The translations under genes were made by a program, and so were the position numbers. From contig CM120640.1 in the NCBI GenBank assembly GCA_051362555.1, forward strand, positions 17,484,001 through 17,548,000: a DNA stretch of 64,000 bases, written 5' to 3'. This document shows positions 1 through 64,000 of the stretch, in pieces (position 1 is the stretch's first letter; the number at the start of each line of letters is the position of its first letter). This DNA is from Lingula anatina (taxonomy: Eukaryota > Animalia > Brachiopoda). Below the pieces are notes generated by a model that searched no databases, was not told the origin of the DNA, and saw nothing but the letters and a program-made list of their open reading frames with translations.

Positions 1-1358
1 GGTTGATATTGTTGAAATCATAGAGAGTGGAGAGTGGTTATTATTAGTCCTGCTCTGAATAGGAGAGTCTGAGCGTGAAGGTGTGGAGGAAGGGGTTTCT
101 GGAGATATCACCCTCTGATAATACAGTTCCATTCCAGGCGGGATATTCTGAAGACCCATCTGCTGCAGCTGTTGTTGTAGGTTGGGCAACTGTCCTGGCT
201 GCTGGGCTGGTTTACGCAGCTGACTCTGCTGTACGCCTTTCATAGGCTCTGACTGTATGTTAGTGTTAATTTGAGTGTGTACTGCTGTGGTGTATGTACC
301 CTGGGGTGCCGACCCCTGGGATGTAGGCCCCTGAGAGGGAGAAACAGGGGCTGTTGCTGTCTGTAACACTGGCTTTTGCACTTCTCGACTTTTGACTGAC
401 TGCATAAAGATTGGTGCCTGTTTGGCCCCCCATGCTTGCATGGGCACAGGTTTAGGGATCTGGGGGGCCTTGGAGACTGAGGTAGGGGTCTGAGCACCAG
501 AGCTAGGGGTACTACTGCCAGAGCTGGGCTCATAACTTTGTCTACTACTGCTGCTGTTATACTCTGGCAGAGTCTGCTCGCCAGGAACTTGTTGACCCAA
601 ACCAGGGATGGGACTTTGTCTACTGTTAGGCTGAGCTGGGCTAGTATATGGAGGGGGTGGCGCTGTATATTTAGTCTTGATCCCAGCACCACTACTGTAT
701 GCCCCCATTCCATTGTTCTGCTGACTACTTCCCAGATTAAGCCCTTGAAATTGTCTATTCAACTCCACCACCTGTTGCTGTGACAGCACCGGTTGTTGTC
801 TGTTTACTGTCATAGGACTCATTCCCCTGGGGGGTGTTACAGGGCCATTGCTCTGCCCCTGCACTGGCCTCATGTTAGTGGGGGTAGGGTGGCTCATTAA
901 TTTTATCATTTGTTGAACATGTCCAGGTGCGGCATATTGTTGTGACTGCAGATCAATGTCCTGTTGATGGAGTTGTTGCAACTGTTGCTGTTGCTGCTGT
1001 TGCTGAGCTGCTCTGAACTCAGCCCCTTTTGGGGGTGGAGGAGGTGGCAAACTCCCAGAGGTGGGTGGTGGAGGGGGTGGGGCCCTGTGCGTCCGAGGTG
1101 GTATTGGTGGTGGGGGTGTCTCCCTGCCGTTGTTGTATGTGTGGCCATTGGACACAGAGGTCACAGAGGATGGGGCATAACTGTTCTGCAAGATGGGTTT
1201 TGGTAACTCTGCAAAGAACTGTGCTCTGTTCATCTGTACATTGTGGATACCTGGACTTTCAGATCTGATGCTGGAGTTGTCAGAGACTGGACTGCCTTGT
1301 CTGTACTTTTCCTCAAAACTGGGCTTCCTTATCACTTTGTTACTGTAGCCCACTAGAC
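1..1358 (-). CDS. LATS1: LATS/Warts serine-threonine kinase, large Pro/Gln/Ser-rich coding exon 3 (runs off the window start)
   Basis: Acceptor tcttccag|GT at 1359/1358; phase 1 matches the previous exon. The frame reads LVGYSNKVIRKPSFEEKYRQGSP...PPPIPPRTHRAPPPPPPTSGSLPPPPPPK...QQQQQQQLQQLHQQ, typical of the low-complexity LATS N-terminal region. It is absent from the ORF track, consistent with no stop before the window edge. Probably the single invertebrate LATS1/2 orthologue. Confidence 0.85.
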
Positions 1359-2416
1359 CTGGAAGACAAATAAATAAATCATTAAGCCACTCCTTCCTTA
1401 CCACTACCAACCTCTCCTTTATATATTACAGAATACATTTTATGGAAACTGAAGAACCAATGCTTATTCAAATTTAGGGGGCCTCTTTATAGAAGTAAAC
1501 AAGAACAAGATGTACTGATCAAGTTATATGTACTCTGAGGCTGTGTTCATTCCAAAGTCAACTGCAAATTCAACAAAATTCATAACCCATTGACTAAAGG
1601 TGCAAGACCATGAAAATTCTTTCCATGACCTTTATTCAGTAGTCAGAACAAAGCCAAATGTTTCTGATGGGTCCCATACAAACAGCCTTCATTGAGGCTA
1701 GTAAGAAAAGCTTGTGTTTCTACAATGTCTGATTGGTTTGGTTTTAAGAATGCAACCATTATGACTGCTCCTTGGGCAGAACAAATAAGGAGGGGAAAAT
1801 GACGTTTTTGAATTAGTATCGTTTTAGTTGTGATCCTGCCACCTTGTGTCAACAAAGCTAAAAAGGTTGCTGCAGGTGGACTTGGTCCCCATTCAGGAGT
1901 GGTCTTTTGGCTAGTGTTTGAGGGGATAACCTTGTCACCACCTCCACTAGGGCCACTCTGCTAGAATAACATGGCACAGAAAGCCTGGGAGCAAGGGGGT
2001 GAGGGCCAAGACAGTTTCCCTAACTCACACGTAGAACTCTCCAACCTACCATAATACCTCTTAATACAGGGCTGTTATTGTAGGATGCAGTGGTTGTTGT
2101 GTTTTAGCTTGCCACTGATCACAGCTAGGTGAGAGAGTACTGCAAACATGTTTCACAACAGGGAAAAAGGGGTGAAATCAAATCTTCAGAACATAGTCCT
2201 GACACCATTTTATGCACATCTTTGTAATAACATGTAGGATGACCATGCACCAAAATACTGAAAAAAAACTTTTAAAGAGTAACATCACGGGTGTAAGCAG
2301 ACCTCTAAATAATCTTTCAGGAAGTCAATCATTATCATAAATCTTCCTAAATACAATTTCACCCTGCCTATTCATATCCTGAGTTGATAAAATTTTAACT
2401 TCTGGGTAAAACTTAC

Positions 2417-2525
2417 CAGCATTTTTGTGTATCCCATTCTTTACATCATGTCCTTTTAGCATGATTTCAATTGCACTTTCTATATTTCTGCTGCCACAGA
2501 GCTTCAGAGCCTTGGCTGCCAGGTC
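2417..2525 (-). CDS. LATS1: LATS/Warts kinase coding exon 2 (second half of UBA domain)
   Basis: ttttcag|GAC acceptor and G|GTAAGT donor. DLAAKALKLCGSRNIESAIEIMLK resembles the LATS1 UBA segment DMVIQALQKTNNRSIEAAIEFISK. 109 nt, phase 0 to phase 1. Confidence 0.9.
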
Positions 2526-5500
2526 CTGAAAAAGGATGCATTTAAATTTGTAAGTTGCTGCAAGATGTAAATCTACTGCATAAACACAAAACACTTAAAC
2601 TTTGTCACATGGAACAATCAATTGTTATTTGAGGAAAAAATAGTCTCTTGACATTCAAAAAGTTGATTGATCTTCCAAGATAAATGTCTAGTTCACCAAA
2701 GGCTTAAACTCTTTCCAATTCAATCAAGTCTCTTAAAAAAGCTATACTACATTATGATTGAAAAAAAAAATACTCCTGGATATCAGCATACCAAGCCCCT
2801 CCCTAATCTTTTTTCCCCTGTTACCTTTCTTTCATTGTTAATCACACAAAAACCAACATATTGCTATCTGTAGAACAGGTCTAATCTCCCTACATTCCTA
2901 AGCCATTCAGATTATTGTACTACATTCACATAAAAATAAAGGTATTATAGCAACATTGCATTATTCACCCCAACCAGCTATATAACCCTGACACAACCCC
3001 ATCTAACCACAGAGGCCCCCTTCCCTTGAGGACAAATTCCATGTAATTGCACTGACCCAAAAGGCCTACACATTCCAGGTCACGGAACAGTAGAACAACA
3101 ATGAAAAACAATCCACCTCTCCCTAATAAAACCACCGCAGGGCTTAAAATTCCAGTGAACTGATGGACATCAAGCACATACATTAGGATCTAAACTAAGG
3201 AGGTTTCCAGCTTTCCCCATTGGCATGGATGTCACATAAAACTGCCAAACAGGAATACATATGAATACTCACTTATGTCAACATGGGTAAAAATGCTAAA
3301 GGGTGCACATTTTATTCAAATATCCATCAAGGAACATATTTTACCAAAGTGCAATAATTTTAATTGGGTGCAAATTTCAACTCAGTTGCCCCTAGTTTTC
3401 TTGGAAGATATGTTAAGCCCATCGTTTAAATACTTTTAACATACATTGACAGCTCTGACATACCTTGATAACTATGATAACAAGTTTATATATGACACAT
3501 TAATAAAAGCGTAATCTGGTATTTTGCCTCAAGTCAATAATCTCAATTCTTTCATAATCTTAAAGGGGCTTTATATAGATAGCCTTAAACAGTTTACTAT
3601 CTTTAACCCTTATGACCATGGAAAGCTTAGAAGGTGGAGGAGGATGGGCAGGTCTTAATCCTACTGTGATTAAGTTGTAATAGACTATTATATATCTATC
3701 ACCATTTACAACTAATATTTCCAATACAGCCCAGATCTCTTTCATCATGACCAGGCCCTTGTACCATCAAACTATAAGTGACAACAAGAAATGTATTCCT
3801 CTCACAATAACCAGGTTATAACCTGGTTTGGTCAGCTTTTGGAAGGGCTGTTTGTTAAGTTATCTCAACCTGCTGATAAACCAAAGTCCTGGAATGCAGT
3901 CTATCACTTTATATATACATAACAAGAGTATCACAACAACAACAGCAGGACCAACACATATTCTGAAATACCAGGGCAATAAACTCTGCAAAGCAACCAG
4001 CCTTTTGTTTTAGTCTCTCAGCAATCCAGATGTAAACACTTGCTTATGATAGTGCTGCTTCTTTATTAAAACCCTGTTCTGCTCAATCTTGTTATCTAAA
4101 TTACATTACATTAATATTTTGCTATTTTTATTTTGGCATAATGTATGGTATCTAAGTATTCAGGAATGCCACAATTCATGTCTATATAATGTACAGTAGC
4201 AGCTCCCCAACATTCTTTGCTTAACATTCCATGATGGCTTCATCCTTGTAAACTTCTGAAAATGGCTCAATGAAACATCCAGTTTGACCAATATTACAGA
4301 AGACTTTAAGAGTGAGGATTTAGAAATATTTTAAAGGTATATCTTACTTTGATTGCTGTCACAGTTCATTTTTATGTCACACCACCCATCTAGACCCTTT
4401 TTGTGGAATAAATTTACCTTTATCCATGGTTTCAGAGAACATAGCCATAAGCATTATTCTTTGGCTCCCTGAATTGTATGTACACAATATAAAATGTCAT
4501 TCTAGACTGACTCCAGGTGGACTGCCTTCTGCTACTGTTGACCTCCTTAAAAAGGCTCCTTTCCATCTGTGCACCTTTGGGTACAAAGAGGAATTTTTTC
4601 CAGCAAAATCCAATTATGCCAAAAGATAAAGTTTCAATTGATTAACATTATTCAACTCACATATGTCATTTTATAAAACTGCACAACTTGATTTAAAAAA
4701 TATTGAAAATTGACATCAAAAGGGGCCTAGCTGACATAAGATCTGCACAGTCATTACATCTTTCAACCTCCTGTAACATCTGCTCTTATCCCTGCACTTA
4801 ACGGGCTCAATGTTAAGTACGATTTTCTTCCTCTTTTAGATGAGAAACTTTACAGTTTAACAGAGGGGAAATAATGTTTTAGAAGACAACCTCTGTGTAT
4901 TCCTCCTATGGTAAGAGATGGTGCTGGTAATGAACTATATTAATATCTAACAAAAATCAACAACTGCTCCTGAAATGTGTATAATGTTTAACAGGCAAAG
5001 TTTAACCAATTATTCCTAGCAGCTAGCACTGAAGTCAGCATATAAATGGTCAAAAAAATTTTTTTTAAAGTGTTGCCTGCTTCCTTAACCACAAATATGG
5101 TATTCAGCACTCAGCTAGCACCAGTGAGAAATGTACACAATGAAGCAGTAATGTAATCATGTCCTACATGCCAGCAGATGTCATTCCATTGTGAGCATGT
5201 CCATCTGTCTAGAGACACCTGCCCTTTATTCACATTAAGCACCATTGAATCCTCAAACCTGCCTGACCCTCTCAAATACTAACCAGCTGACCTGTACTAT
5301 TAAATAGGGGTGCCCATGGCTACATCTTTAAAGGGGCATTGGCTAGCCCCTGCATATTTTCATGACACTGTCAGTGGATTTATATTATGCCATCTATACT
5401 TCCAATTACTGCAATTGCAACCTTCTAAGAAATATATGGAAGTCTTATGACAATAATTTCACAATCGTAACACGAAACCATCTCACTGCCAGAGAATATA

Positions 5501-7802
5501 TGTCAAAGAGATATATTTCTAAACAAAAATAATTATCTTCCACAGATTTAAGAAGACAAAAGGGATGTACTTAGCATGAAATTTATCTTTTTCAGACATA
5601 AATGTTTTTTCCTTCTTAAAACAATAGCTTCATATTCTAGATTAATTCTAAATATATGGACTGCTCTAGAAAGCCATCTTCCCAGCATTCTTGCTTTATA
5701 AAACACAAGCTCTGGCTTTTGTACATTGTTATTGAATGTGTGTGTTCCAACTGTTGTTTTACATTACCAGGGTGAGAGCCAAGCTGAGTTAATCACCTTT
5801 TTACAGTTGTCTTTAAAAACAGTACTTCACAGCAGCTAACATGTGCACAAGGTGCTTCTGGTCAATGTGATATACTTCATGTGTGCATGTAAATTGGGAA
5901 CTATCCTCTTATCAATTCATACCAGCCTCAACATAAAAAATTCCTTCTTTTCAAACCAAAAAATACATTTTTTAAATTGTGTCAACCATACAACAAAAGC
6001 CTAAGCATGGCAAAGATGACCATAAACCAATTATTATTATTGTTTCAAAATTATAGAATTTTTAATAAGCCTGAATTACCATTATATTCCAAACTGAACA
6101 GTTTTATTTGTGACAGCCTCCCCCACCTATTTATCATTTCCCAATCCCAATTTATCACTGTTACCAATAGTGTGTGGATGGATAAGTGCACTGATCCTAG
6201 CACCTCATTTATCATTGCATCAGCCCAGCATTCCAATATCCCCTTCATGAATGCTTCATTGATTCAACTCTACTACAATGTCAACTATGCAGGTGTGCCA
6301 GTGTTTGTCATCAGACTTTTTCTTACTTTACAAGATCAATACCAGCTTTTGATAAGCTTTTCTAAAGAAGCATGCAATCAATAGCGCCATCCCGGAGCAC
6401 AACTTCAGACAACTCAACTTCTGACCGTGTTAGAATGGCATTAACTAAGACAATAAATAGCTTTGCTTCTTCACCTTTCTGTCTAAAGATTCCCTCAGAC
6501 ATTAAAGGTCACAGCGCTAGCCTGTGATAAACATCTACACAGCTCTACATTCCATTCTTCTTACAGAGGCAGCCTTTACTAACAGAAAAATCACCACTGA
6601 CTATCCCTGAGAAAAAGAGTAAAGTGGGGGAGGGGCAAATGTTAACTACCATTTCTTACTGTACTTTTTCTGAACTTTTCAATACTTAATGAAAAAATCA
6701 CTGGTTCTTCACAATTTTAATGGAATCAATCATGAAAATAATTTTATATGATAGCATCTTTCTCTGTTTCAATATTTACCATTTACACTTTTCACATTAT
6801 TCAGGTAGCACTTATTTTACATCCACTATGCAATCTTTAGAATGTCGCTGGTGAAAGGAAAAACATTTTGAACTAAAGTTAACTTTTGACAACAGGTCTT
6901 TGCAAATTTCTAGTACCATAATAAAATCATTCTTTGTGGGGAATCTTGAAACCGAATAACCTGGGTTGCCCAATCCTAATAAGAAGCAATCAATTTGTAC
7001 TGAGTTGACCAGGCTACCATAGGTCAGTTTACGTGTCCTGTCAGACCTGACCCCTGCCAAACACATGATAATGTCCAGATGGGAGTCTAGCATCAAGTCT
7101 AGAACTAAAATAAGGTGGGACTTCTGGAGTTTACATGGTATTAGCTTTTACCAGACACAGGCTTCCTGGTATGGTAAAGCTAATACCATGGCATACTAGT
7201 ACATAGTGGACAATATATGACTGCATGGCAAAATCTAATTGATGAACTGATACCACAAAATACATAACTGTAGTCGACAACTAGCATAAAAGAAGTCTAA
7301 TGAATAAAAGAGCCTGCACATTAACAAACTGCCCATCAAGCCTGCATCTGCCAAATGCTAAAGATGATTGGTGAAGTGTGACATGACCAGTGCCTCTGCA
7401 CCTTGCATAATTACGCAGGTGCATTTGCACTACCATAACATGTTAACATGCCCAGCCAACTTTTCCTTAGCATAATTTCTTGGCATTTCTACACTTTCTC
7501 TATCTGTTAGTAAGGTAATTCAAGTCACACATGCCGAAAACATTGACACATGGACTCGGAGGGGAGAGCATATTTTCAATTAAATCTGTAACCATTAACT
7601 TCAAGCATCAGCCAAACACAGAGATGTTACCTTGCCAAAATCATATTATCCATGATGTCCTGTCAGGCATGGGAGGCACATCATTTCATATTTTATTTAC
7701 TATCATGAAAAAACAGAAAATTTATACTTAAACAATATAACAAGAAGAGGGTGGGATCTTATTTTAGGTGAAAGTAAAATAAGAATTGGCTATACACTTT
7801 AC

Positions 7803-8189
7803 CTCATCATAACCCATCTTGACCAGATGTAACAGCATATGCCTGTTAACACTGTCTACATCCAACCCATTGCTACTGCTAGGACTGTTCCCTGCACTGG
7901 CAGAATCGCTATTCTGGAAAGGCTTTAAGCTATCCCTTATCTCCGCAAGAGCCTTTTGGTGATATCCCAATCTTCCTGCTTTGCCTACACCAATGCGGTC
8001 TGCAATATTGGATGTTGACTGACCAGCCTCTGGTGGCTTTATTTGCATAGGCTCTGGCTTCCCACCATCAGCTGGCTGGTTCTTACGCAGGTGGCTGAGA
8101 CTGTCGCGGATTTCATGAAGCATTTGCCGGTTATTACCGGTAAATGTAGATAGGAGTGGACGGCGTCCCCCCGCCTCCTTGCGTATCAT
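7803..8189 (-). CDS. LATS1: LATS/Warts kinase first coding exon (N-terminus and start of UBA domain)
   Basis: ATG at 8189, 129 codons, GAG|GTAAAG donor. Motifs RQMLHEIRDSLSHL, YHQKALAEIRDSLKPF and VNRHMLLHLVKMGYDE match LATS1 RQMLQEIRESLRNL, HHKALQEIRNSLLPF and VNPQMLQDLQAAGFDE. A likely acceptor (T10-cag) at 8399 would extend the exon as 5' UTR to 8398. Confidence 0.92.
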
Positions 8190-8399
8190 GTGTCCCGCAA
8201 TAATGTGCGACACAAAAACACTTTACATCCCCTTCAAATTTCATGTAAACACTGGTACTCTCTACACTGGTATTGAATTAAAGCGCATGGTGCAATCCAC
8301 AGATCATCACATTGTGGGATACTCCATTCAATGAAACCTTTAGGCCATGTGAAACTTAAATTGTGTTTCCTCTTCTAAGAGTAATCCCTGGAGGCTTTC

Positions 8400-11050
8400 T
8401 GAAAAAAAAAATCTTGAAATATATCAAATCTGGTAAACATTTTCGCCCACATTCTGTAACAATGTGAGCGACTCAAAACATTCATCGCCGTGTTCTATTA
8501 TTCACTGTAAGAATTATGGCATGTTTTCAGACTATCTCGGCGTCCTTCAATACAAAAGAAGTCATCATTTCTCTTTTAGCAATCACATCTTTTGGTAACC
8601 TTTATCTACTTCAATGATTAAAAATATAAAATCGCTAACGTTACACACTCGTCCTATCCGACTGTATCAAGACCCAGTCACAGATGATACACAGTGGCTT
8701 TGCTATGATCAATATCCAATTATAAATAACCTTGATAAGATTGTCAGCAACAAATATCCTGCGTCGAATCTCCTACTGTATATCTTAATTCCCGCAACTG
8801 AATCAAATGTTCGAATTTCTACGCTGCATGCAAAATACCCAATAATCAACAATCTATAGTCGTACTCGGCGTGGCAGCCATGTTTTCGTGACTCATCCAA
8901 CAATCGGTCAATGTTGACATACTTTCTTTGATTTAACTACTGTTTGAGGCCAAATCATGATGCCGATGACTGTGTTACATCGGCAATGGTTAAATGTGAA
9001 CAAAATTTAAAAATCTGCATTATATGACCAGGATACTTACATAAATTTGTTCATTAAATACAGCATACACTCGATGAATAGGACAACCGGAATGCCAATG
9101 ACTGACTGAGGTTAGGAGAATTCATATACTGATCAGAATGGAATGTGACGCATGAAATATTTAATTTACCCACTTTAGATATTGCAACAGAAATTTTGCT
9201 CCCAAAAGACTCAAATTAATTGATTTTGGTTATTCATGTACTTTTCAATATTTTGTTTTCATTTTTTATTATTACGCTAAATGAAATATCAATGAAAGAT
9301 AATGACGGTTCTCATTCATGTCTGCACTCTTCTGGTTGAAAAGGCCGAGATGATTGACAAATCTATGCATCTCGCTACGCCTATTTCGAGGCATTGTTGA
9401 CATTCCACAGTGATCACATGACCAGATAAATAAGAACTGAGTAAATAGAAGCCACGTGGGCATAGATTAATGGCAGGGTGCACAGAATGCATTTTACATA
9501 TCCATTGAGCATAGCAGGTACTCGGGGAAATTTTAACAACGTGTAATTATCGTGTTTAACAAATATGCGTGTTTCACACAATTATCACCACTTCCTTTCC
9601 TAATTTTATGACCCTGCATTTCCCAGTGGACATTTTTTAACAAAGCATATTGAAATAATCACGGCAGAACGAGACGCATATCCGCTTCGATAATGTACGT
9701 ACATCTACTGATCTCTCTGCAGACCTAGGGATGCCCAGGCCTTATAGGAATTAGGCCTACACATATAGGCCTATACCGGTATATATATAGGTTTATTTTG
9801 CCTCTAAAATAAAATAAAATAAAATAGGTGATAAATCAATTGAGAGATTAATTCTGACGGAATTCTTTCTTCATACTGATGCCTTTCATATAGGCCCTAC
9901 CACAGGTCGAACGAATAATTATTTTTCTAAGAGGGCAATATAGATCTTCGTCAACTCGGCCATTTCAAACTTTGATGTAGACCATACACGGGCTGTAAAT
10001 AATATTGTTTCTTCTAAAACCCACCTAAAGGCCTTGGTGAGCCTTAGCTATCTAGATTTCATGTACACCGTATGTCCAAATATTAAACCAAGATTACATG
10101 TAGATATTACATAAGACAAATGTCTTTTAAGTAGGTATACCAATAAGGACGATACAATTAAGGTTGTTGCTCAAAATAAAAGCTGGCTAGGTGTTTTCGA
10201 TGTCTGCGTAGACATACACTGTACAAGTATGCATCTGTTTAAAGTGTCTAGAAGCAAAAATGTTCACATCATTTTACCTTTAATGTTAAATAATGGGTGA
10301 AAGTAAAGTGAAATGGGATTATTGTGAAAAAAAAATACGTCTATACGCAGTATGCGATCTGATATGATGAGAAAAGACATCGTATTCATGCATATTGGGC
10401 ACCGTGCCTCTGGATTGATTTCCAGATTAGTAATTTTCTGAATATAAGAAGACGTTACTAAAATCTGTGGCGCTCAGGATTTATTTGACCCCTATTTCAC
10501 ACGATTCGGTATAATATCCGTACCGTATTTATAAAAAAACACGGTAGAAATTTTCGATTAAAACGTCGATGTTAGCCTACAATATAGGCTATATTTACAA
10601 ATACCTATGGTTATACTCTGGGGCACCTGCGGGACATACCGGTATGCTTGTATTTGAATATCCTTTGTGTTCATTTCGTTCTTTACTCTTGGGAACAAGA
10701 TAAACTGATTTAAGAATTATATGTTGTCGACTACTAACCATGTACCAATATACCGGTCTTAATTTGTTATATATATGTGTATCCCGAAATGTAAAAGCCA
10801 GTAAGCCTAGTTCATTTCGAAGTGCACGGCATGCTTTTGATTCACATCGTCTGGAATCTATATTCGTAAAGTACGATACATTTATCGGGGTAAAGAAATT
10901 TCGGGTTCACGCTGCTTTAACGCGAAAAGTCACGCGCCTCAAGGTGATCCAGGTTGCAGAGGTCGGCGAAGTTTGTTACTCAGTTTAATCAGGCGTAACA
11001 GATTGTAAAACACGTCGTATATTTGCGTTTGAGCACCGCATAGATTTAAG
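8400..11050 (-). promoter_or_regulatory. CpG-retaining putative promoter and non-coding first-exon region of the LATS gene
   Basis: CpG is frequent here but nearly absent in the LATS introns (1.4-7.7 kb). A strong minus-strand donor AT|GTAAGT at 9041/9040 could end a 5' UTR exon. The transcription start is not locatable by eye. Confidence 0.45.
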
Positions 11051-12132
11051 TACGAATAACAATATTACATACAAAATATTCAACTTATTTTCTTTAAATT
11101 CTAAGATAACGCAAATTACTGGTTATTTTTATTCAGAAGTTACCTTTATAATAAACTGAATTTACCATAAGTTTTTTTTTCAAAACATAATACTGGTTCC
11201 AGAGAAGAAACTTTTATTTTTGAAATCTTTTGGAAGAATACTGCATGAAGTCAGGTCATATTTTGTTCTAACACACTAAGTGGAGAGATGCTTAAAGAAA
11301 CTCCTGCGTGGAAATTGGCAAAATAACAGAGCCTACGTTGTAAAGGATTGATTGTCCCCTCTGACATTGAAAAGAACCAAGGTTAAAACTGAATATCTCA
11401 AAAGATGTGCAAATTCATTTGTCAATACTGGGATCAGAAGACAAAGGTCATATGAACTGGAAATATGATATACGATAATATATACTAGAATACAAACAAA
11501 ACTATTCTACAATTACCCCGAGTTTCAGAGGTCACTGTCAACTCACTGCCATTAATATGCTTGCATCTGCCGTCCCCAGTAAGAAATGATACTGGAAGTG
11601 GCAAAGGCATTTTGATTATATAGTACTGTTTTCAGTGACCTATAAATTCAGGGTGCGCGCCTTGCCCTTATACCGCAAAAAGGGGTCACTGCTCTACGTT
11701 TTTCTTTTGTTTCTTTATTTACAATTTCGACAACACGTGAGATATTTTGTCAGAATACGGTTTGTTTTATATTATAATTGGTAGGAGATGTTTAAAAAAT
11801 CGGTTTGATAAAAAAAATTACCAAGAAAACAGGTGGTACATAAAACTGATTTTGATGTCGGAAGAATGAATATAAAAAAAAGGATGGATCAAATTTAAAA
11901 GGAGAGATTTCCGTCAATGACGAACTTACTGAGTCTTCAATTAATTTTCATACATTGGTTGGAAAATTTTTAAGAACAAGTTTTCATCGACTAGCAAATA
12001 ATCATTTAAAATAGATTTTGGCTACAGAGTTACTTCAGCATTCTTTTCAAAATTAGATTATCTGCTTTTCTTTCCAATCATTAATTTTAAGTAGCACCAT
12101 GTTTCAAAAACAAAAAAGTGCAAATCACCTTA

Positions 12133-12260
12133 CCTCTACCAGGGTGGCAGATATTAAAGGAAAATTTTGAAAAATCCAGAGAATTAAATGACTGTCTATT
12201 TATCTAAAGATATATCTGTGAATATCTTGTGAAAAATCAATCTGTCGCCCTGGTAGAGGG
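12133..12260. mobile_element. Short MITE, TA-flanked (Tc1/mariner-like), same family as 39816-40258
   Basis: TIRs cctctaccagggtggcagat / atctgtcgccctggtagaggg with TA on both sides. Confidence 0.65.
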
Positions 12261-12847
12261 TACAAAACATCCACGGTAGGTAGAGCTCTTCAGTCGATTT
12301 CAATATGGAAAGCGGGGACCATGCATGGATCGGCAGGTCAAGAACCACCGATGATGTTATTATTATTATTATTATTATTCATTTATTCACATTGGAACCC
12401 TTTCACTTATAAAACCGCACTTCGCAATCGCTGGGCCTCTGCCTTTATTCAGGGTGAGGTAAAGATTGGAGGCATTGCAATTGGTCACCAACGTTATATA
12501 AAATTTAATCGGTCACGAGTGAATGGTATAATAAAGCTAATCTGAGCAGTGTATGAAATACCGATGTGATATACATTCAATACCACACTTTACAGAACTT
12601 GAACACATCCACCAGATGATCAGTACGATTTCAAAATAATCTATTCGTAAAATTTTTCTCTATTGATATGTAAATATTCCAGATATCCTCAGTCTTCGAC
12701 GTGTTTGTATATTGCCGCAGTAAATCATCCATCTTTTGCGTTTCTGTGCTTGCATCATAGACTTCCACGGCATTCACAATCATAGAGAATCCCAGAGTTG
12801 AGACGGTATTTCTGGCACACCTGGCGCAATTGTTAAGTCTCAACAAT

Positions 12848-15823
12848 CTACGACACAAAATATCTCAGAATTCCACGAATAAAAGGAGTGAGCGTTGCTG
12901 GCTCACGCTCATACGCGTGCATAATAGGCATCATGGATGCTGCAAACACCACAACGGACCCATAAGGAATGTACTTACAAAAGCCCTTTTCCAACCCTAG
13001 TAGAAAGAGAGCATTGATGGTGTGAGGAATAAGAAACATGGCAAGTTCCTTTCTTCGTGACGCCCTCTCAAATAAAACACTCAGTCCGCAAGTGAGGCCG
13101 GCCAGTAGTGGGATGTATGCCGGCAGTGGGGGAGGCTTGCCCGACATATTCCTAAGCAAACATATAACGTACTTGGCTAGCATTACCATTGCTGACAGAA
13201 AGGTGGCTGACATCACAACGTTCTTCAATAGGGACTTGAGTACTTTTTTAGGCCTGGAAAATAAAATGGAAATGAAATATCTTCATGATCAAATTGAGGA
13301 ACCTTCACTTGATTTTAAAATTGACCAAAAAGACAAAGTTAACAAGTATGAAAATGTTACTCAAGGGAATGAATATTTTATTTTTCATCAAATTCTTTAT
13401 AACAAGAAATAACCTCTGAAGGAAGAGGAAAAAAGAGAGAAAGAAAAAAAGAAAATTAGCCATATAATAAGCGCCGCTTACTGTTGACGTAAAAGTTTTC
13501 TCTTGAACAGAAGAATTGGCGCCACATGAATAGGTAGATACAACTTGGCAAACCCCGGCCAACTTTGCAGCAAGTCAAGGAAGGCATGTCTAGTGCACGT
13601 ATTGTCGTGGATTTCACCACGCGCGCACGAGACGAACACGCTTCCTTGCTTTCTGAACACCTTCTCCAGGTTAGAGTTCGTGTAGTCTCTGGACCACTTG
13701 AGTACCGAGTAGTAGTAGCCTTTTTGTAGCAGTTGTGGTTTAAGGGCGGTGCAGTAAACCATGAAAGAACAACAGAGGCAAAACAGGGTGGTGTAACCAT
13801 GGGGAATAGGGCGGACCACGCCCTGGCGGTTTGCGGCATCTGCAAGAACACCTACAGCACGGGCCAGTGCAAACAGAGCAATAGTTCTTCGTCTCATATT
13901 GCTCTCCACAAAGAGTGACAGGCCAGCAATACCCCCAGATATGACATAGTTCATTCCATTCTATAATATAGGATAAAAAAAAACAACCTGTACATGAATA
14001 CACTGCAAACATACATGCAATACTGTAGTTTAATCATTTTATTCATTCACTAAATCGATGCGGGTTGGACAGAATCAATGAAATATCATGTTAAAAAATG
14101 GTTACCTAACAAACAGAAAGAACGCCGCCTAATAAGTTAATCCACCAAGAGTATAGAAAAAAAATTAAAATTGTTAAAGCACATGTAAATTTACCTTCTT
14201 CAGATCGTAATTCTGACATAGTTTAAGAAACAAGTTGTACAATGCCGGGTAGAGACCAAGGAAAGAGGCAAAACGGAAACAATCTTTGCTGAATAGCTCT
14301 TTCCACAGTGGCGGATAGCTGCAGATATCAAAATGTATATATATTAGAAAAGACACGAGGAATCGTGTCTCTTCCAGAGCCATAGAGAATTTTTCACTAG
14401 ATATTCACAGATATATCTCTAGCAAATTCTGTGCATATTACTGTGTCCAGGGGAAATTTATTTACAGCATTTCAAAAAAGACGTCACCACTCAGCTTGCT
14501 CTGGGGAGAGTATATGAATGACCCTAAGCATCTTCGGTGTTACATGACATAGCCTAACCGCCCTGTGCTTAGATATTTATGTGTTCTATTATGGCTATGG
14601 GAGATTGCTGCTTTGAGAAAAGTACAGCTTATTTCATATATATGCGTTGCCTGTTATTGTATACGATTTAAATTAGTATAAATGGCAAAGAAAAGTGTTC
14701 TTTCGAATAAATGTGATATTGAGGACACCTGTGGAGATAAAAAACAAGAAGGTCAATCGCGACCAGACAGTGCTGTAATCGGCATGCATTATATATATAT
14801 TCCCCAGGACATAAACTGATATTTCTCTGTAACTATAATAGCACCCTAGAAAGTCCACCAATGGAAATATTTCCGTGGCACTAATCAAATCAATCAAAAC
14901 GAAGCAATTCCCCACCCCGTGCCTTACCTATTATTAGTAAAATTGCCCACATCCTTATTTTTGCCACAATTAGATCTAGATTTTATTGTTTGTGAAGCAT
15001 CCCCGCTCCCTTAAGCAAAATCCTGAATACGTCCATGGCGACTATGGTTTTATACGGTATCATCCTTATCACTATGACAGTAGAACTAGGTTAAGTGTAC
15101 ACTCGTGGCCACGATTAAGTTCTAGTATATGTAATTATGTTCCGATAACAGACACAACACTGTCCGGGCACAGATTTATCAGTTAATATAGGCCTACCAT
15201 TGTTTTTCTATAGGGCGCACATACTCGTAAGTTCAAAAGGTCAATATTATATTGTTGGGTTGAAAATACATGTAGGCATATTTAGCATGCTAAACATGTA
15301 CATATACTAAAGAGCTCCCTCTAAACTCCCTATGAAGGTCTGTTGTACCCTTTCTACCTAGAAAAGCACTGTCTCAATGAAAATTTGTGCTTATTCCTCA
15401 TCCCCTTACGTATGACATGATGTAAGACATATCTACTGTATAATATAAGCGTATGAGAGGCGTACTCGCCGGCAACTTATTTATATATAAGTATGAACTA
15501 CCTCTAAGGCAATCGATCGCACAAAGGATTATAAATGATGATGTGTTTTCACCAGGAATAGACTGTTCTATTGTGTTATATTGAAGCTATGTCACCGTCA
15601 TACAGAAAAAAATAAAATCAAATACATAAATTTACCGCTTTCTGAAAGGATTTTTCATAAGAGCTGTTATTATCTTGAAGGCGGCATATAAACCAAATCC
15701 GCTACCAGCACCTTTACAAAAAATCTGCAATGCATCTTTGAAATTAACTCTCCTTTCCTTCTTTCGGTCGACATTTTCCGAGAATGTCCGAGGTCCGTCT
15801 CCACTGTATGCATTGGTTGCCAT
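12848..15823 (-). CDS. TMEM135-like (Tim17/Tim22/PMP24-related) multi-pass membrane protein, 4 exons, 398 aa
   Basis: Exons 15823-15636, 14318-14195, 13960-13482, 13253-12848 all have GT-AG borders with compatible phases (2,0,2) and total 1197 nt. Motifs ISGGIAGLSLFVESNMRRRTIALFALAR, C..GEIHDNTC...FAKLYLPIHVAP and GLSVLFERASRRKELAMFLIP are characteristic of the TMEM135 family. Confidence 0.85.
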
Positions 15824-16494
15824 TATAGTGTCTCACACATCCCGTGACTGAAAGATGTTGATATCGTGATGATTGGTTACTTGTAAGTTCTGCGCATATG
15901 ATATGTGTTTATCTTCACCCGTATTCTATAGATTGTGATTATCGTCTAAAATAACACAATTAGTGCGTATCCGTTGTAGTTGTATCTTTATTTAGTTTAC
16001 CTCTTAATTTTAATGATTTGTGTCTTATTTGTAAAGGTTTGACCAATTAATTAATAAATTTAATGGCGTAGGAACCGGGGGGGGGGGGGGGGGCTGATAG
16101 AGTTAGCTCCTCCCCTCGGCTTTCGTCAACCTCATCAGCCCTAAGCGCAGGAAGGGGGGAGGGAGTTATTGGTCATGTCAACTTATTTGAGTCAAATAAA
16201 TATCAATAAGTCATTGAAATAAATTGCGAGCTGACACCAAAGTCATCCGAAGTCCAACTTCATTAAGTAATTTTTGTCCTTTCCGCCACCCGCTCCTTTC
16301 CGTTGCCTAAAATTTCGATCGTCCAGTCTCAGAATACCTTTCGGTCCTACAAAACAGACATCGTTTTGGGAGAAAAAAGCCTTGATCTTCATTTAATGAT
16401 ATAATGATATACCGAAATAGTATATAATAATGCTGAGAAATTACAACAAAGAAAGAACGGGACATGTTCAAATGAACGCATATTGTAAAATGTA

Positions 16495-16779
16495 TTTTTA
16501 CCTCCGCCAAGGAGGTTATGTTTTTGGTTCCGTTAGTTTGTCTGTCTGTCTATCTGGTCGTCTGTTAGCAACATTACAGAAAAAGTTATGGACCGATTTT
16601 GATGAAATTTTCAGGAACTGTCAGAAGTTTTTGGTGGTGATCAGGATCAATAATCAATCAATAATCAAAAATAAAAAAAACTAAATCAGTATAGAAATGA
16701 AAATTTAGGGGTGAAACGGCATTGGGTGGAGACTTTGCTGCCTTGGCGGAGGTCTGCGCTCTCGGAGTGCTTTTCTAGC
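16495..16779 (+). mobile_element. Non-autonomous Helentron/HINE-type element, family A, complete
   Basis: 5' tacctccgccaaggaggttatg hairpin, (TGTC)n microsatellite, 3' subterminal inverted repeat ccttggcggaggt, short palindrome and CTAG end. Relatives at 35915 and 43771. Confidence 0.8.
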
Positions 16780-16974
16780 TTATCTTTATTTTATTGGCTT
16801 CTTTCATTCTCCCCAATCACTCCTAAATATCCATAGTGTCCACCAACCTACTCACCTAACAGTTTGTTAGCTGCGCAGTACGGGCCGGGCCTGTGGCAGC
16901 GTTTAAGCTTCAACATTTGCTTCTAATAGCCTCAATCATTAAGGATTTCATGCACAAAAACGTGCTATTAAAAG

Positions 16975-16976
16975 GT

Positions 16977-17015
<39 letters not shown>
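16975..17015. repeat. (GT)n microsatellite
   Basis: Direct reading of about 20 GT units with one interruption. Confidence 0.95.
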
Positions 17016-17016
<1 letters not shown>

Positions 17017-17104
17017 ACATGCCTGTATATTTGAAGTATTTTATTACCCATTCAAAGGATCGTTGCAGTGAGATTGTGGGTGGTGAGATAAAGTTATTTA
17101 ATAA

Positions 17105-18886
17105 ACAAGGCAGCAAAGCTGTCAAATGTACAGACAAAAAACAGGAAATAACTATGCACAAAATAGGCTACTGTCAATTCTGATGCAAAAATACATTATG
17201 TTGAATTGCAAATTCAACATCAAATTTTAATTATCCTCAACAGGTAATACCAATGTAATTAAAATATGTGACAAGTTTACACTTTGAAAATGTATAACTT
17301 CCAGAAAAAGAAGTCACTTAGACTGCTTTTCCAACTCAGACTGCATTTTAGTCCTGTATTTCTTTTTTGAAAGTTTGGCAATCATAAGTAACATGGTTTT
17401 CCCATAATGGTGATCATGGCAGCAGCACCCAAAATTGTGTTTTCTTCTATTCTGATGCCATATTACATAATGGTTATCAGCATAATGACCGTCAATTTTT
17501 AATAATAAAATATGCGTATCATGGATTTTCAGAAAATGTGACTAGCATGGGTCTTCAAGCCCGTGGAACTTCAAAGTCACACCTTGAAAATGCCAATATG
17601 TGAAAAATTAAATTTTCACAAAATAACTGTTTAACTGGCAGTAAGAACTACCAAACAGACTGTATTTCCTACTGAAGCTGTATTTTAGTCCCATGTTTCT
17701 TTCCTGTAAGTTTGAGAACAGTAAATGACATGGTTTTTCTTAAATGGTCATCATGGGAGCAGTGCCCAAAATAGTTTTTTTTCCAAATTTTGATGCAATA
17801 TTACATAATTTTTAACAGCATAATGACCATCAACTTTAATAATAAAATATTAGTATCATGGACAAATAGTAAACGTGACTAACAAAGGTTTTTAGGCCAA
17901 TGGAACTTCAAAGTCACACCTTAAAAATGCCAAAATGTAAACAAGACTGCACTGTTCTGAAATGGGTTTATTTCCATTTTTAACACTTTTTTTAACATAA
18001 AACAAAATTAATAGGTTACTGCCATTTTTATAAGATCAACTAAGAAAATTGATGAGATGTGAAAAATATTAATAGAACAGTGTTAAATGTCCAATTTCTT
18101 CCATTCTGAGATTCTGAACATAGTGAATGATTGAATCTGACAAACTGCAATGATATGAGTTTATTTCCATTTTTGACACTTTATTACATAATACACGATA
18201 ACAAGTTTACCATCATTTTTACATAATCAACTAACAATGTTGTAAAGATGCAGGAAATGTCAAACAAACACTTTTACGTATCTTATTACTTAAATAATAA
18301 GGCTATTAACATGCCTAAGAATTAAATCTGAGGAAATCTGAGGAAATGAGAAAAAACAGCATAACTTCTAAAATAATGGCCCCATTATGCTCATTTTCGA
18401 AATCAACCTGCGTTTTAGTAAGATTGACCATTCCTGTGAGTTTAATGACAATTGGCCTATCTGTTTTTCTTATATTGTGTTTACAGTGTTGCATATATGC
18501 TGAAAAATGAAAAAACAGCATAACTACTAAAATAGTGGCCCGATCATGCCGATTTTCGAACTTGACCTGCGTTTTAGTAAGATTGATTACTCCTGTGAGT
18601 TTCATGACAACAGGCCTAACGGTTTTCCTTAAAATGTGTTTACAGGGTTGCATATATGCTGAAAAGTGAAAAAACAGCATAACTTCTACAATAATGGCCC
18701 GATCATGCTGATTTTCGAACTTGACCTGCGTTTTATGAATATTCATCAGCTCTGTAAATATAAATCCAAAAAGTAAAACTGCCCTCCACTTATCGTGTTT
18801 ACAAGGAAAGTGCACGGCGCCGGCGACGGCGACGACAGACGCAGGTGATGGCAATGTGTACAGACACATCTGTGTCTGTACATAAA
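17105..18886 (-). mobile_element. Helentron/HINE-type element, family B, with ~160-bp (x3) and 337-bp (x2) internal tandem arrays
   Basis: Reverse complement of the element starting at 32895. It has the terminal palindrome tgtacagacacatctgtgtctgtaca (~18858-18882), a GACGGC microsatellite, and a subterminal repeat aatgtacagaca at ~17126. gaacttcaaagtcacacctt recurs 337 bp apart. Confidence 0.85.
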
Positions 18887-19385
18887 AATTATGATAATAA
18901 TGGGGCCATTTGGGCAGCCATACCATACTGTGCATCAAATTTGTATTACACGCACTTGTACATCAGCATTACATGGGTATAGCATAAGTACTATCCAACT
19001 TAATAGTGCAGGAGAGTGCCAGATGCACACAGTCACTCCTCAAGAGAGACAAACGTAGATTTTAATCATTTTAATCCAAAATTCCAACATACATCTTCAA
19101 CTGATAACAAATAACAACATCATATCCATTTTTCTCTAGATTAAAGGTGCACTTGGCCCCACTCCCATAGACACTACTGATAGTACTGGTCTACGTGGAT
19201 CTACCCAACTCTGTGGGGACTCGCACTGATAGCAGTCACCTTAACTGAATCACATGGCTCCTCCTGGTGTTGAGTAAAATACAGAAAAGCTCATGATTAT
19301 ATGAGCACGTTGGACACAAAAGGAGGCGTGTCATTCACTTGAGCTGATTGCACTTAGCAAGAGTCCAGAAGTGATGGGTCAATCA

Positions 19386-19702
19386 CAGGCCTACCCAACT
19401 ACCAGACTCGGCACCGAATGTTCCTGAATTCACCGGTAAATCGGACCGAACTACCCGTTTTCAAGGTGTGTATCAGTACGCATTTCACAGTATCAGATGC
19501 GACACTGCTCTTGCCTAGTACGCAATGTGATAGTGACAATTCTCAGCGGGGTTGAAAAGCATTGCATCACCACTCAAAATTTGTTCAGTGTATGATACTG
19601 TGTAATGCGTAATGACTCACACCTTAAAAACGGGTAGTGTGGTCTGATCTACCGGTGAATTCAGGATCATTCGGTGCCGAGTCTGGTAGTTGGGTAGGCC
19701 TG
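19386..19702. mobile_element. Fold-back MITE with ~110-bp TIRs and 5-bp TSD (AATCA)
   Basis: caggcctacccaactaccagactcggcaccgaatg... is mirrored by ...cattcggtgccgagtctggtagttgggtaggcctg. AATCA occurs at 19381-19385 and 19703-19707. Confidence 0.9.
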
Positions 19703-19734
19703 AATCACTGCATATCAATGGTGTCTATGAGAAC

Positions 19735-19958
19735 GGGGTATTACATTTTGATGTGGAAGGTTATTACGTGAGATTAAACCAGTGATACAAATAATTTCAA
19801 GGCAAACTTGTTTAAGTCCTCACTTGTTGTATAAGAAACACTGAAACAATGGGGTATTACATTTTGATGTGGAAGGTTATAACGTGAGATTATAGCAGTG
19901 ATACAAATAATTTCAAGGCAAACTTGCTGAAGTCCTCACTTGTATAAGGAACACTGAA
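19735..19958. repeat. Two-copy tandem duplication, ~116-bp unit
   Basis: ggggtattacattttgatgtggaaggttat...acactgaaa occurs at 19735 and 19851, near identical. Confidence 0.9.
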
Positions 19959-20526
19959 AAAAAAACAGTTATGTAAACAAATGATTTTGATGCTGTTAAC
20001 ACTGCCATAACAAAGTTAACCAAATGTCTTACTGGCCAATTTTGTCTTAAAATCACTAATTATAAAAATCTGCTACTGCAGTGTGTTATCTTAAGTTGCA
20101 ATCATGCAGAATTGAAGACTGAGATCAAATTGAAAATGCAACTTTGGTCTATATCACAAGAATCCATAGTATATCCCTAAAAAAATCCTTTACACTGGTA
20201 AATATAAACTGAATATTTTAACTGGTATTCCTCTTTAGACTAACTTGAGGACGAAGACAACTTGGTGACATCCATCTATGCAGCTTGGGATGAACACAAA
20301 AAGCAGATGGACTTGTTAATGGATTGCTAATAATATTAAGCACAACATCATTACATACAATTATGTTGTAATTAAAAAAATATCAGTTATAAAGGACAGT
20401 ACTGGTCAAAATGTACGTCTTAAACCATCAAAATCTGTTAGTTTAGCATTAGCAAATATATCTGCACTCCACAAGTAAGGATGAAAATTTAGTCAACTCT
20501 GTTGCGAGACCCACTGACTACTTTTA

Positions 20527-20702
20527 TCAACTCCAGCGCCCCCTTTCAGGTTGGCGTTCTCTGGGTGTGGCTGTAATAATGGTATCCACACGGAGTATCA
20601 TCTCAGCAGCCTCTGCAGCAGACAACAGCATGCAGCTCTTAACTTTGAAGGACTCTGTCACTTGGCAATTTGACATATCACCAACTTTGCCGTGCTTCAT
20701 GT
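20527..20702 (-). CDS. CCT2: Duplicated alternative terminal coding exon (16B) of CCT2
   Basis: tttttttctcatag|AC acceptor in the same phase (1) as the proximal terminal exon. It encodes [58 protein letters not shown], 31/56 identical to exon 16A, with an intact frame. Confidence 0.8.
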
Positions 20703-20848
20703 CTATGAGAAAAAAATGACAAAATTGCGCTTTTTTTAACAAGTTGAAGTCTTGCTTAGATAATGTCATATGGCTGAAGGTTCATTGATTTGAAAAATAT
20801 GTCCAAACAAATGCTAGGACACTGTTTCAACAAATCATCAATAAGGTG

Positions 20849-21007
20849 CAGGCCCGTAGCCAGCAATTCCAAAAAGGGGGTTCTTTTTTTGAGAAAGTGG
20901 ACCTTTTCCAATAAAAACTTCTTGTACCTAGATCAAATTTTAACCAGAGTGGACCTTTTCCCAGCAAAAGCGGCGGTTCTTTTGAACCCCCCCTGAACCC
21001 CCCCTGA
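20849..21007 (+). mobile_element. Truncated hAT-like MITE fragment
   Basis: Starts caggcccgtagccag, has repeated agtggacctttt motifs and gaacccccc repeats. A degraded reverse-orientation relative appears near 49310-49495. No right TIR seen. Confidence 0.45.
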
Positions 21008-21782
21008 GGTGTTCTGTTTCACAACAGTTCAACCCAATGGTCTTAAATTTTTCGGAGAGAATTTGCCCACAGACACTTTGGACAAATGATTTCTCATGAA
21101 TTCTTTCATACCGAGAAACCTTCAGACATAGCATCACATGTTCACTTGGCACCATTTTTTGTATGAATATATTTTTTTCATTCTGTACAATTTTATAAAG
21201 AAATTTACTAAAAATTTCTACCTTTATAAATAACCACTGGTAATGAAATGACACACATGACAGTAAAGTACTACGACTTGTTTTAAATTGAAAGATGTTA
21301 GATATTAAAATTAGAATACTACTACTACTGTGTTGTTTTTATAACTGTGTTAGGACTGGCCATTGCACCTGGTATGGCAAGGGGCTGAATTGGTAAAAAG
21401 CACAGGGAGCTAATTTTTGTAACAAAGAAAGTGCTTTATGACCAATTAACAACACCAGTATGCCTAAAATATCTTGTTTCACAAATTTTTAAGTATTTTG
21501 CCACAACAACTTGCATCCTATGCCAAAAAGTTTTAGGTCAATGCAAGCATCAGTTTTATATTTACCTCTGTGTGCACCAAACATTGTTGCACATAGGTAA
21601 TTTGTTGGTAGCTCCCAAAAGGTGATAAACCAAAATAGTTCCATTTGCCAAGCAAAAAAGTTTTATACAAATATTATAACAAGTACATAAATTGAGCACA
21701 TTTAGACACATACCCCAACAATCTCACCTGCACTTGATTCCCACATGGATAGATACAGTTAGTGAAAAAGCTTACAAAATCA

Positions 21783-22260
21783 ACAAGCAGCAAAGCTGTT
21801 AAATGTACAGACATAAAGCAAATAATGATGCACAAAATCGGTTTGTTGTCAATTTTGATGCAATTTTACATGAAAATTAAAAACAAAATCAACACAACAG
21901 TTAATTCGGACATAAGGATTATTTAAGTGGCAGTAAATAAGAAAATATGTAGGTAAAGTCATATTCAAAATCTTCATATGACTTTTGGTCAGGCTTCTAT
22001 ACTAACTTTTCCAATATTTCCTACGGATTGGGAGAAATCTTATTATTCTAATATTGCTTGAAACCATTTAATTTTAAAAATATGCTAAAAAAAGGGAAAA
22101 AAAGAGCATAACTTTTGGAAAAAATGGTCCTATCACACTCTTTTTTGAACTGGACCAGTTAAATGGTTTTTTACTTATAATATCATCTCTGAAAGTGCAC
22201 TTTGAGCCAAGGACAGACACAAGTGATGGCTGTATGTACAGACGCTGTCTCTGTACATAA
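21783..22260 (-). mobile_element. Short diverged copy of HINE family B
   Basis: Both ends match 17105-18886: acaagcagcaaagctgttaaatgtacagaca at the left and the palindrome atgtacagacgctgtctctgtacat at the right. Confidence 0.65.
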
Positions 22261-22544
22261 AAAAAGTCTACTTTTTGAATTATCTAAATATGGTTGTTAT
22301 TCCAGTACTCACCATTTCATACAGACTTCATGCTCCACTCAACTGAGGTTCGATTATGCATGAAATGCTGAATAAGCTGCATGCAATGCGTGGTATTGGA
22401 AAGTGAATTAAATTATTTTGAGGGCAGACAACTTTGGCTAAATCTATACTTTTTATTTTTAGTTGTTATCCAAATTTTAGCACGTAATGAACAATATGCA
22501 CCTCTTACTATGTCAGCAACCCTGCAATATCTGTTAAACTTTTG

Positions 22545-22900
22545 TTTAGTTGGTAAGTTTGCAGTTATTTCATAAAATATACAAGTTTTTGACAACAAAG
22601 AATGATGGCCCCGATGCCTAAGATCTTTATTGAATAGCTCATTTACTGGTTTAACTTCAAAACATTTCCCATTTCTTTCTAAGTCAAATTCTATAAGATT
22701 TACGATTTGGATTCATGTAATACATTAGTTGCTGGTTAATTGGTAGGTTTGCATTCATTTCACAAACTGTTCAACTTTTTGATAATAAAGAATGATTGCC
22801 CTGGTGCCTTTTAGATTTATATTAAATAGCTCGATTTCCAGAGTTTTTCCCAGTTAAAATTCTAAAAGATTTACAATTTGAATCCATATAATTCATTAAC
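22545..22900. repeat. Diverged two-copy tandem repeat, ~190-bp unit
   Basis: ttggta(a/g)gtttgca...aaagaatgat...aatagctc...aaattcta.aagatttac.atttg is repeated from ~22545 and ~22735. Confidence 0.7.
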
Positions 22901-23490
22901 AAAGTTGAAGCCAAGTTAAACTAAGTAGTGGGAGACTATACTTTGGTCACCAAAACGAGGCACAAAATTACATATTTCACATATTCAAGCTCTTATTAAA
23001 AATAAAACCAAAACTAACTTTTTCACATTTGTTTATTTTTTATAAATACACACAAAGCAGTTGTCACTCCAAGATGATATATAATGCAACATTCAACAGC
23101 AATAAAATATTTATACTAAACAGCATAGTCCATTTTACCTCATGATCAATGGTCTATTTTTTCTTTGGTCCACCTACAAAACAAACTTCCAGAACATCTT
23201 CAAGACATGCTTATATAGTGTATAGTCTTGCTGATATGACTCTAGGCACATTCATATTACCTGAAGATTGAAGTACACATGCAACTAAGATGACTTTATC
23301 ATGATAGTGCAAGCACAGGAAAACAAGTGAAATATAGCAGTTATTTGACAAGTTGGTTCAGTCAAATTTCCCAAATGTGCCTTGAAAAGACTTGCGTTGT
23401 GGATCCAAAAATTCACACTGCACATCAAATTTCTCTCTTCTAGATAAGTCTAAAGCATGACAGACTGACTGACAGACAGACAGGTGACAC

Positions 23491-26400
23491 CTAGTGACCA
23501 TGGTCCGGAGCTCGCTGACGCGGTGCAGCTTTTATGATGTCGTCCACTCTAAGGATCATCTCTGCTGCCTCAGCTGCACTAATGAGGACTTGGCGCTTCA
23601 CTTGGTAGGACTCTGTGATTCCCAGCACTGTCACATCAGCTATTTCTCCCCTGTTCATATCTGAAACAGGAGGTGGTGGGGCATAACCATCATGGGGTAT
23701 AACCAATCAACATCGACTGCTCTTGAAACATATGTGGGAAATATTTAATAATGGGTAAAATGTTTATTGAAGGCAATTTTTTTCCCATTTTATTTCACTT
23801 CTGAAGCACAGGGCATATTCTACTACATAGGCCAATCCATCTACATTGTATAAAATACTCAAATTTCAATCAACCAGCAAGCAAATGTTTGCTCCAGATT
23901 TATAGCCTTAGGCATATATTTCAATTTGCATTTTGGATTTCAGGTAACCGTTTTTATAAGAGAATATTAAAAGGAATCTTTTAATGTTTGCAAGGTAAAA
24001 GCTTCCAGAATTTAATCTTGTTTCTGGCAGAAATAGCATGATAATTTCACTTTTTCTCTCATGTCATAAAAGCTAAGATCATCTTAAGGTTAAATATTAT
24101 TTCATGTCCATTAACAGAAAATATGGTACATGGCAAGCTATGTACAAAATACAGGCAGACATACATTCAAAGCATTTACAATACAAAACAAGCTAGGACT
24201 GGTGAAAGCAGGGTAATGATTTTTTAGTGCTTCCATTTAATCTGTACAAGGATGATAAAAACTAGATGATCAGAGCGGCAATACCGCCACCACATATTGA
24301 GCCACCAGCGAGATAAAACTCAGTTTAATAATAGCTATGGATGTTTCCATTTTAGTTGTGGAGAAATAGGGCTGGTAAATATGTGAAGTGTTCTTCACAG
24401 AAAAAGTAGATGGAGCTGTACAAGACAGCTTGGGACTAAAACCATGAGTACCGTCAGTGCTCACGCTGGTGGGCCTAATAATATGGTAATTTCTATATGT
24501 TTCTGGGATATATACATATACATATATAAAACTAATAATAAAGACAACACTGCAACTCACCCAGCCCTGTGGTGTTACGTCCTTCCTTGTGAGCTGCTCT
24601 CAACTCTGTAACGAGCTGACTGCTATCATAGCCTGCATTGTCAGCAATAATTGTGGGAAGCTTCAAGATAAAAAAAGTGGTAAGTTCTCAAATTGTACTT
24701 TCATTCAACACTTGCAATTTTCTTGATACAGTTTGGTCAACAGAGACTGTATCCGGATGTGAAAATGATTTAATATAAATTATTTTATCCATAAGTAACT
24801 TTCTTTGAACATAGTAAAAAGTTTAGTGCTCCTTTTCTGTAAATCATTTTTTCTTTTTTATTAAAAGTTACATTTAGGCCATTATCAATTACCTCTCCGA
24901 GAATGTCTAATCAGAAACTCTACAATGTCTTACCATTCTAAGAGCTCTAGCAAATCCTTCCATTGCCAGGGCTTCTTTACCAGGTGTTTTCATGGCAAGT
25001 TCTGAGACAGCATTTGCCATAAGCATCTCAGAGCAACCTGCAAAGTTGTTTTATACATGTAAATCAAATTTCAAATCAATATATTTTCACACTGTCAAAC
25101 TGCAGCAGTTGAAAAAAAAAGAGGAGAACAGGCTCTATTATCAAACTCTCATCCTATAATTACTTGGAAGTCTATAAAGAAATAAATTACTTTTATAAGT
25201 GAAACAGTTGCTCACCACCACCATAAACTGTCCTGGTTTCTTTCACAGTCTGCGCCAGAACACAGAGGGCATCATGCAAGGAACGCTCTGCTTCGTCCAG
25301 AATTTGCTGAGTAGCTCCACGCAACACTATGGTGCAGGCCTCTCCCAGAGCAACACCTTAATATAAACAAATATAAACTAGTAATCTGAAGAGTGGATGT
25401 CTCCATATGCAGAAGTCTGTCCATTAGACAGTGACAACAAAATACATGTCACCTCAGGTTTACCATTTTTTGGTATTTACAGTTGTGTCATTTTACTGGT
25501 GTTACTTTGACTGATAAGCAATTTAAATTCAGCACTTAAATTTAAAATGCGACTGGTGGTAAATTAAGAGAAAAATGGTAATGATATTTATTCTTTAGCT
25601 TACCTGAGAACTTGATGAGTTTATCCTCTCCAATGATGACTTCCTCGATGAGATCACAATGACCAAGCTTGACCAGCTCTGGGTTGTCAAAAGTGGACAC
25701 TATCTCTCCACCTGTGGTGAATGAAATATTCTGTGTGTAACATGTCACAGCATCAAAGGTTTGACTACCCAACTTAAATATCTTAAATTGCTCAAAACAC
25801 TGCATTTAAATGTGTCTTTAATGCTAATTTCATGGGTGCTAATTCAAAAATTTTATTACAACTAACAGCTACTTTGGTAACCAAGATCCAACAACCACGA
25901 TTTTCTAGTACAATGCCATTTAAATTGAATGAACATGAACATGGTTTATCTAGGTAAAAAATGGTTGATATCTACTTGTAATGTTTCTTTATTTTGACGG
26001 GAAAAAATCCCTTTATGCTGAGCGTACATAATTTACCTGTGACCAAGGCCAGTCTCTCTACTCCTTCAAAGTCAGCATGTTCAATGGCCATCACACCAGC
26101 ATCAGCAAACAACTGCTCTGGATAATTGTAAATTAACTGCCTACAAGACAACAAATACAGTTTAAGCAATAGTTGTGAAATTGAGAAAAGGTGACATGTC
26201 TATAATAGGAATTAGAAAACTTCAGAAATTCAAGATGCTTTTTTCCTTTTCTTTGAATTAATACATAAGATTGTGTACCCCCTTTTCCAAATACAGAGAG
26301 TGCATCTTTTGGTGGAGACATTAAACTGCCATTACACAGATAAGTATGGCAATGTAAACCAGACTGACCTACCTGTTAATGAAAACATTACAACCATGTT

Positions 26401-29400
26401 TAATTATCTTTCCGACTTTATCTTTCATCTTTTCCTTTTCAGCCAATTCTAATTCTGCAATTTTGGAAATGGCATCCACTCTCACTCTGGAGCCAAACAC
26501 CTGGAAAATGCAATGAGACTTTTTAAAGTAGTTCAAATAAAAAGCTATATTTTTCTCAACATGCAAATAATCTTTAGTAAAAACACTTTTTCCATCTTAT
26601 TTTATTACAATCGCCAATTAGGAATTACTACACAAAAGATCTCAATAACTCTAACCATTACCTAAAAAAGTACTAATCAGAGTGTCACTTAATTAATAAT
26701 TAATTAAGTCTAAAAGTGAAATAATATCTTACTTTTATTTTATCAGCATCCATTGACGTGTTGGCTATTAAGATCTTAGCATTTTCTACTCTCTTTGGTT
26801 GATTAACTCCAATCTTCTTCTCCAACAGAAAACCTGCAGATTAACACATCACAGAAAAATGTTCAAAGACAGGCCAACAATGCCACAACTATCAAAAACA
26901 AATTACCTATATATCCACAAATTTTCAGCACATAAAAGGCTCCTTTAACATAAATAAGCCTCAAAGACTGGTTCACATTCAAAATGTCTTATACACTTTT
27001 AAGAATAAGTTAATGTTAAAACATCTGCTGCAAAACTAGTTTTGTTCAGGTTCATCCACTTAACTATAACACCAATGTAATAGTAAAAACAACACAACTC
27101 TTCAGTGACTCACCTTCATCTAAGGTAGAGTCCAGTAGACTTCCACCAAGAATCTTGATCACTTGTATTGCCTGCAGGTCACCATGACCCTAGAAAAGAG
27201 GAGAAAAACACTTCATCACAAAACAAGAAAGCTACCACGTTCTTTATAGTATCAAGGAAAGAATAAAGATATATTATCAAACATCCAACCCTGAAAAAAA
27301 AATTTCAAGTTAGTAACAACATGCCCAACATGTTTAGAATTCTTATTATACCTCTTTTAAGTCATAATAACTCTTCGTTTTGGCCAAAAATTGGATTTTC
27401 CTGGAGTAAACGGCAATTTTCCAGTACTTACCAATGGTCAACGACCCCATTCCTGCATTCAAAGTTAGTCCAGGTTTTTTTTCCTAAATGTTTGGTTTTT
27501 TGAGATTTTAACTGACGGAGCCCTCTCTGACATTGCATAGTCACGCAATATCGAGCGATATTTTCTGGTGACCTACTTAAAACCACAGGAAAAGCAGACA
27601 ACAACAACACTATATAACAATAATATAAGATTAATAAGATATATTCGTCTTATTGCTCAAAATGCATATCTACAATGTGTGCAATTCTGGGCTTTTTGTT
27701 ATCCAACGCACTGTACAAAAACTCGCAACTTACGTCTACGGATTGCATCAACGCGTTGATTGCATGAACGCGAGAATCCGCGTGACACCCCAACGTCATT
27801 GGCAACGGATGCCTTGACGACCGTGAAGTAAGGCATCGAAAGCCCTATTGACAAGCACAGATTTTGCTTTTACTACAATAACAGCCGTTTTAGTGGTAAA
27901 ATGCAATAGAATATATTTCCATGCGTTGTTTATAATGTATTTCTTGCGGAATTTTGAATCTCAAAGGAAGAGTTATTATAGCTTTAAGTCTAAATCTAGT
28001 TTTATTCCCTTCATGTGCTTAAAACAACTAAGCTTTTTCTTCTTACCTTAAGTCTTAACACTGCATCCACAGCTAAATTTGCAAAGTGATCTTTGTTCGC
28101 AGTCAAAATCTTAGAGCTTAGGGTAGTTCTGGCAATGTTCATCAAATCCTCTCTAAATTTATCAGGATTAGCCCTACAAAAACAAGATGTCCCTGATTTA
28201 GCTGATCCACAAATTAGGAAACAATACATTTTACATATTTTGTATACAGTATTTTCCTTTCAACTTGTCACTTTATTTGTAGACGTTACATGAAGATTCG
28301 AGTTTGAACAACTTTTATGTAATAACAAAGAAAAAATACATTTCAAAAGATCTGTTTCAGATAAATGATAATATGAGTTATAAGGTGAAGGGTTATGTGA
28401 AGTCTACTACATAGGAAAATCATGTTAGCAAAGAGTAAACCTTGAAAATTCCCTCTGGACAAAAATAAATCCGGCAAATGAAATGATAAATACAGACATC
28501 AATATTTCTCAGCAATAACAAAGGTTTTGATGATAAATGCTCTGACTAAGAGTAGTGCCACATACCCATTATCTTTAGCAGACTCTTCTAAAGCTCTCCT
28601 GGCCTCAGTGACAGCTTTCCTCCAGCCTGACACTATGGTCTGTGGATGGAGGCGTTGTGCAATTAGGTGTTCAGCTTCCTGGAACCAAAGTTAATTACAT
28701 TCATAACGAGAAAGAGGAAGAAGTCCATCTGTATTTTATATTAAAAAATAAGGTTTCCTAAAAAGTATCAGACAGAAAAACAAAAGCCTGTAATTTCGAG
28801 TCATTATCATGATGTAAAGAAATTTAATTATTTTTTCGCCCTAACTCATATCTTTGAAAATTTCTGACTTCAGTTAGATACATATGCAGTAATCCTGCAT
28901 CATTTCTACTTCTTACTGCTTTTTTCATTATCAATGAATTTGCAAGTCACTTATGAAGGTTAGCATTATTACTGAAAAGTACCTTTAGTAATTCACAAGC
29001 TAATACTGTAACAGAGGTGGTCCCATCTCCTACTTCATCATCCTGTACTTTGGAAATATCTAACAGAAAACAATAAAAACAATCAGAAGTGTCAAACAGA
29101 TGAAATAATGCACTTTCTTCATCAAACCTCTGAGAAAAAAGTGAAAACTTTGTGGCACATTGATATTTGCAAGTTTTCTTTTGAAAATGCTTTATAACAA
29201 ACAAGTTTGACTCACCAACTAAGATCTTCGCTGCAGGGTTGTCCACACCTATAGCCTTGAGAATTGTAGCTCCATCATTTGTGACCTGAATTGTGTTATT
29301 TTTGTTCCCAGACTGCAAGATTTTGTCCTGAAAAGAGAATAAATTGAAGGCAGACAATGAAAAATTGGTAATACAATACCCCCAGGTTACTCATACTTCT

Positions 29401-31113
29401 TAAACAATATAATGTAAGATTATTGTATTTTTGAGTATCAGAGACATACTAGTGAAAATGTCAAGTGTACTGAACACTGAATGTAACCAGAAGCAATGAG
29501 CCTTACCAACAGTAATTTATGGCTAACATTTTGCCACTTCTTGTATTACTTTTTCTACTAACCATTCCTTTTGGCCCTAATGTAGTCTTGACTAAGTCTC
29601 CAATGGCAATGGCACCAACAAAAGAGGACTGAAAATAACAGGCAATACAAGCTAATTAATCTGGATCACAGGGATAATCTAATTTTGGCAATATGTTATA
29701 AAGCATAATAATAAGTCCTGCAAATTTGATCTGCAGTGTTAATCCAAAATTTCAAAATCAAAGCTCAGTTAATTTCAAGAGTTTTTATGATACAAAGTAA
29801 TGATAAATGTCAAATTCCCAAATAGGAAGAACAAGAAGTTCCAATTTGAAGGCCGTTACCCAGAGGTGTGGAGCGTGGAGGGAAGTGGACAAGTTGGTTG
29901 TTATACTATATCATTTGGTACTTATCAGTTGGTTGTTATGTTGTATCATTTGGTACTTACCATACGAGCAGTCTCGGACTTCTCTTCCTCTGCCCCTGGC
30001 TTGTAAATACCAATAGGCTGCATGGACACCTGAAATGAACACATTGCCAAGCCTAAACTTTATATTAAACTTAAAACAATTTGAAAGGAAAATCTGAATG
30101 GGCAGGAATGACAAAAAGAGTTTTAAAAATTGTGGATTTTTAAAAAATCATCAACCTTATGAATTGTATATGCATACTGTATACGAATATGTGACATATC
30201 AAAGTTGAAATAGTTTCTTACACTTGAGCTTCAAAATATAAAGGGCATTCAGTCATTAAACGATCAAATAATACAATGACTTTCTTGTTAAAAAATGCAG
30301 GTGGGGTTTCATCTTTACCTATCAGTTCTTTACCCATCCGTACACAGACCAAATCACTCAACAGTCCAGAAGATCAAGTCATATATTTGATATTTCTATT
30401 ACATTCTCATTTAAGACGAAAACAAATGGCACATTTCCATATGTCTCACAAGTCACGTTTGGTTGATAATGCTATTTGTAGGTTTAACATTAAGTTCATC
30501 TTGGTTTGTTTCAAACAGTATTTCAACAAAGTTATGGGTTTATCTCACAACCTTAAAGTTACCAGATTTGACAAAACGGCATCAGAAAAATGTATAAATT
30601 GTAGTTGCCTACTTTTGATCATCCTAAGTTACATAATGGCATATGAAGTCAAATATTTGCCTATAAAGCCTTGATATTTTTATGAGCGTGTTTAACGTCT
30701 GACACTGCTAAAGGATGCACTTATTACTAAAATCCGAAAAGTATATTCCGACTGTTCGGAATGGTAAGTTAGGGTGCTTTCCCAGAGATTTAGATCGATC
30801 TAAAGATTAAGATTTAGATCGACCTAACTCCCTGGGGGTTCACGCTAAATTGCAGTCAGCCGAGCGGGCACCATAGTTAATTACCCCCTTTCAGCTTTTA
30901 GTAGGCGGGACAGATGCTTAAGCCGGCCAAGCTGACAGTAATCTAGTGAGACTCCCCACAGGGATAGATCGATCTAAAAATCTATGGAAATGGGATGATA
31001 GAATATAATCATTTTGCACGTGCTTTCAATGACTTTACAAAAATAAAAGTAGCATTTTATATCTGGCACTTTGTACCAATTTAAAGAATGAAACATATCC
31101 TTGTGCTTACCAT
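23491..31113 (-). CDS. CCT2: T-complex protein 1 subunit beta (CCT2), 16 coding exons, 532 aa
   Basis: Exons 31113-31111 (ATG only), 30029-29961, 29628-29563, 29327-29216, 29059-28983, 28678-28566, 28173-28047, 27189-27114, 26833-26733, 26500-26373, 26140-26037, 25711-25604, 25356-25216, 25037-24934, 24660-24561, 23660-23491. All are GT-AG with consistent phases and total 1599 nt. Motifs: [72 protein letters not shown]. Confidence 0.97.
24261..24480 (-). mobile_element. Minimal ~220-bp relative of HINE family C in CCT2 intron 15
   Basis: The minus strand begins tattaggcccaccagcgtgagcactgacggtactcatggtttt and ends gctggtggctcaatatgtggtggcggtattgccgctctgatcatctagt. Both ends match the termini of the 55061-58017 element; there is no satellite array. 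Confidence 0.75.
27357..27987. mobile_element. Degenerate TTAA-flanked MITE (Kolobok/piggyBac-like) in a CCT2 intron
   Basis: ttaagtcataataactcttc at the left and gaagagttattatagctttaa at the right form an imperfect inverted repeat. The interior is CpG-rich, unlike the host introns. Confidence 0.5.
30772..30997 (+). mobile_element. MITE family D (PIF/Harbinger-like), copy 1, in CCT2 intron 1
   Basis: TIRs ttcccagagatttagatcgatc / gatcgatctaaaaatctatggaaa; interior near identical to copies at 45302, 50503 and 58247. Confidence 0.85.
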
Positions 31114-32600
31114 TATTAATTCTTTTGTGGCGATTCCTCAAATGTGATGGTTAAAACTGTGAAAATATATCACTTAATTTTACAACATGAAATCAGCATG
31201 GATGCCTTCAGACTCTGAGGCTAATATGTCCATAGGGGGCGAAAGTGTCCGCAGCTTGTATTGAAGTGGAAATCATGATAATTAACTTCTTTTGCTAGGT
31301 AATATTTCAAAACAAAACTAAAATAACAAATATATCGTAATTTTAAATTATGCTTTTATCTATCTGGTATAAATAACATGTCGAATAATACATAACGTTA
31401 ACATTGTGCAGAATTGCAAGTGGGTTTCTCTTGCATTGATTTACACTTTCGTCCAGTTTAAGAGAACCGTAAGTTAAAATTAAATAGCAAGGCGATTGAT
31501 TAAAGTGACAAAAGGATATATAACAAAATTTTAACTTTTTTTGAAAAACTGTATGTTATAAAACTAATAGTTGTAAAGTATTATTCAACAAGGATCGCGA
31601 AGTCACAAAATATAGATGTAAAATTTATATATTAATCAACGTTAGGCTTTCGGTTCTCAAAGCAGACAGCAAGTCTGATTGAGCCCGCATGAGTATGAAC
31701 ACTGAAGACTGGTGTTCAGGAGCGTTGGCATCTATGAGGAAAGGTGGGGTAGGTGCTATTTGCGATAAGAAAATGACAACGTCCATTAGAAGTGAATAAG
31801 TACATTTTTGTGACTGGGATACTTTTTATTATTAATATTATAATTATAATTATTATTTTTTATAATTATTGCCAGATAAGGCCTTGAACAAGGGTCGGGA
31901 CTGGCCTGTGCAAACGCCCGGTGCAACGCATTGTTTTGTACTACAATTACACTCACTAGTGTTGTTACTATGTCTAGTCTTTCTTATTTCTACTAGTTCA
32001 GATAATCTAACTTTAGGGTTGCCATTAATGTATAGATATTGAGTGTTGTGTGTAAGAATGATAATGGTGCAAATAAGCGGCTAAGCCGAAGTGGAATTGT
32101 AAACAACATGAATTATATCATCTCACATGGCTCTCGAAAAGCAATGCTTCTTGCTGACTGTAGAACTCTCCAGAGTTTGCTAAGATATATTAAACTGCCC
32201 ACGCTCAAAACAAAGTATTTGCATAAAATACCTATGTAAATCAATTACTTAAATCACTACGGTTTTAAAATCAATAAAACACTTGTGGATATTGTAAGCC
32301 ACCCAAATAATGTAGTCTTGTTGTAACTTTGCTCACTATTTAATTTCATTTTCATTTTTTTCATAATTATTCAAGATAGACCAGAATTTGTACCAGTCTT
32401 TGAAATGGCTTTTTTTTTTTGCAATCGGTAGTAAGAAAGCTAATCTTGATTTCATGAAAGCGTTTTTGTGTTTGAGTTGATGGATCTTCACAAATCGATG
32501 ACTCTATCAGAAGCATAGATCCTTGACTTTAAGCATTATGAACAAAGTGAAAGGTGTAGAAAAAGGTTAGTCCCACCTTTATTGGACCATACTCATTTGC
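31114..32600. promoter_or_regulatory. CCT2 5' UTR and promoter, possibly bidirectional
   Basis: Immediately upstream of the ATG-only first coding exon (aataATG|GTAAGC). CpG is retained. A + strand donor AG|GTAAT lies at 31298/31299. Confidence 0.5.
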
Positions 32601-32952
32601 ACTTTAGCATAGCAGCAATATATGTAATATAATAGAATCGAGAAAAAACTGCTACGCCTAGGGTACAACTTTACAAACCATATTCAGTCAAAAGGAGAAA
32701 ACAGTAGATTTTGTCTTTTATGTCTATATTTCTTTCATAAGCAAGGGTTAAGGAAAGGGGCTTTCTTTGACAAATTTAAGACTTGGTATATTGCTAGTAT
32801 TATTACCAAATATCAAGCACTGCAACATGAATGTTTGAAAAAGATCGACAAATTTTAAGAACCTAGATTGACAAATTTTAAGAACAATTTGAGGTTATTA
32901 TGTACAGACACAGATGTGTCTGTACATATAGCCGTCACCTGCGTCTGTCGTC

Positions 32953-32989
<37 letters not shown>

Positions 32990-32999
32990 GCGTGCACTT

Positions 33000-33630
33000 T
33001 TACCGTAAACACGATAAGTGGAAAACCGTTTTACGTTTTGACTTGAAACTTACAGAACTGATGAATATTCATAATATTCAGGTCAAGTTCGAAAATCAGC
33101 ATGATCAGGCCATTTTTAGGGAAGTTATGCTGTTTTTTCACTTTTTTCAGCATATATGCAATACCGTAAACACGATAAGTGGAAAACCGTTTTACCTTTT
33201 GGTTTGAAACTTACAGAACTGATGAATTTGTATAATACGCAGGTCAAGTTTGAAAATCAGCATGATCGGGTCATTTTTAGGGAAGTTTTGCTTTTTTTTC
33301 ACTTTTTTCAGCATTTATGCAACACCGTAAACACGATAAGTGGAAAACCGTTTTACCTTTTGGTTTGAAACTTACAGAACTGATGAATTTGTATAATACG
33401 CAGGTCAAGTTCGAAAATCAGCATGATTGGGTCATTTTTAGGGAAGTTTTGCTTTTTTTTCACTTTTTTCAGCATATATGCAACACCGTAAACACGATAA
33501 GTGGAAAACCGTTTTACCTTTTGGTTTGAAACTTACAGAACTGATGAATATTTATAATACGCAGGTCAAGTTTGAAAATCAGCATGATTGGGTCATTTTT
33601 AGGGAAGTTATGCTTTTTTTTCACATTTTC
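33000..33630. repeat. 161-bp tandem satellite array, ~4 copies
   Basis: accgtaaacacgataagtggaaaaccgttttac recurs every 161 bp; this explains the four near-identical short ORFs at 32992-33702. Confidence 0.95.
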
Positions 33631-34024
33631 TCTGATTCAATTCTTAGGCATGCTAATAGTCTCATTATTGAACTAATAAGATATGTAAAAGTGTTTTTTT
33701 GATATTTCCTGCATTTTTACAACATTGTTAGTTGATTATGTAAAAATGATGGTAAACTTGTTATCTTGTATTGTGTAATGAAGTGTCAAAAATGGAAATA
33801 AACACATATCATTGCAGTTTGTCAGATTCAATCATCCACTATGTTCAGAATCTCAGAATGGAGGAAATTGGACATTTAATACTGTTCTATTGATATTTTT
33901 CCCATCTCATCAATTTTCTTAGTTGGTCATATAAAAATGGCAGTAAACTGTTAATTTTGTTTTATGTTAAAAAAGTGTTAAAAATGGAAATAAACCCATT
34001 TCAGAAAGTGCTGTCTTGTTTACA

Positions 34025-35010
34025 TTTTGGCATTTTCAAGATGTGACTTTGAAGTTCCATGGGCCTGAAGACCTTTGCTAGTCACATTTTCTGAATATCC
34101 ATGATACTAATATTTTATTATTAAAAATTGATGGTCATTATGCTGTTAAACATTATGTAATATTGCATCAAAATTTGAAGAAACCCCTATTTTGGGCACT
34201 GCTCCCATGATGACCATTTAAGGAAAATCATGTCACTTACTGTTCTCAAACTTACAGGAAAGAAACATGGGACTAAAATACAGCTTCAGTAGCCAATGCA
34301 GTCTGTTTGGTAATTTTTTCTGGCAGTTAAACAGTTTTTTGTGAAAATTTAATTTTTCACATATTGGCATTTTCAAGGTGTGACTTTGAAGTTCTATGAT
34401 CCTGAAGACCTTTGCTTGTAACATTTTCTGAATGTCCATGTTACTAATATTCTATTATTAAAAATTGATGGTCATTATGCTGTTAAACATTATGTAATTT
34501 TACATTAAAATTTGAAGAAACCCCTATTTTGGGCACTGCTCCCATGATGAGCACTTAAGGAAAATCATGTCACTTACTGTTCTCAAACTTACAGGAAAGA
34601 AACATGGGACTAAAATACAGCTTCAGTAGGAAATTTAGTCTGTTTGGTAAATTTTTCTGGCAGTTAAACAGTTTTTTGTGAAAATTTCATTTTTCACATA
34701 TTGGCATTTTCAAGGTGTGACTTAGAACCTCCACGGGCTTGAAGACCCATGCTAGTCACATTTTGTGAAAATCCATGATACGTATATATTATTATTAAAA
34801 ATTGATGGTCATTATGCTGTTAAGCATTATGTAATGTTGCATCAAAATAGAAGAAAACACAATTTTTGGTGCTGCTGCCATGATGACCATTATGGGAAAA
34901 CCGTGTTACTTATGACTGTCAAACTTTCAAAAAAGAAACACAGGACTAAAATGCAGCCTGAGTTGGAAAAGCAGTCTAATTGGCTTCTTTTTCTGGAAGT
35001 TATACATTTT
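34025..35010. repeat. ~337-bp tandem array, ~3 copies
   Basis: tggcattttcaag(a/g)tgtgactt occurs at ~34028, ~34365 and ~34702. Confidence 0.9.
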
Positions 35011-35804
35011 AGTGAAAAATTCATTATTATCGTGTTGGCATATTCATTGTGGGACTTGGAGCTCCCATGGACATGAAGCAGAATAGTAATCAAATTTCTA
35101 AATGCCCATGCTATTTATAGTCAATAATCAAAAATTGGTGATAATTATTATATAATTTATTATGTAATGTTACATCAAAATTGACAAAAATCTTTTTGCA
35201 CTGCTACTGCAAACATTATGAAAAGAAAACTGTGTTACTTATTATTATTTTTAACTTACAAGTATGATTTTTAGGATTGGCATGCAGTTCAAATTAGAAA
35301 GCCAGCTCAATTGGGTTATCTTTTATCATTGAATTCATGCAATTTTGTGTGAAATTTTCATTTTTCTCATTCTGGCACTTTCAAAGTATAAACTTGAACT
35401 CTGATGGGCCTGAAGCCTTATGCTTTTACTTTCATTGGTGTTACCTGTTGTGCATAATTAAAATTTGATGTTGACTGTGCAGTTAAACATAATGTATTAT
35501 TGCATCAGAATTGGTAGTCTCCTATTTTGTGCATTATTGTTATGTGCTTTTCTTAAGATGTGACTTATGGGCCTGAAAGATCTTTGAGAGGGTCAGTCTG
35601 TAAATTTCCCTTGGGTATCACTTGGGTATCACTCAGAGTTATAAAGTCATTAATAGGCCATTAAATGAGATTACATAAAGCACACTTGTTGATATTTCCC
35701 TGTAAACTCCCAAAGGTTAAGCTCTCTGCTAGATTAATAATAAGTAAGCAGTGATAATTATGCAGGTAAATTTTGTTTAATATTGCAAATAATATTGCAA
35801 ATAA

Positions 35805-35808
<4 letters not shown>

Positions 35809-35876
<68 letters not shown>
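35809..35876. repeat. (TA)n microsatellite
   Basis: About 34 TA units read directly. Confidence 0.97.
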
Positions 35877-35878
<2 letters not shown>

Positions 35879-35914
35879 ATTAAAAGTTTGAATGGCAGCA
35901 TCATTGGAATTATA

Positions 35915-36145
35915 TTTACCTCTGCCAAGGAGGTTATGTTTTCACCCCTGTTTGTGTGTCATCCACATAACACAAAAAAGTTATGGACCGATTTTGCAGA
36001 AATTTTCAGGAACTGTCGGAAGTGGGCCAAAGAGGACAATGATTAATTTTTGGTGGTGGTCCGGATCAATAATCAATCAATTATCAATAATAATCAACAA
36101 TTGCTGCCTTGGCAGAGGTCTGCACTCTCAATGTGCTTTTCTAGT
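35915..36145 (+). mobile_element. HINE family A, complete copy nested in family B
   Basis: tttacctctgccaaggaggttatg ... ccttggcagaggtctgcactctcaatgtgcttttctagt. Confidence 0.8.
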
Positions 36146-39100
36146 TTTGTTGTTTTCTTTTATAATTTTTTCTCAAACACTTGCATTTGTGACTTTTAAC
36201 TCTCATCTGCCTGGGGCTCTGCACATTTTCTGTATTTCTACATAAGCAGTTGTATTGTTTTTTATGTCTTTAAACATTATGTAATATTATTTTATGCACT
36301 GTCATCATTTTTCAAATATTGAGACTTTCATAATGTGAATTTGAACTCTCATGGTCCTGAAACTGTAATCTTATTGAAGGGGTGGATTGAGACCATCTTC
36401 TGGGTCTTCCAGAAGACATTCAGGTTATTAAGTTTATATTGACTGGTATCTATTTTTTTCTGTTGGAAGACCATCAAAATGGAGGATGGATCAACATAGA
36501 TACTTTGTAATACTGTCAGAAAATATCTCTGGGTCTGCTCCTGTTATTGACCATGTTACCTGTTGTGCAAGATTAAAATTCAGTGTTGACTGACAGTGCT
36601 ATTATAAGCATTATTTATTATTGCATCAAAATTGACAAAATGACCTTTTTTGCATCTTTATTTTCTGTTTTTTGTCTGTACATTTGTCAGCTTTGCTGCC
36701 TTGTATTTTTATTTTATGTCAACAATCTGCTTACTTTGTTAGAATTGCATGCTTGGATTTCAGGCCTTTTTCAAATATTCATGTTGCAGTGCTTGATATT
36801 TGGTAGATAATAGACCACAAACAATCATTTTTAGGAATACAACAGACTGAGACTCCATACACCCTGAACATTTATCTAATGGACATTAATTTGCAATTAA
36901 TACTAAAGAATGCTTAAAGGCCTTGCATAATTATTTTACTTTTTGATAATGACAACAGTTGAATCAAGAACATCATTTAAAAATGGTGAACAAGGAGGTT
37001 TGGGGTTGCATTTGTAATTAATTGTAAGGTAATAGTTAAAAAGTGTAAAATAATATTTTTTCTTTCAGATATTAATATCCATCAACAAATAAAGCCAGCA
37101 GAACATAATAAAAAACTCCCAAAAGTTCTTTGTTGAATTTCCCTGCATAATGTAAGTTTTTTTTAAATAATGTATATGATGCCAAAAAGCAGAGGACAGT
37201 TTGCACCCAATGATAATAACAACCTCCATTTAAACATTTAATTTAAATCAACAGCAGCTGAGGGAAATATAGTTGAATTTAATGGAAATTGTTACTGGAG
37301 GCAAATGCAGTGGTCCTTATTTACCTTAAAAACAAATGAGGTTTGTGATGTAGTTGTGTAACATTAGACTGTTTTACTGGTCTGATTGATAGTACTGTTA
37401 GAACATTTATTTACAATATATGTGTGTGTGTAAACAGATCATATCAACTTAGTATGAAGCTGAAATTAGTAAAGTGACCAACCAGTCTGAAGTTTAGTTC
37501 ATATCACAGTAATCAACTATTAAGGGAACACACAAAGCAGTAGACATATCGGCTTCTCCACCTGAACAGGTTCATTAGAAGTTACCTCAACAATTAACTC
37601 ATATACTAGGCTATTACACTATAATCACACTTACAGGATATAGCACTAGCACTTAGACTGGACATTAATATATATTATTTTTATGGGTAAAAGAGGTAAT
37701 GAATTGAAATTAAAGTAAATGAGTAGGTAGAAGGCCATTGGCATAAGTATTTTTTATTCTTTTTCTTTGAATTTCTATATTTAATTTCTATACATGTGAC
37801 ATCTTTATATCTAATTAGATTATGAGCAACCTACATTGCTTTTATGCTAATAAAAAGAGGACAGTTTAGATGCAATTACAGTTACAATTTCCATTTAATT
37901 AAGATGGAAATTCTTACTGAAAATGGAGGCAAATGCAATAGTCTCTATTTACGTAAAATACAATGAAGTGTATGATGGAGTTGCACCATACTCGACTGTT
38001 TCACTGGTCTGATTAAAACATTGCAGTTACAAGTAAGAAAAATACAGGATTTATACATGTATTGGTATTATTATTTTCATTGTTTTAGCATTTTTTTAAT
38101 AGTGAGCTTACCAATTCCATTTTTATAATTAGCAATTAAAACTTAATTTGCACATAGCATGGTAAAAGAACAATTGACTTTTGTTTACCTAATTCACAGA
38201 CTGACCCAAAAAAGTTTCTCTGACTACATTTGCTCTTCCCAATGTCCTCACTGCTGATATTGTTTTCTAAAAGATATCATGCTAAATTAGTTGTATCAGG
38301 CAATTGTATGTACTGCATGCAATAGTTTATTCTAGTATGAATGTTGCATTATTTATTTACTTCAGTGGCCAGATTGTTTGACTCATACAGATAGCAAGTA
38401 GGTTTACTGTAGAGTCCTTGATCATAAACTAGGAAATTGTAGGTATTCAGTCTTTTTACTTGCTGCAATATATATGAATATATTTACTTTATTTTGGTTA
38501 ATATTTTGGTAATTAAGGTTTGATAATTTTTCAACAGATCTGAAGTGGTGGAACCAGCAAGAGATGCAAATGCAACAATAGTGCTACGCTTGGTTTATGT
38601 AAATCTACGCAACTTAAAAAGAGCCTGCTTAAACCAGAAAACAAAAGAAAAAAGAGCAGTAAGTATCCTTGCCATCTCAAAATCAATATGTGTGAACACA
38701 CTGACTCATGTTTGTGCTATGTTTTAAAACACTGAAGTACATGACAGTAGTCTTTGATTAAAAGATTATTTGCATCTTGATGGTTCAGTAAGTAGTTATT
38801 TTGTAATAAATACCTAAGGTATTTTGTCATTTGCAACTATTTTGTGTGTTTAGAAAGGTATCTAAATAATATGAACTTTAAGGTTTTAATATATAGACAC
38901 TGTGTGTCTATATATTCTGATCACTGTCTGTCTGTTTCATTGCCATCAGACACATCAGTTGCTAACTTCTTCCATATCTTTTGTTTTCCTTTAAAATTAC
39001 TAAGTGGCTTTGTTGGTAAAAATGTAGGCTTCTTTTGAAGATCAGCATGAGCAGGGTTTTTTTACAATTAAAGTTATTGAAAATATTACATTTTTTTAGG

Positions 39101-39815
39101 AAATGTTCACCTTTAAGTCTTAAAATGCCAAACTATTTTTGTTATACTTCAAATTTGCTGAGTGGCTTTGTTTGATAAAACGGTAGGTTCATTTAGTAAA
39201 TTAGCACGAATGAATTATTCTTAACAAAACTTCTTGATTTTTTTTGTCTTTTTTTTCTGTGTATTTTGAGATATACTAGAACACCAGACCATTTCCATTT
39301 TATGGAAGAGACATTGTTAGTGTAGACATATGCAGTTAAGTACTTTATGTCAAATCATTCATCAGTTTAAGCAGAAAACTTGGAGAAGATTTGCTGTACA
39401 ACATTTTTCCAAACATTTTGATAATAATATTGTGGTATTTTGAAGTTTTTGTGTATCCCACAACAGATATAAATATTTGTTGTAGATGAAATTCACCTGT
39501 TCTAAAGTGGGCACTCTTGATATTTTTTTAATTTTTTACCACTGCCTGGACTTGCCTGGACATCATTTATTTCAATGTTTATTCTCTATACTTGTTCCAT
39601 CTTTGATGTCTTATAAAATCATGAGCAACCCACATTGTTATTTATGCCAATAAATAGAGCAAAGTGTGCATCCATTCACAGTAACAACTTTCAGTAAACT
39701 TCATTTAATTAACTTAAAGATGGTAATTGTTACTGTTATTGGAGGAAAATGTAATAGTCCTCTTTTACCTTAAATACAAATGAAGTTAATGATGTAATTG
39801 TGCAACTGTTACATA

Positions 39816-40258
39816 CCTTCTACCAGGGCCACAGATTGATTTTTCACTAGAAATTTACAGATACAAACATCTCTGGTTGAATTCACGATTATTCTCTGTG
39901 CTTTGGTCCTGTAATGAAATCTCAAATATGATTACATAGCTGGTAATTATTTACATAACTACTCCACTTAACAAGTACCCCTGATAGTAATCAAGACTTT
40001 TGTCACAACAAAATAGCTTTTTACTTCAGGGTATTCCTTCAAACCATGTGACTAGTCTCAGCAAACAGACAAGACAAGAAAGGTTGCGTAACGTGTGTTA
40101 ATCACATTGGCAGAAACCCCAGCTCCCACTGAGCTCCTGCAGGGAGGGTACGATGCCATCAGCATGCGTGCAGATTTAATTGCTTCATGTGCCCAAAAGT
40201 TTCAGGGTCCCCTCAGCAAAAATGTCCACATAATAATAACTGCGGCCCTGTTAGAGGG
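39816..40258. mobile_element. MITE, TA TSD (Tc1/mariner-like)
   Basis: ta|ccttctaccagggcc ... ggccctgttagaggg|ta. The paralogous blocks at ~37370 and ~37995 show the empty site. Confidence 0.8.
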
Positions 40259-40433
40259 TAACTGTTTTACTGGTCTGAGAAAAATGTTGCAGTTTGGAGA
40301 AATATGTGATTTATATATTTGTTGTTTTTCATTTATTATTTTTTATTAGTTATGTATATTGGCATGGTGAACATACAATTCATAATCAGCAATAAATAAA
40401 CAAAAAGAAATGACCTTAGTGTGTGTATATATG

Positions 40434-40478
40434 TACACACACACACACACACACACAAACACACACACTCATACACAC
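40434..40478. repeat. (CA)n microsatellite, interrupted
   Basis: Direct reading. Confidence 0.9.
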
Positions 40479-40852
40479 AGTCTGAAACAATCTGAGAAAC
40501 CTTCATTGACAGATATATCATTTCTTTTACTTAGAACTACAAAAGAGATGATTTGTCACTTAATTTGCATGCGGCAGGGTGAAAGAACAATTGACTTTGG
40601 TTGACATGCAATTTGATCAAAAATGTTCATCAGACTACATTTGCTCTTTCCAATATCCTCACTGCTGTTCTTTTTTCAGAAGATACAGTGTCAAATTAGT
40701 TGTATCAGGCAATTTTATGGACTGCATGCAATATTTATTTTAGTGTGAATATTGCATTATTTATTTAATTTGACCAGTTTGTTTGACTCATACAAATCTG
40801 TAAGACAATATATGCATAAACTAGATTTACAGAGACCCTAATCATAAACTAG

Positions 40853-41472
40853 CACCCTGAGCTTCAGAGCTAACTTGACACTAACCTTTTCACTGTAGCC
40901 TATCTCCATCGTGTCAAGTAACCTCTGACCAGATTCGATTGCCTCCGCCGCCCGCCAATCAAATTTAAAAGCCCGCACTCAATGACTCATTAAACGATCT
41001 AGCCAATGAACGCGAACGAGTCAAAGCGCGCTTTGTTCAAATCCGGACCAATCAAAGATAAGGCTGAATATCAGGGTCTTGCCGTAACCTGTGGGCAGCA
41101 CGCAAATAACATCGTCTCTCAGAGTCTCAGTAGATAATGATGCAGGGCATCATACTGCTCTGGTTTCAATTCCGATATACTCCATGCTTTTGTGTACGGT
41201 TATGCACTCAGAACCACTCGGAACTACTCGGATGTCTCCGCACTCGACAATAACTATGTTGTTAGTATGGAGCTTGCGGAATCAGCCGAGGATTGCCGAT
41301 TGACGATCAACCAATCAGCGTTTTCACCAAACTTTGGTGAAAAATTTTGAAACATGGATTCGATTGGCTTATATAAAATAGGTCAAACTATTTTCGTCAG
41401 AGGTTACTTGACACGATAGAGATAGGCTACAGTGAAAAGGTTAGTGTCAAGTTAGCTCTGAAGCTCAGGGTG
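40853..41472. mobile_element. 620-bp MITE with ~77-bp TIRs and 8-bp TSD TAAACTAG (hAT- or P-like, CA..TG ends)
   Basis: caccctgagcttcagagctaacttgacactaacc... / ...ggttagtgtcaagttagctctgaagctcagggtg. TSD at 40845-40852 and 41473-41480. The empty site atcataaactagg is seen in the paralogue at ~38422. Confidence 0.93.
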
Positions 41473-43770
41473 TAAACTAGATGAAGCCATATGTATTCCA
41501 TCTTTTTATTTGCTGGAGTATATGCAAAGGTATATTAAGATTATTTTGGTAAATGTTTGTCCTTTCTGGAGTTTAATCATTTTTCAACAGACCTGGGGAA
41601 GTGGAAGTGATACATGTACAACACATAGTGTAGATCAGCATAACTTATAAAGTTGATTATGATACTTTTAAGGAAGTGTAAAGTATGAGCAGGCAAAATA
41701 TTAAAAGGAAAAAAGATAACAAGTTACTTTAACATTTTACAACAGTAAGGTATTGAAACCTTTTAAAATGCCCCTCTTCATTAGTAGCATATACTAGTAT
41801 CAGTGTAATTATTCTCAATTATCTGCTGTGCAAGCTGCCCTCAGGAAATTATTTTTTTACTTCACCAATAACTTCATGCCAATCTCCTCAGCAGAAGCCA
41901 TAATATCTACTGAGAGTAGGTGTTGAAGCAGAAGTAATGACAGGCCTTTTGTAAAGAGGAGATGGAGAAAGAATGGAGATATGTTTGCTAATAGGTGTCC
42001 CTATATGAAGTCTAGATTTCCATGCCAATGCATTGCTTGTATTCAATTTTTTTTATTATATATCTTTATAAGAAAAAGAAGTGTTAGAATATATAATTTA
42101 TTAGATTTGAGTGGAAATGAATAAAAAACACACACACATATATAATTCCAGTAGTAGATATTACTAATGATTATTGGCAGATGTTAGTAATAATTATTTT
42201 AGTTATTCTTTTTTATTCAGCCTTTGAAAAGCACTTAACATATGAGGAAAAAAAGAATTTAAACAAAGTTATCTATTATTATGAATAGTTACCTCTGGGG
42301 AAAGGATACAGGTTAAGTTCAAAAATATGCTTGAAGTTATCTGCTGTTTGTGTTTTTTTTGCATGTATTTCATGTTTTGAGCAAGAATTTAAAACTCGCA
42401 CTGCTTTAGACTGAGTTAATTGTTTTCACATTACTCCTATAACAGCCTGAATTATTTTTTAAGTTCATTTATTTATTATTAATATTATTACTATGTGCAT
42501 GTTGAAACTGAAATTGGTTATTGCCTGTATAGTTTTGGTGGAGAGAATGGGCTATGCATTTGCAAGCTTCAGCTTGCTTGTTTATAATGTTTAATTTTCT
42601 TATTTATTGTATTCACAGCACATAAACTTAATATCGAAAATCTAGATTTGCTTGTCTTCTGAACTATTGTACTTATTTTGATTTTAGAAAGACTATTTTG
42701 GTCTTCTTTATTTTGAATCTTGGGATTTGTTATATCTAAAGCCTACAAAGTTTAAAAAAAAAGAAAAGAAAAGAAAAAAAGAAAACTTCAGGTGTTGTTT
42801 AGTTTAGGCTTATTTATTTAATTTAAAAACTCTAGAGATTTTAATTTATGGATATTATATACATTATATGTAGAAGAATGAGCCTGGGAATTGTTCAGAA
42901 ACAGTGGCAAGAAGCACATGATGTTCAGATTATGTGAGGTGTACCTCGGAATACCTTTGATTGCGGTTCATGTTTTTTACCTTATAAACAGTGGTTCCTT
43001 GGAGCTTTGTGTTCTGCCACAATCTTTAAGTAAAAGTGACAGAAAATTGTGAGTTGCACACAGAGAATTATTGATTTTCCTAGTTTGTGTTTTTATGCAT
43101 GTCTTCATTACGTTAGCAATGTTTTACATTGCATACAAGTGATTATAGCATTAGTAGGAGTATAGAACTATCAAATCATGTAAACATTTTGGGGAAATTG
43201 AAATAGGCATGGATCAAATAATTAATAGAAATGTCTGATTTTTAAAGGTTGGATGTCAGTTCCCTGTCAACATGTTCTTTGTCATTTTCTGGGTCAGTTT
43301 AATGAGTGAACTTCATTGCAGGCAATTCACCACAAAAATGATGTTGAACATATAAAACATATAAAATATAAATAAATAAATACAAAGTTTCCAAAGAAAT
43401 CAAAGTAATGAATTTCTGTAATCTACTGCATATTAACATGAGACTATGGCACCCTTGACAATATGCAACACAATATCTATTGTGGTGTACACAATAAGTA
43501 TTTTTAAGATCACACCATGAAATACCCCTCCAAATCATAATTCATTGTTCACGATCAAACCTGTGGCTTGAGTCACAGACAACAATTTCATTTATAATGC
43601 CTGTCCATGGTCATAGGGCTTGGGTTAGAGACTAAAATAGGTAAGCATTCCTTAATATTCTTTGTGAAATGCATCTTTGTTGGTTTAGATTCTTACCAGC
43701 TTTGGCAGGTTTTAGTTCTGGACAGTTTTTTTATGTGTGTGAAACTGGACCCAAATGAATCATTCAATGC

Positions 43771-43979
43771 TTTTTACCTCTGCCAAGGAGGTTATGTTTT
43801 CACCCCTGTTTGTCTGTTTGTTTGTTTGTCATCAACATAACTCAAAAAGTTATGGACTGATTTTGATAAAATTCTCAGGAACTGCCAGAAGTGGGCCAAG
43901 GAAAAGATCATTAGTTTTTGGTGGTGATCCATATCAATAATCAATCAATAATCAGTAGTAATAAAAAATCGCTGCCTTG
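43771..43979 (+). mobile_element. HINE family A, 3'-truncated copy
   Basis: tttttacctctgccaaggaggttatgttttcacccctg..., stops at gctgccttg without the terminal palindrome. Confidence 0.75.
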
Positions 43980-44230
43980 TTTAAAAATGATTTAAAACAA
44001 CACATGGGTGGGCTTTAAAGCATTTATTGCTTTACTAACTATGACTAACTACGTTACAGGCCAATTAAGCAATGATTAGAAGCACAAGGTACATCAAATA
44101 TAATGAATGCAATTAAACATTTAACTTTGCAGAAAATAAAACCCCTCACCATTTTGTTTCAAAGGCAGTGGAAAGTGGTGACTTCTTATTTGCACTAGAT
44201 AGTTCATTTTGTTCAGTATTTGGCCCTATT

Positions 44231-44520
44231 GGGGCCATTCAGAATAGATGATCCAAGTACTAACTGATTCGCCAACTAAATATGGCTGACCACACTTCAA
44301 AAGCGATGCTGCTGATTCCTGATGGTCTCCCCACCTCCACATGCGCCATTTAACGGATTAAATCTCAGCTCTGAGGTTTTATCGCTAGGCCCCTGCAGCG
44401 ACGGCGCATGTGGAGGCGGGGAAACCATCTTGGAATTAGCGGTATTGCTTTTGAACTAGGGTTGGCCATATGTAGTCAGCGGTTCAATTAGTATTCGGAT
44501 CATCTATTCTGAATGGCCCC
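44231..44520. mobile_element. Fold-back MITE (~120-bp imperfect TIRs)
   Basis: ggggccattcagaatagatgatcc... mirrored by ...ggatcatctattctgaatggcccc; inner ccccacctccacatgcgcc / ggcgcatgtggaggcgggg. Confidence 0.85.
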
Positions 44521-44688
44521 ACTCAGAATAGGGGACTAACTAGTCCGAAGGTCAAATATGGCCGATCCACTTGAATACTTTCCCACAGAATATCTATTCA
44601 GTGTCTGTTAGCGGATTAGACAGCAAGCTTTGTAGTAGGTCGCCATATTTGACCCTCGGACTAGTTAGTCCCCTATTCTGAATGGGGG
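44517..44688. mobile_element. Second fold-back MITE abutting the first
   Basis: ccccactcagaataggggactaactagtccgaaggtcaaatatggc / gccatatttgaccctcggactagttagtcccctattctgaatgggg. Confidence 0.85.
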
Positions 44689-45301
44689 ATTTGGCAATAT
44701 TTACAGCATGTTTCATTTCAGTGGTGGGGGTTGCTTATATATTTATATGTTTGTTCTTACCTATTTGTTTACTGTGTACTTCATGACATGTTACATATGA
44801 CTTATTGCAAGGTATTCAAGACATGTGTAGATAAAGATCTCAGTCAGAGAATACTAGTACATATTTGTCAGGGTATTGTCAGTGAATGGAATATATAATC
44901 TTTGTGAGAAGAAAATAGCTGTCATATTGCTTGTACATGCAGTGTGTTCTTTGCAAGGTTAGACGTGTTGCATTGTCCATGTCTCTGTCTTGGAATAATC
45001 CCCTACAGCATGATTTTGTAATAGTCAAATAATAGTAGCAAACTAAAATTTTAGGGAGGACTGATAAAAGTTAAGAATTTTGATTAAAAGGTTTAATCAT
45101 TGAAAAAGTTGTGGTAAAACCAGCTGAGATGATTGGCAAAATACATGCAATTTTGATACACATTGCATTAGAGTGTGCATTGTAAAGAGATCTAATGGAA
45201 ACAAAAGAGTTCAGAGAAAAATGATCTCCTGATAGGGAGTCTGAAATCTAATAGGATTGTGATGTATCTACTCTTTTTTCACTGAAGTCAATGTACTTTT
45301 A

Positions 45302-45516
45302 GAGAGCATTCCCAGAGATTTAGATCGATCCATCTGGATCGACCTAACTCCCTGGGGGTTCACGCTAAATTGCAGTCAGACGAGCGCACACGACAGTTAA
45401 TTACCCCCTTATAGCTTTTAGTAGGCAAGACAGACACTCAAGCCGGCTAAGCTGACCGTAATCTAGTGAGACTCCCCACAGGGATAGATCTATCTAAAAT
45501 CTGTGGGAATGGGGTA
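45302..45516 (+). mobile_element. MITE family D, copy 2 (TTA TSD)
   Basis: 215 bp, TTA at 45299-45301 and 45517-45519; same TIRs and interior as the other copies. Confidence 0.88.
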
Positions 45517-48500
45517 TTAGAGAAGTTTTTATGTATTGGAAAGCTTAAATGTGATGATACAGTGCATTATTAATAAACAAAATGGGAATCTGAACAACTA
45601 CTGAACTAGCAGTTACTCAACCAAATTACATTAGCAAAGAATTTTTAATTAAAAAGTATTTTGTATTGAAACTCTCCCAGGACAAAATTTGGCTCGTTCC
45701 AGAATTTCTGATGACAAAAAAATTGTCAGCATGTGTTCAGGAAGGATAGAAATAAAGACTAAAGAACTATAGGGATGTTCTCTCACATACATTTACTATG
45801 TTGGGAAGAGCATTTTGATTGATTTGTATTAAGATGTATCAAGGAAACCAAAATCTTTTTGTTGTCTACCTTTGAAGTTGCTTTGATTATGAAATCTTAA
45901 TGTTTTCTTAGCGATGTCTTGTGGATTTTGGTTTTGTGATTTGCAAGCAATATCTTTCCATTTTTAGGACAACATCATGTTTTGAAGCTTAGGCAACCTG
46001 CCTTGTCTGCAGCAATTTGTAATCAAAAGTGGTGAAAAGCTAGAGGTAAGATTATTAATATTTGTTCATTAAAGCCATAGCAATTTTGTCACAAGCAGTC
46101 TAGTTCTGTGTCAACACAAAAGCTGAAAATACATTAAACTGCCACAGATAAAACAGATGAGTCACTTAACATTCTCACAGGGCTCCCATTAATTGAAATA
46201 TTATCTCAAAATGTGGGAAGTGCCTTTGTGGTAATAGTTTTAATATAAGTAAAACCAATTGGCTTGTAACAATTACCATCATATGGCCTCCTTTAGTGTT
46301 GGAGAGGGTAGCGTTTGGAAATTAATATATTTTTGTAACTATGAAGAAGGTCCTATCGTATTAAGACACAATTTTTGTGTAACTATATTTACCTAAATCT
46401 TCTCAGTCATCCACGATAGATCCAGGATAACCAGAAGGGTTGGGGTTCTTTTTTATCCCTAGCTCCCTCTGCAAAATTTCCTATTAAAACCATCAGTGGT
46501 TACTGAGGTGATTTGGTTTAACATAAAAAAATCATTGAAAAGATGATGCGATTTTGGGCTTTTTACAATATTGAGGAAAATAAACTTTCAGTTGTGTTCA
46601 GTTTTTGCCTTTTTTCCTTTTTTAGGAAGGAGATTGGGCTGAATATGTCTGATATAAGCTTCTGATAAGAAAATGAGGTGGGGTTTTAAAACCTCCCCTT
46701 AACTGATCTAGCATTGGTCAACATTCATAGTTAGCCTTATTATTTTATATTTCCCATGGGAAAGTTTTTGAAAAATAAAAATATAGACTTGATAAGACAC
46801 AAAATTTGTTGAAATTTATAGCATATTTTTATCTTTGTAATCCATCTGTTGTCTGTTTCTATGTCTCAGCACCTCAATATATCTTCTTATTAAATGTATC
46901 GGGGAGAGCAAGCCAGAAATAATTTACAGTAAGACGAAGCCCATAAAACCACAAATTCCCCAAATCACTTCTACAAATCTTTTGCCAAAAGAAGAAATAA
47001 TGACTTTTATGTATCATTTTTAGAAGAAGAAGAAAAAAAAAAAAAAACACTTGGCACACTGCCAGTGCAACAGTTACTTGTGCCACTAGCCTAGACAAGA
47101 ATTCATGAAAAGCTAAGTTGGAAATCTTTTAAGATATGTAGTTTTGGCTCTCAGCTTAAATTGATATTGCTAGTAACTGGATTTTCAGCTTGTACTGGTA
47201 GGCCATTGGCTTGTCCACTACTGAGGTAGTGTGGTGTCTGTGGTCATCATCTGTGACCTTGTTGTCACCCATAAAGCTTGTCTTCTTCAGCTTGCTGGTG
47301 TCCTTATTTCCTGTGTTAGCTTTCTCATGGGATCCCTAATGAAGTTTTCCATAATTACTATATAAAAAAGATCCATTCTCAGAAATTCAGGCTGGCAGCC
47401 AAAGCACACACTTTTTAACCTACGCAGGATTTCTTTTCCAAAATGTTTAGTGAAAAAAAGTTGATCTTTTTTATGTGTTTTAGTTATTGGTATATAAATA
47501 TAAAAAGAAACATTTTGGAAATACAGTGAATACAGGTGTTGAATATATGATATGGTTTCAATATTCCCATTATTTATTAACAGTTATTATTTCCTCCTAT
47601 AGCATTCATTCAGTGTGGGGCAATTTATCCTATAGATATATTTTGTGTACAAATGCTGAGTTTTTATCCACCTGTCTTCCCGGAAATCGAGCTGTTAGTG
47701 ATTGGCAAGGGTAATTACTGCTTTCTATATCAAACTGAAACATTCAAAGCTGCCTTCCTGCAGAGTGGTATTGCCCTCTCCCTTTGGAATAACATGATTG
47801 GGTTAGCTTGTATAATATAAGCCCCAAAGGCTCAAATAACTCCCAGACATGTTTTGTATTTCCCCCCGATTTTTGCCTTTACACATTTGGTGCAGTTGCT
47901 ATTGTATTAAAATGACTGTGGGCTTTGTTTTATTAATTATGAAATTGAACATTAACTGTTTTCTTTTCTGAGGTTCTTTTATGTAATGGATTGCAAATAG
48001 TTGTTCTGAGACAACTTTGTAATTTAATGACACTGTTCATTGCTGTTGTTTTAATGTTCAATAAATTTGCACGTTCATTAACTTCATTACATTTAAGCGT
48101 AAGGTAACAACAGTCCATTAGGATATTAGCACATTTGAAGATAGATGAAGGCAAAAATACCCCCCAAAAAATGCATATTTTAACTCTTAAGTAGTACTGA
48201 TTATTTCCATATCTCAACAGACTCCATTTGGTGATTAATTATTAAAATTCTATTCGTTAGTGATGTTATAAGCAGCGTTGTTTTTAACACGGTGCTGGTT
48301 GTGACTTTCATAGTTTATGAACTGTCTGATAGGACACTGTCTGGAACAGACTTTTTATCCATGTCCTTTATTTACAATTCATATAGTAACATTTTAGATA
48401 ATATGTGTAATTTACAAGTGTTGGCAAGTCAAGATGTTCTTGAAACTGTCCTACTGCCTAGATTACTTACGATCTGAAGAGTGCCTGACTCAATAAAAAA

Positions 48501-50502
48501 AAAAAAAACCAGCTAGTGGAGACAGCAATTTTGACCCTTACTCTATGGCATTCATGAAAAGCACTATCCTTTGAATAACCTTATAAAGAAAATAATGTTT
48601 ATTCCTTTAAATAACACTGTCACCTGCAACCAAATTCAACAGGTGAAAAAGATCAACAAGCTAACACCATTAATAGTTTAATATGGGACATGAAGATGAT
48701 TTATAGATGTCATTGTAGTCTTATTATCAAGCAGTCCAGCACAAGATGACAGAATGAGTGGAAGTTGACACAGCTTTGATGTGTATCAAGTGTTGACACC
48801 TGGATTACGACTGCAGGGAGAGCTGATATTCAGCACACTGTCAATATTGTCCCTCCTACCTCCACTAGTGTCTCTGTCCTTTCACTTTTCTCACAGCGAG
48901 ACCTGGGTGTTAAAGGGACCTAAAGATAGGTAGGTAGGTTTGTGGGTAGAATGCTTGAGAAATATAGTCGGTTATCAAGATTTGTTTGTGTGTTTTGGTG
49001 GGTCACATCCTTATAGAACTGACCAAGCGGAGGCGTTTGCTGTCAAGATACAAATATGTGAGTTATAGAATGTGATAACAGATCTAGAATACACTAAATA
49101 AGCTTTTGTGCACTTGGTGAAATGCAGTTGTATGCCCTCATAATATTATACTGAGTTCATTTCTGGTTGAACATGCAATGTGTTGTACAGAAATAGGTTA
49201 TTAGTTCATTTTGTAGGATTAAATGAGGGCATGATTAGAGCTGTGTACACTAATAAGACTGCTCACAGTATACATTTAGACCTTTGAAAACACCAACTTT
49301 GGTAGGCTCACAGGTGGGGTGGGGGGTGTAAAGAATTTCCTTTTATGCCAGGAAAGGTCTACTCTGCATAAAAATTAGATCTAGGTTCTAAATTTTTTCT
49401 CAGATTGAGTCTTGCAACCAAACTGGCAAAAAGGTTCACTTTTTCGGAGACAGATATATCACACCCCCTTTTTGAAATTGCTTGCCACAAGCTTGTTGGA
49501 TTTTTTGCTTACATTAATACTTCTGATTTGTTTGCCTTGCTACTTTCAGCAGAGTAGTTGCATGGCCCACTACGTTTATTGGCATGTCAAATTACGATGT
49601 ACTTAAATTATAGGTAATATTCAAGACCTTTGTTAGCAGTGATTTCTCAAATTTTCAATTAAAATGAAAGAGCATTATTCTTTTGTGTCTCCTGTCTTTT
49701 GCTAACTTGATCATAATGTCACAGGATATGTAATATTATCATTATCTGTGACAGCTTATACTTAAATTAACCTGTCCTGAGTATCTGTATGTACCATATA
49801 CCTGTACTTTTAATCCTATATCTGTCTTTTAAACTTGAAATCTGAAATGACTGTAAGACTTGAAGCATATTTTCTTTTGTCATGTATAATAATTGGGTGA
49901 AACCCAACAAAGCTATAAATAACTCTAGGTGAATATACACACTTAATGCTTGAGTTACATTCACTGTATTAACTGGCTTCTTGCCTAAAGTGACTTCTAT
50001 TTTGCCTAATTTACCCTATATATTGTTAATGTTTTTTTTTTTTTAATTTAAAAAAAAAATTTATTTTTAGAAAATATCAGGGTAATAGAATACTTGCTTG
50101 GCCATGCATTATTAATGAATAATGTTTTGTTTATGTACTGTTCATGGTTCTTTTATAACGGTGAATGCGTGGGTGAATATGTATAGTGAGTACGACTATG
50201 CAGGCTGACACTGCTCTAGGTCCATACAGTTGCATGTGTGCACAGGTTTCTGATGGACAAATATTAGGTGGGTTGCATATATATCTTGTTTTCACTGGAA
50301 AATGAAAAAGAATTCTTGAACAGTTTACTATCTTTTTTCAGCGAGATGTGTATTTAGAGATCTGTCCATAATACTTAAGTATTTGTATTGTTTTAATGTT
50401 TACTTTGTGGTTACAGGAAGGGATTAGGTTTGGTTCAGTTGGAATGAGGTATTCTTAATGTGGCAGATATTGCAGGTTTATTGTTCAACACTATGAATCA
50501 TA

Positions 50503-50712
50503 GATCCCATTCCCAGAGATTAGATCAATCCAACTAGATCAACCTAACTCCCTGGGGGTTCACGCTACATAGCTGTCAGCCGAGCTGGCACAAAAGTTAA
50601 TTACTCCCTTACAGCTTGTAGTAGGCGGGACGGACATTTAAGCCGGAATATCAGTAATCTAGTGAGACTCCCCACGGGGATAGATCGATCTAAAATCTAT
50701 GGGAATGGGCCC
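50503..50712 (+). mobile_element. MITE family D, copy 3
   Basis: cccattcccagagattagatc ... gatcgatctaaaatctatgggaatggg. Confidence 0.88.
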
Positions 50713-51254
50713 ACAGTCTCCATTTAAGCCTCCAGTCCCTCCTCGAACCCAATCACTTAGATTGTCTCAGTTGTTATGGGGTGATATTAGCTGACTGAAA
50801 AATTTGTGGAAAAAAAAAAGGTTCTAATCATCCACAAGAGCAAAATGTTTCTGTAAGACAGAGTGAGTTAACCAATATTCTTTCAAGTTTTTCTTCACAC
50901 TGTAAAGTGACTGCATATGGTATATCCAGGCTCAGAAGGAAGAGGGCTGTACAAAAGAACATGCCTTTAATATATTGGAAAGTATCTATCCTCAGGTGTG
51001 AAAAGGTCCACTTAAAAAAAAAAAAAAAAGGAAGAAAAGAATAAGCAAATGAAAGTGCTGGCTACATGCCCGGTATGAGCTGGTGTTTTATCTCTACTCA
51101 GTGAATCAGTGAATGTCCTTTTTCCATGTACTTTGTGTAAAAAAATTCATTTATTTAGATTGGCGGGTTGGGAAGGGGATGAACCACATGCATTTCGGGT
51201 TCTTCTCTTTTGGTAATTTAATTGTTATAGCAAATGTTGCAGTACATTATATTG

Positions 51255-51427
51255 CTGGGGTAGCGCTAACACTCGCCAATTTAGCCAAATGCTAAAACTG
51301 ACTTAAATTGGCTCTAGAAAAAGGGCTTGATTTGACATGTTTTAGCCAAATTATAACCATTTTGGTAACAAATTGACAAAAATGTGGTGATTTGGCTAAG
51401 CGAAAAAAATTGCTAGCGCTATCCCAG
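51255..51427. mobile_element. 173-bp MITE with 5-bp TSD TATTG
   Basis: TIRs ctggggtagcgcta / tagcgctatcccag with internal ttagccaaat / atttggctaa repeats. TATTG at 51250-51254 and 51428-51432. Confidence 0.8.
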
Positions 51428-52837
51428 TATTGCATCTCCTGCATGTTTTTTTTTTATTTTCATAATTTCACAGTCTGTGCATTGAAAGTATCTGCACCAA
51501 GTACATGTACCTGAGGTTAGGAAGTGCATGGACACCAGTGGACAACAACAGCTGCCTAGATGCTTATTTGACATTGTCATCAGTGCCTTAGACCATTTTT
51601 AGTGCAATCACTACAGAAACTGGCTCATAAATATATACCATCTGCGTGTAAGTACTTGCAGAGAGCAAGTAGCCAGATTTTAGAAGCAGTAATCGGTTAT
51701 TATCTTGTCTCTCCACCAATATTCAGGCACCAATTATTGTGTGGTGAATGCACCATGCTGCTTGTTCTGGTTTACCTAATGGGCACCTAATGTCCTTCAT
51801 TAGACCAATTCTTCAGCACTAATGTAGCTGCATTTTACTGAAAATGCTGGCAGCAGCCTTCAGAGTTAGGTTCTGTTCAGCAAAGCTGTTTGCAACCACA
51901 TTAAGAGCGAGTTTTTTGCTCAGCATCTTGTGAAATTAATTAACTTCACTCATCTTTTCTTCAAGATATCACTGCCTCCCAAACATTACATAAATATTAA
52001 AAGATAAAATTCCAAAATGATAGCTTTGGTCAATAAAAAAGTGCTAATATAAGCGGACCACCTCCCCTGAAAAAAAAAAAAAGAAAAGGAAACATGTTCT
52101 CCAACGCCATTCTCCAGTGGGGACAGTGAGTGATAGATTCTTGGTAGCATTGATCATGACTACTGTGAAATGGAATCACTAATAGCTGGAATGCACTGAA
52201 ATTATCATCTTTATTATTTCCTGATACAGAAATACCATTGGAAGGCTTTGCAACTCCAATAACCACAGTAATATTGTCAGCCGTTTTACTGGAGAATGAT
52301 GCTTTGTGTAGTGAATTGAGTATTTTTTTCGGGGGAAGGTGTGTGATATTTTAACTACTAGTGGTGAGAGTATGACAAGATAATTGTTGTCTTCGATAAT
52401 TTTGTTTCTCATGAAAAGTTGCATGAGAAGAAGCAGAGTTATAGAAAAAACAGTTTCATAGATCTTATATTTTCAGTGGCAGTGCAGGACGTGTGCTTTT
52501 GGGCAGTGTTTTCACAGTGTTTAATGCTGTTCAAGCTTGATACAATAAATATTGTAAAGTTCGAGTAAAGGTTACTGTACATTTCCTGAAATGATTTCCT
52601 GAACATGTCCTTGTATGCATGAATGGTATACAGTATGCAGATATACTGCACAAAGTGGAAAAGTGTTCTCATCATGTACCTTGATGTTCATGTATAATTG
52701 AATGCCTAATTTTAGCTGTGTTCTGGTTCTGGTATCAGGAATGTACTAGTAGCATTATCGAGGGGATTAGTGACTTTTCAGTGAGTATGTTTTGTGGCTG
52801 TGCCTAGCATCTGCCAATACCATATTAGGTTGCAGAC

Positions 52838-53125
52838 TTTAATTAAAATGAAAACTGTTGAGATTAAGCCTGCAGAAATCTAGTTCTTAAAGATACTGAA
52901 AATGTCAACTTCACTTTGTATTGCAGGTGACCTCAGACACTTGTTTGGAATCAAATTGTATAACAGTCGGATACTTCAACTACAAATACATAGGTTTATA
53001 GCACCGATATGACATGTTCTTTAAAGTGAATATATAAACAATTAAACATTTTAAAGATTTCAGTATCTCTAAGAACTAGATTTTTTAAGGTTTTATGTCA
53101 GTCAGTATTTTTCATCTTTATTAAA
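52838..53125. repeat. Degenerate inverted repeat (old MITE-like)
   Basis: aaatctagttcttaaagatactgaaa (52876-52901) versus tttcagtatctctaagaactagattt (53058-53083), one mismatch in 26, with weaker flanking symmetry. Confidence 0.65.
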
Positions 53126-56100
53126 CACATGCATTTATCAGCACTGAATAGATGGGCCAAGTGATAGACAGCATGGTTTTATGGTGCAGTTGAGGTGATT
53201 GTTCCAAAGACCATTGTATAATAAAATGGTACTTGCTGTCTGTTGCTTAAATATTGAAGTCGGCAGCAAGAATTAAGTTGAATTAAGGATAAAAAAATGA
53301 ACCATTGACTGAAATGTCTACAGATTGGAGTCCTGTCACATTGTGAATCCCTCTGGTGAACAGACTGATTGCAATGTGGTTGTATGGACAACGCATATCA
53401 CTGTCCTATCCAATGAGAATAAGCTAGCTGTCCATGGCAGCCTGTGTATCTGCCCTTTACAACAGCAAACATAAGCTGAAAGGAACCCTGATCTTTATAC
53501 AGCAAAATGCATTTAGAAAAAAAAAGTCAAAAGCCAGCATATAATGAAGGATGTTGTCACATTTCCACTGAGTCACATTTCACTCAGGAAGAAGAAACAG
53601 CATTGTAAATTGTTAATTATTTTCCATATTGTTAGGAAAACTGTGGGATTTATGCCAAAACTCCTTGTTTGATGAGTGATAATTATATCATCTGTTACTT
53701 TGGTTTGTATATAGTTCAGAAGTGGGAATTGTCAAAATGTCTCTTGGGCTATTTCAAATGCACACCTTTAAATTCTTTTTCTTTTGTTGATTGATTAATA
53801 TATGATTCAAAAGTGAACTCAATCATTTTTTTCTCAGCCTATTTTAGATGCAAGTTATTTTTCCCACTTCAGTCTGTTGATTGGTAATTATGCCACTTGT
53901 TTTACCCGGAATAATCTGTCATGTATGATCCAATGAATATTTGAGTAATATATTGTTTCTTTCCTTGTTGAAAGTTTTGGGTCACCCACTGTTATCATGT
54001 TTTCCAGATCATTGCAGCTATAATGGATGCAGAGCTCACCACCATGCACATGCCGGGTTGACTTATGATTGGAATCCAGTTTTATATATATCTGAGTGTC
54101 AGCTGCTGTTCAAAGAAAATTAAAGTTGACCACATTGGACATAGTTGAAGGTAGAGTTCTTCTCCATGAATTCACTCCACTTGTTCCAAATTTCTCTGAA
54201 TGTGAAAGCTATATTAATTTTCTGTCAGTACAAATTTTTTTAGAATTGTACATTTTGCATTCAGAATAAAAAAAGCACATATATCCACAGAAGGATTTTA
54301 ATGGACCTTTCTGTTTTAAAATTTTATAAATAGATTAAAATAAAAAGAATATCATATGTTTATATGAATTTTAAGGCATTAATCTGGTTGACTGAACAAA
54401 TCCGTTTTGCTTGGATGTGCCATTTGTTGCTTACTGAACCACACTCTATTATTTTGTAATGGCTGCGATTATAATGAATAATTTGTTTCTAGGAGTGTTT
54501 CAGCGATCTTCAAAATGAATAATGCATGATTAATTTCCATATTTTTAGTCATTTAAAGTTTGTAGAATGTTAAGATTTGTACATCTTGTCCATTAGTGGT
54601 TGAATTCTTGTTGATGAGAGGAATTTGTTTTAACCCTGAATATTTTATTTTATGGAATTGTTTAAAAATAATTTTCATCTTTTGCTTGAATACTCAGAGG
54701 ATGATGACTACCAGAATTAATTTCTCTTTTGTGAAATTTTTACCTAGAAGACCCTAGGCCTTATAAACAAAATTGTTGTTTTTGATTTTGAGTCAGGCTT
54801 GTATGATTGCAAACAGAGAATTAACGACTTAAATTGCGATTTTATGGTGTGTTTGTAAAAGTCCTTGCTGGGAGTACTACAATATAGATTGCAAACTGCA
54901 AGACCCCTCATCTTCCTGTTCGGCACGCTCTATTTGTGCCGGAGATTGTCAAGACTGCATCGGGCCCAAATTAAAAAACAGTAGGAAAAGTAGCATATAC
55001 ACTGATGCTCATAAATTAAGCAACACTCCATGTTTTCAAAAGATTTTCTATCGTGATCATTATTGTACCACCAGCGTTAGCGCTGGCGGTACACATGGTT
55101 TCGGTCTCGTCCGGATCGTTCCGCCGGCTCCGCCGGCTCCGCCGGACGGCTACCGTTACCGCTTCTCCTCCTAGACGGTAAGGCCCCCCATACCCATCTC
55201 ATGGATTTAGGTCACCTATAATCTCAACTCGTTCCACGTAAAATTTGGGCTTTGTCGGTATTGGGGTCTGGGTGTGGCACTCATTGCAATGCACCCTTGT
55301 CCAAAAATGGCAAAATTAAATGCTAATTATCTACCCTACGGAAGGAGTTACGGGAAAAATTTCTACAGACGGCTTTCCAAAAGTCATATGTGTAGATTTC
55401 AAATATACCCTCTGATTTGACCTTTGACCTTTACTTCAAGGTCAAATGGGCCAAAATTTTAAAAAAAATGAAATTTTTTACGAAAAAAAAATTTTTTGCC
55501 CTGTTATTCAGACACCACACAGACTTAACCAATAATATTATTGGAAAGTGTTACCCTTCAGGTCATCTTTCATCTCCGTGAATTTGGGGTCAATCGGTGC
55601 ATTTTCACAGGAGTAGCGGCCATAAGATACCGAAACTGAAAACTGTCTCTAATTCGGGAACCGTTAATGCTAGAGACCCATTCTTTTTTGCATTTTGTAG
55701 AGCATGTAAAGCCCAACACTGGAGGTGGTCTCGGTTTTTTTGTATTCCATACGGTTTTCGAGTTACGCTGTATCAAAAAGTACATATTGGTGGTGAAAGG
55801 AAAATGTACGGAAGCCCACTGGTGCCATATGTAGAAAAAAAAATTATCTCGAAATTTCGAGATACTATTTTGAAATTTGAACAAAAAAATTTACCACCAG
55901 CGTTAGCGCTGGCGGTACACATGGTTTCGGTCCCGTCCGGTCCGTTCGCCGGCTCCGCCGCCATGTTACCGTTACCGCTTCTCCTCCTAGACGGTAAGGG
56001 CCCCCGTACCCATCTCATGGATTTAGGTCACCTATAATCTCAACTCGTTCCACGTAAAATTTGGGCTTTGTCGGTATTGGGGTCTGGGTGTGGCACTCAT

Positions 56101-56622
56101 TGCAATGCACCCTTGTCTAAAAATGGCAAAATTAAATGCTAATTATCTACCCTACGGAAGGAGTTACGGGAAAAATTTCTATAGACGGCTTTCCAAAAGT
56201 CATATGTGTAGATTTCAAATATACCCTCGGATTTGACCTTTGACCTTTACTTCAAGGTCAAATGGGTCAAAATTTTCAAAAAAATGAAATTTTTTACGAA
56301 AAAAAAATTTTTTGCCCTGTTATTCAGACGCCACACAGACTTAACCAATAATATTATTGGAAAGTGTTACCCTTCAGGTCATCTTTCATCTCCGTGAATT
56401 TGGGGTCGATCGGTGCATTTTCACAGGAGTAGCGGCCATAAGATACCGAAACTGAAAACTGTCTCTAATTCGGGAACCGTTAATGCTAGAGACCCATTCT
56501 TTTTTGCATTTTGTAGAGCATGTAAAGCCCAACACTGGAGGTGGTCTCAGTTTTTTTGTATTCCATACGGTTTTCGAGTTACGCTGTATCAGAAAGTACA
56601 TATTGGTGGGGAAAGGAAAATG

Positions 56623-56865
56623 TACGGAAGCCGACTGGTGCCATATGTAGAAAAAAAAATTATCTCGAAATTTCGAGATACTATTTTGAAATTTGAACAA
56701 AAAAAAAAATTATCTCGAAATTTCGAGATAGCATTTTGATATTTGAGCAAAAAAATTTATCTCGAAATTTCGAGATAGTATTTTGAAATTTGAACAAAAA
56801 AAATGCTATCTCGAAATTTCGAGATAATTTTTTTTTTCAACATATGGCACCAGTCGGCTTCCGTA
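56623..56865. mobile_element. 243-bp palindromic MITE, TAC..GTA termini, 6-bp TSD AAAATG (IS3EU-like)
   Basis: tacggaagccgactggtgccatatg / catatggcaccagtcggcttccgta. AAAATG at 56617-56622 and 56866-56871. The empty site gcaaaatgtgcag is seen at ~61092 and ~62446. Confidence 0.9.
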
Positions 56866-57112
56866 AAAATGTGCAGTACGGTAATGGATAATAAATTTTG
56901 AACTCCGGAAAAATAAAACATAATGCTTGGCAAAGCAGACAACTTGTGGTCAAAAATGACATTATTTTATCAAATTTAAACTTCTGCAACTTCAGAGAAC
57001 CTCCCATTTCAAGAACTTTGACCAAAATGACCTTTTCTTTATTTTAATTAATTTTTTCTGTAGGAAATTTATGGCACATTATGGTAACTCCAAAATTATA
57101 ACATTTAGTCAC

Positions 57113-57815
57113 TTATATCTCCAAAACTGGCAGAGATAGGTCCATAGTTACTATTGAAGTTGAATAGGAAGTCATATACTGGCAATCTTACTGTGACCTT
57201 GACATTGACCTTTGACCTACTTTTCACCTTGAACTGAACTTTGCAAAATTTGCTTCCCTTTTATCTCCAAAACTGGCAGAGATAGGTCCATAGTTACTAT
57301 TGAACTTGCATAGGAAGTCATATACTGGCAATTTTACTGTGACCTTGAAATTGACCTTTGACCTTCTTTTCACCATGAACTGAACTTTGCAAATTTTGCT
57401 TCCCTTTTATCTCCAAAACTGGCAGAGATAGGTCCATAGTTACTATTGAAGTTGAATAGGAAGTCATATACTGGCAATCTAAATGTGACCTTGAAATTGA
57501 CCTTTGACCTACTTTTCACCATGAACTGAACTTTGCAAATTTTGCTTCCCTTTTATCTCCAAAACTGGCAGAGATAGGTCCATAGTTACTATTGAAGTTG
57601 AATAGGAAGTCATATACTGGCAATCTTACTGTGACCTTGAAATTGACCTTTGACCTACTTTTCACCATGAACTGAACTTTGCAAATTTTGCTTCCCTTTT
57701 ATCTCCAAAACTGGCAGAGATAGGTCCATAGTTACTATTGAAGTTGGATAGGAAGTCATATACTGGCAATTTACTGTGACCTTGAAATTGACCTTTGACC
57801 TACCTTACAATGAAC
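57113..57815. repeat. 146-bp tandem satellite array, ~5 copies
   Basis: tatctccaaaactggcagagataggtccatag recurs every 146 bp. Confidence 0.95.
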
Positions 57816-58246
57816 TTAACTTTGATTGCACCATTTTTAGTTATATATATTTTTTGCATATTTTGAAAATTCTTGTTGATTGCATTTTTACAGCTTGTCA
57901 AGCACAAGACTGGTGGCTGCACCCCTTATTTTGTGTATGTGGGGGTCTATACGAATGCGCTTGCTCCAGCTGGTGGTACAATATTCGGAGGCGGTATCGC
58001 CTCTCTGATCCTCTAGTTTTGGTTGTTAGTGGGATTACTAACATTTTATTATACTGTGCTTTCAAAGTTTTAAACCTCTGTTTGAAGTACCTGAAAGCAT
58101 TTTCAACCACACCTTAATTGGGCATGGATAGCAATCAGTTTGGTGGATAACCTCTGCAGATAATATTATCAAAATTGATGTAGTTATTGACAAAAGTGTA
58201 AAATACAATCTGGTACCACAGATATTTGATAACATCAACACTGTAA

Positions 58247-58460
58247 GACCCCATTCCCAGAGATTAGATCGATCCAACTAGATCGACCTAACTCCCTGGG
58301 GGTTCACACTAAATAGCTGTCAGCTGAACTGGCACGAAAGTTAATTACCCCCTTACAGCTTGTAGTAGGCGGGACGGACATTTAAGCCGGATTATCTGAC
58401 AGTAATCTAGTAAGACTCCCCACGGGGATAGATCGATCTAAAATCTATGGGAATGCGCCC
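58247..58460 (+). mobile_element. MITE family D, copy 4 (TAA TSD)
   Basis: 214 bp, TAA at 58244-58246 and 58461-58463. Confidence 0.88.
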
Positions 58461-60364
58461 TAAGATTTGGGTGTTTTTAAACAACTGTAGGCTGCTGTGT
58501 TAGGTGCACCCATCTACAAAGTCAATCAGGGTTAACAGTCAGGAAGGTGTGATGCTCTGATGGCATGTTATCATGCATGTTTTTATTTATTTATTTGTGT
58601 TGTGCATTTTAAATGGCTATGACCTAAATTATACAATATAATTATAATAACTGAATATACAATATGAGAATAATAATGTTTATGAAATAATAAAAATAAT
58701 AATAGAAGTAGTAGTATACATGTACAAGTGACATGAATGTAACATTCAATTATACTTGATATGTTAGTATAACACAGTAGTTTTGTAGTTGTCCTGAAAA
58801 TACAATCTTCTTCTAGAGTATGTTTCTCCCAGTGTTTATTGCTCTAACTTACTAATTGTACATTAGAGAATGATATGTATCCTCTTAGTAATTGGCATCA
58901 AGTTACATTAGTGTCAATGCCAGATATGGAAATTGATAGGCACTGATTGATGGATGCGTCTTAAGTAAGCTTATTGGATTTGGTTCATATTAGGTAATGT
59001 GATTCCTTCACAAGCTTTATCAGCTTTGTTCTTCCTTTGCTTATAAAGGAGTGTATGTCTTCATTTTTGAGGACAGGTATAAGTTCTCAATGAATTATTG
59101 GCTTTTTTAGTGCAGAGTTCAATAGATACATTATCTTGAGAACTTGGAGCTTGAGTTAAGTGCCAGATACATCACCAGTGTCTAGAATGAGGAGCGCAGA
59201 ATTAATGAGATATTGTTGAAGGAGGTCTATACACCTGTACCATGCACAAAACTGTTGTCAATTAACATGAACTAATGATTAATAAGATTATATGTACTTT
59301 GTTTGTAGACTTTTAAAAATATCCCATATGTCTTTTTTTTTTTTTTTTTTTTTTAGAAAAAAAATTCTCATACTCACAAGTGCTTGTCCTATACATATGT
59401 GGACTTTTAATTGATGTTTTGTATATGTAACATATCTAACAAAAAAAAACTTCTAAAATAATCATGATTCATTTAGATCATTATCTTCCTGACAAAGGGT
59501 AACACTGACGTCACATAGTTTTATTTAGGAGTTTGATTGTTTTTTAGGGACTGAACTGAAAAAAGGTAAGTAACTTTACTGGACATTTAGAGATAAAAAC
59601 ATTATTTTGGGACATTTTAAACATACTATATTTTTAAGGATCTTCCTTATGCTGCAACAGCAGCATTTTTGGAATAAATTTATTATATTGGGGTTAAAGA
59701 TTTTCTTTAATACCAGAGCTGCAATCAAAACCATTCCTAAGCCATTTGTAGATGTTAGAGACATGTTGATAAGTTATTACAAAAAAAATTAAAATACAAT
59801 TGTTTTATGTGCTGGAGCTCCATGTTGAAGGACCGGGTATATTTGTATTTTTGTCTTATCTGTTGGTAAAAGGCTACAACCAGTATGGATGTATTATAGA
59901 AGTGTGAAAGCTTTTCATTTGATACAGTTGAGTGCATGGTTACCCAAGTTCTGTTTTGTACTGTAAGAATTGTTGCTAACTGGAGGAGTACCATCAGCTA
60001 TTTACATTGGGTACATGGGCACTCAGGCTTTTACTTTATATTTTTGTCTTGCATGCATCCTTATCTAGAATGCTATACCCTAGGTATGTCTTGAACAAAA
60101 GTTTTGGTCTGAATGGTTTTCTCCTGAGAGCATTGCAACATGTTAAGAATGAGTTTGTCCTAACTTAGTACATTAAAAGGTACGAGGAGCATCCTACTCA
60201 TGCCTGTTGTTCAACAAAATTAAAAAACTTATTGTATTTTTGGTAAATCTGTGGTGTATTTTTTGGTAAATATAAAAAGCAATCAAACTTTTTTATAAAT
60301 AAAATTTATATTTTGCAAAGTTTTAATGCACTTTCACTCTTCAACTTTAATGTTGCTTCAATTA

Positions 60365-63300
60365 ATTGTACCACCAGCGTTAGCGCTGGCGGTACACATG
60401 GTTTCGGTCTCGTCCGGATCGTTCCGCCGGCTCCGCCGGACGGCTACCGTTACCGCTTCTCCTCCTAGACGGTAAGGCCCCCCATACCCATCTCATGGAT
60501 TTAGGTCACCTATAATCTCAACTCGTTCCACGTAAAATTTGGGCTTTGTCGGTATTGGGGTCTGGGTGTGGCACTCATTGCAATGCACCCTTGTCTAAAA
60601 ATGGCAAAATTAAATGCTAATTATCTACCCTACGGAAGGAGTTATGGGAAAAATTTCTATAGACGGCTTTCCAAAAGTCATATGTGTAGATTTCAAATAT
60701 ACCCTTGGATTTGACCTTTGACCTTTACTTCAAGGTCAAATGGGCCAAAATTTTCAAAAAAATGAAATTTTTTACGAAAAAAAATTTTTTTGCCCTGTTA
60801 TTCAGACACCACACAGACTTAACCAATAATATTATTGGAAAGTGTTACCCTTCAGGTCATCTTTCATCTCCATGAATTTGGGGTCAATCGGTGCATTTTC
60901 ACGGGAGTAGCGGCCATAAGATACCGAAACTGAAAACTGTCTCTAATTCGGGAACCGTTAATGCTAGAGACCCATTCTTTTTTGCATTTTGTAGAGCATG
61001 TAAAGCCCAACACTGGAGGTGGTCTCGGTTTTTTTGTATTCCATACGGTTTTCGAGTTACGCTGTATCAAAAAGTACATATTGGTGGTAAAAGCAAAATG
61101 TGCAGTACGGTAATGGATAATAAATTTTGAACTCTGGAAAAATAAAACATAAGGCTTGGCAAAGCAGACAACTTGTGTTCAAAAATGACATTATTTCATC
61201 AAATTTGAACTTCTGAAACTTCAGAGCACCTCTTATTTCAAGAATTTTGACCAAAATGACATTTTCTTTATTTTAATTAATTTTTTCTGTACGAAATTTA
61301 AGGCACATTATGGTAACTCCAAAATTATAACATTTAGTCCCTTATATCTCCAAAACTGGCAGAGATAGGTCTATAGTTACTATTGAAGTTGAATAGGAAG
61401 TCATATACTGGCAATCTATATGTGACCTTAAAATTGACCTTTGACCTACTTTTCACCATGAACTGAACTTTGCAAATTTTTCTTCCCTTTTATCTCCAAA
61501 ACTGGCAGAGATAGGTCCATAGTTACTATTGAACTTGAATAGGAAGTCATATACTGGCAATCTATATGTGACCTTAAAATTGACCTTTGACCTACTTTTC
61601 ACCATGAACTGAACTTTGCAAATTTTTCTTCCATTTTATCGCCAAAACTGGCAGAGATAGGTCCATAGTTACTATTGAACTTGAATAGGAAGTCATATAC
61701 TGGCAATCTATATGTGACCTTAAAATTGACCTTTGACCTACTTTTCACCATGAACTGAACTTTGCAAATTTTTCTTCCCTTTTATCTCCAAAACTGTCAG
61801 AGATAGGTCCATAGTTACTATTGAACTTGAATAGGAAGTCATATACTGGCAATCTAAATGTGACCTTAAAATTGACCTTTGACCTACTTTTCACCATGAA
61901 TTGAACTTTGCAAATTTTGCTTTCCTTTTATCTCCAAAACTGGCTGAGATAGGTCTGTAGTTACTATTGAACTTGAAGAGGAAGTCATATACTGGCAATC
62001 TAAATGTGACCTTAAAATTGACCTTTGACCTACTTTTCACCATGAACTGAACTTTGCAAATTTTGCTTCCGTTTTATCTCCAAAACTGGCAGAGATAGGT
62101 CCATAGTTACTATTGAACTTGAATAGGAAGTCATATACTGGCAATCTAAATGTGACCTTAAAATTGACCTTTGACCTACTTTTCACCATGAACTGAACTT
62201 TGCAAATTTTGCTTCCCTTTTATCTCCAAAACTGGCAGAGATAGGTCCATAGTTACTATTGAACTTGAATAGGAAGTCATATACTGGCAATATAAATGTG
62301 ACCTTAAAATTGACCTTTGACCTACTTTTCACCATGAACTGAACTTTGCATGTAAAGCCCAATACTGGAGGTGGTCTCGGTTTTTTTTGTATTCCATACG
62401 GTTTTCGAGTTACGCTGTATCAAAAAGTACATATTGGTGGTAAAAGCAAAATGTGCAGTACGGTAATGGATAATAAATTTTGAACTCTGGAAAAATAAAA
62501 CATAAGGCTTGGCAAAGCAGACAACTTGTGTTCAAAAATGACATTATTTCATCAAACTTGAACTTCTGAAACTTCAGAGCACCTCCTATTTCAAGAATTT
62601 TGACCAAAATGACATTTTCTTTATTTTAATTAATTTTTTCTGTTCGAAATTTAAGGCACATTATGGTAACTCCAAAATTATAACATTTAGTCCCTTATAT
62701 CTCCAAAACTGGCAGAGATAGGTCCATAGTTACTATTGAACTTGAATAGGAAGTCATATACTGGCAATCTAAATGTGACCTTAAAATTGACCTTTGACCT
62801 ACTTTTCACCATGAACTGAACTTTGCAAATTTTGCTTTCCTTTTGTCTCCAAAACTGGCAGAGATAGGTCCATAGTTACTATTGAACTTGAATAGGAAGT
62901 CATATACTGGCAATCTAAATGTGACCTTAAAATTGACCTTTGACCTACTTTTCACCATGAACTGAACATTGCAAATTTTGCTTCCCTTTTATCTCCAAAA
63001 CTGGCAGAGATAGGTCCGTAGTTTCTATTGGACTTGAATAGGAAGTCATATACTGGCAATCTTACTGTGACCTTGAAATTGACCTTTGACCTACTTTTCA
63101 CCATGAACTGAACTTTGCAAATTTTGGTTTCCTTTTATCTCCAAAACTGGCTGAGATAGGTCCGTAGTTACTATTGGACTTGAATTGGAAGTCATATACT
63201 GGCAATCTATATGTGACCTTCAAATTGACCTTTGACCTACTTATAATCATGAACTGAACTCTGCTAATTTCTTTCTCTTTTAACTCCAAACCTGGCAGAG

Positions 63301-63598
63301 ATGGGTCCATAGTTACTATTGAAGTTGAATAGGAAGTCATATACTGGCAATTTACTGCGACCTTGAAATTGACCTTTGACCTACCTTACGATGAACTTAA
63401 CTTTGATTGTACCATTTTAAGTTATATATATTTTTTGCGTATTTTGAAAATTCTTGTTGATTGCATTTTTATAGCTTGTCAAGCATAAGACTGGTGGCTG
63501 TGTCCCTTATTTTGTGTATGTGGGGGTCTATACGAATGCGCTTGCTCCAGCTGGTGGTACAATATTCGGAGGCGGTATCGCCTCTCTGATCCTCTAGT
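60365..63598 (+). mobile_element. Helentron/HINE-type element family C, copy 2
   Basis: Near identical to copy 1 at both termini, lacks the nested MITE, and carries 7+5 units of the 146-bp repeat separated by an internal duplication. Confidence 0.88.
61343..63395. repeat. 146-bp satellite array, 7 + 5 copies split by a ~350-bp duplicated flank
   Basis: Units from ~61345 to ~62350 and from ~62697 to ~63395; 62348-62696 repeats 60996-61343. Confidence 0.95.
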
Positions 63599-64000
63599 TT
63601 GTGATGCAATTAAGTGTTTCAATTACTTATTAAAAGCAGCCAGGTGTGACTGGCAGAACAACAACTGATAGATTGGCCTGTTAATATCAGACATTAATGG
63701 CATGTTGTCTAAAATAAGGAATAGAATGGAGAGTGGCTGCCAGCTTGTATATTGTAGAGGTAACAAGTGTGAGAGACAAACACGAGTGTGATGTAAGATC
63801 ATATTTGATTTATAAAGAGACCTGTCTAGAACAGTTACTGTAGGTAAATTCATCAAATATGAGTCTGGAATGCCATAGTAAAATTCACACATGCAGTGGG
63901 TACGTTAGCGAATGAAATTGATGCATTAATGAAATCAGTTTGTTTGGATTGCGCTGCCTGTTGGCAGCTCTGTTTTGAAGAGCAGCGATTCTAATTGACA

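Follow-up and report, generated by a model that had tools for sequence, protein, structure and literature searches.

The subunits of TRiC are essential and show very high conservation; known variant rings arise from gene duplicates (CCT6B) or from short tail changes (CCT8). CCT6B is reported as a testis-specific CCT6 paralogue of mammals that derives from whole-gene duplication and has a knockout phenotype (PMC8176918), and for turkey CCT8 an alternative C-terminal exon has been described with a tissue bias between ductus deferens and testis (PMC9922982). A broader frame comes from tandem exon duplication, from which C-terminal substitutions are derived in 77 of 236 human events, GNAO1 being an example (Martinez Gomez et al., 2021, PMC8373072). 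As that source uses the terms, strict mutually exclusive exons are internal and rejoin a common downstream exon, and terminal exons switch through alternative poly(A) choice; no CCT gene appears in its main text or in one supplement (PMC8373072).

In the CCT2 gene of Lingula anatina, we propose that exon 16B is an old tandem duplicate of the last exon. It is weakly transcribed in a subset of samples, is likely joined to exon 15 by splicing, and probably serves as a minor alternative last exon that replaces the C-terminal ~56 residues of CCT2. The identity of the gene follows from the peptide of the main last exon, 16A, which is 100% identical to the C-terminus of RefSeq XP_013416763.1; the sequence collection with this protein contains no 16B isoform. 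Features located in the window, meaning the whole 64-kb stretch of DNA that was analysed, are given in Table 1. The exon map begins at exon 2, exon 1 having no position, and RNA joints were found at 24660/24934, 25035/25214 and 25354/25602.

Table 1. Positions of CCT2 features in the 64-kb window.
Feature	Positions	Strand	Basis and remarks
CCT2 coding exons 2-14	24934..30029	-	tblastn on window; residues 2-444 of RefSeq protein
Exon 15, last exon common to both forms	24561..24660	-	donor G/GTGAGT, phase 1
Exon 16A coding part, main annotated last exon	23491..23660	-	170 nt; RNA joint 24561->23660
16A 3' UTR	23015..23490 (lower bound approximate)	-	depth and molecule-start tables, hexamer scan
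16B acceptor	20703..20732	-	T-rich pyrimidine tract (13 T per 20 nt) and AG
Exon 16B coding part, duplicated, proposed alternative last exon	20527..20702	-	176 nt; 57 codons past split Asp, own TGA
16B transcribed 3' UTR	19960..20526, continues beyond 19960	-	depth in X4, X5, X6, X8; X4 depth to 19900
Two ATTAAA hexamers, candidate 16B poly(A) signal	19075-19070, 19066-19061	-	hexamer scan

A sequence-only reading of this DNA had placed two paralogous last exons on the minus strand, and both were located where it put them. Each is preceded by AG, has the same phase (2 nt complete an Asp codon, followed by ATG) and stays in frame up to a stop of its own, and 16B has the pyrimidine tract, intact frame and stop that the reading ascribed to it; the acceptor tract of 16A is T-poor (6 T per 20 nt). 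Past its stop, each exon enters a UTR of its own, with no rejoining to a common downstream exon. Being terminal, with their own stops and UTRs, they fall outside the class of strict mutually exclusive exons, a term that fits internal exons, and we have dropped that earlier label. 16B was also considered as a 5' exon of the next gene and rejected, as the apparent start codon of that gene lies near 15823, ~4 kb off, and as 16B is constrained as CCT2 coding sequence.

The two peptides are identical at 30/55 residues from the Met, or at the previously claimed 31/56 when the split Asp is counted; at 45% protein divergence, 16B is therefore no allelic or assembly duplicate. Against the PDB, 16A matches CCT2/beta best (75.6 bits) and passes the Pfam Cpn60_TCP1 cut-off; the top matches of 16B are all beta subunits (E 2.8e-14, 55.3 bits), and 16B scores 36.5 bits in Pfam PF00118 (Cpn60_TCP1), where the cut-off is 34.3. 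16B aligns gap-free to human CCT2 residues 480-531 (PDB 6qb8_b) and, in human numbering, retains E495, K500, E509-E512, R516-D518 and P525-R526. Its changes are concentrated in two places: the stretch leading into the last helix together with the start of that helix (L491C, G492Q, R501S, Q502C, V503M), and the last strand with the tail (D519T, K522T, A524T), the tail being new, longer and basic. The human aggrephagy receptor motifs reported to bind ATG8, VLL 503-505 and VIL 513-515 (VLIR; PMC10465592), occur exactly in neither Lingula exon, 16A having VLI/MIL and 16B MLL/MIL; Met stands at 513 in 94/103 CCT2 homologues.

The duplication is old. Between 16A and 16B, pS is 0.67, near saturation, and pN is 0.32 (bootstrap pN/pS 0.29-0.75); 13 of 16 fourfold sites differ, as do 9 of 13 core codons, synonymously, as had been counted before. 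No homology is left in the flanking intron or UTR. Since synonymous sites are near saturation and the flanks lack homology, 16B is old and was under purifying selection. The two peptides agree at 22/28 conserved columns versus 5/19 variable columns (Fisher p = 0.0007), and when 0.5 substitutions per site were simulated under neutrality, a median of 18/51 residues was kept, against 29 observed. Judged from its sequence, 16B is an old duplicate under purifying selection, as the sequence-only reading had it, though faster-evolving than 16A, and very recent relaxation is possible.

Such a relaxation forms the first alternative, in which 16B, formerly functional as an alternative exon, recently lost constraint and is now leak-spliced with little or no useful protein. 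We regard this as unlikely, and the comparison with homologues bears on it in both directions. The branch of 16B is long (2.0-2.3, versus 0.15 for 16A), and across 103 CCT2 segments, mostly animal, 16B departs at six of the columns with 90% or more conservation, where no homologue exceeds 5; C491, Q492, C502, T522 and T524 of 16B occur in 0/103 of these segments. A neutral spell of 0.02-0.05 substitutions per site would keep the frame with probability 0.25-0.57, and the low level of 16B RNA, with none in two deep runs (X1 and X2), also suits this alternative. In a wider set of 245 distinct segments, which is biased toward 16B-like matches, 16B however departs at just 2/22 conserved columns, a count equalled or exceeded by 43/245 others, and position 492 is non-Gly in 10 segments, with Gln in 1. 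On a rough estimate, the chance that frame and AG would stay intact while all six conserved-column changes arose by recent neutrality is ~0.06. The diverged lineage of run X8 (~4-5% in the UTR, with 17 substitutions and 2 deletions there) also has 16B, and the absence of listed differences in its ~64 covered 16B coding bases speaks weakly against lost constraint (p ~0.06-0.08).

Two origins other than a duplication within this gene were also considered: 16B might be a last exon left over from another CCT2 copy that has otherwise been deleted, or it might be an artefact of the assembly. For 86/103 segments of other species, the distance to 16B is smaller than that between 16B and 16A (median 30 versus 27 of 47 identical), and a tree on 52 columns, which is without resolution, does not join the two exons. 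A clade of 16A and 16B is nevertheless not rejected (p-AU 0.19), tblastn of the CCT2 protein gave no further CCT2 exon copies in the window, reads of two studies match 16B, and a lone exon severed from its gene would not remain constrained; we therefore hold either origin to be very improbable. Searches elsewhere, which covered no other brachiopod genome, returned no 16B orthologue among the 150 best representatives or 13 short matches, and in a long-protein search with 16B, a weak test, none of 43 candidates scored at E <= 1e-10. The best of the 245 distinct segments has 3/8 of the residues chosen as a 16B signature, and none of 80 metagenome CCT2 loci, only 13 with at least 3 kb downstream, has a second copy of the segment.

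RNA data came from seven of nine raw-read runs (X3 and X9 left out), each sampled to ~6% or 25-26%. A run-level search with the 16B stretch listed no RNA dataset, a result that weighs neither way. The joint 24561->23660 is carried by 98, 83, 20 and 15 reads in four runs (the 20 in X4), and 16A is the dominant form. Over 16B and for no less than 570 nt past it, depth is 1-3.5 in four of the seven runs (X4, X5, X6, X8) and zero in X1 and X2, which bears out the suggestion that use of 16B is limited to some samples. In X4, X5 and X6, the three stranded runs, the 16B RNA has the orientation of CCT2, and UTR depth reaches at least as far as 19960, the oligo-dT library X8 included.

The upstream boundary of this RNA is consistent with splicing. 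Coverage stops at the 16B acceptor, and depth is zero over 20710-20845 (136 nt) in all four runs, where ~6 fragments would be expected if coverage were uniform. In X4, neither 21106-21708 nor 22312-22914 has any depth and, outside repeats, there is none between 16A and 16B, so plain read-through is unlikely. The depths in the last bin equal a single read in X5 with its end at 20703 and a single read in X8 with its end at 20705. At these two positions exon 15 and the intron happen to agree, and reads spliced from exon 15 are predicted to end there; in X5 one read continues with unlike sequence and one first mate is unpaired. Of the two junctions that the sequence-only reading had named, the one to 16A was thus recovered in four runs, and 24561->20702 is without a listed joint, two single reads ending where it predicts; none of the seven runs has a joint or loose end at 20702 with at least 3 reads.

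These ends also bear on an alternative in which most 16B RNA is unjoined to exon 15 and represents an independent short sense transcript, or a read-through leftover, starting near the exon. Junction-like reads into 16B, placed by end position, number ~2 against ~8 expected from plateau depth (P 0.01-0.10), with 0 in X4 versus 20 into 16A, and the summed 16B depth falls from 16 to 1.7 across the last 150 nt, a taper that resembles a 5' end. Depth along the 16A 3' UTR, however, varies up to ~six-fold in X1. Coverage that ends at the AG itself, the two read ends at the predicted positions and the X4 gap likewise count against unjoined RNA, which also leaves the coding-type constraint unexplained, and we consider this alternative quite unlikely.

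At the 3' ends, 16A transcripts end mainly near 23167/23139 in X1 and X2, with a weaker extension toward AATAAA at 23037-23032. This hexamer and both ATTAAA hexamers are present as the sequence-only reading listed them, but most 16A ends in X1 and X2 lie upstream of the AATAAA, and in these runs that signal accounts for a minor distal 16A end at most. From 18400 to the 16B stop, the hexamer scan found no AATAAA.

Returning to 16B as a minor alternative last exon, a sequence of events can be proposed. As a rule, splicing from the exon 15 donor goes to 16A, and the transcript ends ~330-350 nt past the 16A stop. In particular cell types or conditions, both the T-poor acceptor of 16A and the non-canonical main 3' end may be bypassed, upon which transcription would continue for ~2.4 kb and the T-rich 16B acceptor would be used. 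Because the T-E-S, helix-18 and V-D core are kept, the 16B variant can probably still fold and join the TRiC ring. In a specialised cell type, such a ring would most likely differ in its nucleotide cycling and in its contacts, on the chamber side, with tubulin or actin. More tentatively, lingulids may build a second, cell-type-specific TRiC ring from one CCT2 gene by swapping a folded equatorial piece. That piece could, on an equally tentative footing, comprise the nucleotide-side hairpin, last helix, inter-subunit strand and chamber tail, and be an old, splice-encoded counterpart of CCT6B, as well as a natural means of probing the function of the CCT2 C-terminal segment.

If true, a selected ~56-residue equatorial swap in CCT2 would reveal which 'invariant' positions tolerate change, and the 16B form would be a ready variant with which to probe the CCT2 C-terminus in the ATP cycle, tubulin/actin folding and subunit release. 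16B would also supply an isoform missing from the annotation of a reference lophotrochozoan genome. The reach of these points is limited by the single lineage, low expression and known class of splicing.

The earlier claim of novelty was pitched too high: duplicated alternative last exons are a known, already catalogued class and a CCT8 C-terminal exon has been reported, and our literature search, with most subscription journals outside its coverage, found no paper describing a duplicated or alternative last exon for CCT2. As in the class described by Martinez Gomez et al. (PMC8373072), 16B is a duplicated 3' coding exon with the same phase and a homologous, domain-keeping peptide, and the swap through alternative poly(A) and acceptor choice given for that class is proposed also for 16A and 16B. 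Unlike most human events in that source, which are conserved to teleosts, 16B is found in one lineage and at low use. CCT2 shares with turkey CCT8 (PMC9922982) a C-terminus that is changed by splicing in a TRiC subunit, in the case of 16B likely so; in the reported CCT8 form, an extra exon between the last two exons changes the terminal part, whereas 16B is a whole ~56-residue exon with folded equatorial elements, downstream of the normal last exon. For a possible role of 16B, the model may be CCT6B (PMC8176918), a variant subunit giving a cell-type-specific TRiC ring, with the difference that CCT6B is a whole-gene duplicate and 16B an exon duplicate within one gene.

The CCT2 gene ends in two related last exons (see table). 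The annotated one, exon 16A, encodes a peptide whose top match is Lingula anatina CCT2 (XP_013416763.1), with a runner-up match of only 84%. Exon 16B, farther 3′, has a T-rich acceptor, the phase of 16A, an open frame and a stop of its own, as a sequence-only reading had proposed, and that reading's count of 31 identical residues of 56 between the two peptides also held. CCT beta is the best PDB match for either peptide, and within the window only the last exon of CCT2 is duplicated. In the protein collection searched, XP_013416763.1 sits in a single-member cluster, so a 16B form is absent there.

Features at and around the two CCT2 last exons (window positions)
Feature	Position	Strand	Basis or remark
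CCT2 coding exons	30029 to 23491	minus	tblastn
Exon 16A	23660-23491	minus	peptide 100% identical to C-terminus of RefSeq XP_013416763.1
Exon 16B	20702-20527	minus	second copy of last exon, 2.8 kb beyond 16A stop
Next gene downstream, looks TMEM135-like	12849-15823	minus	apparent start codon near 15823; Pfam PF15982, E 2e-5, under curated cut-off
Exons resembling, presumably, the N-terminal part of LATS/Warts kinase	7767-8222 and 1-1425	minus	no match in Pfam search

Over their first 51 codons, 16A and 16B differ with a pS of 0.67 and a pN of 0.32 (dS ~1.6, dN ~0.41; bootstrap range of pN/pS 0.29-0.75). Thirteen of 16 fourfold sites differ, and when the two neighbourhoods were compared by blastn the exon itself was the sole significant match. 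Against 103 distinct homologous segments, a set that excludes the CCT2 protein query (P0014) and duplicates, the two exons agree at 22 of the 28 columns with at least 90% conservation versus 5 of the 19 remaining columns (p = 0.0007). Simulated neutral drift at 0.5 substitutions per site kept a median of 18 of 51 residues; 29 are observed. Together, these data argue that 16B has been under coding constraint for most of its history, in keeping with the earlier claim of an old duplicate under purifying selection.

Of the two exons, 16B is much the faster changer (branch length 2.0-2.3 versus 0.15), and none of its residues C491, Q492, C502, T522 and T524 (human numbering) is present in any of the 103 segments. 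Widening the set to 245 segments, with a bias to 16B-like matches, shows most of these residues singly; at position 492, 10 segments of this biased set lack Gly and 1 has Gln. If all six conserved-column changes stemmed from recent neutrality, the frame and AG would have survived with a probability of ~0.06 by a rough calculation; a shorter spell of relaxed constraint is possible. A clade of 16A and 16B was not rejected (p-AU 0.19) in a tree that itself lacked resolution. No 16B orthologue was found among the protein matches and metagenome loci searched.

Seven raw RNA runs (X1, X2, X4-X8), each sampled in part, were aligned to parts of the window. These establish 16A as the default last exon: the joint from exon 15, the last exon common to both forms, into 16A (24561->23660) is carried by 98, 83, 20 and 15 reads in X1, X2, X4 and X7. 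Depth over 16B is zero in X1 and X2, a share below ~3-4% by junction counts, and in X7 the exon is uncovered, with slight depth farther downstream. In X4, X5, X6 and X8, 16B and its UTR are covered by 18, 21, 6 and 19 reads (mean depth 1.1-3.6), with zero depth across 20710-20845 in all four, and in the stranded runs X4-X6 the 16B reads share the strand of CCT2. Non-repeat stretches between the two exons have no depth in X4, where 16B reaches roughly 10-15% of the depth over the 16A UTR.

In UTRs, X7 and X8 diverge from the window by ~4-5%, more than the heterozygosity of 1.6% that PMC4595640 gives for the reference genome, and these runs likely derive from a distant population or sister species. 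For X8, the listing gives 17 substitutions and 2 deletions over ~400 UTR bases and no difference over ~64 coding bases of 16B at a depth of at least 3 (p 0.06-0.08, both denominators being estimates from depth bins), a pattern that hints at present constraint on 16B.

Of the two junctions that the sequence-only reading set against each other, 24561->23660 and 24561->20702, the first is plain in the reads. At 20702, neither a joint nor a loose end appears among those listed for the runs examined, since listing requires three reads. Last-bin depths of 0.80 in X5 and 0.87 in X8 correspond to single reads that end at 20703 and 20705, respectively, the two positions of chance match between the exon 15 end and the intron. 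X5 has exactly one partly aligned read, continuing for at least 20 unlike letters, and its first mates exceed second mates by one. By position, depth and mate counts, these ends fit a splice from exon 15 into 16B. Plateau depth predicts ~8 junction-like reads and 2 were observed (P 0.01-0.10), so some of the 16B RNA may have its 5′ end within the exon, or coverage may be uneven.

Several further observations concern processing and read placement. Among 15 acceptors scanned, that of 16A ties for the lowest T content (6 T per 20 nt; 13 for 16B), and the intron beside it (23719-23919) has a depth of 2.8 in X4 versus 0 in X1, X2 and X7, which could mean that 16A is spliced in more slowly in this run, where 16B is expressed too. 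The main 16A 3′ end in X1 and X2, covering most 16A transcripts, falls near 23167/23139 without an upstream AATAAA. This region adjoins an A-rich stretch, and X4 depth continues farther toward the AATAAA at 23037; these ends could stem from internal priming or from the use of alternative poly(A) sites. Deletions of 7 nt at 23262 and 4 nt at 23463, carried by roughly half the reads over the 16A UTR in X1 and X2, are probably allelic. The presumed 16B 3′ UTR contains an inverted repeat (19386-19702; 110-nt arms, 91%) and a direct repeat (19732-19943; 96 nt, 94%); the former would fold as a long hairpin if the UTR extends to the ATTAAA near 19070. Many both-strand reads from other loci collect on a short repeat element at 20849-20992, a little way upstream of the 16B acceptor, and 36 nt at 21787-21822, resembling a stretch near 17110-17140, draw reads of a different transcript with similar flanks in X1, X2, X4 and X7 alike.

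In CCT2 the C-terminal segment borders the nucleotide pocket and supplies the inter-subunit strand. Weakened recognition or cleavage of 16A would allow the exon 15 donor to join 16B, and the resulting RNA would end farther 3′, where the ATTAAA pair near 19070 is a candidate signal. Its product would retain the T-E-S motif and, R516 included, the core of helix 18 (as assigned in PMC10465592), but would differ in the residues immediately before and at the helix-18 start, in the last strand and in the tail. According to bioRxiv 2021.03.26.436673, the CCT2 C-terminus lies close to tubulin's disordered domain, and the CCT2 hairpin-termini contact actin; given this proximity and the changed segment, 16B would likely serve to tune the ring in some specialised cell type. 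A suggested link to aggrephagy (PMC11521882) through the human VLL/VIL motifs is tenuous, as neither exon matches them exactly and position 513 is Met in 94 of 103 homologues.

We conclude that 16B is a genuine duplicate of the last exon, old, constrained and expressed at a low level, and that it probably serves as a functional minor alternative ending of CCT2. Strictly, 16A and 16B are not a mutually exclusive exon pair, and the sequence-only reading's use of that label does not hold in this sense. Its remark that such an ending is not known to have been described for CCT2 agrees with the literature searches, which gave no report of a duplicated or alternative last exon in this gene among the papers listed. 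Tandem exon duplication-derived C-terminal substitutions, of which 77 are catalogued in human, are described in PMC8373072, which names no CCT gene among them in the text examined; 16B works like one of these. Within TRiC itself, precedents are an extra exon near the C-terminus of turkey CCT8 (PMC9922982) and the testis paralogue CCT6B (PMC8176918).
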